From Octopus vulgaris (Eukaryota): a stretch of DNA of 64,000 nt. Below the pieces are notes generated by a model. It saw nothing but the letters and a program-made list of their open reading frames with translations. It was not told the DNA's origin and ran no database searches. The stretch covers positions 88,536,001 through 88,600,000 of the forward strand of contig OX597819.1 of NCBI GenBank assembly GCA_951406725.2. Direction: 5' to 3'. Of this stretch, positions 1 to 64,000 are shown piece after piece (positions within the stretch are counted from its first letter, which is position 1; the number at the start of each line of letters is the position of its first letter). A program made the position numbers and the translations under genes.

Positions 1-232
1 TTTGTGTGTCCTTGTTTGTCCCCTCTATGTTTAGCCCCTTGTGGGTAATAAAGAAACAGGTATTTTGCCCTTCTTTACATTCTGAGTTCAAATTCCACCG
101 TGGTTGACTTTACCTTTCATCTCTTTCGAGGTCGATAAGATAAATACCAGTTGAGTGTTGGTGGGGGGAGGGTCGATGTAATCGACTTCCATCTCCCTCG
201 AAATTGCTGGCCTTGTGCCAGAATTTGAAATC
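1..232 (+). mobile_element. SINE family A (tRNA-derived), partial tandem copy: tail of one unit joined to a headless second unit
   Basis: B-box-like GAGTTCAAATTCC, central CTTTCATCTCTTTCGAGGTCGATAA motif; homologous to the complete copy at 60362-60594. Confidence 0.85.
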
Positions 233-263
233 AACACTACTAATGGAAATAATAATTCAATAA

Positions 264-560
264 TTAATGATGATGATGATAACGATGAAGGCGACAACGA
301 CGATGATGTTGATAATGACGACGACGACGATGATGATGACAGCGGCGATAAAAAAAGATAACTATGATGATGACGATAATGCTGAAAATGACGACGACCA
401 TCATCATCATCAACAATACCATCATCATCATCATCATGACGACGGTAGCGATGACGACGATGATAACGGTGATGAAAATGCTGATAATGACAACGACAGT
501 CACCATCACCGACATTATCATGAGGAAGAGGGGAAAGAGGACGAGAAGGTGAGAGAGGAG
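264..560. repeat. Degenerate trinucleotide repeat (GAT/GAC/CAT/AAC)
   Basis: Directly visible; explains the poly-M/D/H ORFs in both directions. Confidence 0.9.
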
Positions 561-914
561 GCGGGAGAGGAGAAACAGGATATCAGCCATTTGTTCTGGG
601 CAATGCGTAATACATTTTGGCGACTGCTGGTTTTGAGTCATACACCTGTCTCCTTGCATGCTTTCACTATTTACTGAGAATTAGACATGAAGTCTGCTCA
701 AACGTGCTGCGGTGCGTTTAACGGGAAACAGAAAGAGGACGAATTAGAGAGAGAGAGAGAGGGGGAAGCAGGGGAGAGATAAGAGCGATGGAGAAATGGC
801 GTATGAGTAAGAGAGAGGCATTGAGAGTTTGAATAGGTTATATGAAAAAAATGGAAAACCGGATTCTTATTTGCAGTGTAATATCTGAAAAGGCTGTTCG
901 ATAATACCAGTGTA

Positions 915-1080
915 AGAATAGGTATGGCTATGTGGTTAAGAAGCACGCTTTGCAGCTGCATCGTTCCGGGTTCGGTTCCACTGCATGGCACCTTAGGCAA
1001 GTGTCTTCTACTATAGCCTTGGGCCGACCAAAGCCTTGTGAGTGGATTTGGTAGACGGAAACTGAAAGAAGCCCGTCGTG
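915..1080 (+). mobile_element. SINE family B, 5' half (tRNA-like head plus CORE-like segment) running into (TA)n
   Basis: TGGCTATGTGGTTAAG...GGTTCGGTTCC...CCTTAGGCAAGTGTCTTCTACTATAGCC; matches 18889-19290. Confidence 0.85.
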
Positions 1081-1855
<775 letters not shown>

Positions 1856-1894
1856 GAGAGAGAGAGAGAGTGTGAGAGAGAAATGGAAAGACAG

Positions 1895-1930
<36 letters not shown>

Positions 1931-2310
1931 TATATTATAAAATGAGATAGGGGTTGAAAATTCAACCCACCATGGGATAATATATATCCAATATACTGCT
2001 AGATAGGTACCCAACAAAAATAATACATAGATGTTAAAAATTGTCAAGCAATCAGTTCATCTATTGTATTAAATGGGTAAAGGTAATAATATTACCGTAA
2101 ATTAATACTACAAAATTAGAGAATGGAGAAACATACTTAAATCAGTAAAACATCAACTATCCAATGATACTCAATCCATACTTTAATACACCATTACATA
2201 TGAGTAAAGGCAATATATAAAATGAAATGAGATATACAGTAATAGTAAAAGTAAAAAGATAAAGAGATATAAGTAAAAAATTTCAAATATAATATGCAAA
2301 TAAATCAAAA

Positions 2311-2418
2311 CTGACAGCTGTTTCGGCAGTGAGGACAGTCATACCTCATTTAACCTATAAGCCATAAAGGCAGGTATAAATGAGGCATTAACAAGGATGC
2401 CCCACGGCCTCTTCAGAG
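2311..2418 (-). ncRNA. Hammerhead ribozyme (type I, long stem II, palindromic minimal stem III)
   Basis: Reverse complement of 3344-3451. Confidence 0.75.
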
Positions 2419-2758
2419 AATTAAATTAAATTTGTTATAATAGTGAAAAATATTATATAATTATATACATATAAATATAAAAATATAAAAATGTAAAATA
2501 TAAAAACTTATACATCATAATGCTACACTTATATAATATAATACACATTTGTACAAAAAGGAAGGTAAACAGAACAATATAAAACAAAATATATAACAGT
2601 GTATATATTAATATTAATAAGTACCGATATTATACATATTTGGCTAATAGTTTTTTTTATAAAAAAAAGGGCTAACACATATAAAGATGAAAAATAATAA
2701 TTAAATCCGTGGTACAGTTCATAAAATTCCAAAGCTATAAAAGTTAATAAAAATTACT

Positions 2759-2789
<31 letters not shown>

Positions 2790-2973
2790 TTAATAATAAT
2801 AAAAATAATAATAATAAAAAAATACTAAAAATAGATACAGTTAAGTTAGCACAAGTCCATCCTTTCAAGATCGAAATAACTATAGTTATTTCGATCTTGA
2901 AAGGATGGACTTGGTGCTAACTTAACTGTATCTATTTTTAGTATTTTTTTATTATTATTATTTTTATTATTAT

Positions 2974-3004
<31 letters not shown>

Positions 3005-3343
3005 AGTAATTTTTATTAACTTTTATAGCTTTGGAATTTTATGAACTGTACCACGGATTTAATTATTATTTTTCATCTCCATATGTGTTAGCCCTTTTTT
3101 TATAAAAAAAACTATTAGCCAAATATGTATAATATCGGTACTTATTAATATTAATATATACACTGTTATATATTTTGTTTTATATTGTTCTGTTTACCTT
3201 CCTTTTTGTACAAATGTGTATTATATTATATAAGTGTAGCATTATGATGTATAAGTTTTTATATTTTACATTTTTATATTTTTATATTTATATGTATATG
3301 ATTATATAATATTTTTCACTATTATAACAAATTTAATTTAATT

Positions 3344-3451
3344 CTCTGAAGAGGCCGTGGGGCATCCTTGTTAATGCCTCATTTATACCTGCCTTTATGG
3401 CTTATAGGTTAAATGAGGTATGACTGTCCTCACTGCCGAAACAGCTGTCAG
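3344..3451 (+). ncRNA. Hammerhead ribozyme (type I, long stem II, palindromic minimal stem III)
   Basis: CTGAAGA (3346-3352), stem II GGC...GCC with inner ATGCCTCATTTA/TAAATGAGGTAT, GAAAC-AGCT-GTC (cleavage predicted after 3449); stem I weak. Confidence 0.75.
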
Positions 3452-3747
3452 TTTTGATTTATTTGCATATTATATTTGAAATTTTTTACTTATATCTCTT
3501 TATCTTTTTACTTTTACTATTACTGTATATCTCATTTCATTTTATATATTGCCTTTACTCATATGTAATGGTGTATTAAAGTATGGATTGAGTATCATCG
3601 GATAGTTGATGTTTTACTGATTTAAGTATGTTTCTCCATTCTCTAATTTTGTAGTATATATATATATATATATTTATATATGTATATATGACATACGTAT
3701 GTATAAACTTGTGTGAGTGAGTGAGTGAGTGAATGAGAGAGAGAATG

Positions 3748-3835
<88 letters not shown>

Positions 3836-4119
3836 GTATATATATATGCATGTGTTTTATTCAAAATACAATGACACCAACAAAATACATTTTGTTTCAC
3901 CCGGATGCACGTCATGACCAAATTTTATCATGATCTTCACGGCAACATAATCCTGATAAATTCATCCCTTTTAGTGAAATAGATTGCATTTTGCCAGGGT
4001 CATTGCTTTTAATGAAACGTTGACACATAGACTCAAACTACTGGCTTATTTTTCTATTCTACGTGGCCTCGCCATGTTTCAAAGAACTGGAATCTCCAGA
4101 CTACATACACCCTGTACCC

Positions 4120-4492
<373 letters not shown>

Positions 4493-5148
4493 GAGTGGCG
4501 GCTCGTAAGTGAAATTAGTGGGGCTGCTGCTTCAGAAAACTTTTAGCCGTTGTTTTGATATTGAGTAAAAGGAAACAAACAGATAAAAAGAACATTTATA
4601 CATAAACTTGATCGATTCGCGTTTTAGACACTGTCGGGTAGTGTGTTTAATTTGGTCACTGAACACCGCCGCGAATTCCCCCTTGTTTTTCAAAAATCCC
4701 TCTTAAATCACAAAACGGGGGGGAGGAAATTTGCCCTACTTTTCAAATTCTGGCAGCAACACTGAAGCTGGAAGCAGGATAATAATATAGTTCTACACTT
4801 TATCACATTCAAGATTATAAACACGTTTTTAAGCACAACACGCTGAGTCAAAAAGAAACACTACCTTTCACTCGGTAGTCGTTCACGCAGTAGTCTCTCT
4901 CCCTTGCGTAAAGCTTCCTATCTCGGACATGTGAGCATGTGCACAACAGCCAAACACCGCGTCGCTGGAACCGTGAAGCGCATAGTTCTATACAAGGATT
5001 TTTGTATTTGTTTCATAAACTGGGAGATGGTTGCTGATATTAATGTACAAGTATAAAGAAATAATTAAAGGAAAATGAACTCATTATATTAAATGTTATC
5101 GATAATATCGAGTGGAAATAGGGAGTGCCTATACACGAGCCACCACTG
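4493..5148. mobile_element. Non-autonomous hAT-like DNA transposon (MITE)
   Basis: Terminal inverted repeats AGTGGCGGCTCGT / ACGAGCCACCACTG; no ORF; TSD obscured by (CA)n. Confidence 0.6.
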
Positions 5149-5161
5149 CACACACATATAC

Positions 5162-5192
<31 letters not shown>

Positions 5193-5227
5193 TGTATGTA
5201 TGTATGTATGTATGTGTGTGTGTGTTT

Positions 5228-5520
5228 GCGGTTAAACCATTGGGATTGAAGGACTCCTAGCCTTTGTTAGGGCATCCTTCTAGGAGAAGGTAACTCAGGT
5301 AACTGGGATAACTCCGACATAAAACCTGCGGCTCAGTGGTTACCGATGATGTTGACTTCTTCTTTTCGGATTATGGATGCTGTTGCTTAGTGAGTGGGAT
5401 TGACTCAGTGCACAGCCTTTCCTCACTTAAAAAAAAATCTTTCTGCACAGGCATTGCACGATAACAACATTGATTAAGCTTCGTGCAATGGCCATACTCG
5501 ATAACGAGGGGGCAGCCACC
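5228..5520 (+). mobile_element. Probable RTE-type LINE 5' UTR fragment
   Basis: GGGCATCCTTCTAGGAGAAGGTAACTC...AAAACCT resembles the motif found upstream of RTE ORFs; no ORF. Confidence 0.4.
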
Positions 5521-6087
5521 ATGCATGTATGTACGTATGTATGTACACAAGTATGCATATCTATATAAAATTTTATGTATTTGTGTATACAAACACATTC
5601 AATACATGCAGTTATTTGAGCAGATGTCTTTCAGAAGGTATAACAAAATATATCATGATGCACCATATACACTTTAAACATCCCGAAAGACGCCACTGCA
5701 ATCAGCTGACAGTTTTTCATAATGTTAAAAATTATAAATAAATCGCCAAAACATCTGAAATTGTGTTGAACTGGTACTGTGCTGCCATCAAACTTATTTT
5801 CTTTACTTCTTTTGAATAGTAACTGGAAGTTGATGCTTTTAAAGCACCCTTAGCGCCAGAGGAATATTCTAAGCAGCGCTCGAGCTAAAGCTCTGGCTGA
5901 ATACTAGCTAACCTATTCGCGTGAAGACTCCCCTCTCTTGAGGGGCACCACATCAGCGTCCTTTTTTTTTTTCCAACCTTTTTTCGTTGGTCACCCATGC
6001 AGATACTTACCCGCTTCAACGCATTTAAATTTCAGTGCTTTGTTGGAGACCGCGCGCAGCAACTAAACTACGCGGGTGCTTGTTGTT

Positions 6088-6316
6088 GTCTTCTTCTTCT
6101 TCTTCTTCTTCTTCTTCTTCTTCTTCTTCTTCTTCTTCTTCTTCTTCTTCTTCTTCTTCCTCCTCCTCCTCCTCCTCCTCCTCCTCCTCTTCTTCTTCTT
6201 CTTCCTCCTCCTCCTCCTCCTCTTCTTCTTCTTCTTCTTCTTCTTCTTCTTCTTCTTCTTCTTCTTCTTCTTCTTCTTCTTCTTCTTCTTCTTCTTCTTC
6301 TTCTTCTTCTTCTTCA
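6088..6316. repeat. Long (CTT)n/(CCT)n polypyrimidine microsatellite
   Basis: Directly visible. Confidence 0.97.
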
Positions 6317-6504
6317 CAAAGAATAATCTCTAATTCGAGCCTACTCTAAGTTACTAAGAATGCGTGTGGCAACTTGAAGATCCACCCACCACACGCGATA
6401 GACTGGCGGTTGCACGGGCGCGAAAGCTAACGTTGTTATCCTCATTCCGTAAACGGGATATAGAGGATTCGCAATCTAGACTAGAGTCTGAAAGTTTACC
6501 ACAC

Positions 6505-6715
6505 CATAGTGCTTTGTGGCAGAAGTAGGAAAAAAGAGTGAGAGAAAGTTGTGGTGAAAGAGTACAGCGGGGTTCGCCCCCCACCCCCCGCCGGAGCCTA
6601 GTGGAGCTTAGGTGTTTTGTGCAATAAACACTCACAATGCTCGGTCTAGGAATCGAAACCGCGTTCTTACGACCGCGAGTCCGCTGCCCTAACCACTGGG
6701 CCATTGCGCCTCCAC
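6505..6715 (-). mobile_element. SINE family C (tRNA-derived head)
   Basis: Minus strand GGAGGCGCAATGGCCCAGTGGTTAGGGCAGCGGAC...GTTTCGATTCC (A and B boxes); second copy 42400-42666. Confidence 0.85.
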
Positions 6716-8309
6716 TGTTGTTGTCGTTGTATCGCTCTCAAGTCTCAGATTACCAGAGATTTAGCAAACCTATGACAGCATTCCAGCAGCAACTATCATG
6801 TCAGGGACCGCATTGTCCAATGTCCTTTTTCTTTTTAAGACGGTAGAGTATAATTTGAAAGCGATATAGCAACTATTTTGAGTAGGTCAAATGACAGCAC
6901 ACACGTTCCTTCGTCTTTATTGTTTAGCCTTAAGTCAGCCATGATCACAAAGCATGTTCTACTCATAACCTTTCCGACTTATTTATTCATTTACTTTGAG
7001 GCTCGATTTATTCCTTTTTTATGCAAGCAGTGTGTAATTAGAGAAGTATTTCGCTGCTAATTCTAACAAGTTGTGCAACTATGTGTGTGGTCCCTCGAGT
7101 AAGCAACATTTTGATCAACATACGGCTTAACATTTCAATGAATTATCCTTTCATCCTGTTACCCTGTCATCACCAGCTTCTCACCAATGTCAACATACTT
7201 GCCACTAGTTCTACCTTTTTCTGCTAAGTGTATATATAAATGCAGTTGCCACAGTCTCATATCTAAGGAACAAATGTGGCTGATTCTGGTGGTAAAGGCT
7301 TTCCTCGCTCTTAAAACTATATATCTCTCAGTAAGCTTTAATTCTCGTCAACTATTTAACCTTTTTCATTCAAATAATATCTATTTTAAAATATGGAAGC
7401 TATATGCCATCAACAAAAATGATGTAGCTTATACTCGTTCAATTACCATTAACAATAACATATGATGAATACTATACGCCAAGAGATACTCTAATATTTT
7501 AAACACTTCAGCGATCGCCAACACGTATTCAGAAGAGAAAGATATATCATTCACCTATAGTCTTTCATTACATACAAATGTCCTCCTCAGGCAAGATCGT
7601 ATAACGGAACAAAATTTGATAGAAAAATCACTGATAGACGTATAGTTTATAAACTAAATCTGATATATTTCTTCTTGGTTCCTTCTATTATATAATGACT
7701 GAAGCAAAACATATTCCCATAATTCTATACCAAAATAATTCAAAACATTACTGAATAAGTTGTTATCTTCTCCAAATCTCTTTCCATTCCATATCCATAA
7801 CCGATTTTATGTCGTCTCATATATGGGTATTGGGTTTACGAGTGTTAGCTTATGTGCTTGGTTCTCGGACAAGACGGCGTATTGTATTTTTGACCAAGAT
7901 TCTTCATTTCCAGTTGTCTTTGTCCACTCGGCTGAGTTCACTCCTGTGATGACTTGGAGTCTATTTCTGCGGCACATTAGTAAGGGTCGTGTATCGTCAG
8001 TCGTCTTAAAATCAACGGAAACCGGGAGAAACTCCTACCTAATAGGACTCGCTCATTTTTGTGAACAATTAATAAAGTAAATAAAGAAATACAGAAACAA
8101 ACTTCAAAATTTTTAAGCGCGTATAATTTTTAATTCCCACTTTTGAAAATTCCATTTTCTAACTACAGCAAAAATTAGATCGTGCCCAAACATATCGAAT
8201 GCGCTGCTACTTGAAAGTAAAGTCACACTTTAAACTTTTTTATCAGTAGATCTTCTCTAATGTGTAGTATAGTTCTCTGTCGCAATCATGAAAATGAAAT
8301 ACACACAAA

Positions 8310-8375
<66 letters not shown>

Positions 8376-8914
8376 AGAAAATCGTAACAGCATGAAAAAA
8401 TTGCATTTATTATGGTTTATAAACGCCCAGCAATAAAATTTATTGAACACATATTTTTATACCTCAAAGTAAGACGCACGCGCGCGCACACACACACACA
8501 CACATAGACACACACACGCGCACATGTATGTATGTATGGATGGATGGATGGATGGATGGATGGATGGATGGATATACATGTCTATGTGATGTACGAGTGC
8601 ATACATGCATACATGTAGATAGATAGATAGATAGATACATACATACATACATACATACATACATACATACATTCATACATACATACATACATGCATGCAT
8701 GCATGCATACATACATAATACATACATACATACATACATACATGCATGCATACATACATACATGCATGCATGCATACATACATACATACATACATACATA
8801 CATACATACATACAAACATACAAATATATGCACACATACATTATACACGTATATGCATGCATACATGCTGACATACATGCATGTAAACATACATACATGC
8901 GTACGTACATGCAT

Positions 8915-9000
<86 letters not shown>

Positions 9001-9245
9001 GCTTATACATACATGTATATATATATAGATACATTATACATACATACACAACACACACGTGTGTGTTGTATGTTTGTGTGTGTGTGCGCGTGTGTGTGTG
9101 TGAGCGTGTACGCGTGAAAATGCATAATAGAAAATGCGAATGTGCACACACACACACACACCTGCATACAGATGCACACACACAGATACACACACACATA
9201 GATACACACACATACATAAATACATACATACAGATGGACACCTAC
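8310..9245. repeat. Large compound microsatellite field (CA, GGAT, GATA, CATA, TA)
   Basis: Directly visible. Confidence 0.95.
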
Positions 9246-9986
9246 ATACGCAGTTTGCTTTTTCGTTTTTGTCTTTGTGTTATTTTTCATTCACCGACCT
9301 TAAAGAAATCTTTATTTCGCATTTACTACCGTACTTTTATAACTGGAACGAGAGACGTTGACATCTTACGCTGCCTAACTTGTTTTAAAATTCAATTGTG
9401 TTTACATTTTAGTCTACTTTGCGATAGATTTCGAACTGTGCACAGAATAAAGCAGGTGTTTACATTCTCATTGATATTACCGACATGCGACAAAAACAAA
9501 CAGAATTGCCTTTGCAGCTCTGGCCGATCGGTAGCAGTAGCTCTTTAAAGTTCAGTCTAAGCAATGTATAAACAGATTAGTCTCCCTTTACCAGCTTTTG
9601 CTTTAACGCACATTTTAGCTATCTACCCACATTTTCGTCATATTCAAGGATTTTTGTTTTGCCTTTCCCTGCATTTATTTGCTTCTGACACTTTTATTTT
9701 ATTTATTTATTTTTTTTTTTTTCATTTTTATTATTTTCGTTTTCTTTTTCTTCTTCTTCTTCTTCTTCTTCTTCTTTTCATCTAACCTCGATATACCCAT
9801 ATTGTCTCACAACTTTTTTTTTTATTTTTACTTTATTTTTTTTTTTTTAACTGCTTGAGCTCCTGTTTTTTTTCTTCTTTTCTATTTAAATCGACTCGCG
9901 AGCGCAAATGCAGCCAGGCATACAAACACAGACGTGTATGCGTTTGTAAAGCCCTGTGCATTCATGCAGACACTTACGCGAAACGT

Positions 9987-10038
<52 letters not shown>

Positions 10039-10114
10039 ACACGTACACACATGCATACACACACATAGGAGAGAGAGAGACAGACAGAGAGACAGAAAGA
10101 GACAGAGACACAGA

Positions 10115-10190
<76 letters not shown>

Positions 10191-10611
10191 CTCCGAGAAT
10201 TGGTATCGTGCTTATTCAGGGTTTCCATATGCCAGAGAAGTTAATGTTTGTGAACTGATTCATAAACTTATATCCATCTTTACATCGATAAATTTCATTT
10301 ATTTATTTATTTATTTATTATCATACCCATATATTTATTTATTTATTTATTTTTATATACATTTATTTATGTATTTATTCAGTCTCACTTACAACGAAAG
10401 ATTAATAATTTCCTGTGCAAAGAACGTTGCAGATAGAAAGATGTGCCTGCAAGGCAGTTTTCTAGTGATAAGCTGCATTATTAATATCATGGGTTAGAGT
10501 AAAATGCACAACTCGAAAGCAGCCAGCACGGATGGCGTGTGAAAACTACAACAGAACATTTCTCGGGTGGTAATGGGAGTAGGTGGATGGGGGGGGGGGG
10601 AATGAATGATT

Positions 10612-10628
10612 ATAGCAGCAGCAGCAGT

Positions 10629-10688
<60 letters not shown>

Positions 10689-10803
10689 GGTGGTGGTGGT
10701 GGTGGTGGTGGTGGTGCTCCTGCTGGTGCTCCTACTGGTGTCGGCGGTGGTGGTGGTGATGGTGGTGTCGGCGGTGGTGATGGTTGTAGTGGTAGTAGAA
10801 GTT

Positions 10804-10850
<47 letters not shown>

Positions 10851-11044
10851 TGTGGTAGTGTCGGCGGTGGTTGTGGTGGTGGTGATGGTTGTAGTAGTAG
10901 TTGTAGTAGTAGTTGTGGTAGTGTCGGCTGTGGTTGTGGTGCTGGTGATGGTTGTAGTAGTAGTAGTAGTAGTAGTAGTTGTTGTTGTTGTTGTTGTTGT
11001 GGTGGTGGTGGTGGTGGTGGTGGTGTCGGCGGTGGTGATGGTTA

Positions 11045-11099
<55 letters not shown>

Positions 11100-11140
11100 T
11101 GTAGTAGTAGTAGTAGTAGTTGTAGTAGTAGTAGTAGTAG
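10612..11140. repeat. Compound trinucleotide repeat (AGC/AGT/GGT/TGT) with a recurring GTCGGCGGTGGT sub-unit
   Basis: Directly visible; yields poly-S/G/V/Y ORFs. Confidence 0.95.
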
Positions 11141-11391
11141 TCGGCTGGATGGTTGGGTGAGTGAGCGGGAGAGCGGGTGGTTGTAGGAGAGTTGAGTGTC
11201 ATATTTTAATTGCCAACTTGGAAAGGTATGTTTGGAAACTAATTTTTAATATTGTGTGAGTACATCAATTGGTTCCTGGAGAAAAATATAACCTACAAAA
11301 ATGGGTATTTTCATACCTCTAGCTCCAGGATATCCAAAACAGCTGGAATGACATAGAAATAATAATAAAAAAAAACTTGACATGTAAGGTC

Positions 11392-11525
<134 letters not shown>

Positions 11526-13705
11526 CTGTGTGTTTGTTGGTGTTATTTAAGTAATGATGATACATCAAAATGAAGTCTGATAATGAATTATTCATTATTA
11601 ACGAGCGAGAGAGAGAGAGGGGGAGGGAAAGTGAGAGAGAGGGAGATGGAGAGAGAGGGAAAGAGAAAGGGTAAAAGTTAGGGAAGGAAAACGATTACAG
11701 TTGAGTAAAAAGTATTAATCATAGATGTTAGATGTTGAAGAGCGTCTGACCGAACCCAAGAACATTTCGTTATCGCATTGGCTACAAACAAGCAAGACAT
11801 CTCGCCAGATTCTATCTTTGGCGTTCTTTTGTTGCCATCCTCTTTAAGCTGAGATGATACTTTCAGACGAGATAAAAAGGAATTTTAAAATGTTTCTCTA
11901 GAAATAGGAATAATTTTTAACCGAACGTAGAAACTGTGACCTTTGTAATTGCGCGGATTCTTTCAAGAAAAACGAAAAAACAAAACAAAACCACCAGAGA
12001 TCGATATAAATGTTTGCTGAAATATGAAAATTATGAAGGCAAAGACACTCTTATTACTTATTTTCTTTTACATTTTTCGCTTTCTTACTTTCTTTCTTTA
12101 TTCTCTCTTCTTTGCCTTTTCCTTTCTCTTCCTCTTTCTCTTTTCTTTTCTCTTTCCTTTCTATGTCTTCTCTATGTAAAAGCACATTTCTGTTGAAATG
12201 AACTTTTTTTTTTGCAAATATGAAAGCTAGCTTGCAGTTCGTCTTAAAATTTGTCTTTCTTCTTTCAGAACAGATTTATTAAATTTTATTAGCTTATTGA
12301 ATCTTACAAGCTATGATATTTATTTAGTTATTTAGTTATTGTTATTTATTTATTAGTTTATTTATTATTTGTTATGTAGATAAATGTCGTACTGACACGA
12401 GAAAGCGGAAGTCGCTCATCTGGACTGTTTCGTAATTTTAATGGTTTAAAGACGTTGTGTTGGGGATAAATATAAAGTAGTTCTGAAGACAACGTTTAGA
12501 ATTCCCGTTGTCAATGTTTAAAGAAAATTTACTTGCCTTCTCAGTGGGGGAGCGATTACTTTTGGTTCAGACCGGTTCAGACCAGTTTATATATTACTAA
12601 TAGATGCTATAATGCTAACTTGGTGACATTCAATATAAATATAGAAAAAGTAAATGTTAATTCCCTTCACGAGTGCGCACACACATATACACACACACGT
12701 ACGCACACACACATACACACGTCGCACGCACACACATACACGCATATACAGCCATGACAACGAAAACAAACTTAAATAAATTGATATTTTCGAAAAATGT
12801 TGGTAACGATATTTGACTTTATTGTAAAATACGTTTACAATCAAATCAGAGCTATTGCCTTGCTCTAAATAGTGTAAAGTGTCTCAGAGTATAAAACATT
12901 CAGATCTGAATTAAATGTTGAACAGAAGAACATATTCCATAAGCAGAAAGCTCGTGTTCCCGCCCTGTATTGAAACCTAGCGCAGGTATGAAAATCAAAA
13001 TGTTATACCTTTCTTAACAAAACGCTTCTAAAACTAACAACTACCAGGGCTTCATCATAAAATTTTAAGGAAATCTATTGTCCCTACCCTTTTTCATTAA
13101 TGAGAAAACAAAATATTTTTCATTCATATAATTCTTTTTACTTCGCCATGATACTGGACAAGTTCAATAAATCTAAAACGATTATAATTTTAACAAGTAT
13201 GGCAATTTATCATCTCCATTTCAGTCCTTTCAGATACTCCCCTTAGAGGGTCTTCTTATGAGAAACACTGTCTTAGTGGGGAGTTAGATCAGTATTGATC
13301 ATCGCGTCCTAAATACAATATTTTAGTTTGAGCAATTGCGTCTGGTGGAGGGTTCATTTCTCAGCAGGCTTTATTTGCTACTGTTCAAAATCACTGCTTT
13401 GCTGAGTAAATAAAGAGGAAAGGAATCAACTCGGAACCTTCTTTAATTATAATTCCATATAAAACATCAAGGATCTATTATAGGAATTATGTTCATCGGT
13501 ACCAGTGCTTGTCTAGTACTGTATGTTATTGACCCTGAAAGAATGAAACGTAAGATTTACATCAGTAGGATTTAAAGTTAAGAATATAAAGGACACTAAC
13601 TTAACACCGCAAGGCATTTTGTGCAACACTCTAATCATTCTGCCAAAGCTGTGGAAGATTCGATTTGACGAAAACCGAACAACAATTAAGTCATACAATA
13701 GTTAC

Positions 13706-13988
13706 ATTCTATTGTGTCTGGAGAGAGTCATTTTCTTTTTGTACCTTATAACGTAACACACTCACCGGTGAAATTTCCACTTATTTCTTATTTTTATTTT
13801 CCTAAAATTTTCGTTGCATCTTGCAACATTTTCAATAGTCTTGACTCTCAAGACTATTGAAAAGGTTGCAAGACGCAACGAAAAAACTTTACGAAAATAA
13901 AAATAAGAAATAAGTGGAAATTTCACCGGTGAGTGTGTTACATTATAAGGCACAAAAAGAAAATGACTCTCCCCAGACACAACAGAAT
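13706..13988. repeat. Palindrome of about 283 bp (arms about 140 bp, 3-nt loop), probable Penelope-like fold-back remnant
   Basis: Centre TCTTGA-CTC-TCAAGA at 13839-13853; arms similar with scattered mismatches. Confidence 0.9.
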
Positions 13989-14659
13989 ATGTTTCAATAC
14001 ACGAACTCATATAAAGAATCTTGCAAACCAAATCCCAAAACGAAATAGTTACATTAATTTTCATATACTTAATGCAAGAAGCGTTATAAAGGCTATAGTG
14101 TTTGTTTATGTGCTTACATCTATATGAATTGCAATGGTGGTAATTAATTCATATTGGATTCAACTTCAACATCAAATATACCAAAACGTCAGTTTACGTG
14201 AGTCAACGAGGGAGAGTGCTCAATGCCAGGAACTGGAGAACCTTTTAAGAAAACAGGCAGTTATTGCAATGGCTTGTGGAGCTGCGGGGATGCTTCTGTG
14301 CTGGGGAAAATTAAGGAATCTTTTATTTTACGAATTCATAGATTTCCTTGATCAGAGCCAATTTGATGTTAATTAACAACATCAAAAACAGAGATGTTCA
14401 ACCGGATTCTAGCAATTAGAAAAATATACATATTTTTTAAAAATTTAATGAGAATAGGGTATTATCTGTCTTTACGTTCTTGGTTCAAATCCCCAACAAA
14501 GCTAGTTTTACTTTTCTCTATCTGGCATCGATTTAATCAGCAATATGTTCACGCTCCACGCTTTTGGTCATGTGCCAGTATTGAAAAGTGATATTTTCTA
14601 CAGAACAATTGTTTCCCGAGGGTCAATTTATATCCCACCACTCACTGATATATTCAAAC

Positions 14660-14967
14660 TAGTGCTCTCGGTTTGCTTGTTATAGTCACAACGTTTCGTT
14701 GGTTACATACTCTGGTTACATCTTTGGATAGCACCACCGCTGGAGCCGATGTAAGAGGAAAAGACCCCGTCTCGCCTGCGGCATCTCCGCATGGACAATT
14801 TTTTTAAAAAACAAACTGACCGTTACGTATTTCTTCCTCCAGTTGTAGAGAGGTTATACGCCTTCGGCAGTTTGAGTCTGACGAATCACTGATGCGGCTA
14901 AGCACCTTATAGATGCAAAACTAATGGGATTCACATTCTAACCGGCTATAACAATTGACTTCCTAAC

Positions 14968-14968
<1 letters not shown>
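14660..14968 (+). mobile_element. Decayed non-coding element ending in (TA)n with a degenerate hammerhead motif at about 14873-14933
   Basis: GAGTCTGACGAATCACTGATGCGGCTAAGCACCTTATAG is homologous to 33748-33787. Confidence 0.5.
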
Positions 14969-15061
<93 letters not shown>

Positions 15062-15091
15062 GTGTGTGTGTGTATGTACGTATGTATGCAG

Positions 15092-15268
15092 GGAGAGTTT
15101 ACGAAAAAAACAAAAGAAGAAGACAGGTGGTGTACAAAACAAACAGATGTATTAGTAAAATGTTCAGGAATAGAAAAAGTATTTTACGTTTCGAGCCTAC
15201 GCTCTTCTACAGAAAGGGACACAGAAAAAACAAGGAGAGAAAAAAATGTGTGTAGTGGCTAACGATCT
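15092..15268 (-). mobile_element. Second copy of the 1542-1721 repeat
   Basis: Minus strand AGATCGTTAGCCACTA...CTGTAGAAGAGCGTAGGCTCGAAACGTAAAATACTTT. Confidence 0.7.
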
Positions 15269-15334
15269 ATCATGGCGACTGTATGTATGTATGTATATAT
15301 GTGTGTGTGTGTGTATGTATGTGTGAGTGTGTAT

Positions 15335-15515
15335 ACATGTGGTTTTGAGCTCTACTATGCAGCTCCTTGGGCAAATGTCTTCTACTATAGCCCTGGGCCG
15401 ACCAATGCCTTGTGAGTAAAAATCCGTAGTATGTGCATTATCTATGTATGCATATGCACACACGCACATACATACACATACATACGAGCGCACACATGCA
15501 CATATACATACATAG

Positions 15516-15574
<59 letters not shown>

Positions 15575-15815
15575 GTGTGAGCATGTGCATACATAAATTC
15601 ATAATACGCATACTACGAATTTTCACTCCCATCCTACCGCTTGACCACCGATATTAGTTTGTTTCCATTCCCACAACATACCAGTCTAGCAAAAGAGACC
15701 GTTAAGATAAGTATCAAGCATTAAATTAAGTACGGGGTTCGATTCCTTTAACTAAAACTTTTCAAAGTGCTGTCCCAGCATGGCCGCAGTGCAATAACTG
15801 AAACAAATAGAAGAT
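15335..15815 (+). mobile_element. Diverged SINE family B copy with expanded internal microsatellite
   Basis: CCTTGGGCAAATGTCTTCTACTATAGCC at 15365; CAGCATGGCCGCAGT...CTGAAACAA at about 15776. Confidence 0.7.
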
Positions 15816-15896
15816 TTTTAAAAAGAAGTTGAAAAATATATCAGTATGTATGTATATACATATATTGTGTGTATGTGTACGTGTGTGTATGTGTAC

Positions 15897-15927
<31 letters not shown>

Positions 15928-17349
15928 TGTGTGTTTGTGTGTGTGTGTGTGTTAGTGTGTGCACATCACACACATATGTATATACTCACAAATCCATGCC
16001 AGCACACACACGCACATGCACCCCACTCTCACACACTCACATACTAATATTGGTCCAATTATCATAGTAATGTGATATAAATAAAACTGTAATACAAATC
16101 ATAAGAATAAAATAAATACTAACAGCGAATTTGTATACATAAAGAAAATTTATGAATAAAGTTTCAGAATCGTTTACAAATAGTCACAAAGCAGATTTGA
16201 TTGATGCTAATCTGAAGATATTCTATAGCATTTGATGTAAAGTAAGCTGACTGTAGACATTTTTTTTTTTACCGAGAAGAACCAAAGGCAAGTTTGTTTG
16301 TTTATTTATTTCTGTTTCTTTGTTTCTTTGTTTGTGTATGTGATTATTATATCCGGTAATTTTTAAAAATGTGAGCTAAGACAAATAACTGAGTGGCGAA
16401 TGACATGTGTTTGAACAACATAGGCAAATATAGGTATATCAGATAAACGTACGACATTAAAATTCTTGATTCATTAAAAATTATCTCCGTCTCTAGAGGA
16501 TGTATCATAATTACCAAATGAGAATTAAGGCCATTTCCACATGAGGAGGGGAGATAATCGCAAGATTCAAGAATTTGACAGGTCATTAAGGAAAAGAGAC
16601 AGGCCTATTGGCTGGAGATAAGAGTACAGTCGAGAATAATTATCTGACAATTATCTCCAGAAGCCAAGGGACTTATTAAAAAAAAAGAATCGAGCATATT
16701 TATGGTCAAGGTAATTAGCATAATTTGAACAAAAATTATCCAAGAGTGGCCAGTGGTATGAGCCAATTGTACATTTTAAGAAAAACGTTGATGTATCTTT
16801 AGTTTTTGTAAAATAAAATATGAACCATTGTCGAGTTTAATGGATCCTGTTTGAAGGGATTTTACTGTTCAGTACAAGGTATCATGCATTTTTATTCTTG
16901 TTATGCTACATTTTTCAGATTTGTCTGTTGTGTTGTAGAAACAGCAAGCTGTTTTTAACTCCCTTCCGCCTCCCTTTAATGCAATGAAGAAAAGATGTTT
17001 CACCATACGGTCCAGTCCACATATTGCACTATGGCTACTTTATTTTAGAAGCAATTCAACCGTGTGTGGTGAAACAGAAGAAAAAAATTTTAATAAAAAT
17101 AAAAACAATTTTTAAAAAAACCTTTATGTGGCATGTATTTTGAGCATAAACCTTACCTGTATGACGAGCGGTTGAGATGAGCGATAACGTAGAGGAAAAA
17201 TAAATAAAATAAAATGAAATAAAATAGAAAGTAAAAGAGAAAGAGAAAACCTTTGCTAATGTATTCCACAATCATTGACAACACTTGGAGGAAAGTCATA
17301 CCGAAGATGCAAATTGTATAATTTATGAAAACTGCATGTGAATGGGTTT

Positions 17350-17412
<63 letters not shown>

Positions 17413-17429
17413 CAATAAATTATGTATGT

Positions 17430-17660
17430 GTACGTCGCTGGTTGCTGGCATGGGGATTTTTGCATCTCACATGCGATGGACGCCTCTATGGCGAACTGGC
17501 ATTTGTAGCTGCAGTGACGTGGATGTTGTAAACTTCGATAAAGACTTCCTGATCGCTATCTCCCTGCCCTAAAGCATTCCAGCTAATATTTCATCTTAAA
17601 ATATGACGACAACAAAAGAAGGCCGAAGATGGAATCTGACAAGATGTCTTGCTTGAAGCT
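17430..17660 (+). pseudogene. Highly decayed RTE LINE C-terminal fragment
   Basis: Translates with frameshifts as DGRLYGELA...RGCCKLR*, like the RTE consensus LLYGEL..G.R.RGRPKLRYKD. Confidence 0.45.
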
Positions 17661-18102
17661 AATAAGATAATAACGAATATTCTTGGGTTCGATCAAATTC
17701 TCTTTAGAGCAAATAGAAAGCTACGAATGTATATGTCGAGTGAAACAAGGAGAGTGATGTAGCCAGGGGAGAAAATGAGACACACGTCGGGGGGTTACAA
17801 AATGGAATACAAGACAGCGGCTTCGAAGTTGAATGCGACGATCGGGTTATCATAATGAATAATGAATATAGAAGAAAATCAATATGACAATATTAGTAGG
17901 GTAAAGGACCAGCACTACCGATTATCGATTAACTGGAGCAGGTACTGCAAGTATTTTAAAAACAAAACGTATGTTTCTCATGTTACTTCGCTACACGCAA
18001 ACTCATACATTGTTTTATATTAATGTAAACTCATACATGTGTATGTATGTATATGCATATGTGTGTGTCTGTGAGTGTGAATATAAATATATATACATGT
18101 GT

Positions 18103-18262
18103 GTGGCGTGGCTGTGTGATAAGAAGCTCGCTTCCTAATCATATGGTTCCGGGCTCAGTCCCACTGAGTGGCACTTTGGGTAAGTGTCTTCTACTATAGC
18201 TTCAGGCTGACCAAAGACTTGTGAGTGGATTTGGGAAACGGAAACTAAAAAGAAGCCGTTCC
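18103..18262 (+). mobile_element. SINE family B, 5' half
   Basis: GTGGCTGTGTGATAAGAAGC...GTCTTCTACTATAGC...GAAGCCGT. Confidence 0.8.
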
Positions 18263-18302
18263 TATTCGTGTGTGTGTATGTGTGTGTGTGTGTGTATGTA
18301 TT

Positions 18303-18334
<32 letters not shown>

Positions 18335-18499
18335 CATACATACATACATACATACATACATACATACACACCCACATACACACATCTATACACACATACA
18401 TACACACATACATACATACATACATACATACAACACACACACACACGCACGCATACATTACATATAGACATACATTCAGATTCTCTCTGACACACCATC

Positions 18500-18830
18500 A
18501 GCACTGTTGTTCCTCATAATTCGCTGAAGTCCCGGACCTTCACTCCATTAACAATCTGCCCGCTGTCATCTAACATTGCTGTCTCCTAAGCAGATGACAC
18601 CACTCGTCATTCATCTCTAACCACAGGCATCATTCACGCACCAGCGAAGCACTTCACACCCAAACTTTACCGCCTCCACAGAGACCTCCCAAACACCACC
18701 GAATGAAAAAAACATAACAACTTAGTCTCTAAACAAAGCAGAGCCCAACTCTCCTAGCCATACAGAAGCGAATGTCTCTTGTACCTCTCTAGAAGCAAAT
18801 ATTCTGTGCCTCTCTCTAGTCTTTGACCAC
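18500..18830 (+). pseudogene. Decayed CR1/L2-group LINE reverse transcriptase fragment
   Basis: SINNLP then *ADDTT (FINDLP...YADDTT motifs) at about 18545-18605; continues at 19480-19600. Confidence 0.6.
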
Positions 18831-18888
18831 ACGATATAAATATTTTAAAAGTAGTACCTTTAATTTACGGATTATTCTGTAAAATGCA

Positions 18889-19051
18889 GGCGTAGGAGTG
18901 GCTGTGTGGTAAGTAGCTTGCTTACCAACCACATGGTTCCTTGTTCAGTCCCACTGTGTGGCACCTTGGGCAAGTTTCTTCTATTATAGCCTCGGGCCGA
19001 CCAAAGCCTTGTGAGTGGATTTGGTAGACGAAGGCTGAAAGAAGCCCGTCG

Positions 19052-19096
<45 letters not shown>

Positions 19097-19290
19097 AACA
19101 TCGCTTGACAACCGATGCTGGTTTGTTTACGTCCCCGTAACTTAGCGGTTCGGCAAAAGTGACCGACAGAATAAGTACTAGGCTTACAACGAATAAGTCC
19201 TGGGGTCGGTTTGCTCGACTAAAGGCGGTGCTCCAGCATGGCCACAGTCAAATAACTGAAACAAGCAAAAGAGTAAAGAGTAAGAGAGAC
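18889..19290 (+). mobile_element. SINE family B, near full length with internal (TA)(TG) microsatellite
   Basis: tRNA-like head, CORE-like CCTTGGGCAAG segment, 3' end CAGCATGGCCACAGTC...CTGAAACAAG plus AAAGAGT tail. Confidence 0.9.
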
Positions 19291-19479
19291 TTATTTTTTC
19301 ATAATGTTTTGAATTAACCGTGCATTATCTCATAGCTTTGAGATTTCAAGGATGTGGTTCTTTATTTTTAGAACGGCAATGTAGGGTAGGTGTGGGAGGC
19401 TAGATATGGCCAGTTTGAAAGCAGGTAGAATATTTGGGCCGGATGTGGTCAGTTAAAATGCTATAGGGTCAAATGTGTT

Positions 19480-19700
19480 AAACCTGACAATCTTTGGTGA
19501 CCAAACATATCTAACATAGCTAAAACTACACCCTAAAGACTAACCTCTTCTTTGGGACTAGAAAACAGTTCAGCTTTATTCAGCTGTTAACACTTCAGAG
19601 ACAACCAGTGCGGCTTTGATCTCTCCTAGATGAGTTCAACCTGTCTTCCCTTAAACCGAGATACCACTACCGCCACCTATTTCCAACATCAGTAAGATAA
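19480..19700 (+). pseudogene. Decayed CR1-group LINE fragment downstream of RT
   Basis: ISNIAKT...FGTRKQFS..QLLTL; homologous to 36770-36900 (-). Confidence 0.5.
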
Positions 19701-20092
19701 TCTCTAACGATGTTGACTGTTACACGTACGAACATGCTAGGCTACATCTATATGAAGATCACTCGTCGCGTTGGCAAAAATCACAATCACCAACTCAAGC
19801 CATAGACCATCTGTAACAACGATAGGAGCCAACGGGGAAGCCACTATGTGGTCATTCGAAATGTTAGAAATAGCAGTTGAACTATTTAAAACAAACTTCA
19901 TTTTAAAGGATAAAAGATCACATAAGACAATGTAGACCTGTATGCCAGGTGAGCACGCATACACACATACACATGCACACAAAAGATAGTATAGAGACAA
20001 CGATAGCTTTGATTATTGGTCTCCTGAATCGAGACTGACCACTAACAAAGCAACAACAACTACAACAACAACAACAACAATAATAATAATAA

Positions 20093-20774
20093 TCCTTTCT
20101 TATTTTAGCACAAGGCCCGCAATTTTGGAAGGTGGGGAAGTCGAATAGATCGACCTCAGTTTTCAACTGGAACTTATTTTAGATTGACCTCAGTACGCAA
20201 TTGGTACTTAATTTATCGACCCCGAAAGGATGAAAGGCAAAGTCGACTTCGGTAGAATTCGAACTCAGAACGTAGCAGCAGACGAAATACCTATTTCTTT
20301 ACTACCCACAAGGGGCTAACTACAGAGAGGACAAACAAGGACAGAGAAACGGATTAAGTCGATTATATCGATCCCAGTGCGTAACTGGTACTTAATTTAT
20401 CGACCCCGAAAGGATGAAAGGCAAAGTCGACCGAGGTGGAATTTGAACTCAGAACATAGCGGCAGACAAAATACCGCTAAACATTTCGCCCAGCGTGCTA
20501 ACGTTTCTGCCAGCTCACCTCCTTCTTTTATTCTTGTCTTTTCTACTCTAGGCACAAGGCCCGAATTTTTTTTTTGGGGTGGGGAGGCGATTAGATCGAC
20601 CTCAGTACGCAACTGAGTACGATCCCAGTGCGTAACTGGTACTTAATTTATCAACCCCAAAAGGATGAAAGTAAAGTCGACCTCGGCGGATTTTGAACTC
20701 AGAGCATAAAGGCAGACGAAATACTGCTAAGCATTTCGCCCGGCGTGCTAACGTTTCTGCCAGCACGCCGCCTT
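20093..20774 (-). mobile_element. SINE family A cluster (3-4 partial or tandem units)
   Basis: ATCGACCCCGAAAGGATGAAAGGCAAAGTCGAC occurs three times; heads end at about 20523 and 20774. Confidence 0.9.
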
Positions 20775-21334
20775 ACATTTTATATCACCCCATCACTAAT
20801 AAAGATATTCCGATTCAATAACACATAATAAATATCAACGAATAACAACGTACTGATATTTTATATCCTCTCTCTCTCTCTCTCTCTCACTCTAACTCTC
20901 CATTTCTCTCTTTCTCTCTCTCTATCCGTCTCTCTCTCCCACTCTCTCTCTATCCGTCTCTCTCTCTCTCCCTCACTCTCTCTCTCTCTCTCTCTCTCTC
21001 CCTCTCTCTCTCTCTCTCACTCTCTCTCTCTCTCTCTCTCTCTCCCTCTCTCTCTCTCTTTCTTTGGATCTTGTTGAATTTCTTCCAACCATTTGAAGTC
21101 TTTAAATTTACATTATATTATTTTCAGAAAATGTATTTCTCGTGCAGTTTTGCATGCTGAAGACGAAAATCGCATTCATGTTTTTTTTTTTTGCTTATTT
21201 TTTCATTAGAAATTTATAATAAAGAAGTTATAAGCATTAAAAGTTATGAAATATAAGTCAATCTTACAAGCGTTGTGGTGGTGGTGGTGGTGGTGGTGGT
21301 GGTGGTGGTGATGGTGGTCGTCGTCGTTCTCTCT

Positions 21335-21643
21335 TATTTCTTTACTACCCACAAGGGGCTACACACAGAGGGGGCAAACAAGGACAGACAAACGGATCAA
21401 GTCGATTATATCGACCCCAGTGCGTAACTGGTACTTATTTAATCGATTCCGAAAGCAAGGCAGTCGGCGGAATCAAGTCGATTATATCGACCCCAGTGCG
21501 TAACTGGTACTTATTTAATCGATTCCGAAAGGACGAAAGGCAAAGTTGACCTCGGCGGAATTTGAACTCATAACGTAACGGCAGACGAAATACGGCTACG
21601 CATTTCGCCCGGCGTGCTAACGTTTCTGCCAGCTCGCCGCCTT
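21335..21643 (-). mobile_element. SINE family A, full length with an internal duplication
   Basis: Head GGCGGCGAGCTGGCAGAAACGTTAGC; TCAAGTCGATTATATCGACCCCAG duplicated. Confidence 0.9.
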
Positions 21644-21764
21644 TCACTTTCTGTATACATACCAGAGAGAAAATAAAGGTCAGAGCGAGGTAATGGGCGA
21701 GAAGGAAGAAGAAAAGGAGACGAAGAACCAGAGAAACCTTTGCCACTAGTAAGTAGTAGTAGTA

Positions 21765-21822
<58 letters not shown>

Positions 21823-22313
21823 CAGCAGCAGCTGCAGCAAAAACATGAATTATAAGCAAGTGAATAGATTTTCCCATGATACAAAGAAAATTTTCCATTC
21901 GCGAGAAATTTTTAAATTGAAGGTAAACATTAGATCTGGCCCGAAGCCTCGCAGCGATTAGCGTAACACGAAGACTCAGTCGTTCTCCCTTACCAGATGG
22001 AAATATGGGGAGAGGAGAGAAGCAGAGGAGGGGAAGGACGAGGAGGAGGGGGAGGAGGAGGGGGAGGAGGAGCTTTTGCCAGAATTCGAAGTGCCAACAA
22101 AATGTCAGTCAGTCGTTGAGACTGCTGACCCCTTCCTTGCAGACTTCTGTAATCGCATAACTTTCACCATCATTCATTTCATTTCATAGTCTCTTATAAA
22201 CATTACTGGCATAAAAAGAAAAGAGCTCGTGTGTGTGTTTGCGTGCGTGTGTGTGTATGTGTGTGTATGTGTGTGTATGTGTGTGTATGTGTGTGTATGT
22301 GTGTATGTGTGTA

Positions 22314-22352
<39 letters not shown>

Positions 22353-22353
<1 letters not shown>

Positions 22354-22748
22354 ATCAATATAGGGTGGCAAAAAATTTCGTAGAATTCTTTTGCCACCAG
22401 CGGCCTAGTGGGAAAAAATTAAATAGTCATAGACCATTTATAAGTTCAACATCACAATCAAGGAACGGCCATAATAGGCCATTCACCCACTAGAAATAAC
22501 AGCCAAAGCTTCAAACCGCAAAACAACATTAATTCCGCAAACCAGGAGAAAATTAAAAAAACATTTACCCTGTAATTTCTTATACGATGCACCGTTTCAT
22601 CTATTGTTTAATGGTAAACTAACCTGATTAAATTAAATCAAGCCAATCTTCCATAGGCCGATAGATTCGTCAGTAAGAAACAGCCAGATCGGAGCAGATA
22701 TTTTCACGAGGCACTTCAATCCCTGCCTCGGCAATATCTGACCTAAAA
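22353..22748 (-). mobile_element. HHR-bearing non-coding element (Penelope pLTR-like) inserted in (TA)n
   Basis: About 395 bp between two (TA)n tracts; canonical HHR inside; terminal hairpin 22364-22398. Confidence 0.7.
22576..22680 (-). ncRNA. Canonical type I hammerhead ribozyme
   Basis: Minus strand TTTCTTA-CTGACGA-ATCTAT...ATAGAT-GAAAC-GGTGCATC-GTA-TAAGAAA: 7-bp stem I, 6-bp plus extended stem II, near-palindromic stem III, GUA cleavage triplet. Confidence 0.88.
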
Positions 22749-22801
22749 TATATATATATATATACACATACATACATATATATATACATATATATACATA
22801 C

Positions 22802-22838
<37 letters not shown>

Positions 22839-22841
22839 TTA

Positions 22842-23137
22842 TTTTATGTAGAAAAATACAAACTGGGACAAGAACGTAAAACATTTAGAAGACGATACAA
22901 AAAACACGGACGGGACATTCGAAGCCTTCAATCTTCAGTCAAGAACCGGATCATCGTAGCAATTTCGGCTGATTAATCTTGAGATCGCTCCGATCCGGCC
23001 AGCCCCAAGGAAAAACTAATCTACGAGCATTAGATTTCTTGGAAGAAGGATCGAATGTGTACGAAACAGGGACAGAAAAACGGACGATGCCACACGAATA
23101 TAAAATACAAAAAACAATAATGGTAAAAACAGGACAA

Positions 23138-23138
<1 letters not shown>
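22842..23138 (-). mobile_element. Non-coding element between (TA)n tracts with HHR half-motifs
   Basis: Minus strand GGCTG...CAGCC-GAAA followed by CTGAAGA; architecture like 30770-31075. Confidence 0.45.
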
Positions 23139-23179
<41 letters not shown>

Positions 23180-23240
23180 ATGTATATGTATGTATGAATG
23201 TATGTATGTATGTATGTATGTATATATGTATGTATATATA

Positions 23241-23525
23241 GTGAAGGCGCATGGTCAGTGGTTAGGGCGTCGGGCTCTCAATCTTGAGGTAGTGAGTTCG
23301 ATTCCCAGACTAGGCAGTGTTATTGAGCAACACACTTTACTTCACGTTGCCACGATAACTAGCTGTATCGGCCTTTCATTTGGATAACATCAGTGGCGTG
23401 GAGAGAGGACTCTGCTGTTCATGGACGACTGCTAGTCCTCCATAATCCACCTTGCTCGAACTTATGCTTCGAAGGGTTATTTTCTAGGTGCAATCCCATG
23501 GTCGTTCATGACTGAAGGTCTTTTT
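23241..23525 (+). mobile_element. SINE family D, near full length
   Basis: GTGAAGGCGCATGGTCAGTGGTTAGGGCG...GAGTTCGATTCC (A/B boxes); 3' part matches 1178-1378. Confidence 0.8.
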
Positions 23526-23533
23526 TACTTTTA

Positions 23534-23972
23534 TCTATATATATAAAATTCTGTCTGTATGTGTTTCCTCTATGCACGGCCAAACTGCTCGATCAATTTG
23601 TACCAAATTTGGCATGAAGGTTTTTCACTACTCGGGAAAGGTTCTAGGGATGTCAAATTTTGGACCTTGCCCATATAGAGGGCTGTAGTTCCTTCTATAC
23701 AACCCTCCCGATTTTTTTCAGCGGTAATACCAAATTTGGCACAAAGGATTTTCATTACTCGGGGGAAGTTGTAGGGGGATTAAATTTTGTCCCTTACCCA
23801 TATAGGGAGCTAAATCCTACCCCCACTATACGACCCTTTCCAATTTATTCTTTGCAGCATGATAATAGTTTCACTTTTCATAAGCAGCATTGTTTTACTT
23901 TTCATAAGCAGCATTGTTTCACTTTTCATAACACTATAGTTTCACTTTTCCTCTATCTATATATATAAAATC

Positions 23973-24043
<71 letters not shown>

Positions 24044-24298
24044 CGTGTGTGTATGTGCGTTTCCTCTATGCACAGCCAAACCGCTGGATCAATCTGTACC
24101 AAATTTCGCATGCAGGTTTTTCATTACTCGGGGAAGGTTCTGGGAGTAGGGGTCAAATGTTGGCCCTTATTTATATAGGGGTGATGTACCCCCAGACGAC
24201 CCTTCCGATTTTTTTTTTCAGCAGTATAATATTTTCAGTTTTCATAACGCTATAGTTTCACTTTCATTGTTTCCCTTTTAATCTTACTGTCTGTCTGT

Positions 24299-24374
<76 letters not shown>

Positions 24375-24422
24375 CCTCTATGCACGCCCAAACCGTTGGA
24401 TCAATCTGTACTAAATTTGACT
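23534..24422 (+). mobile_element. Tandem array of three partial Helitron-like non-autonomous elements
   Basis: 5' TCTATATATATAAAA at 23534 and about 23956; TTTCCTCTATGCAC.GCCAAAC repeated at about 23563, 24060 and 24372; no 3' CTAG end found. Confidence 0.55.
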
Positions 24423-24809
24423 GTCTGGAAATTACGTCGGTTTTTTTTCGCTTTAAAGATAAACGATTCTGAAACGCTTTTTAATTGTGATAATGAAACA
24501 AGAGGTTTAAAGAAAAAGAAACAGTAAGGTTTCTAAATAACGAAAGCTCTTCATACGGACACATGCTTATACACTGTAGGATATCTTTCAGTTTATACGA
24601 TAAACTTTATAAATTTTAAAGTTCAATATTCCCGTGACATAAGTTAGACATATTGACATGAGTTATTCAAATAATTGTTCGTGGAATGGACCTAATAAAA
24701 TTAACTAGAGTACACTCAATATTTCATATTTAAATCCGATATGACTATTTCTACATGGATATCGGTTCCAGCATGGCCGCAGTCAAATGACTGAAACAAA
24801 AGAAAGAAA

Positions 24810-24859
<50 letters not shown>

Positions 24860-25060
24860 AAAGAAATACTCGTAAATAAATGGCAATAAAACAACTGTAG
24901 AATGTAAAGAATATTTTATGTAAAGTAAAAAGAATGTCAAGATCATTTATAATATAAATTATTATTATAATCGTTTTCTGAATCACTTTCACTCGCACTG
25001 GACTCGCGATTCACCAGCACTCGTAGACGGACTTATAAATTTCTTTTTAAAACAAGTCTA

Positions 25061-25521
25061 GGATCTTTTCGGTTTGAACGGCAGTTTTTTCTAGCGGTGT
25101 CATATGAAATTGCCACACATAATTATGACCCTAGTATCGATCTATTGCATTTCAATCTATTTTAGGGTTAGGGTTAGGGTTAGGGTTAGGGTTAGGGTTA
25201 GTCAGGGTTAGTTAGGGTTAGGGGTGGGGGAAGGGTATCTTTTTTTTCTTCACAAATGTAAATAAACTTAATCTGTTTCTTAAACGAGGGACATATTCAT
25301 ACGGCACAGAATGTTTTTTACCTCAAATACGTCAGTGATTGGTTGAAATTGCAGAAATTGAAGAAAAAAAAACAACAAATATCTTACAAACCATAGAATT
25401 TTCTCAATAAAGCCAAGAGAAAAAGATGTTTTATAAACACATTCTACCAGTATACGAAGTTTAAAATTTTTTAGTTACCTAGAAATTATGTTAAAAACTG
25501 CCGTTCAAACCGAAAAGATCC
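25061..25521. mobile_element. MITE with 8-bp TSD and internal (TTAGGG)n, Merlin-like
   Basis: TIR GGATCTTTTCGGTTTGAACGGCAGTTTTT at both ends; TSD CAAGTCTA (25053-25060, 25522-25529). Confidence 0.9.
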
Positions 25522-25631
25522 CAAGTCTAGAGTTGTTTGCCTAGAAGAAGCTTTCTTTCGCTCTCTACAAATTTTATGCCGTCATTTTACTCCGCTGCTA
25601 TATGCAGCTGTGTAGGCACTTCAGAACCAGT

Positions 25632-25712
25632 GTTGCCACATGTTGCAAAGTTGCCACATGTTACAAAGTTGCCACATGTTGCAAAGTTGCCACATGTTGC
25701 AAAGTTGCCACA
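25632..25712. repeat. 18-bp minisatellite (TGTTGCAAAGTTGCCACA) x about 4.5
   Basis: Directly visible. Confidence 0.9.
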
Positions 25713-27962
25713 CACACACACAAAATGGTTGTTTAACCTTTTTATATTTATTATAAAATTATAAAATAATACTCGTGAACCTGGAGTCTCGTAAAGCGGC
25801 TCCTCACAAAGTGAGACATTACTATATTTATATTTTAGAATCCAATTTGTGTGCGCGCATATGTGTTTGTGGATTATTAGGTTGTTTGTAACGATTATTT
25901 TCAGTATTGTACCAAATCTCACACTGCTTTGTCTTGTTCAAGAAACCCATCAATAACCCCGGTAGCATATTTCAGTGGAACTTCATTATGCACCCCTCTG
26001 CTATTGTTAAACAATAAATCAATCAACAGTGGGATGGTTAACCAGCTAAAGACCACGAGCTCTAATTTTATTTATTTTATTCCGTTTCATTATATTTTTT
26101 ATTTATATATTTTTACTTTTTATTTATCTATTTATTTTTGTATTCTGGAAGCCAATGCATAACAAACAACTAGTTTACCATTATTCCCGAGGTTGCAATT
26201 AAAACTTAAAAAAAAAAAAAAAAAAACTTCACAAATCCATTTAATGATTGTTTTATTGAAAATTTAAGTCCACGTGTTACTGGAATGGAAGCTTATTAAA
26301 ATTTCAATCAAAAATTCATTTAATAAAAGCGATGTTCGTTCATTAGAGCTAAAACAAACAGCTGTTGCTATGTGCTTATTGATGTTGCTATTGTTGCTTA
26401 ATTTCAATGTGACCTCCATTTCGGAAAAGAAAAAAATAAGAGAAAGAAAGGAAAAAAAAAAAAGAAAATTATAAAGGAAACTAAATGCTTCGTCTGATTC
26501 TGAAATTAGGGATGCATTTTTGTTTTGTTCTTTTTTCTTTTAATTTTTATTTTTTTACTTCTAATAATTATAAAATGAACTATACATAACAACTTTGAAA
26601 TTCATTATTTGAGATGTGGCCAGATTACGGTGAACAATATGATGGATAGATGCGAGTTAGTTTCATTCAGTGTGAAATGTTGTTAGATAAAATGAAAAAT
26701 ACGGATTTATTTTAATTAGGTACAGGGTCAATTTTGTGGTTGTGTTAATCAATACTTGATTAACGAAGCAGGTTTCTGTTCTCAAATTGGGATCGATCCA
26801 ATCGATTTTCCCCATCTTCACTGAAGAGATTTAGTTGGTGTCTACTTTGAAAAAAGTGAGGGATTAGATTCGTTAGAGTGTCTTGTAGTATTTGTTCCGA
26901 ATCTCTGTGCTCCAAGTTCAAATGCAACCGAGATCAACTTTACATTTTATCGTTCAGGGATCGATAGATAAAGTACCACTTAAATACCAGATTCAAGCAT
27001 TCTCACTCGTCGCTGTCTCTCTTTCTTCACCCCTCTCAATATGAAAAGGGTCTTAGAGGGTCACCCACAGCGTCTCCTCGTGTAATGAAGAATGGTTGAG
27101 CGAAATGCTGGCAACTGTTTCTTCTATAAACTCAGACATTGTGTTGGATCCGTGCGATGACGGACCGATGTACGCAACTTCATAGAACGAAACTAAAAAG
27201 TAATTTTGAAAACAAAAATTAATCATAGATTGCTTAAAGCCTCTTTTATTTTTCGGGAAAGATTCACCTTATCAATTATAAAGTAGAAAATAATCCTACA
27301 GATCGGTGAAAATATGTTACCGACAGGCTAACAGAATGGCCAGTCGATGACAATACATTTTCTCCAAATTCTTATTCTATTCATTTCATCACCCAATGAT
27401 GTGTATGAGTTGGGTTTTGGAAGTTTCTGATATTTGCATTAAAAAAAAAATAAAATACTAAAATACAAAAGTTTCAGTCATGATCATATCTTTTAGTACA
27501 TTTAACGTATCCTCTTTTTTTAAGTTGAAATAATACAGATAAGCCAACAGCTGCCAATTTGGATTATTCATCTATTTTTAATTTATATGACATTTGTGAA
27601 CCAAAGCGTCCTTGGTTACAAGCTCCTAGAAAGATGATCATTTCAGAGAATGACAAAACAGTGTATATGCAACATGAGTGAAACAAATACCACACAAGGT
27701 TTATGAGTTTTTTCGCCGATACTTATACATCCTTCAGACGATATACATCAACCATAAACACACACACAAAAACAAATTAACACGTACATACATACATACA
27801 TACATACATACATACATACATACATACATACAAACATACATACATACACAAACACACAGATGTACGTGTTATAGAGTCGTTAAATTACAAATTACAAAAT
27901 ACAATAAATACTTACTGATGAAGGAACTCGATAAATTTTGTGGGGCCAAATCTATGAGATAT

Positions 27963-28234
27963 ATTTGCCTCACTAAGAATGATTCAAGAAACCATAAACG
28001 GGGAAACTTGAAGACCCAGTCATCTCATATATTTTATCCTTTCCTTGTTTCACTCATTGAATTGTGGTTATGCTGGAGTACTGCCTTGAAGGGCTTAGCC
28101 GAATCCTCCAAGGTGGTACCCTAGCATAATCGCAAATCAATGACAGAAATAAGAAAAAGATAAAATATATGAATTGATTGGGTCTTCAAGTTACCCTCTT
28201 TATGGCTTCTTGAATAATTCTTAGTGAGGCAAAT
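27963..28234. repeat. Diverged inverted duplication (about 130-bp arms) interrupting a SINE B 3' end
   Basis: ATTTGCCTCACTAAGAAT...CTTGAAGACCCA versus TGGGTCTTCAAG...ATTCTTAGTGAGGCAAAT. Confidence 0.85.
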
Positions 28235-28300
28235 CGACCCCAGTAAATATTCTATCGGTCTCATACAAACACACACACACACACACAGAAAAAAACATTT

Positions 28301-28512
28301 GCTGAAAAGTTCCTGACTTTGAGTAAAAGGAAATACGGGAAAATCAGTCAATTATGATTTTTTTCAACATATTCCCCTCTCTGATTCACGCACATACTGG
28401 AGCGCTCCTTAAGTTTTTTTCTAAGCCCTGTAAAAGAAATCAGAAGGTTGGGCTTTCGACCAGACTTTTCGCGACACCCTTAAAGTCTAGAACTCTTCAG
28501 CACTCTCTTGTA
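28301..28512. mobile_element. Mariner-derived MITE remnant
   Basis: GCTGAAAAGTTCCTGACTTT / AAAGTCTAGAACTCTTCAGC inverted ends, right end followed by TA. Confidence 0.6.
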
Positions 28513-28608
28513 TATATTTTCATTTTTATACGTGTGTGTATCTGTGTGTCCTCGTGTGTGTATTTTGTATATGTGTGTACATACATGCCAACGTACATAT
28601 GCATATAC

Positions 28609-28651
<43 letters not shown>

Positions 28652-29849
28652 CGTGTGAGTATGCGTGCGTGTGTGTGTGCGTGAGATCCAAAATTAGGGA
28701 ATGGAGTTGATAAAATCCAGGCTACGTATGTTTAGCAGAACCTCAGAAGTAGTAATTACTCAAACGAGGGGTAATCCGCTAGCTACTCGTCGGGCCAAAG
28801 ATACCTTAATCAAATGAAGTTTACATTGTCGCCAAGGGATCCCATGTTAACCCGCAGGAGATTTGATCGATAAAATCACATATATATATATATATATGTA
28901 CATGGCATTTATACACTAGATATAAATGTGAGCTACCATAAGTTTCATGCTCAGATACTACAGTTATCAGACTGGTTTGTGTGGCGTGCCGTATTTTTTT
29001 TTTTTTTTTTTTGATGATCTCACCAATGACGAAATAGTACACAAATAGCAGCTTGCACAACACCGCTAAAACTCTCACCTACAAAACCATGTAGACCAGA
29101 AACAAGCAAGTGCAAAATCTCCTGTTTCGTAATGAAGTGGGTATTATTTCGAAATAGGACACACCAAAAACATTGTCTCATACGTGATCTAAAGCAGAGT
29201 CAAGCGATAACTTTCCAAGAGTTAAAAAAAATGGCCTTGACAAATCAGTGCTTCAGTAAATCGATATAAAATCAACGTGAAAGTCTGTGACAGCTGTTGT
29301 TTTTCGCTAGACAAGTCATTCTTTTAAGTAGTAGAAGGATAATATCGGGTTTAACTCACGCCCGCATCCTTTCCATTGAGTATTACTCGTTCCGCTGGGT
29401 TGTTTCACAGGTGTTGCGCCTGGCCAGCCGAATCTATCGATCTTTTTCAATTATCATTGATGAAATTGATGAGGGGGGAAATAAAATTGAAGTACTATGG
29501 TGGAAGTCGTTGGGATGCTGATTCTGATGATAATGTAGAGGAGGAGGGGAGGGTGAGAAGATGGGTGAGGGGATGGAGTGGATTGGGTGAAGGAAGGGAG
29601 TAAAGGGATGAGGGAGTGAAGGAAAGGGAGAGTAGGGGAGGAGGAGGAAGAGGAGGATGTAGTTGATTATATTAGCAGCAGAATACATCTTCCATTGAGA
29701 ATACTAGCTCTTTCTCTGAGCTCTCTCTCTTTCCCTAACTTTGTGTGTGTGTGTGCGTACGTGTGTGTGCGTACGTGTGTGTGCGTGTATATGCGTGTAA
29801 GTGTATGTGGATATGTCTGGATATATGTGTGTATGTGCATGTATGCATA

Positions 29850-29889
<40 letters not shown>

Positions 29890-30528
29890 TATGTGTGTGT
29901 GTGTATCTATATGTGTATGTATTCTGAAGTTGTACTTCCTTCATTTGAGTCCGTCTGTTGAAACTGAAAACCTTACACTATGGAAGCATCGAGAAAAGTA
30001 ATTTAAGTAAAGACATAATTCGATTCGTTCCAATCACGGTTCTTTTCTTCTCAAGAGTATTGTGTACTATAAAGTGTCGAACTGTTCTGTTGTAGTTCTG
30101 CAACAAGAAAGAGCAAAAATAAAATTCAAGAAAAACAAATTCCAAAACCTGATTTGTCGCAAAAGATGTGTGTGCGATCACGCGTTGTCGTGTTAAATGT
30201 TCGGTCTCTTCCTTGTTACAGCTTCCCTAATCTTTTTGAGTGTTTCAATATACTGCTTGCAATTCAAGGTGCAGCTATGTTCCAGAAAAATCAAAGAGAA
30301 TGCTACCCTTGTCATCCCTAAAAAAAAAGCTACCACAACATTGTGGCCGTCGTTGGGTTTTTTTTTAATTCCTTAGGTTTTGGAGAAGAGATGTGACTCC
30401 ATTCATTGACTGAATCCTCGTTTTTGAATAATAAATATAAAAAGCGTGACATCGTTGGCTTCAAACTTTTCCAATCGATAAGAACAGACGTCTACTTTTC
30501 TCTCCTTAAAATCGGGTATCAATTGCCG

Positions 30529-30638
<110 letters not shown>

Positions 30639-30769
30639 AATTACTTGGAAATGGATGCGTGGCGTTCAATCATATAATAATATAAATAATATATATATGC
30701 ATATATACATACACATATGTACATACTTACATATATATATGTGTGTGTACATATGCATATATGGGTGCA

Positions 30770-31075
30770 GGGCGTCATAAAATGTAAACAACATGAAATA
30801 CGAAATAAGAAAACACGGAATACGAACTATGCGAACAACGAAAGAAGCAAATGAAAAACAAGACAAGTAACATAAAGAACGACCCTTCATCAGTTGTCGG
30901 CTGCTTATCTACTCCACATTTCGAGCAATTACGACAATATGTGCCTTCGAAAAAACGGTTGCTCCCGCAAAGCAAAATAAAATTTGGGATTTGCGGAGGG
31001 TCAAAATTGATAACAAAAACAGGACAGTGAAAACAAACAGTAAGGGCTGCTAAGCCATAACGAGGTGAGGTGGCG
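30770..31075 (-). mobile_element. Non-coding microsatellite-associated repeat with HHR half-motifs
   Basis: Minus strand GAGCAA...TTGCTC-GAAATGTGGAGTAGAT...CTGATGAAGGG; homologous to 62688-62865. Confidence 0.5.
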
Positions 31076-31079
31076 AATA

Positions 31080-32381
31080 CAATGTAGGGCAGAAAGGACG
31101 GACGTTTTTGAAAAATTCACAAAAGCATTAATTTTAGCTGCAAACAAATTTTATTGACATGAGTGTGTTCATATTGAATTAACATTTGTCAAATTCAAGT
31201 GTGGAAAGCAACATCCATCATGTGGTGTCCGTTTTCATTGATGCAGTTCTGAAGGCTTTCTTGGAAGTTGGCCTCTGCCCTCTCCAGCATTGCTCTGCCG
31301 ATTCGGGCGACTTCCGCGCGAATAGCTTCCTTCAAATCGTCCAATGTACGGGACTTATGCACATACACACGTGCCTTGATGTTTCTCCACAAGAAATAAT
31401 TACACGTGGAGAAATCGGGGGACCGAAGGGCCCAAGGAATGTCAGCAAACCTGTAGATGAGGCAGTGACCGAGGAGAGGACAAAGAACGTCCAATGATGC
31501 TCTGGCTGTGTGAGCCATTGCCCCATTCTGCTGAAACCACACACTTCGAATATGCATACGTTTTCGTCGTAATTCAGACACAAAGAAGTTGTTTATCATC
31601 TCAATGTAACACTCAGAGTTCACAGTAACAACATTTCCATTATTGTCTTCAAAAAAGTAAAGACCAATGACAGTAGCTTTTCTAACAGCACACCAGACCG
31701 TCACTTTTGGGTTGTGAAGTGGTCTTTCGCGCAGTTCTCTCGGATTTTCAAGAGCCCAATAACGACGGTTCTGTTGATTTACCATGCCATTAAGATGAAA
31801 ATGAGCTTAATCACTCATTAACAAAATGAGGTTGGCATTTGCCTCAAAAATTGCTTCCATCTGACATGCGAAGTTAAGCCACTGTGCATAGGCCCATGGT
31901 TTCAACTGTTACCAAATTACCATTTTGTACCGACGAAAATGCAGGTCTTCATGCAAAATACGCCTTACCGATCGATTACCGATGCCAATTTCAGTGGAAT
32001 GTCTCCGAGCAGAGCGATTCGGATTCCGTATCAAAGCTTGTCTGATGCGTTCCACATTTTTCGGGGTCCGTACAGTTCGTAGCGCCCCGACCAGTCTCCT
32101 ATTCATTAGTGTATTTCATGTACATTGTACATTGTATTGCAGCCTGGATGTTGAAGTGACGCCGAAACTCACGCTTAACTGTTGTAACACACTCGTTATT
32201 CTTCACATAACTGTTGTAGGCAAACACGCAATGCTCTATCGTCCACAGCGCCATAGCTTCACCTGAAAAGAAAAAAGAAATGCTATGACACCCCGGACCG
32301 AATGGTACCTGTCGAACATATGTCCCATCCCCTGGGGATGAGTACTAGCCATTTCAAAAACGTCCGTTCTCTCTGCCCCAC

Positions 32382-32385
<4 letters not shown>
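31080..32385 (-). mobile_element. Full-length inactive Tc1/mariner transposon, DD41D type
   Basis: TIRs CAATGTAGGGCAGAAAGGACGGACGTTTTTGAAA / TTTCAAAAACGTCCGTTCTCTCTGCCCCACCCTG, left TA; about 1.3 kb. Confidence 0.9.
31195..32250 (-). pseudogene. DD41D transposase pseudogene
   Basis: HTH region (VRTPKNVERIRQALIRNPNRSARRHS), MSD*AHFHLNG, WFQQNGAMAH, RSPDFSTCNYFLW; 41 residues between the second and third catalytic positions, both D to N; stops and frameshifts. Confidence 0.9.
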
Positions 32386-32423
<38 letters not shown>

Positions 32424-33102
32424 AATCAAGCTGTTTTCCTCTAAACATGTAACTCCCAATAAATATGTTGAGTGCCCTACATTCGTTTGGCTACTCGTAT
32501 GTATTATATATATATACACACACACAATACACACATATGCATGTATACAATGTATGTATGTATGTATGTATGTATGTATGTATGTATGTATGTATGTATG
32601 TATGTATTACTGTTTTATACCAAATTATATAAAAAATCAATTTTATTCAATACATTTTAGTAGAGCACATCATAATAAAACTTTTACAAAAATGCCCCTG
32701 ATTTGAGAAAAATTTTCTCCTTTCCTCCCTCCAGTCTCAGAGACTCTTGCAAACCCATGGGCACTGACCCTCTTTCTCTAAGTCATTGAAAATGAGAATG
32801 GCTGGACCGGTAATGGTTCGCTTTCTTGAACGTTTTTAGTTACTTGTTGAATTATGTCCCTTACCAAGAAAGTAATCCCCCTTTATTCACGTTATTTACT
32901 TTAAAGTATTTATACTATTTTAAATACATACAGTATATATATTCACAAAGAAATGCAAACGTAAAGGTTTTCGTACATGCACACATACATATCCCTACAC
33001 ACTTGTAAGCATGTATGTGTGTGTGTATGTGCATGTGTATGTGTGTATGTGCGTGTGTGTGTATGTGCATATATATGTATTCGTATATACATATATATAT
33101 AT

Positions 33103-33490
33103 TCTCTTTTACTTGTTTCAGTCATTTTGACTGTGGCCATGCTGGAGCACTGCCTTAAGTCGAGCAAATTGGCCCCAGGACTTATTCTTTGTAAGCCTAG
33201 TACTTATTCTATCGGTCTCTTTTGCCGAACCGCTAAGATACGGGGACGTAAACACACCAGCATCGGTTGTCAAGCGATGTTGGGGGACAAACACGGACAC
33301 AAACAAATACACACACATACATACATATATACGACGGCCTTTTTTCAGTTTCCGTCTACCAGATCCACTCACAAGGCTTTGATCGCCCCGAGGCTATAGT
33401 AGAAGACACTTGCCCAAGGTGCCACGCAGTGGGACTGAACCCGGAACCATGCGGTTCGTAAGCAAGCTACTTACTACACAGCCACTGCTA
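33103..33490 (-). mobile_element. SINE family B, full length
   Basis: Reverse complement of 18889-19290. Confidence 0.9.
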
Positions 33491-33498
33491 TGCCTATA

Positions 33499-33537
<39 letters not shown>

Positions 33538-33539
<2 letters not shown>

Positions 33540-33621
33540 CACGCAGCTCAGTCCGGCATTCGAACTCACAACCTCCCGATCGTAAGCTCGACGCTCTAAC
33601 CACTGAGCCATGCGACTTCAC
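33538..33621 (-). mobile_element. SINE family D tRNA-like head only
   Basis: Minus strand GTGAAGTCGCATGGCTCAGTGGTTAGAGCG...GAGTTCGAATGCC. Confidence 0.75.
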
Positions 33622-33667
33622 TACATGCGCCTACAGTAGAAAAGAATATTTAGAAGGATATCTGTAT

Positions 33668-33800
33668 GGCCGGTAAGTGAGTGACCATTGGTTTCCCACA
33701 AATAACGCGCTTAGCTATGTAAGCGACTCCTCAGACTCAAATGGTTGGAGTCTGACGAGTCGCTTATACAGCTAAGCGCCTTATAGGTCACTCGCCGGCC
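33668..33800. repeat. Fold-back hairpin made of two head-to-head hammerhead-like motifs
   Basis: Minus strand 33678-33739 TGAGT-CTGAGGA...GAAAC-CAATG-GTC-ACTCA; plus strand GAGT-CTGACGA...GGTCACTC lacking the GAAAC segment. Confidence 0.75.
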
Positions 33801-34074
33801 GACTAAATGTGCACGCGCGTGCGCACGGATGTGTGTGCGTGTATACACATATATATAGCTACCTGCATACGTACATTATCATATTACATACGTGCATATA
33901 GGAAAACAGATCCACTTAGGGTCTTTTTACTACATAGTCTAAAGCTAGTGTTAACCTGCATATGAGTAACTGTGTTCTGCCTTTCAGTGTGTGTGTGTGT
34001 GCATATATATGTATTCGTATATACATACACACACGCACACAGTCACACACACACACACACACATATATACATAT

Positions 34075-34402
34075 TCTCTTTTACTGTTTTACTTGTTTCA
34101 GTCATTTGACTGTGGCCATGCTGGAGCACCGCCTTTAGTCGAGCAAATCGACCCCAGGACATATTCTTTGTAACCCTTGTACTTATTCTATCGGTCTCTT
34201 TTGCCGAATCGCTATGTTACGGGGACGTAAACACACCACCATCGGTTGTCAAGCGATATTGGGCGGGAGGAGGGGGACAAACACAGACACACAAACATAT
34301 ACACACACATACATACATACATATATTCATATATACGACGGGCTTTTTTTTAACTTTCCGTCTACCAAAGCCACTCCCAAGGCTTTGGTCGGCCCGAGGC
34401 TA
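34075..34402 (-). mobile_element. SINE family B, 5'-truncated
   Basis: Matches 33103-33395. Confidence 0.88.
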
Positions 34403-35031
34403 TGTGTACAAGCAGCAACATACACCATAGATACGTGTTCTTAGATGCATACACACACACGCACATACAGACGTACACACATACGCACGCGCATAAATCG
34501 TGCACGCACACACACACACACACACACACACATCACACACATATATATATAGGCACAGATATGCATATGTTTGCATATGTTGCATGTCGGGGGCTATTTA
34601 TATGCCTTCATGTATGTATAATTTTGTGCTTGCATATGTTGGCACGTGTTTGCGTGATAGTGACAGCTATAACGATGTCAATGTTATTTTCCTTTTTCAT
34701 TGCAATCAATGCTGCAGCTACTACTGCTGCTGCTGCTACTGATTCTTCTGCTGCTATTGCTGCTGGTGTTGAATTCTCTTGTTATTATTATTATTATTAT
34801 TGATCAGACATTGGATCCTGAGTGAACAAACCGAATTCCTGGCGGCACAACGTATAGAATTTCATTTCATTTGAAATGTCACTACAGTAAAATAACTTTT
34901 GACTTCAGTCGAAGGGGGAGACTCGTGTAGCTGGACATAACCGTTGTTTCCTCTGCAATTTGATTAAAGGTCAGATCACTGAAATATACATTAAACTTTA
35001 GAAGCTATAGAAGTTGAATAATAAATAAATA

Positions 35032-35100
<69 letters not shown>

Positions 35101-35101
<1 letters not shown>

Positions 35102-35280
35102 TAAAGGAACTCGGAATATAGTGCCCAGTAGAGCTATTACAAAAGGTTTGCCTCTTTGGCACAGCCAGAATCATCAGGAAAGTATTAGATAGTCGAAATA
35201 AAATAATGATAAAAAAATAAACAGATTATATGGTACCGTAGGCTGAAGGTAACAAGTCCGTTACGAAATGCAAGTTAACC
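35101..35280 (+). mobile_element. 5'-truncated R4/Dong-clade non-LTR retrotransposon 3' end inside (TAA)n
   Basis: VKELGI*CPVELLQKVCLFGTARIIRKVL, then 3' UTR; (AAT)n on both sides. Confidence 0.75.
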
Positions 35281-35332
<52 letters not shown>

Positions 35333-35334
<2 letters not shown>

Positions 35335-35543
35335 CCTCTCCACTAAAGGCACAGGACCTGAAATTTTGGGGGAGGGGTGTAGTCGATAACGTCAACCCCA
35401 GTGTTTCACTGGTACTCAATTTATCGAAAGGATGAAAGACAAAGTCGACCTCGGCGGAATTTGAACTCCGAACGTCACGACGGGCGAAAATGCTGTTAAG
35501 CATTTCGTTCAGCGTGATAACGATTCTGCGAGCTCACTGCCTT
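35333..35543 (-). mobile_element. SINE family A with alternative (type 2) tail
   Basis: Core AAAGTCGACCTCGGCGGAATTTGAACTC; tail GGCACAGGACCTGAAATTTT next to (AAT)n. Confidence 0.85.
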
Positions 35544-35561
35544 AACAACAACGACAATAAT

Positions 35562-36100
35562 AAATACCCTGTTGGCTCTCATGGCTTCTGATATTAACTG
35601 ATTGGAAGTGTTATCCTGTACATGTTTTCTCTTGCTATAAATGATGGGCTACAACAAATATTCTGCTCAATACCCCAGATTTGCCTGTTAGCTGCTTGAC
35701 TTAACCAGTTGAGCATGTCACTTAGTGGCTGACGATATGTGCATCTCTGATCACGAACAGGAGTAGCAGAATAAACATCATAGCCATGTGCTGAGAGAAA
35801 TTCTTTGGCGTTTGAATAATTCACCTCTGTAAACATGGGTGTTTTGTTCATCCTCTTTAAACAAATCTTATTCAGGGATCTTTTGTGCAGGATGGACTAC
35901 TCGACCTAAAGAAAATTCTCACTGAGCCCCACCTGCAAGATCATGTGCTGTTCATCTTGATATGCGATCACCATGTCGCGCACATATGGTTGTGATACCT
36001 GGTATACCCTTATAAGACAGGTAATCATGATGGGTATATTGGGCTTCGTAAATTTGTACCCCAGTGTCACTTTGATGGCATGCACTGCTCACACACTCAA
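35562..36100 (+). mobile_element. Probable non-coding retroelement 3' region ending in a long (AAT)n
   Basis: About 540 bp of complex sequence bounded by TAATAATAA and (AAT)n; single copy in window, no ORF. Confidence 0.35.
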
Positions 36101-36101
36101 T

Positions 36102-36420
<319 letters not shown>

Positions 36421-36434
36421 AAGCGAAATGATAA

Positions 36435-36753
36435 ATGATTTCCAATTTTGGTGCAAGACCGTCAATTTCGATGGGGTGGTATCGACCCCGAAAGGATGAA
36501 AAGCAAAGTTAATTATAATGTACGTTATTGTAGTCTAAATTCATTAATTTTGTGTTTCAATAACGACGTCATTATGTATAAAACTTAAAATTACTGGTAC
36601 TTAAATTATGCAACTGGTACTTAATTTATCGACCCCGAAAGGATGAAAGGTAAAGTAGACCTCGGCGGAATTTGAACTCAGAACGTAACGGCAGACGAAA
36701 TACGGCTACGCAATTCGCCCGGCATGCTAACGTTTCTGCCAGCTCGCCGCCTT
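36435..36753 (-). mobile_element. SINE family A fragments
   Basis: Intact head and core 36610-36753; tail fragment 36435-36510. Confidence 0.85.
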
Positions 36754-36769
36754 AATAGGTTGCTCTCCT

Positions 36770-37070
36770 ATTAGCTACGCCACTTCTTCTAGCCCTGAAG
36801 AGAAGAGACAGTTGATGGGATGCTGTCCTAGCTATGTTAAGAGTGTTTTTTTTTGGTCAAGTGACATCCTCAGTGATAGTGTGATCCAATAATTGGAGAG
36901 ATTTTTGAAGGCACTCTAATTTTTGAAAGCACTCTGAGTGCTGCTCATAAGGAGTTGATGTTTTCTTGATATGAGAAGCGTTGTGTGTTTCCTTGTTGAA
37001 AGAATCCAGGCTGGCATATTCCTATTGCTGGAGGCTTTCGCCATCTCTATTCAATGCAGTCAGTGCGGTA
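36770..37070 (-). pseudogene. Decayed CR1-group LINE fragment
   Basis: Minus strand LNIARTASHQLSLLFRARR preceded by TITEDVT*. Confidence 0.55.
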
Positions 37071-38094
37071 TCTATATGTCACACACACACACACACACAC
37101 ACATTTTAGTGCCTGATAAATGTTAAGTACCATGCCGAGGAAAACAGCACAACGCCAGTAGTTGGATACGAACTCTAAAGTCGTGAAATCAACCTATTAG
37201 CTATTCTACAATCCAATGCCTTGCCAGTTCTGATAAATGAAATTAAATAAATAGAAAAAAAAATTTAATAAATTCTAATGAAAAAAATAAACAGGAAAAA
37301 ATACAAACGAGAAAAAAATCATTGAAACAGATCAGTAAATATTGAAGAAAATTGTCGTGAAATATCTAAATAAAACTATACAGAAATATCTTAAGATGTC
37401 TAAAACTTCAAGCAATAATTGACTGATATTAAAAATCAGTTGGATCTTAATCTTAAAAATAAAAAATATTAAAAAAAAACAACAACAAAATGTAGAAATA
37501 TTTTTTGTATTAAAACAGAGTAAAATGCAAACTAATTTTAAAACAAAACAAGTTATAACATATCAAAATATCGTTTTAGTGGAAAAATCCATTAAATTGT
37601 CAGAACCTGAGGTGGAATTAACTTTTCGATGAGAGATTATTTAATATGAACAACATCAACTTGTTTTACAGAAAATTTCTCTTTGCACGGAACGAGATGT
37701 ATGATTGTATAATTGCTGGTTTGATTGGCTCCAACATGGAAACCTACTGTCCAATGGTTTAACGCAAATATAAATATTAGCTTGGCACATAAACAAACAC
37801 TCTATCCCCACACACCAACACACACACACAGACGCACTTACACATGCACACACATTCACACACACATATACACAGGGACGCATACAGAAGCACATACACA
37901 CACAGAACACGTACACAGACGCCCACATATGTGTGTGTATATATATGAGCGACCAATGCGGGAGTCAATGAGGGAGTCTCTGCGTGATCACTCGACTTGG
38001 TAGAAATAACAACCAAATCTCCATCATATCAGACAAAACTTTCTTAGAAAGCAAAGTACATATGGGATAACGGAGTCCTGTAGACTTCTAAAGT

Positions 38095-38312
38095 TGCAGC
38101 GCGTGGCTTAGTGGTTAGAGTGTTGCACTCATAATCGTAAGAATGTGGCCTCGATTCCTAGACTAGACGATGCACTGTGCTCTTGAGCAAAACACTCCAT
38201 TTCATGTTGCTCCAGTCCACTCAACGAGCAAAAAAGATTAATCCTGCGACGGATCGGTGTCCAAGTCCAGCGGGGAATATATACGCCACAGAGTCGAGGA
38301 AACCGGCTCATG
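38095..38312 (+). mobile_element. SINE family D-related copy
   Basis: GCGCGTGGCTTAGTGGTTAGAGTG...CTCGATTCCTAGAC...TTGAGCAAAACACT..TTTCATGTTGCTC. Confidence 0.7.
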
Positions 38313-38959
38313 GAATATTTTTAATCTGCTTTTGTTTTGTTTTATTTTTCTTTGACATACTTTTAAAAGGATTGGATGATGGCAGCTTGAATATCTGAAG
38401 CTTGAATTAATTATAATCCTGTTCAATTAGCGTCTATTTGAAAATGAACGACAACAACCACAGATTCTTTTAATTAAGTCCTTATTTGTGTACTTCTGAA
38501 AATTCCTGGTTTTGGGCGTAGCATATTAATACTTTTTTATAACTATCACCTATCCTTAACTATTTATAAAATTTATGATAATTTTGAAGACCAACAAAAT
38601 GCAAGCCAATTTTATCTGAAATAGATGATAGTTAAAAAAAAAGTATTATATATTTTTTGGTAGATTTTTGTGGTGAATTCTTGAAACAGATCGATTACAG
38701 ATCTCCACTGAAGGTTTTGTTTTAATGTAAACTATCTGAAGCAATCAGTCTGACCATTTTTGTCCAATCTGTCTACCCTCTACCCACTATACCACAAACC
38801 AACCACCGTATTTTCCGGATTTCAAATCAAGTTTTTTTACCAAAATTTCAAAGCGCAAAAAGGTCGGTCAATTTAGACAACAAAACGATTTTGGAGGACC
38901 AAAAATTTCATACCAAATGCAGCAGAAGTTGGAAAGATAGTGACAATGTTTGAATGTTT

Positions 38960-39298
38960 CGTGGCACCTTGGGCAAGTATCTTCTACTATAGCCTCGGGC
39001 CGACCAAAGCCTTGTGAGTGGATTTGGTAGACGGAAACTGAAAGAAGTCCGTCGTATGTATGTATATATATGTATGTGTGTGTATATGTTTGTGTGTCTG
39101 TGTTTGTCCACCCAACATCGTTTGACAACTGATGCTGGTGTCATTACGTCCCCGTAACTTAGCAGTTCGGCAAAAGAGACCGATAGAATAAGTACTAGGC
39201 TTACAAAAAATAAGTCCTGAGGTCGATTTGCTCGACTAAAAGTGATGCTCCAGCATGGCCGCAGTCAAATGACTGAAACAAGTAAAATAGTAAAAGAC
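38960..39298 (+). mobile_element. SINE family B, headless
   Basis: Starts at GTGGCACCTTGGGCAAG and ends with the AGTAAAA tail. Confidence 0.9.
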
Positions 39299-39889
39299 TA
39301 CATGTTTACACTATATACTGCGTCAGCTGTATGTCGAAAAATATGGTGATCAACTTTATAGTGCTACTTCTGCGTAGAATTGTAAATTTTTCCTGTTATT
39401 TAGGATTGAGTTCCTGAAGAAAATGAAAGTCAATTTTTTAAAAAGAAACCGTATTAATCTTAATTCTTGCATTATTTTCTCAATTTTCCTTAAGTTTATA
39501 AAATTGCAATGATACTGACCTTCGTGAAAGAACTTTTTCTCTGCCAAAAAAAAAAAAATTCTATAAATGCTTAGTAGTTAGTAAAAAATATGAAAATTAA
39601 GTATAAAACTTATTATAAACCTGAACTGAAATAATTATCATTCAAGAAAAATCTATCATCGGATTTTGCTAGTAAATTGTGTTTTAACCGATTCAAAAGC
39701 ATTTATACAATGTTTGAAAGATTAACTAGCTTATGAAAATAATTTAGAACCATAATTGAATATTTTAAATGTGGTTGAAAGCAGATGACCACGCTTTAGT
39801 GTTTATCATTTGTGACAGTGTTTTCCATTTGTAAAGCATTCTCTCACGCACGCCAATAATGTTGCAGAACCAAGAAATGCTTATCAATG

Positions 39890-40310
39890 TCAATACAAAC
39901 TTCGCTTATCTCCAAGTAATCGTTGCATATCTCCGATTCTGATTATCTTACTTGTGGCGACATTCAACCTGGGCGGGTTAAATCGGCTTCTTCTACTCAT
40001 GGAAGAAGTTTCGTGGGAATATGTGGATTTCACAAGCGGTCCCCAACAATCCCGCATGTGGAGACATCCTGTTTGCCGCAGATTGTCCGCAGACGCAGGG
40101 ACAGAACGACCGAGGAGCCGCCGGTTGCCGAAGCAGACACTCCGAGGATTTTCACCAGAGCTCCGTCTGCCGGGTTGTGGCCCTAATACCACTCGGTGTC
40201 AGACCAATCCGCCTTGGGTGGCCCTACCAGGAACCGACGTTCCCGACGGCATAGCTCTGACACTACCCGTTGCCAGCGTCCCCACCACGATGAGGAGGGG
40301 ATGGACTTTG
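39890..40310 (-). mobile_element. RTE-clade LINE 5' end (5' UTR plus start of the endonuclease)
   Basis: Minus strand CATCGTGGTGGGG...AGAGCTATGCCG...CCTGGTAGGGCCACCCAAGGCGGA; ORF start ...KIIRIG...RSLY resembles APE motif RIGTWNVRSL. Confidence 0.65.
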
Positions 40311-40981
40311 GGGATTATCACTTACAAACTAAAGGTGCACTGTCGTCGGTAATAAGTCTGAAGAATTAAATGTGCTCAATACATTCAGATTTCTTTTCAC
40401 AGTTTAAAAAAAAATAATAATTTTGAATAAATATTAACATTTATGCGACCGAAATTCGCTATGTTATGGAACAGTAGAAACTCTCACTTTCAGTCAACAA
40501 TATCGTAGGCAAAATATAATGGAGCTACAAATCAAAAAGATCCACTGTCACAGACACTCTCCGTTTGAGTCTATTCAGTTACTCCAGCAGAATTTCTACA
40601 TCAAATTTTGTATTTTAACCAATTCCTTGACTTATCCTTTTATATTTTCATCTCGGTCCTAAATCCTTCTACCATATCGTGTATAGTATCAAACACTGGC
40701 TACTTCCTCAATGCTTAGTATATAAACTCTTCTCCCTACTGTGTCATTCATACAACCCTCTACTCTAAACAAGACAAAGAAAAATCTTATGAGGGGAACT
40801 CAGCCTGCTAGAAATAGCAACCAAATTTCCATCACCTCATACCTGACCATCTTTTCGTTTTAAAAAATATATACTCTGTTAAATCACGTTTTATCATATT
40901 ATACATGTATGACATAAGCTGATCAAAGACAGCAATAAGGAAAACTTTATAACACTACGAACGTTACCATTTACCTCCGGG

Positions 40982-41047
<66 letters not shown>

Positions 41048-41249
41048 TACTATAAACTAATCTTGGTTGTATCGGTAAACAATGCGTTCAGGAGCTTATT
41101 TGTTTCTATACTCAGTTTTACTTCCATTTTTCTTTTAATGACATCACTGACGTCCCTTCCTGCTTACCTGAATGTTACAGAGCAAATTAGCAATGATTTC
41201 TAATTCAAAGTTAGTTTTTTGTTTTCCTCCTCACTAAGCGACACAACAC

Positions 41250-42320
41250 CTGGTTTTACAATATCCTTTTGTAGTGGAGTGCCTTACCTTTCAGATCTTG
41301 CACTAGCCGACAAGTGGAATGTATGTATCTATTACTGCTTGATCGTCGTACCTTGCTGGTACATCTGGGGCGTCTGCTCTTTCGCTTCCTGCGGAAGGAA
41401 CGTGTTTCATTGCTTAGGCGCCTCGTCTGCTGTCAACATCTGTGCGGAGGCTGGAAATGCGCAGGGATGCAGTGAAGCTGCAGTGTCAAGAACGATCCTC
41501 AAACGGCGTGTAGATATAGTCGTCCTTTGTCAGGCATATCGTTTCACGGCTCATTTCTTTGATGGAGCTGCAATCCTAGGTCAAGCAAAAACCAAAACTG
41601 GGCGCTTGACATCTGAAATGTCAGGCACTTGCAGCCCTCTACAGGCAGGAACTTCTACGTCTGTGTTCTATAAAGGACTAGTAGGGAAGAGTGATGACGT
41701 TTCCTGGAGGAACTCTCGGAGTCACTGAGAGTCAGCTGGCTGAATTGCACCGGAGAACCTTCAGCCCATAAACTATAGTTAATTCTCAGAAATCTTAGCC
41801 TGGTACTACTACCGGGGGAGACAGCCGGTTCGGGATAAACTCTACAGACACAGAAGTGCTATCAACTAGACCTTTCCAAAATGTGCGCAGAGCGATGACA
41901 CTGTTTTTCATGTTGTTGTCCAGTATCTGAGCATTACTGAGTTTTGCCGCATTGCTATAGTCGCGAGTAGAAAAAGAATTTGTCTATCAGCTGAGCCCAC
42001 CGTGAAGATCATACCACTGCCTTCCTTTGACCGAGAAAGGCTTGCAGTTTTCCTCTGTCGGATGATTGTGGTAAAAGAGGTTGTGCGATGGTCGAAACTA
42101 GATGGACTAAAGACTTGGAGTGGAAAATAAGGGTTAAGAGGGTGTGCTGCGACTCAATAAATTCTTTGAAAGGTGAGAAAGAATGGCGAACTCTAACCAT
42201 ACGCCTGTGAACCAGAACATTTTCTTTTGGTGGTCAACTTTACCGAAGTTTTGAGGGTTATCCTTGATTAGCTCTAAGCCGCCATCCCTTCGACTGGAGA
42301 ATTTTGTTTTTGTTATCACT
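41250..42320 (+). pseudogene. Decayed L1/Tx1-clade LINE 3' region
   Basis: About 41790-41930 reads LAWYYYRGRQPVRDKLYRH...PKCAQSDDTVFHVVVQY (zf-RVT-like region); many stops. Confidence 0.6.
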
Positions 42321-42399
42321 TTTTTAACATGCCATGCAAACCCCCACCATGCCTGTATTGAGACCTAATGTACCTAAAGCCGACATCGGAATCCCCGAC

Positions 42400-42666
42400 A
42401 CTGAGAGCATCGACGAATCGATGAATGCGCATCCAGGCTCAGCAGTTGCGTGGGAAGTCGGGGACAAGAAACAGGAAGAAAGAGTGAGAGAAAATTGGAG
42501 CGAAAGAGTACAACAGGGGTCGCCACCACCCCACCCCTGTCGGAGCCTCGTGGAGCTTTAGGTGTTTTCGCTCAATAAACACACACAACGCCCGGTCTGG
42601 GGATCGAAACAGCGATCCTCCGACCGCGAGTCTGCTGCCCTAACCACTGGGCCATTGCGCCTCCAC
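42400..42666 (-). mobile_element. SINE family C
   Basis: Homologous to 6505-6715. Confidence 0.85.
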
Positions 42667-43249
42667 TGATGCTGCTGCTGCAACTGCAGATGATGATGAT
42701 GATGATGATGATGTTGTTGCTGTCGTCGTCGTCGTCGTTGTTGCTGATGTCGTTCAGCTCTAAGATCAATCCTGATCGAACAGACCTATGTCAAAAAGTG
42801 CTACAGCAGTGAAAGTTTCGTCTTTCATTCAGACCTAATGTACCTAGGAATATATAATCCAATGTACACTAATATTTTCCTATTTTTTTGTTGTTTTTTT
42901 TTTTTTACATTTTGTAGGAAGTGGTTAAAAGGAGATCTATTTATTGTTTCTAGCAAAACAATAGCCCATATAACAAGCACTTATAGTTTTCATATTCCTG
43001 GTATAGCTGCCTTTGTAACCAATTGTGACCAACAGCTGCTATTGTGACCAATATTGCTGTTTACAACAAGAATATTGGCCCCAGATCTGTCCTAATGGAG
43101 CATACATATTCAAAGACACTGCAGCCATGACCATTCTGTCATTTTTATGGGTATATAGAACTATATTATCTGAATTGATCAGGTTCAGCTTCAACTTAGA
43201 GGCATTATCACATTGGCTTGTGGCCAATATTGTTATCTACATAAACTTT

Positions 43250-43515
43250 TATCTTTTATCTTTTATTTGTTGCAGTCATTAGACTGCGGCCATGCTGGGG
43301 CACCGCCTTGAAGAATTTTTAGTCGAACGAATCGACCCCAGTACTTTATTTTTTTTTTCTTCAGCTTGGTACTTATTCTATCAGTCTCTTATGCCGAACC
43401 ACTAAGTTAAGGAGATGTAAACAAACCAACACCGATTGTCAAACGGTGGTGGGTGACAAACAAACACACATATGTGGGGCTCAACCCGGGATCATGTAGT
43501 TAGCAAGCAAACTTC
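43250..43515 (-). mobile_element. SINE family B variant with internal deletion
   Basis: GCGGCCATGCTGGGGCACCGCC...GCCGAACCACTAAG...ACCACACAGCC. Confidence 0.8.
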
Positions 43516-43909
43516 TGACCACACAGCCCCGCCTGCGAGCCTGTATCTTTGCTTTTTGCTACCATTTTCGTTCTTGTTCGTTTTCAATGGTAATTTTTTT
43601 TTTAATTAAATTTTAAAAGACAGAATATACAGGAAAAAGTTTCACTGTGTTAAAACATGGTCAAGGTTTTCTTCGATTATCCAATGACGAATATGAGGTA
43701 TACGAAAATAAGACGAGATAGTCATGACTGGAATGTTTTAATCATAGTTCTGCCAAATCAAGATTGATGTAAGACAGTGGTTCACAACCGGGGTCCTCAT
43801 AAGATTTTGTTACTAAAATTTATGTACAATAAATTTGTTATACTCTAACAGAATATTTTAACAATGTTTTTTATATATAATTCCTAATAACATTTATTAT
43901 TCTTTTATA

Positions 43910-44325
43910 CTCTTTTACTCTTTAACTTGTTATAGTCATTTGATTGTGGCCATGCTGGAGCACCGCCTTTAGTCGAGCAAATCGACCCCAGGACTTATTC
44001 TTTGTAAGCCTAGTACTTATTCTATTGGTCTCTTTTGCCGAACCGCTAAGTTACGGGAACTTAAATACACCAGCATCGGTTGTCAAGCGATGTTGGGGGG
44101 ACAAACACAGACATACAAACATATACACACACACACATACATATACATAATATACATATATACGACGGGCTTCTTTCAGTTTCCGTCTACCAAATCCACT
44201 CACAAGGCTTTGGTCGGCCCGAGGCTATAGTAGAAAACACCTGCCCAAGGTGCCACGCTGTGGGACTGAACCCGGAACCGTGTGGTTGGAAAGCAAGCTA
44301 CTTACCACACAGCCACTTCTGCGCC
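43910..44325 (-). mobile_element. SINE family B, full length
   Basis: Reverse complement of 18889-19290. Confidence 0.9.
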
Positions 44326-45025
44326 TATTATGAAATTATTTATTATGAATTTTGTTTTAAACATTGAACGGTTATGAGGGTCCATCCGAGTAAAATACGA
44401 ATCAAAGGGATCCATAGGTAAAATATGGTTAGGAAACACTGGTCTAAGGACTAAACAACAACAACAACAATAACAACAACGACGACGACGATGATAAATC
44501 ATTCAAAATATGAATGAATGAATGAATATTCCTATCTTAATGACTGAGGGTCAGAGGTATCAGTACAATTCCCATTTCTTCGCCACACACTGCGGTCTCG
44601 TGCTGCAGCCATACACTCCTCCAAAATCCTCTTTGTTTAGATCTTGATGTCAATGTGCCATCATTTTCTTGTTGTCCGCGAGCCAGTTTTTTTTTTTTTT
44701 TTTTTCTTCTTCGTTCATTACAGCCCCGAGGATGTGAGCAACAGAGGTTTCTAGCGCAAATTTGCCTGCTGTGTTGTCAGTCATTCAGGGAAAGATATTC
44801 AAAGAAACCAAACCTACAGTTTTCTTTCTTCCTTTATGAAGGTTTTATTTTTATATTTCGATTCTATCATATCCTTACAGTCAATGTGATGTGAAGAGGA
44901 AAAAAAAAAAACATACTATTTTACAGAAATTTTTCAGTGCTTCGATGCACAAGTCTTCTCGATGTATAAATAAAATAACAGTAATTTTGATAATAATGTT
45001 GATGGTGATGACGATAGGGAAGAAA

Positions 45026-45061
<36 letters not shown>

Positions 45062-45381
45062 TTCATGATGATAAATGCCAATTTAATGTTATGTTTTGAA
45101 TTATCGTTTCTAAAGGCAAAAAAAAAGAAAAAAAAATTGGGTGGGGAAAATTGTTTTTGCTCTTTTCTGTTTCTTTCCTTTCTTTTTTTTTTTTTTTTGT
45201 CTCTTTTTCAGAAATCGATTTGTCAGCTAGAATATTATAGAACTATAATATTCAGTTTTAACTTGCTTATTAAAATACACGCGTAAACACATGTGCGTGT
45301 GCGTGTGTGTTTGTATGTGTATGTGTGGTGTGTGTATATGTGTGTATGTGTGTGTAAAGAGACATACACAAGTTTGCGTCT

Positions 45382-45382
<1 letters not shown>

Positions 45383-45441
<59 letters not shown>

Positions 45442-45547
45442 ACATATATAGACATATATATACATATATAGACATACATATATATATATGTGTGTGTATT
45501 ATATATATATTTTTGTATATATATATGTTTGAGTTGATATATAAAAG

Positions 45548-45595
<48 letters not shown>

Positions 45596-45613
45596 AAAAA
45601 AAATATATATATT

Positions 45614-45645
<32 letters not shown>

Positions 45646-45705
45646 TTGTGTTATTATATATATATATTTTTGTATATATATATGTTTGAGTTGATATATA
45701 AAAGA

Positions 45706-45758
<53 letters not shown>

Positions 45759-45803
45759 ATTATATATATATTTTTGTATATATATATGTTTATTATATAT
45801 AAA

Positions 45804-45855
<52 letters not shown>

Positions 45856-45932
45856 TATATATATATATATTTTTGTATATATATATGTTTGAGTTGATAT
45901 ATAAAAAAATATATATATATATATATATATAT
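45383..45932. repeat. (TA)n-rich higher-order tandem repeat
   Basis: TTTTTGTATATATATATGTTT(GAGTTGATATATAAAA) recurs four times between variable (TA)n tracts. Confidence 0.85.
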
Positions 45933-46298
45933 TTGTGGAGTATGTATGCGTTTTATAATTACCCTTTAGGCCTCTCAATCGATGAAATAACGGAATGTAA
46001 TCTTATTTAATTTTTATAATCGTTTGTGTTGTGTTTTTCACTTCTAATACGGTTGTGTGTCTATGTGTATACTTGCTGTCTTCATTAAGATGTTTCCTTA
46101 TATGTTTCTTTGATATCATTGGACACTTTTTTCATATCTACCTTCTTTCAAAGTGTTAAAATACAAAATACAAATGAAAATAATTATAAATAAATTAATA
46201 AATAGATAGACGTGTCGATCTCGTAGGGTTAACGGAGAGATTCTTTTAAACTTTTGGCAAAAACAACCAAGCGCTGCGGGAGATATAATCGTTTACAT

Positions 46299-46395
<97 letters not shown>

Positions 46396-46411
46396 CATAT
46401 GTATACATATA

Positions 46412-46478
<67 letters not shown>

Positions 46479-46638
46479 CCACACATATATATATACATAC
46501 ACACACACACACATATATATATATATAACTTACATAGATATACATATATATACCTACATGCATATATATACATATATACAAACATACAAACATACATACA
46601 TATATATATATATATACATATATGTACGTGTATATATA

Positions 46639-47084
46639 CTACTACTACTATGGCAATCCCTCAAGGTCGAGGATGATGGTCTTCGCGCAAATTTATTGGT
46701 GAGTCCGCAGGTGACTGATAAGACCAATTCTTGCTCGAAAAGATCGGTCACAGTGCGGACATCTAGTGCCGGAAGGGAGAGTCGCACGTGGTTGTTGTTG
46801 GCGCTCCTTCCGTCGTCGTCATTTTCTCCTCCAGCTCTGCAGACCTTTTCGACTCGAAATTCGCCGTTCCCTCATGGATGGTGGTTTTCCAGAGTGGTCT
46901 GTTTTTTGCCGTTTCCTCCCAGTTGGTGAAGTCAATGTCACACTTTTTGAGGTTCGATTTCAGGGAGTCCTTGTAGCGTTTCCTCTGGCCTCTAAGATGG
47001 AGCGGCCACGTGGTTAGAATGACTGACGAACGACTTCCCAAACAGATCTTCTACTCCCAACTCAAAGACGGCAAGCGTACAAAA
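46639..47084 (-). mobile_element. 5'-truncated, 5'-inverted RTE-clade LINE insertion with 13-bp TSD
   Basis: Minus strand [11 protein letters not shown]...[22 protein letters not shown] plus (TAG)n tail; plus strand 46991-47080 [29 protein letters not shown]; TSD ACGTGTATATATA. Confidence 0.88.
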
Positions 47085-47100
47085 ACGTGTATATATATAT

Positions 47101-47288
47101 AGCATTGCTTGACAACCGATGCTGGTGTGTTTACGTCCCCGTCACTTAGCGGTTCGGCAAAAAGAGACCGATAGAATAAGTACTGGGCTTACAAAAAGAA
47201 TAAGTCCCGGGGTCGAGTTGCTCGACTAAAGGCGGTGCTCCAGCATGGCCGCAGTCATGAAACAAGTAAAAGAGAGTAAAAGAGAGTA
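47101..47288 (+). mobile_element. SINE family B, 3' half
   Basis: GCTTGACAACCGATGCTGG...CAGCATGGCCGCAGTC. Confidence 0.88.
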
Positions 47289-47343
47289 TATATACATATA
47301 CATACAGAGTAAAAGAGAGTATATATACATATACATATATATA

Positions 47344-47844
47344 TTGAGTTGTCCGAAAAGTTCGTGCCGATTTATAGTAGCTTAAGTTTCGACTTATTTC
47401 AGAACATGGTTGAGTCCATAAATTAGAATTTGACTACACCTCCATTTAGAGCACAGTTTAAGCTATCTTTTCGTGGAAGAAGGTTTATGTTCCTATAACC
47501 TGTGTTAATTCTGTAACCCTTTAAAAAGGAAGATAAGAAAGTTCATTTTCAGCACTTGATGCTTTGGTTAAATCAGGTGGGATGTGTTACTCCACCCTCC
47601 ATATTCACCAGATATTACTCTTTTAGATTTCCACTTATTCAGGTCTCTGCAGAATAGTCTTAATGGTAAAAATTTCAATTCCTTGATGAATTCTTTGCCA
47701 TGAAACCACCTCAATTCTGGAAAGATGGAGACGCATTGTGCAACAAAATGGTTCATATTTGGTTGATTAAAAATGTAATGGCAAGTATTTATTGACCTTT
47801 TTACTTTCCTTTAAAAATCAGCACGAACTTTCCAGACAACCCGA
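47344..47844 (+). mobile_element. Internally deleted mariner (DD34D-type) element
   Basis: TIRs TTGAGTTGTCCGAAAAGTTCGTGCCGATTT / AAATCAGCACGAACTTTCCAGACAACCCGA, TA flanks; WDVLLHPPYSPDITLLDFHLFRSLQNSL. Confidence 0.88.
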
Positions 47845-48022
47845 TACATACATACTTATACATACTTACGTATATACATATACATATATACACACACATA
47901 CATATATACATACAAACATGCATGCACACATACATATATGCATACTTACATGCACACATACATACATACATACATACATACATACATACATACATACATA
48001 CATACATACATACATACATACA

Positions 48023-48054
<32 letters not shown>

Positions 48055-48114
48055 CACACACATACACACACACATACACACATACATGCATACATACATA
48101 CATACATACATACA

Positions 48115-48145
<31 letters not shown>

Positions 48146-48261
48146 GTTAACTGTGAACTTCCTAGTAGAAGTTGAATGTAAGGAAGCCGAATAGAAGAGA
48201 ATTATCTATAAACTGTAAACACGCGTGTGTATGTGTTTGTGTGTGAGAGAAAGGGAGAAAG

Positions 48262-48299
<38 letters not shown>

Positions 48300-48585
48300 G
48301 GGGTGAGAGAGAGAAAAGAAAGAAAGAAAGAAAGAAAGAAAGAAAAAAGAAAGAAAGGGCGTGAGAGAGAAAGAAAGAATGAATGAATAAATGAAGGAAG
48401 AAAGGAAGAAAGGAAGGAAAATTACAAAATGTTTTGTTTTCCTTAATATAATTTGAAATACTTAAATTCCTTATGTTTGTTTACATCTGTTATTCTAGAA
48501 TTCTTGAATATTGTTATTGGAACGAATACACCCATACACAGACGCTCGCGCGTGCGCAACTGAGGTAGGATATGTTTCGTTATGT

Positions 48586-48639
<54 letters not shown>

Positions 48640-48970
48640 TCATCTTCTCGGCCCACAAACTCCTGCGAGGCTCTGGTGAGGTAGACTCCTCAGGCGCTTT
48701 CTCCATAGGGTCTTATCTGAAGCTAACGTCATTACTGTTTTCTGTTGGATTTCCAAGAGGGACCAGCTTAGAGCTTGGATATTATTCCACCATCTCGTTC
48801 TTGGTCTACCACTATGTCTCCTGTATGTTGCCTAGCTTGAAGATTCGATCTTACCATTCTTTCCTGCGACATTCTAATCACATGTCCGTTGTGCCGGTAC
48901 TTAGGCCTCTCAATCCGGAGAAGTAGTGATTTCCTGTGGAGAAACACCCTGATTTCCGAACTACGCACCC
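48640..48970 (-). pseudogene. RTE LINE 3' fragment
   Basis: SLLLRIERPKYRHNGHVIRMSQERMVR resembles RTE LLRIERSQLRWFGHV.RM. Confidence 0.7.
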
Positions 48971-49338
48971 AGATACATATATACGCATGCACACACACAC
49001 ACACATACACACACACACACACACACACATACACACACACACACGCGCGCGCACACACGCACACATGCACACACGCACACGCACACACCTTTTCGACAAG
49101 TTTCTTCTGTTCTTTTCTTTTCGTGACTATCCTATATTTCGGAAGAAAAGTGAATATTCGAACCGTTAAAGACATTTCCTTCTTTTCTTCCACATTCCCT
49201 AAGCATCAAAGTAATATCAACTTTATATTCAATTACAATTTTTCCTCATCTCTGTGATACATTTTTCGTAACTTTTATGTATGTGTGTGTGTATGTGGAA
49301 AAATACACATATGTAAATATATATGTATGTACCAATAA

Positions 49339-49369
<31 letters not shown>

Positions 49370-50390
49370 TGTATGTATGTATGTATGTATGTATGTATGT
49401 ATGTATGTATGTTGATAAGATTGAGAAGTTTCACACGAGAAAATTTATACCGAAATAGAAAACGCTTTCAGACTTTATCATAAGTAAAGAAAAGAAAATA
49501 TTTACGCTTTCAACAAGATATGCTACTGGTTTCAATCGTTTTTAAGACGATTTAGTCATGGTGTAAGAGAATGGATGAGAAATTCAAATAAATTAATTAA
49601 ATCTAGCTTTCATGATATCACTTCCGGAAGTTTACTTGTTTTTCTTGCAAAAGTCACCTGGTTGGTTTTCTTGCGATGGCTGATGTGAAAATGGCCAATG
49701 GGATTACTCATGTACGCAATGTTTTTTTTTTTTAATGTTAACGTGGAGGGATGTTGGGTGGATGCGACTGTTGTTTCTTGTAGATTCAGCTATCAAGTCG
49801 AAGCTCTTCCCCACTCAGGTTTAAAAATTAATATTATTAGAATATAGTAATTTACTTGAAGCGTAGATGATATAAACGTGTGGAAAATAACCTTTAAGCA
49901 AGCAGATGAGAAATTAGGTAAAATATGTGAGGTGATAAATGAAAACAAAGAGAAAAAAGGTTGTATTACTTTACACGCGTTGTTTAATTATTCTATAATA
50001 GTCCATGAAAAATAACCCTTTTTAAACAGAAGAAAGAAAATAATCAAAATATTCGGAGAAATGTGTTGTTACTGGCAGAAGGTTTAAGTATGCTGTCATA
50101 TTGTTTGTTAGTAATGTTACATCTCTTTATGCTCAGATTTGAAATCTCACTGACAGGAATACCAGTGAAATACTGATTTAATTAACTATATCATTCACCA
50201 CAAATGCGTAGTCTTGTGACCATGTTAGAAATCAATATTATTGGTAATAAGTAATCATAGACTAGTACCAATGCAAAAAATTAATAAGCGATTTGTTTTA
50301 ACTGAACTATTTTTAAATATGGTACACGAACGAATTTTGCCGCAAGGAAAGATTTAAATTATCCAACACAATAATTCACTTCTGCCTTTT

Positions 50391-50999
50391 TATTTCTTTA
50401 TTGCCCACAAGGGGGCTGAACATAGAGAGGACAAACAAGGACAGACAAAAGGGTTAAGTCGATTACATCGACACCAGTGCGTAACCGTTACTTAATTTAT
50501 CGACCCCGAAAGGATGAAAAGCAAAGTCGACTTCAGTGGAATTTGAACTCAGAACGTAACGGCAGGCGAAATACCTATTTCTATTTCTTTACTACCCACA
50601 AGGGGCTAAACACAGAAGGGACAAACAAGGACAGACACACGGATTAAGTCGATTACATCGACTCCAGTACGTTACCGGTACTTATTTAATTGACCCCGAA
50701 AGGATGAAAGGCAAATTCGACCTCGGCCGAATTTGAACTCAGAACGTAGCGGCAGACGAAATACCTATTTATTTACTACCCACAAGGGGCTAAACACAGA
50801 AGGGAAAAAACAAGGACAGACAAACTGATTAAGTCGATTACATCTACCCCAGTGCGTAACTGGTACTTAATTTATCAACCCCGAAAGGATGAAAGGCAAA
50901 GTCGACCTCGGTGGAATTTGAACTCAGAACGTAACGGCAGATGAAATACGACTACGCATTTCGCCCGGCGCGCTAACGATTCTGCCAGCTCGCCGCCTT
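50391..50999 (-). mobile_element. SINE family A head-to-tail trimer (one head, three bodies)
   Basis: Unit of about 185 bp repeated three times with junction GAAATACCTATTT. Confidence 0.92.
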
Positions 51000-51746
51000 C
51001 TACCAGACAGAAACCCACAATGTATCACTGAAAGACAGTAAATATATCTTCCGTATTATTCTTCCATAAGTTAATTCTTTGTGCTTTCCAATATCGGTAT
51101 ATTGGCGTATCGTAGAGGATATCATTATGATGCCATTGTAAACTTAATCGAAAATACAAAACAAAATGTACATTACATCTTACCCTTAGATATAACCTTT
51201 ACCATTTCCATACCAGATTATTCCCAGTTACCGTGACGTAATAGAACAAAAGCTAATTGTCAGTGAATAGGTGGTGGGGGGCACCTTATTTTTGATTCTC
51301 TGCATTATTCAATTTACTGCACCTGTTGTGAACATATTTCAAATGTAATACACCTCGTATGTGTTTCGTTTATTTGGAAAACAATCAAGAATTTTCAGAA
51401 CTTTAGTAAAACTATCTAGCTTTTTGATTACTAAGATGGTGATTGGAACAAAGTTTCTTATATAAAATTATGATGCAAGTTTAAAGTGTTTTAATTTAAA
51501 CACACGGCTTTCTGTCCTACAAATGGAGCTGTCTCAAACAGGGTAATATCAAATTTATTTAAGGTACTGACATCATAATAATCTCAACTAACTTCAGAAA
51601 TAAATCTGGATCATTAACATTATTTTTTTAGTAAGTTAATCCAGAAATTAAATAAATTGCAAAGTATGCATACGTATTTCATTTGTATCAAACGATGAAC
51701 GACGGGCTATAGCTTATCTAAACCGGTTGAGTTACAATTTAGGTAA

Positions 51747-52141
51747 TCTTTATATATAAAAGTGAAGTTGTGTCTGTCTCCTACGATTTAGATTCCTAAC
51801 TACTCCCACATTTTGCGGTGCAGTTTAACTAAAACCGGGTATCTTATAGTCGTGATTCATATCGAGCCCTTCTGGGTATTAGCGCGCGTCTACGATGAGT
51901 CTACGATTTTAAAAAAATTTACCATAATTTTTTCCATTTTAATGCATTTTTTCGCTATTATATAAGGGAAGTAACTCTCTAAAAATGTCTACGATGAGTC
52001 AACGATTTAAAAAAAAATTTACCATCATTTTTTTCCCATTTTTAATGCATTTTTTTTGCTATTTTTTTTCTATAACTCTCTAAAAATGCTTATATAGTTA
52101 TTTCCCTTACAAACCCGAGCAACGCCGGGCGATACTGCTAG
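51747..52141 (+). mobile_element. Non-autonomous Helitron
   Basis: A|TC start, 3' hairpin CCCGAGCAACGCCGGG, CTAG|T end, no TSD; second copy 63565-63964. Confidence 0.88.
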
Positions 52142-52609
52142 TGTGAGATAAAAACGTACTCTGCTGTTTTGCCAAGCCCAGCTTTTACCAAATCCAGCTT
52201 TACCTTTCGTCTTTACGGGCTTCATATGTTAAATACCTTTTAAAATATAACTGTTGAACCACTTCGTAGTTCTCTTTTCGTAATAAAAGTGGTCTGCTGC
52301 ATAAAGTGACTTCTTGTGCAAATGCCATGTATTATTACAATCTGAGTAAAATACCCGTTTCTGAAGCGCTCATCAAAATAGAGAGATTATTGTTTAACCC
52401 TAGATCTGCACCCACAGAGCAGATCCTCGATCAAAGATATTCAAGGCATAACCATCTCGACTTTTTGCAAACATGTGTATACTTGAGACAACATCATTCA
52501 ATGTAACCGTCTTTAAAAGCAGTAGTATGTAATTTGTGGGAGACTGAAATGCTATTTCTAGCAAATAGTCTTGCCAGAATTGCAATACATACTTTTCAAG
52601 CCATCTACC

Positions 52610-53220
52610 ACAAACACAAGAAGATATCTTTTGTTGGATAGGATGCCACCTTCTTGAGCGTATGCTACATGTGGCATTCATCAGTCTCAAGAAACCAGGG
52701 ATCAATCTACACCTAGAAAAATTTACTTCGGGCGTGTTGATAGATCAGCGTCTGATGTAGCTGCAGAGACCCATACAGGAGTACCAGCCCCGGTTGAAGC
52801 GACAGCACTGTCTGCTAATATTGTCATTATTCTGTGTTTTCTTCGAATGTGGTTTTCTTCAGCGGCAAACCTTGACCGTTCATCACCTCTCTTTTTAACT
52901 CCTGTGCTCCAGTGAGAGCAATCACAATGAGATCCCATTTTTTGACAAGTGGGAAACGAATTTACAGCTCCTATATATTCCCCAATCGCCCTTTTTTCTT
53001 CTTGTGCTTGAAGAAGTTGTTTGTATAAAAGCATTTGTAGTGAATCTTGCATGCATGAAGTGGATTCGATCCACCATACCCAAATTTAAATTAACACTGC
53101 AACAGAACTTTTCCCACGATGGAACAATGGTTTTTCTCTGACAACAGTTTTACATCTTCCAGATGCCTTTAGCTGGGCCGAAATAATATCTTCACCACTT
53201 GACCCTTTCTAACCTCTTCT
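52610..53220 (-). pseudogene. Possible very old LINE endonuclease remnant
   Basis: One frame reads FGYGGSN...FYTNNFFKHKKK, similar to APE motifs G.G.RN...ITNTFFKH; weak. Confidence 0.3.
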
Positions 53221-54133
53221 ACTTCACCAAAAACTAGAATAGAGATAACAAGACCACCAACTAAAACTTCTGGATTGTTATAAAAGCAGGGATGATCCAA
53301 ACAGAAATCAGACACCAGCCGGTGACGACTCAACCAAATTAGTCACATCGTGACGACTCAATTAGTTAGGGAACCGACCACTAGAATCATGGAAGCAGGC
53401 AGACAAAACGGCCAGAGGGAAAAGGAAAAACAACGCCCCATACTCTCTCACTCTCACTAGCTCTAATTCTTTTCTCTTACAACATCATATTATCTCTCTC
53501 TGTAATTACTACTACTAAACAATGAAGAGGACACAATCACAAACTTTACTTCGCATGCTTTTGGATTTACCATAACCTGCTCGTCGAGGCAAGGCATTTG
53601 TAACGTAACGGTAAATAAGTACTTTCTTAAAACTTTATGCATTGTCCATCTTTCACATCCTACAGAATGTGATTATAGTAACAACTTTTTATCGTCACAA
53701 CTGTTGACTTCGACACATCATCAATAGTAATGTTTACAAATCAATTTAAAACGTTACACATTGATAAGTAATTCTTTAAATAAAACATAGACGATCCTGA
53801 TTTGTGAAACAGAGATGTCATAGGTATGTCTATAACCGAGAGAAGGTAATCCAACGAGAGAGCCCCTAAGCGGTTGTTCGAACTGTTACAAATATAAGCC
53901 AAATCTCTTAGTTACAACATCCTTCTTGAGAAAGGAGACGTACTGGCTAATTCTAAGCCTTCATTCCCCTAAAACAGCAGATAGTCTCGATTGAAACGCT
54001 GTTGATCATAAGTTTGCTTGTGCAGAGCTTAGCTAGGGTTAAATCAAAGCAGCAAATTTCTTTCAAATATGTTGACCGAGGGCAAGCAACAACAACGATA
54101 CAGAGAAGAAAGAAACTACGAATATAACTGATA

Positions 54134-54233
<100 letters not shown>

Positions 54234-54552
54234 GGCAGACAGACTTATAGGCAAACACACTCGGGAACTTGCACTTACATGAAATAATACATAAAGATGA
54301 TGCGAATTAACACGATTAATTTGATAAAATACACACTTAAATTCTCTTAAGCCTAAAACCTATTTCTCGCAGCGTACTTTAACCTCCTCGGCTAAGATTT
54401 TGAGATACTGTTTCGACCGCGTGCTTGAAAATTAAATTCGTTACATCTGAGTTCACAACAAAAGATTGTGACAAATAACTAATCTACATTTACCGCTTTA
54501 AAAATACTTCTACACATCTTATAATTTCATTCCTATCAATGAAAGCTTATTC

Positions 54553-56270
54553 CAGTGGTTCTCAATCATTTTTAGCGCATGCTCCCCACCCCTAGGAATT
54601 TTCAATTTTTCTGAGGCCCCCTACACTTTAGTGTAAAAAAAAATGTATTACAATTTTGTAATAAAGTGTTCATTATAGAAACAGGTTATTTTGAGGAAAA
54701 TTTAAAACTTTAACAGAAATAACATTCGCAAAATTTATCAAATAAGAATGAAATATTAAATATTAATCGTTTCAAATTAGTTTTATTATTATGATATTTA
54801 TTCCAATGAATATTTAAAACTTAATAATTTGTAATGAAAACAATTTTTGAACAAAAATTTATAACGATAAATAAACATTAATTTTCATTTTTGTTTTAGA
54901 AATGTGACTTGTTTTCTACTATTAATGTAATAAACTTCATAAAAATATCAGCGTCTATTAATTACACATTTATTCTCTATTATTTTATTTCTCAGCAACA
55001 AAAGTATTTTGTGACTTCAATAAAACTGCCATTTATGCTCATACGTCATTTTTCTTATATAACACGCACAACAAAAAACTTCGATTAACTCTCAAAAAAT
55101 TAATAACTTCTGAAAAAATTATTACTTTTTAGCTCTAAAATAAATTCCTTTAGTAAAATTAAAACATATCATATTACCTTTTCAGTGTAATTTATTCAGT
55201 GAAAATTTTGTGGCTGATAAAATTTTCGCAAGTTTTTTTCACTATCAGGGTCCATGTCTGTTAGAGAGACAAACAAAGATCCTCTACTAGCAATTTCTAA
55301 GTGATTACGAGCTTTTGACAATAGGGATGAACACTCAGCTAAAGCCTGACACAACTTGGTAAGAAGTAGGAAAGGCAATGAAATATAATTTTACTTCCTG
55401 TCAAAGCAATAGCGAATTCGTAGCAATTTCACTACTTGTCTGTAAGTTATGGCGTCCGTGACGAAATTTAGCTTGAGCAGTTGATTACCCTGCAACTCAA
55501 ATAGGCTTTCTTTTAGTCTGCTATCAACATCAGCTGCATTTCACCCGAACGGGTCAACCACCCGACTTGGAATGTTCATTTCCATATTGGTTCCAAACTT
55601 TTGGCACAAGGCCAGCAATTTCAAGGAAGAGGGGAAAGTCGATTACATCGACCCCAGTGCTCGACCGGTATTTATTTTTTCGACCCCGAAAGAATGAAAG
55701 GCAAAGTCGACCTCTGCGACATTTGAACTCTGAACGCAATGACGGTCGAAATACCGCTGAGCATCTTGCCCGACGTACTAACGATTCTGCCAGCTCACCG
55801 TCTCGAAACTAATTTCCATATTATGGCGCAACTTTTTCAAGTATCCAATGTACACAAAAATATTCTCTCGCAGCTACCCTTCAATAGTGATAAGGGTTTG
55901 CAAATGCATCAACTCCTTACACCCAATATTTATTCTAAATGGATTAAGTTTTTGCAACAGAAGCACTGATAGCCTCTTAGCAAATTAAAAGATTTGTATT
56001 TTTACTTTGTTGCTGTTCAACAAATTTAGCTTCTCAGATATATCCGAAAGACAGAATATGTTACATTCGACTGTTAGGAACTTTTTTTTTTTCTTTAAGC
56101 TGCTTACCATTCAGAAACATTACGACACTGTCCCAAAGTTCAACGAAGTGCTGCAAGAAATTACCTCTAGAGACTGTCACCGTATATATGAACATGAAGG
56201 CAGTCACATACTTAATTCATATAAGATTTTCCGTGCCCGCTTGATATTTTATTCATGAATAAATCATTAT
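54553..56270 (-). mobile_element. Decayed hAT (Charlie/Buster-type) transposon remnant, interrupted by a SINE A
   Basis: End CAGTGGTTCTCAA at 54553; 55196-55380 gives IAFPTSYQVVSGFS / LLSKARNHLEIASRGSLFVSLT (hAT C-terminal region); right boundary uncertain. Confidence 0.6.
55585..55802 (-). mobile_element. SINE family A with type 2 tail
   Basis: TTTGGCACAAGGCCAGCAATTT...CTGCCAGCTCACCG. Confidence 0.85.
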
Positions 56271-56929
56271 CAATGTCAAATGAACCCTTTTATTATTTTA
56301 TTTATTTATTTACTTATTTATTTTTGTTACGACGGAATTTAAGATACAGAAAATGCATTCTGTACATGTGCATGTGAAGGCGTGTGGCTCAGTGCAGGAC
56401 TGGATTTAAAACATGGGGGTCCCGGGGCACTTCAAATTCGGTGGGCCTCTCATACACAAGAATTAAAATCTTGGAAAATTATCAAATCTCAAAACCCATC
56501 TATTGCATGTTATTGTATTTAACGAGTTTGCAAAGAACGTTTAAATAAACGACTGAAAATGTCATTTTACAGTTACAGTTTTTAAAATTCAATTTTTTTT
56601 CTCACACATCCACTTGCAGTGTTTCATTTCTCCTTCATTGTGAAAAGTACAATGAAGGAAGGAAAATGGGGTAAAATTTCGTTTTTCTTTAACGTGAGTT
56701 ACAAATGTTTCAGAGGGTAGAATACGATAAAATTGACAAAAAATTATGAAAAAGAAAAATATATCATTTCAGTGGTTGTTGTAGTTCCAAAGGCACGATG
56801 AATGTGTGTGATGGGGGTGAAGAAGACAAACATTTAAAAGACATGAATTTTTTAAACTTTTGTTTTAAAAAAGCTTGTTTTCAGTGCATGAAAAAAAAGA
56901 AAAATTTTGACAAAATTGGGACAGCTATT

Positions 56930-57475
56930 CTGAAAGAATTCCATTTCTCAATCAGGTGACAATACACGAGTTCTATTCTTCTCGTAGGTCTTTGCAATGG
57001 CAAGAACTAGTTCTTCTAGAATGTCATATGCTCAACGGATCTTCAACATTTTGTAACGATGGATGTTGTCAAGCCCGTTGCTGAAATCCACGAAAGTTAT
57101 GATGGCAGATAGCAGTCTTGATTTAACTCCTATGACACGCCTCGGGGCTAAGATCTGAGATGTTGTGGATCTCCCTGGTCTAAATCCATTTTGATTTGGA
57201 CTCAGATGGCTATCAAGCACCCGTTGAATTCTGTTGAGAATCATTCGGTTGATATCTTTGAGCGAGATATTGGACAGTTTCGCTGTTGAGGTTCCCTGAC
57301 TTCGGGATTGGTATCAAGTCAATCTCGGACCACTGATCTGGACTTTCTTGGGTTTGTAAGCTTATTTGCAAATCCATTATTATTTCATTCAGATTGCACC
57401 TCTTGATAATTTCAGGGGGAATTTCATCAGGGCCAGCAACTTTCCCCTCTTTCAGTCAATTCTTCGCACTCTGAA
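56930..57475 (-). pseudogene. RTE-type LINE reverse transcriptase fragment
   Basis: MILNRIQRVLDSHLSPNQNGFRPGRSTTSQILA...ITFVDFSNGLDNIHR (Q.GFR and D..KAFD.I motifs). Confidence 0.85.
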
Positions 57476-57544
57476 TTCTTTCAAATACTAGCTGGGGTGC
57501 TACAAGGAGATACGCTTGCACTATATCTGATTGCAGCTGTATTG

Positions 57545-58255
57545 CATTAACTAATTAAGCAAGAAAGCAACTAATTAAGTAACTAATTAAATAAGCAAGC
57601 AACTTATTGATTAACTAATTAAGCAGGAAAGCAATTAATTCATTAACTAACTAATTAAGCAAGCAACTACTTAATTAACTAATTAAGAAACTAATTAACA
57701 AATTGCTTCTGAATTAGTCAACTAACTCATTAAGCAAGCAACTAATTAACTAAATAATTAAGCAAGCAAAGAATTAATTGACTAATTAATCAAACAAGCA
57801 ACTAATGGACTAATTAAGCAAGCAAGTAAATAATGAATTAATTCATTAAGAAACTAATTAAATATCTAATTCATTAAGCAAAACAACAGATTAATTAACT
57901 AGTTAATTAAGCTAGCAACTAACTAAATAATTAACTAATTCATTAAGCAAGCAAACAATTGATAATTAACTAACTAAGCAAGCAACTAATTAATCAACTA
58001 ATTATTTAATTAAGCAAACAATTAATTAATTAACTAATTAAGAAAGCAACTAATTAATTGACTGCTTAAGCAAGCAAACAATTAATTGACTAACTATTTA
58101 AGCAAGCAACTAAATAATTATGTAAACAAGCAACTAATTAATTAAATAATTAAGCAAGCAACTTATTTATTAACTAATTAATTAAGCAAGCAACTAATTA
58201 ATTAAACAAGTAATCAAATAATTAAGTAAGCAAGTAATTAATTAATTAATTAAAT
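57545..58255. repeat. Degenerate minisatellite of AAGCAAGCAACTAATTAATT-like units
   Basis: About 700 bp of irregular 16-28 bp units. Confidence 0.9.
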
Positions 58256-58259
58256 CGTA

Positions 58260-58445
58260 TCAGGATAATTGCTCCAGGACAATCGCCCCCTATAGGACAA
58301 TTTCCCCGACGACATCTACACCTAGGACAATTACGCCTCCTGGATAATTACCCCCTCTCCAATATATAAAGAACCTTTAAATCATCATCTTTTGTCCTTA
58401 GGGGTAATTGTCGTTGAGGAGTTATTGAGGAGTTGGGGGTCATAT
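58260..58445. mobile_element. Remnant of a DNA transposon with GGACAATT subterminal repeats
   Basis: Five GGA(C/T)AAT..CCC units followed by inverted GGGGTAATTGTC. Confidence 0.45.
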
Positions 58446-59018
58446 GATCACAGGTTGGGATATACGGTGTTTTGTAGAAATATTAAATCGAGCCCAGTAC
58501 TTAACTCAACATGCAAAGATATTTCTGAAGGTGTAGTGTTTACTGCATCTCTGTTTGTTTGGATGTGTATGTGTGTGTGTGTGTGCGTGTGAGTGTATGT
58601 GTATGGGTGTGAAAAATTATCTCATTCAGAACATAAATCGCAGGTGTTAATTAATTACGCAGAGACGTCATCTGTATGAATAAGTAGTTAAATTATTAAA
58701 AATTTAAATACAAATAACGCGATGAGAAAAAGACAACTTCAATAATATTTTTATATTTTTATGCTAGTTTACTTACAATATATGTTTTCTAAAGAGAAGT
58801 ACACGATTCCAGATTACAAAATCTCGTAAAAAAAATATCTAAAAGATCACTTTTATGAAGAGTTTTTGAAAAGGATAAATTAAATTATAAATAATCTATA
58901 TATAATAACAGACAATATAAATGCTAGCTGGTTGGTTGATTTCGCCTATCATGCTTTAAATTTTATATTGAAAGAGGTGAAGAGAGGGTAAAAGAGAGAT
59001 ACAGAGGGAATAAACATA

Positions 59019-59529
59019 CCGTAAATCCTCGAGTATAATCCGCATTTTTTTCCCAAAATTTAAAGATCAAAATCCCTAATGCGTTAAAAATAAAAGTTAA
59101 AAATGAAAATTATTTTCTAAGCAATGTTCAAGTCTTTATTTGCTGTTCGGCAATGTTTATTCAGACGCATTTTGTGATGTCGGGCCCGAAAATACCTTAA
59201 GCTAAGCCCGAAAGCAATGAAGTCATAAAAGAATCATCCATAACTTGCAGTAAGCAACCTTTATTAAATGTTATTACTGCTATTTCTTTATTATCTGCAA
59301 ACAAAATGCACAAAAAAGCTACACGTTTGCATTATGTTATATATACAATAATAATAAAGGACGTTACCGTGTACATTTTTACAAACCAAGGACGTTATAT
59401 AGACCTCCTTGACTCAAGTTAGAGAAGGGATGCGTATTATACACAAGGTTTAGGTTTTTCAGAGGTACAGCCCCCTAAAAATCCCCTACGTATTATACTC
59501 AAGGGCGGACTATTCTCGAGGATTTACGG
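59019..59529. mobile_element. Tc1/mariner-pogo type MITE
   Basis: TA|CCGTAAATCCTCGAGTATAATCCGC ... GCGGACTATTCTCGAGGATTTACGG|TA. Confidence 0.88.
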
Positions 59530-59849
59530 TAAGTGCAGAATGAATGCATATATTAAGCTTGGTGTAAAGTAATGTTATACACACTAACACACTGCGAAAG
59601 AAATGCTATGCAAACACACATACAATGAGGATGAGTGGGGAGAGAGGAGAGAGAGCGGAGGAAAGAAGAAAGGGAGGAAAGGAGAAGAAAGAGAGGAGCA
59701 GTGGAGAAGAATGTGAGGAGACGGGAAAGAAAGGGACAAAAAGGGAAGGGTAGGAGAGGCAGTAAATGACAATAGTTTTAAAAAATAATTTTCTTTTGAA
59801 AATTAGCATTCATTTCATCATTTTGTATGACCACTAAGAAATTTTATCC

Positions 59850-60312
59850 AGGAGTGGCTGTGTGGTAAGTAGCTTGCTTACCAACCACATGATTCCGGGT
59901 TCATTCCCACTGCGTTGCACCTTGGGCAAGTGTCGGATCTTTACACTTGCGTGGCACCTTGGGCAAGTGTCGGTCAAAAGGTAAAGATCCCAAATGTCTT
60001 CTACTATAGCCTCGGGCCGACCAGAGCCTTGTGAGTGGATTTGGTAGGCGAAAACTGAAAGAAGCCCGTCGTATATATGTATATATTTATGTTTGTGTGT
60101 CTGTGTTTGTCCCGCCAACATCGCTTGACAACCGATGCTGGTGTGTTTACGTCCCTGTAACTTAGCGGTTCGGCAAAAGTGATCGATAGAATAAGTACTG
60201 GGCTTACAAAAGAATAAGTCCTGGGGTCGATTTGCTCGACTAAAGGCCGGGCTCCAGCATGGCCGCAGTCAAATGACTGAAACAAGTAAACGAGTAAAAG
60301 AGAGTAAAGAGT
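59850..60312 (+). mobile_element. SINE family B with a small internal insertion or duplication
   Basis: GCACCTTGGGCAAGTGTCGG duplicated at about 59917 and 59954. Confidence 0.9.
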
Positions 60313-60361
60313 ATAAAAGTTGGACTGCAACTGCTGCATGTATGCTATATTTTCTCAAACG

Positions 60362-60594
60362 AAGGCGGTGACCTGGCAGAAACGTTAGCACGCCGGGCGA
60401 AATGCGTAGCCGTATTTCGTCCGCCGTTACGTTCTGAGTTCAAATTCCTCCGAGGTCGACTTTGCCTTTCATCCTTTCGGGGTCGATAAATAAAGTACCA
60501 GTTACGCACTGGGGTCGATGTAATCGACTTAATACCTTTGTCTGTCCTTGTTTGTCCCCTCTGTGTTTAGCCCCTTGTGGGCAGTAAAGAAATA
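60362..60594 (+). mobile_element. SINE family A, complete monomer (type 1 tail)
   Basis: AAGGCGGTGACCTGGCAGAAACGTTAGC...GAGTTCAAATTCC...GCCCCTTGTGGGCAGTAAAGAAATA. Confidence 0.92.
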
Positions 60595-60889
60595 TATATT
60601 TTCTCAAATCACTTATGGCGACAAAAGTTTAATTCCAGAGTTGCTCGTCGTACGACCGGTAACTTTGGGTGTAAATACTCTAGTATACGTACGAATTTGT
60701 TGAGTTATAAAAGAAAAATATCGACACAAGTGAGAAAATATTTTCGTTCTTCTTTTCATTTGCTACAAACGTGTATAGATCGGTTTAATGAGCCTATCCC
60801 AGTGCTTTTTGTTTGTTGTTATTATTTTTCTCAAGATCAAATGAAAAGCCACAGATGAGAAGAGATCAACGAAACTTTAATATAAAATC

Positions 60890-61295
60890 ATCCTTTCAAT
60901 TATAGGCACAAGGTGGGAAACTTTGGGGAAGGGGACTTGTCGATTAGATCGACCTCAATGCTCAAATGAAACTTGTTTTACCGACCCCGAAAGGATGAAA
61001 GAAAGGCAAAGTTGACCTCGGTTGAATATGAACTCAGGACGTAAAGAAGGAGAAACTGCTGCTATGCATTTTATCAGAATCGTGCTAACGATCCTTCCAG
61101 CTCACAGCCTTAATAATGATTTCAAATTTTGGCACAAGGCCAGCAATTTCAAGGAGCGGGTGAGTCGATTATATCGACCCTAGTGCTCAGCTGATCGACA
61201 GCGAAATGTATGAAAGGAAAAGTCGACCTCAGTTGAAAATTCAACTCTAAACTTTAAGATGGAGGAAATGCCGCTATGCATATTGTCAAAAACGT
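60890..61295 (-). mobile_element. Two diverged SINE family A copies in tandem (type 2 tails)
   Basis: GGCACAAGG at 60905 and 61131, each followed by core remnants. Confidence 0.75.
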
Positions 61296-61338
61296 TAGCA
61301 TGATATAGGTACAATCCCGTATATACTGGAATAAAGTC

Positions 61339-62067
61339 GGATCTTTTCCTTTTGAACGGCAGTTTTCAACACAATTTCTAGTTAACTAAACACTTTTAAA
61401 CTTCGTATACTCGTAGAATGTGTCAAAATAAAACATTCTTTCTCTTGGCTTTGTTGAGAAAATTGTAATTTGTAAGTTTAACGTAGTTTAATTTTTCGAA
61501 TTTTAACCAATCAATAACCTCTATTGAGCTAAAATCATTTGCTGCGTCTAAAACTGAGACAACATCCTGTCACTAACCCTAACCCTAAATTTTAGCCTTT
61601 CGTGTTTTTTTTTTCTTAGTTGTTAAATTATTTTATTTGTTACGTGTGTGTCTAAAATTATTCGTTTTGTTTTTGTTTTGAGATACACGTGTATTGTTTA
61701 AACTATTTTCCATTGCTTAAGAAAAAAAAACGAAAGGCTAAAACGAAAGCAATGGAAAATAATTTAAACAATTAACAAACAAAATAATTCTATAAGTTTA
61801 TACACACGCTTTCCGTACGTAAACATAACAGAGACAGGATGTTGTCTCAGTTTTAGACGCAGCAAATGATTTTAGCTCAATAGAGGCTATTGATTGGTTA
61901 AAATTCGAAAAATTAAACTACGTTAAACTTACAAATTACAATTTTCTCAACAAAGCCAAGAGAACAAAAATGTTTTATTTTGACACATTCTACCAGTATA
62001 CGAAGTTTAAAAGTGTTTAGTTAACTAGAAATTGTGTTGAAAACTGCCGTTCAAAAGGAAAAGATCC
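61339..62067. mobile_element. Fold-back MITE with about 235-bp TIRs and 8-bp TSD, related to 25061-25521
   Basis: TIR GGATCTTTTCCTTTTGAACGGCAGTTTT; TSD ATAAAGTC (61331-61338, 62068-62075); CTAACCCTAACCCTAA inside. Confidence 0.92.
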
Positions 62068-62687
62068 ATAAAGTCTCGTATAAGTTACTCATCTTTTGGT
62101 GGCGACGACTAAATATGTGGAAAATATCTGCATCTCTTATGTATAAGTCGACTCTTGTTTTTAACTGGTAACAAATGAACGTTTGGCAGTTGAATGATAA
62201 GCCTGCAATGAAGATGCACAAAACCATGGACACCCTTGACAACAGCATTAAATTCGACATGGATCTTCCAGCGACACATGGTTTCCTAAATCTGTTCAAT
62301 TTCACCGGTGAAATATATATGTAATTTCTTGTAAAGAAATATGTAGAAGATATTGAATATCTGCTGAGCTTAAACATCACCGGAAAGGTCAATAACCTCA
62401 CGAAGTGACTCACCTCTGGTTGTGATGCCATAGAACGATTGGTCAACATTTTCTTAAATACTTTCTTATAAACTGTTTTTAACATCTTATTATAATCAAA
62501 GAATGTGTATATGTATTTTAATACTTTTGTGACACCCAGTACTAAACACAACAAAGCTTATACAAACCTTTATATTTTACTTTTGACTATCTTTTTTCTA
62601 AAAAAGGGAAACCGGTCAAGTGAATAAACATCTTTAAAAATGCATTTTCAAACCTTCTTTCATATATATATATATATATATATATAT

Positions 62688-62865
62688 CCTTCGAAACGTA
62701 GAGTAGATGAAACCTTTAGCGACTGAAGAAGGGGTTTTTTCTTTGTGTTAATTGTCCTGTACTCTATTTTTTTGCTGTTTTTAAAAAAATGTCCAATTCC
62801 TTTGGTTTGTGTCTATGTTTTCGTTTCTCATTGTGTTCGACGTCCTTTTGGTGTCCTGTACTCAT
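62688..62865 (+). mobile_element. Truncated microsatellite-embedded repeat with HHR half-motifs
   Basis: TTC-GAAAC-GTA-GAGTAGAT...CTGAAGAAGGG directly after (TA)n; homologous to 30800-30925 (-). Confidence 0.5.
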
Positions 62866-62941
62866 ATATGTGTGTATATGTACATGTAGAGGTAGGTACG
62901 TACATATATGTTTATATATATGCATATGTTTTATTTATTTA

Positions 62942-62977
<36 letters not shown>

Positions 62978-63329
62978 TGTATGTGTGTGTGTGTATGTAT
63001 ATGAATGTATGTATGTGTATGTGTGTTTGTGTATGTAAATATATATACATGTGTGTATGTGTGTGTGTGCGTGGGTGTGTTTGTCTATATATGTATGTGC
63101 GCGTGTGTGAGTATACATATAATTAAAAGTGAATACACATGGTCACTTATTTTCCTTTGTTTGTGTTCAGAGACATGAAGCAAATATTTACAAAAAATTT
63201 TGTTTGTTTTTTTCATAAATAGGGTGTTACATATAGATACATCGTTGGCTTGTCATGATTTATTTTCGTTCTGTTCTAGCCATTATTTAGAGTTGTAATG
63301 GTCTTCACATGAATATAAAGAAGCATTAT

Positions 63330-63413
<84 letters not shown>

Positions 63414-63564
63414 ATATATATATATATATATATATATAAGTATGTATGTATATATGTATGTGACGGACTTTAAAAAGATTTTTGTCATGCTATCTAAATA
63501 CTGCAAGTCGGCACGAAATTGTTGGCTAATGGCTATAATGGAAGAATAGTCAACGTTAGTAAAA

Positions 63565-63964
63565 TCTTTATATATAAAAGTGAGCTTGTGTGCTGTCTGT
63601 CTCCTACGATTTAGATTACTAACTACTCCCACATTTTGCGGTGCAGTTTAACCAAAACCGGGTATCTTATAGTCGTGATTCATATCGAGCCCTTCTGGGT
63701 ATTAGCACGCGTCTACGATGAGTCTACGATTTAAACAAGAATTTACCATCAATTTTTCCCATTTTTAATGTATTTTTGGCATATATAAGGGAAGTAACTC
63801 TCTAAAAATTTATTATTAAATCTCAGAACGCAAAAAGCTACAGTAACATCCCCCACCCCTTTGTGGTTAGCCATATTGAGATGGCTATTATACTTTACAT
63901 CTCTAAAAATGCTTATATAGTTATTTCCCTTACAAACCCGAGCAACGCCGGGCGATACTGCTAG
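63565..63964 (+). mobile_element. Non-autonomous Helitron, second copy
   Basis: A|TCTTTATATATAAAAG ... CCCGAGCAACGCCGGGCGATACTGCTAG|T. Confidence 0.88.
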
Positions 63965-64000
63965 TAAAATATAAATATATAAAATATTTAAATGTTATTT

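Follow-up and report, generated by a model that had tools for sequence, protein, structure and literature searches.

At positions 1899-3689 of the window, by which we mean the whole 64,000-nt stretch of the Octopus vulgaris genome analyzed here, lies a head-to-head pair of 5'-truncated Penelope-like element (PLE) copies in (TA)n. Positions along an arm are given as q, the position in a reference unit taken from locus L022, where q1 is window position 2883, q778 is the end of the right arm, and q571 is the first base past the predicted hammerhead cut. The features of the locus are as follows.

1899-1934, no strand: (TA)n target, left flank (repeat scan).
1935-2104, minus strand: 170-nt tail, nucleotides 1-170 of the unit, found upstream of the ORF in full-length copies (100% identity); its outer end is putative priming site 1 (q948).
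2105-2883, minus strand: left arm, the PLE 3' end (pLTR), q0-q778, with four private transitions (arm alignment).
2313-2416, minus strand: left-arm type I hammerhead core, predicted cut between 2313 and 2312 (core motif).
2882-2883, no strand: head-to-head junction with a shared AT at q0, where arms end repeatedly (14 loci have the identical 26-nt junction); candidate RNA 5' end.
2882-3657, plus strand: right arm, the same pLTR segment without the tail, its outer end being the unit's 3' end (arm alignment); this end (q778) is putative priming site 2.
3346-3449, plus strand: right-arm type I hammerhead core, predicted cut between 3449 and 3450 (core motif).
3658-3689, no strand: (TA)n target, right flank (repeat scan).

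The palindrome given in a preliminary description of this DNA is present in the assembly: 770 of 779 columns are identical when the reverse complement of 2105-2882 is aligned to 2883-3657. The arms differ by indels of 1, 3 and 1 nt and by four substitutions (left-arm positions 2684, 2683, 2462 and 2163), which are exactly the three contexts named earlier (CCAATG/CCGATG, TATAAAG/TATGGAG and AATTAT/AATCAT). A spacer is indeed lacking, although strictly a 2-bp self-complementary AT at 2882-2883 is common to both arms. The left arm does continue beyond the right, but by 170 bp (1935-2104) and not by the roughly 180 bp first given, and this extra sequence matches nucleotides 1-170 of the element unit with 100% identity. 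TA repeats adjoin the palindrome on both sides (1899-1939 and 3655-3689), as described. An Rfam match to mir-3912 at the palindrome centre (57 bits against a gathering score of 95) was rejected, being simply the hairpin itself.

The independent data are short-read contigs. Part of the stretch was matched in 21 of 24 listed sequencing runs, and contigs matching the last 2.2 kb of L022 place the family in four runs from four studies. These four-run contigs contain neither a joint at q0 nor a locus-specific span, and we would expect perfect palindromes to collapse in such data. That no contig spans both arms plus flanks would suit an artefact of assembly or of a fold-back read, as would the four substitutions on one arm only, a condition seen in a few other loci and possibly due to consensus error. 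Such an artefact is nevertheless very improbable, given that the outer ends fall on the two fixed ends of the family, that the flanks differ, that the same junction recurs across subfamilies, and that the family itself is found in all four of these runs. The palindrome is real in the assembly and ordinary for its family, being one of hundreds of young insertions of this head-to-head kind.

Several other repeats occur in the window. An inverted repeat at 61339-62067, with arms of ~240 bp and a diverged middle (81.5% overall), is MITE-like and does not match the PLE unit; 25316-25521 is a partial relative of it. Shorter palindromic elements at 13706-13988 and 27963-28234 (92% and 82% self-complementary) are unrelated to the PLE unit and are probably MITEs. 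A 203-aa open frame at 31195-31806 (minus strand) bears what we take to be a resemblance to a Tc1/mariner-type transposase fragment, and TTAGGG is repeated 11 times at 25162-25223 as an interstitial telomere-like repeat.

The locus had been read as a young Penelope-like insertion in (TA)n with homologues across the genome, and matching copies support this. In the genome searched (2.8 Gb, 227 contigs), an exact search for the 32-mer at the q778 end, with TA after it, gives 388 matches and so at least 388 copies; of two exact patterns for the tail end, one gives 299 and the other 214 matches, and the tail running on towards the ORF gives 39. Full-length copies (L021, L022 and L121) are partial tandems, pLTR-ORF-pLTR, with a unit of 5600 nt. 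The ORFs of L021 and L022 are frameshifted, each at a different place, and L082:619-3456 contains an uninterrupted 946-aa ORF with a YRDD motif. C-terminal to the reverse transcriptase (RT) of this ORF is a GIY-YIG recognized by motif (VVY...VYIG, with conserved R, H, E and N aligned in relatives); a Pfam profile search of the ORF returned no family and no GIY-YIG profile match, and a sequence search of solved structures returned no match. The predicted model of the protein has a pLDDT of 78, and the three best matches to its fold are telomerases (E about 1e-9). Two N-rich, low-confidence inserts (residues 505-625 and 713-803) are missing from most relatives.

Of the Hydra-clade motifs, the protein carries RWK, DKT, the CxCX5C linker, and CxxC and CxH around E and N, and CCHH is absent. 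The (TA)n target and canonical hammerhead of that clade are also found, and partner-arm ends, which were not selected for TA, adjoin TA repeats in nearly all loci displayed. The 5600-nt unit departs from the clade's tendency, not a strict one, towards short units (<3 kb). The protein search gave 76 matches with no named Hydra proteins among them, the best named match being from Argonauta hians. The layout of partial-tandem pLTRs, inverted 5'-truncated copies and a one-sided tail is that of EN+ PLEs. Judged by its sequence, the element is an EN+ PLE with Hydra-clade motifs, the clade call being one made from motifs. The arms are the 3' end of a unit that encodes RT, and identification as a MITE or fold-back DNA transposon was rejected on that ground.

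The same inverted layout is seen in L192 for an older relative of about 70-74% identity. Several insertions have copies from other, more distant PLE families, or from older subfamilies, as neighbours at a distance of a few kb at most (L026:8307-9878, L027:7617-9998, L029:8333-9022 and L035:3-2015). L040:2246-10000 is a palindrome at least 7.7 kb long (self-complementarity 99.1%) whose arms both contain the 3' half of the ORF. On contigs C1 and C2, L060 and L062 agree in junction and flanking repeats; they are one insertion, present twice by segmental duplication or as an assembly duplicate. The family may already be catalogued in an O. vulgaris repeat annotation, which counts 31 recently active Penelope-like families and, in the passages considered, gives no account of their structure (PMC13282606).

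Each arm was said to contain a hammerhead ribozyme, and each does: the core CUGAAGA...GAAA...GUC is on the plus strand at 3346-3449 and on the minus strand at 2416-2313. In the right arm, CUGAAGA (3346-3352), an 85-nt stem II and GAAA (3438-3441) are accompanied by a short palindromic stem III. Both cores have the type I elements (C3UGANGA9, G12AAA, UH17, G10.1-C11.1 and three stems). The fold of the region has a z of -4.09, with none of 200 shuffles equally stable, and imposing the catalytic topology gives -37.8 kcal/mol, compared with -43.0 kcal/mol unconstrained. Rfam returned no match at the gathering score in the window, and no hammerhead family at E up to 10. The core is invariant or nearly so in 100-115 arms of the family, and double-sided changes occur in 3 of 33 predicted pairs among 12 copies, a weak signal as the sequences are related. 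Genome matches to the region number 1271 candidates, and all 40 that were scored are 100% identical. From the canonical core we take the cut to lie at q570/571, as is established for hammerheads; the stretch q571-589 is also the 3' strand of stem I.

Insertions were sampled as two sets totalling 180 loci. Set 1 was the first 100 of the 388 matches to the q778 pattern (contigs C1 to part of C4) and comprised 54 inverted insertions, 45 solo copies and one unmapped locus. Its end counts drop 14 loci: L062 (duplicate of L060), L128 (unmapped), L061 (N gap), L068 (poly-T), those ending in or at a TAT tract (L059, L079, L084, L103, L066, L034 and L026), and the rearranged L111, L023 and L101. Set 2 was 80 tail-anchored loci (38 of the 299 and 42 of the 214 occurrences) from other regions, fetched after predictions had been written down; 50 were inverted and 30 solo, at least four of the solos having a short partner that was missed. 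Four arm ends were omitted from set 2 (the tail arms of L187 and L217 and the partners of L216 and L174), and four tail arms were treated as running off the fetched stretch. Pooled analyses used 101 inverted pairs, without L062, L101 and L026. Both sets were chosen by exact patterns and therefore favour young copies, and in either set the anchored end is fixed by construction.

The outer ends fall at two places. Partners of q778 ends finish at q940-956 in 54 of 54 cases in set 1, and partners of tail ends finish at q761-780 in 47 of 48 scorable cases in set 2, the other finishing at q639. No 778/778 or tail/tail pair occurs in 102 scorable insertions. Long direct copies end either at q778 (L021, L022 and L121) or at the tail (L203, L205, L211 and L212). 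Just inside the tail end is a short hairpin (window 1948-1969, about q915-935) at which several tail arms stop, partly a search edge; it resembles the stem-loop at the start site of the anole Poseidon element. We propose that the inverted insertions arise by twin target-primed reverse transcription, in which one RNA is copied from two fixed sites and the two cDNAs are joined end to end, and we give this reading a probability of about 0.55.

The preliminary description instead had the nascent cDNA fold back and copy itself. In that case the tail arm is made first, the second arm is nested within it, and the junction carries microhomology. This locus cannot decide the matter because its two arms are symmetric. 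In 50 of the 101 pairs it is the tail-less arm that extends deeper, by over 20 nt; in 25 the tail arm does so, and in 26 the two inner ends lie within 20 nt of each other. In 8 of 49 pairs (set 1) and 20 of 47 (set 2) the arms have no overlap at all, the tail arm lying wholly inside the tail. Junctions show overlaps in 39 pairs, are blunt in 29, and have insertions of 1-10 nt in 22 and longer ones in 11. Microhomology of at least 2 nt is found at 7 of 25 junctions that are compatible with fold-back and at 18 of 50 that are not, so there is no excess where it is expected. On these three counts, simple fold-back of the nascent cDNA is not supported as the mechanism of the family.

Comparison of the arms bears on whether they share an origin. 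The two arms of one locus are 0.31% apart, against a median of 2.2% between loci (46 loci). The nearest other locus is equally close (0.33%), and the likeness of the arms therefore shows a common subfamily and not a common molecule. Subfamily markers are concordant between arms in 2974 cases and discordant in 15. Locus-private variants are common to both arms in 23 cases, 10 of them T>C and including one A>G at this locus, and are on one arm only in 36. The shared ones are equally frequent in loci of either geometry (8 in 9.0 kb incompatible with fold-back, 15 in 18.7 kb compatible). Independent reverse transcriptions would not share RT errors, and under twin priming these 23 variants therefore need rare source alleles, RNA-level changes or arm-to-arm conversion. 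They may reflect rare source alleles, RNA-level change, copying of one cDNA or later conversion, all of which fit and are indistinguishable here.

Fold-back can be retained if trimming is added. [quoted passage not shown] The near-identity of the arms, the shared private variants with their T>C excess, and the 26 pairs with inner ends within 20 nt all agree with this. Central deletion also stabilises palindromes. Self-priming on an antisense template has been proposed for PLE palindromes (PMC3846280), and resolution of an intermediate by the endonuclease has been proposed as the source of the tail (PMC8557442). We nonetheless regard the scheme as unlikely. At least half of the pairs (50 of 101) would need a second event, and the deletions would have to be one-sided because ten pairs keep one arm at q0 while the other is shorter. 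The even distribution of shared private variants over the two geometries and the ordinary level of microhomology at compatible junctions also stand against it. A zero-length loop would, moreover, be hard to prime as a hairpin and would fit the annealing of two cDNA ends better.

The inner ends of a pair are correlated. They lie no more than 60 nt apart in 23 of 49 pairs in set 1 (4.9 expected) and in 9 of 47 in set 2 (3.2 expected). Away from the hot spots described below, close inner ends number 11 against 1.6 expected in set 1 (0 of 20000 permutations) and 5 against 1.6 in set 2 (p 0.012).

The first hot spot is q0. In set 1, 20 of the 63 arms reaching it stop at q-1 to 32, compared with 0 of 43 just upstream. 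A sharp edge at q0 had been predicted in advance for set 2, and there the test failed (8/42 vs 8/34 just upstream, p 0.78); the edge is therefore less sharp than set 1 implied. The cluster near q0 itself holds, the pooled counts over both sets being 28/105 vs 8/77. When one arm stops at q0, its partner never runs more than 25 nt beyond (0 of 18, 5.5 expected, 101 pairs). Of the ten pairs with one arm at q0 and the other shorter, several differ by 700-880 nt. The exact 26-nt (0,0) junction occurs at 14 loci, which belong to different subfamilies among those placed on the tree. Repeated copying of a single master palindrome was rejected because the junction spans different subfamilies and most junctions differ. 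The sequence at q0 is TCATAGT, presumably initiator-like, with two CCAAT upstream. RNA-type contigs cover q0 on both sides with no visible edge; contigs cannot show starts. In Drosophila virilis Penelope the start site is inside the pLTR (PMC2377424).

The second hot spot, q571-604, lies just 3' of the predicted hammerhead cut. In set 1 this window, whose width was picked after seeing the data, holds 20 of 106 ends, compared with 4/86 upstream and 3/109 downstream. The pre-stated replication in set 2 gave 12/76 vs 1/64 upstream (p 0.003) and 4/80 downstream (p 0.024), with borderline results for single arm classes (p 0.04-0.06 vs upstream). Pooled counts are 32/182 vs 5/150 upstream, and restricting the comparison to a single arm of each locus gives a median p of 0.002. 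The mode of these ends is q576-580, not q571. A+T content was rejected as the cause of the cluster (Spearman -0.11, p 0.66). Where one arm ends in the window, the partner runs well past the site in 4 of 18 pairs, compared with 14.8 expected under independence; if each insertion comes from one cut RNA, these four therefore need a multimeric template or a second RNA.

Two separate RNAs from one source locus, copied from two nicks, would be a third way to such pairs, with ends clustering where the RT stalls at structure or protein. The four partners that pass the ribozyme site favour it, as do the overlap of the window with the 3' strand of stem I and the many ends within the tail hairpins (30 of 127 at q855-936, partly an edge effect of the search pattern). 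Against it are the lack of 778/778 and tail/tail pairs, the correlation of inner ends away from hot spots, and the few ends at the 3' base of the strongest hairpin, stem II (3/150 at q559-570 vs 13/163 at q571-582, p 0.014). We consider this account improbable as a whole. As the cause of the q571-604 pile-up in particular, hammerhead cleavage is the probable one and stalling of RT a less likely one. The copy stop sites suggest that the element's hammerhead may cut its template RNA in the cell.

Under twin priming, the steps would be as follows. Transcription would start at q0 in the 5' pLTR, and the hammerheads would cut some of the RNAs into unit-length RNAs beginning at q571; a pLTR-ORF-pLTR transcript with two hammerheads would permit a dimeric fold. 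The element's protein would nick both strands of the (TA)n target and extend each of them, as in vitro in another PLE; the two resulting cDNAs would start on a single RNA from fixed positions separated by 170 nt, with primers at q940-956 and q761-780. Both cDNAs tend to stop near the same place, mostly q0 or q571-604, which we read as the RNA 5' end, and their 3' ends would be joined by blunt or microhomology end joining. Multimeric or circular templates could yield the copies of 1.2-1.35 units, e.g. L022, L121 and L021. At this locus both cDNAs would have reached q0 and ended in a self-complementary AT-3', and there would therefore be no spacer and a single tailed arm. More tentatively, twin priming could be the normal route of insertion, and the genome would then record two RNA 5' ends, the q0 start and the hammerhead cut.

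Inverted PLE insertions and PLE hammerheads are already known, and the new value of this work is the family-wide end map. Craig et al. (2021, PMC8557442) describe inverted 5'-truncated copies and a one-sided tail as features of PLEs at large. Hydra-clade PLEs, including Hydra-1_Obim, share with the octopus element the RT with C-terminal GIY-YIG, the motif set, the hammerhead and the (TA)n target (PMC8557442). At 5.6 kb and 946 aa, with two N-rich inserts, the octopus element is larger than the relatives found, which are generally <3 kb and about 700 aa; its tail is 170 nt rather than 30-40 nt, and its stem II is long at 85 nt. Hydra-1_Obim is listed at 2507 bp with 'no pLTR' (PMC8557442).

The anole Poseidon protein (PAc) nicks and extends both target strands, and two start sites bound its tail (PMC11167929). 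The Anolis carolinensis Poseidon (Frangieh et al. 2024) is thus like the octopus element in having two RT starts that bound the tail and an AT-rich target. It belongs to another clade, and its starts are a few tens of nt apart inside the ORF, whereas those of the octopus element are 170 nt apart and upstream of the ORF. Mutating the hammerhead left insertion in vitro unaffected, and reads ending at the cut site were absent; the parts of the study considered give hammerhead cleavage no role and leave inverted insertions unexplained (PMC11167929).

LINE-1 twin priming resembles our proposal in that the second strand primes and 5'-truncated ends are joined head to head with microhomology (PMC2837659; 10.1101/2024.12.14.628481). 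It is a variant outcome in LINE-1, whereas at least half of the octopus insertions are inverted, with fixed start sites and usually overlapping arms. The two pieces from LINE-1 twin priming normally do not overlap. The Adineta vaga Penelope (Arkhipova et al. 2013, PMC3846280) shares the inverted pLTRs, palindromic junctions, one-arm tail and N-rich ORF inserts. That case comprises a few copies and was read as self-priming on an antisense template; the octopus family offers 101 pairs, half of which misfit simple self-priming.

In the hammerhead model for PLEs (PMC4209133), the pLTR likewise carries a type I ribozyme whose stem III is short and palindromic. Such ribozymes need a dimeric fold, and release of a unit-length or circular template has been proposed (PMC4209133). 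In vivo evidence for cleavage by PLE hammerheads is stated there, in the portion considered, to be none (Cervera and de la Pena 2014, PMC4209133), whereas genomic arm ends of the octopus element pile up just 3' of the predicted cut. Neither twin priming in PLEs, nor genomic ends at a hammerhead cut, nor a family-wide end map of PLE insertions came up in the mostly open-access literature searched, which did not extend to Repbase and for which the supplements covered were those of PMC8557442.

Tandem and inverted insertion of PLEs and the role of their hammerheads have been named as open questions (PMC8557442, PMC11167929). If our reading is true, one mechanism covers inverted pLTRs, the one-sided tail and tandems of over unit length, and the ends reported here would be genomic evidence that PLE hammerheads cleave in vivo and that the cut RNA is a template. 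As the family is young and abundant and has an intact ORF, base-level predictions follow: RT should start at q778 and about q948, transcription should start at q0, and the ribozyme should cut at q570/571. The general rule that long perfect palindromes rarely persist, invoked in the preliminary description, does not describe this family, in which 30 of 101 inverted insertions are near-perfect with arms of at least 150 bp. Hyper-editing and dsRNA potential are reported to be exceptionally high in Octopus bimaculoides (PMC5625713), and in transgenic flies siRNAs match inverted Penelope regions (PMC3681739). In O. vulgaris, the element would be a steady source of long near-perfect palindromes, which are candidate dsRNA substrates.
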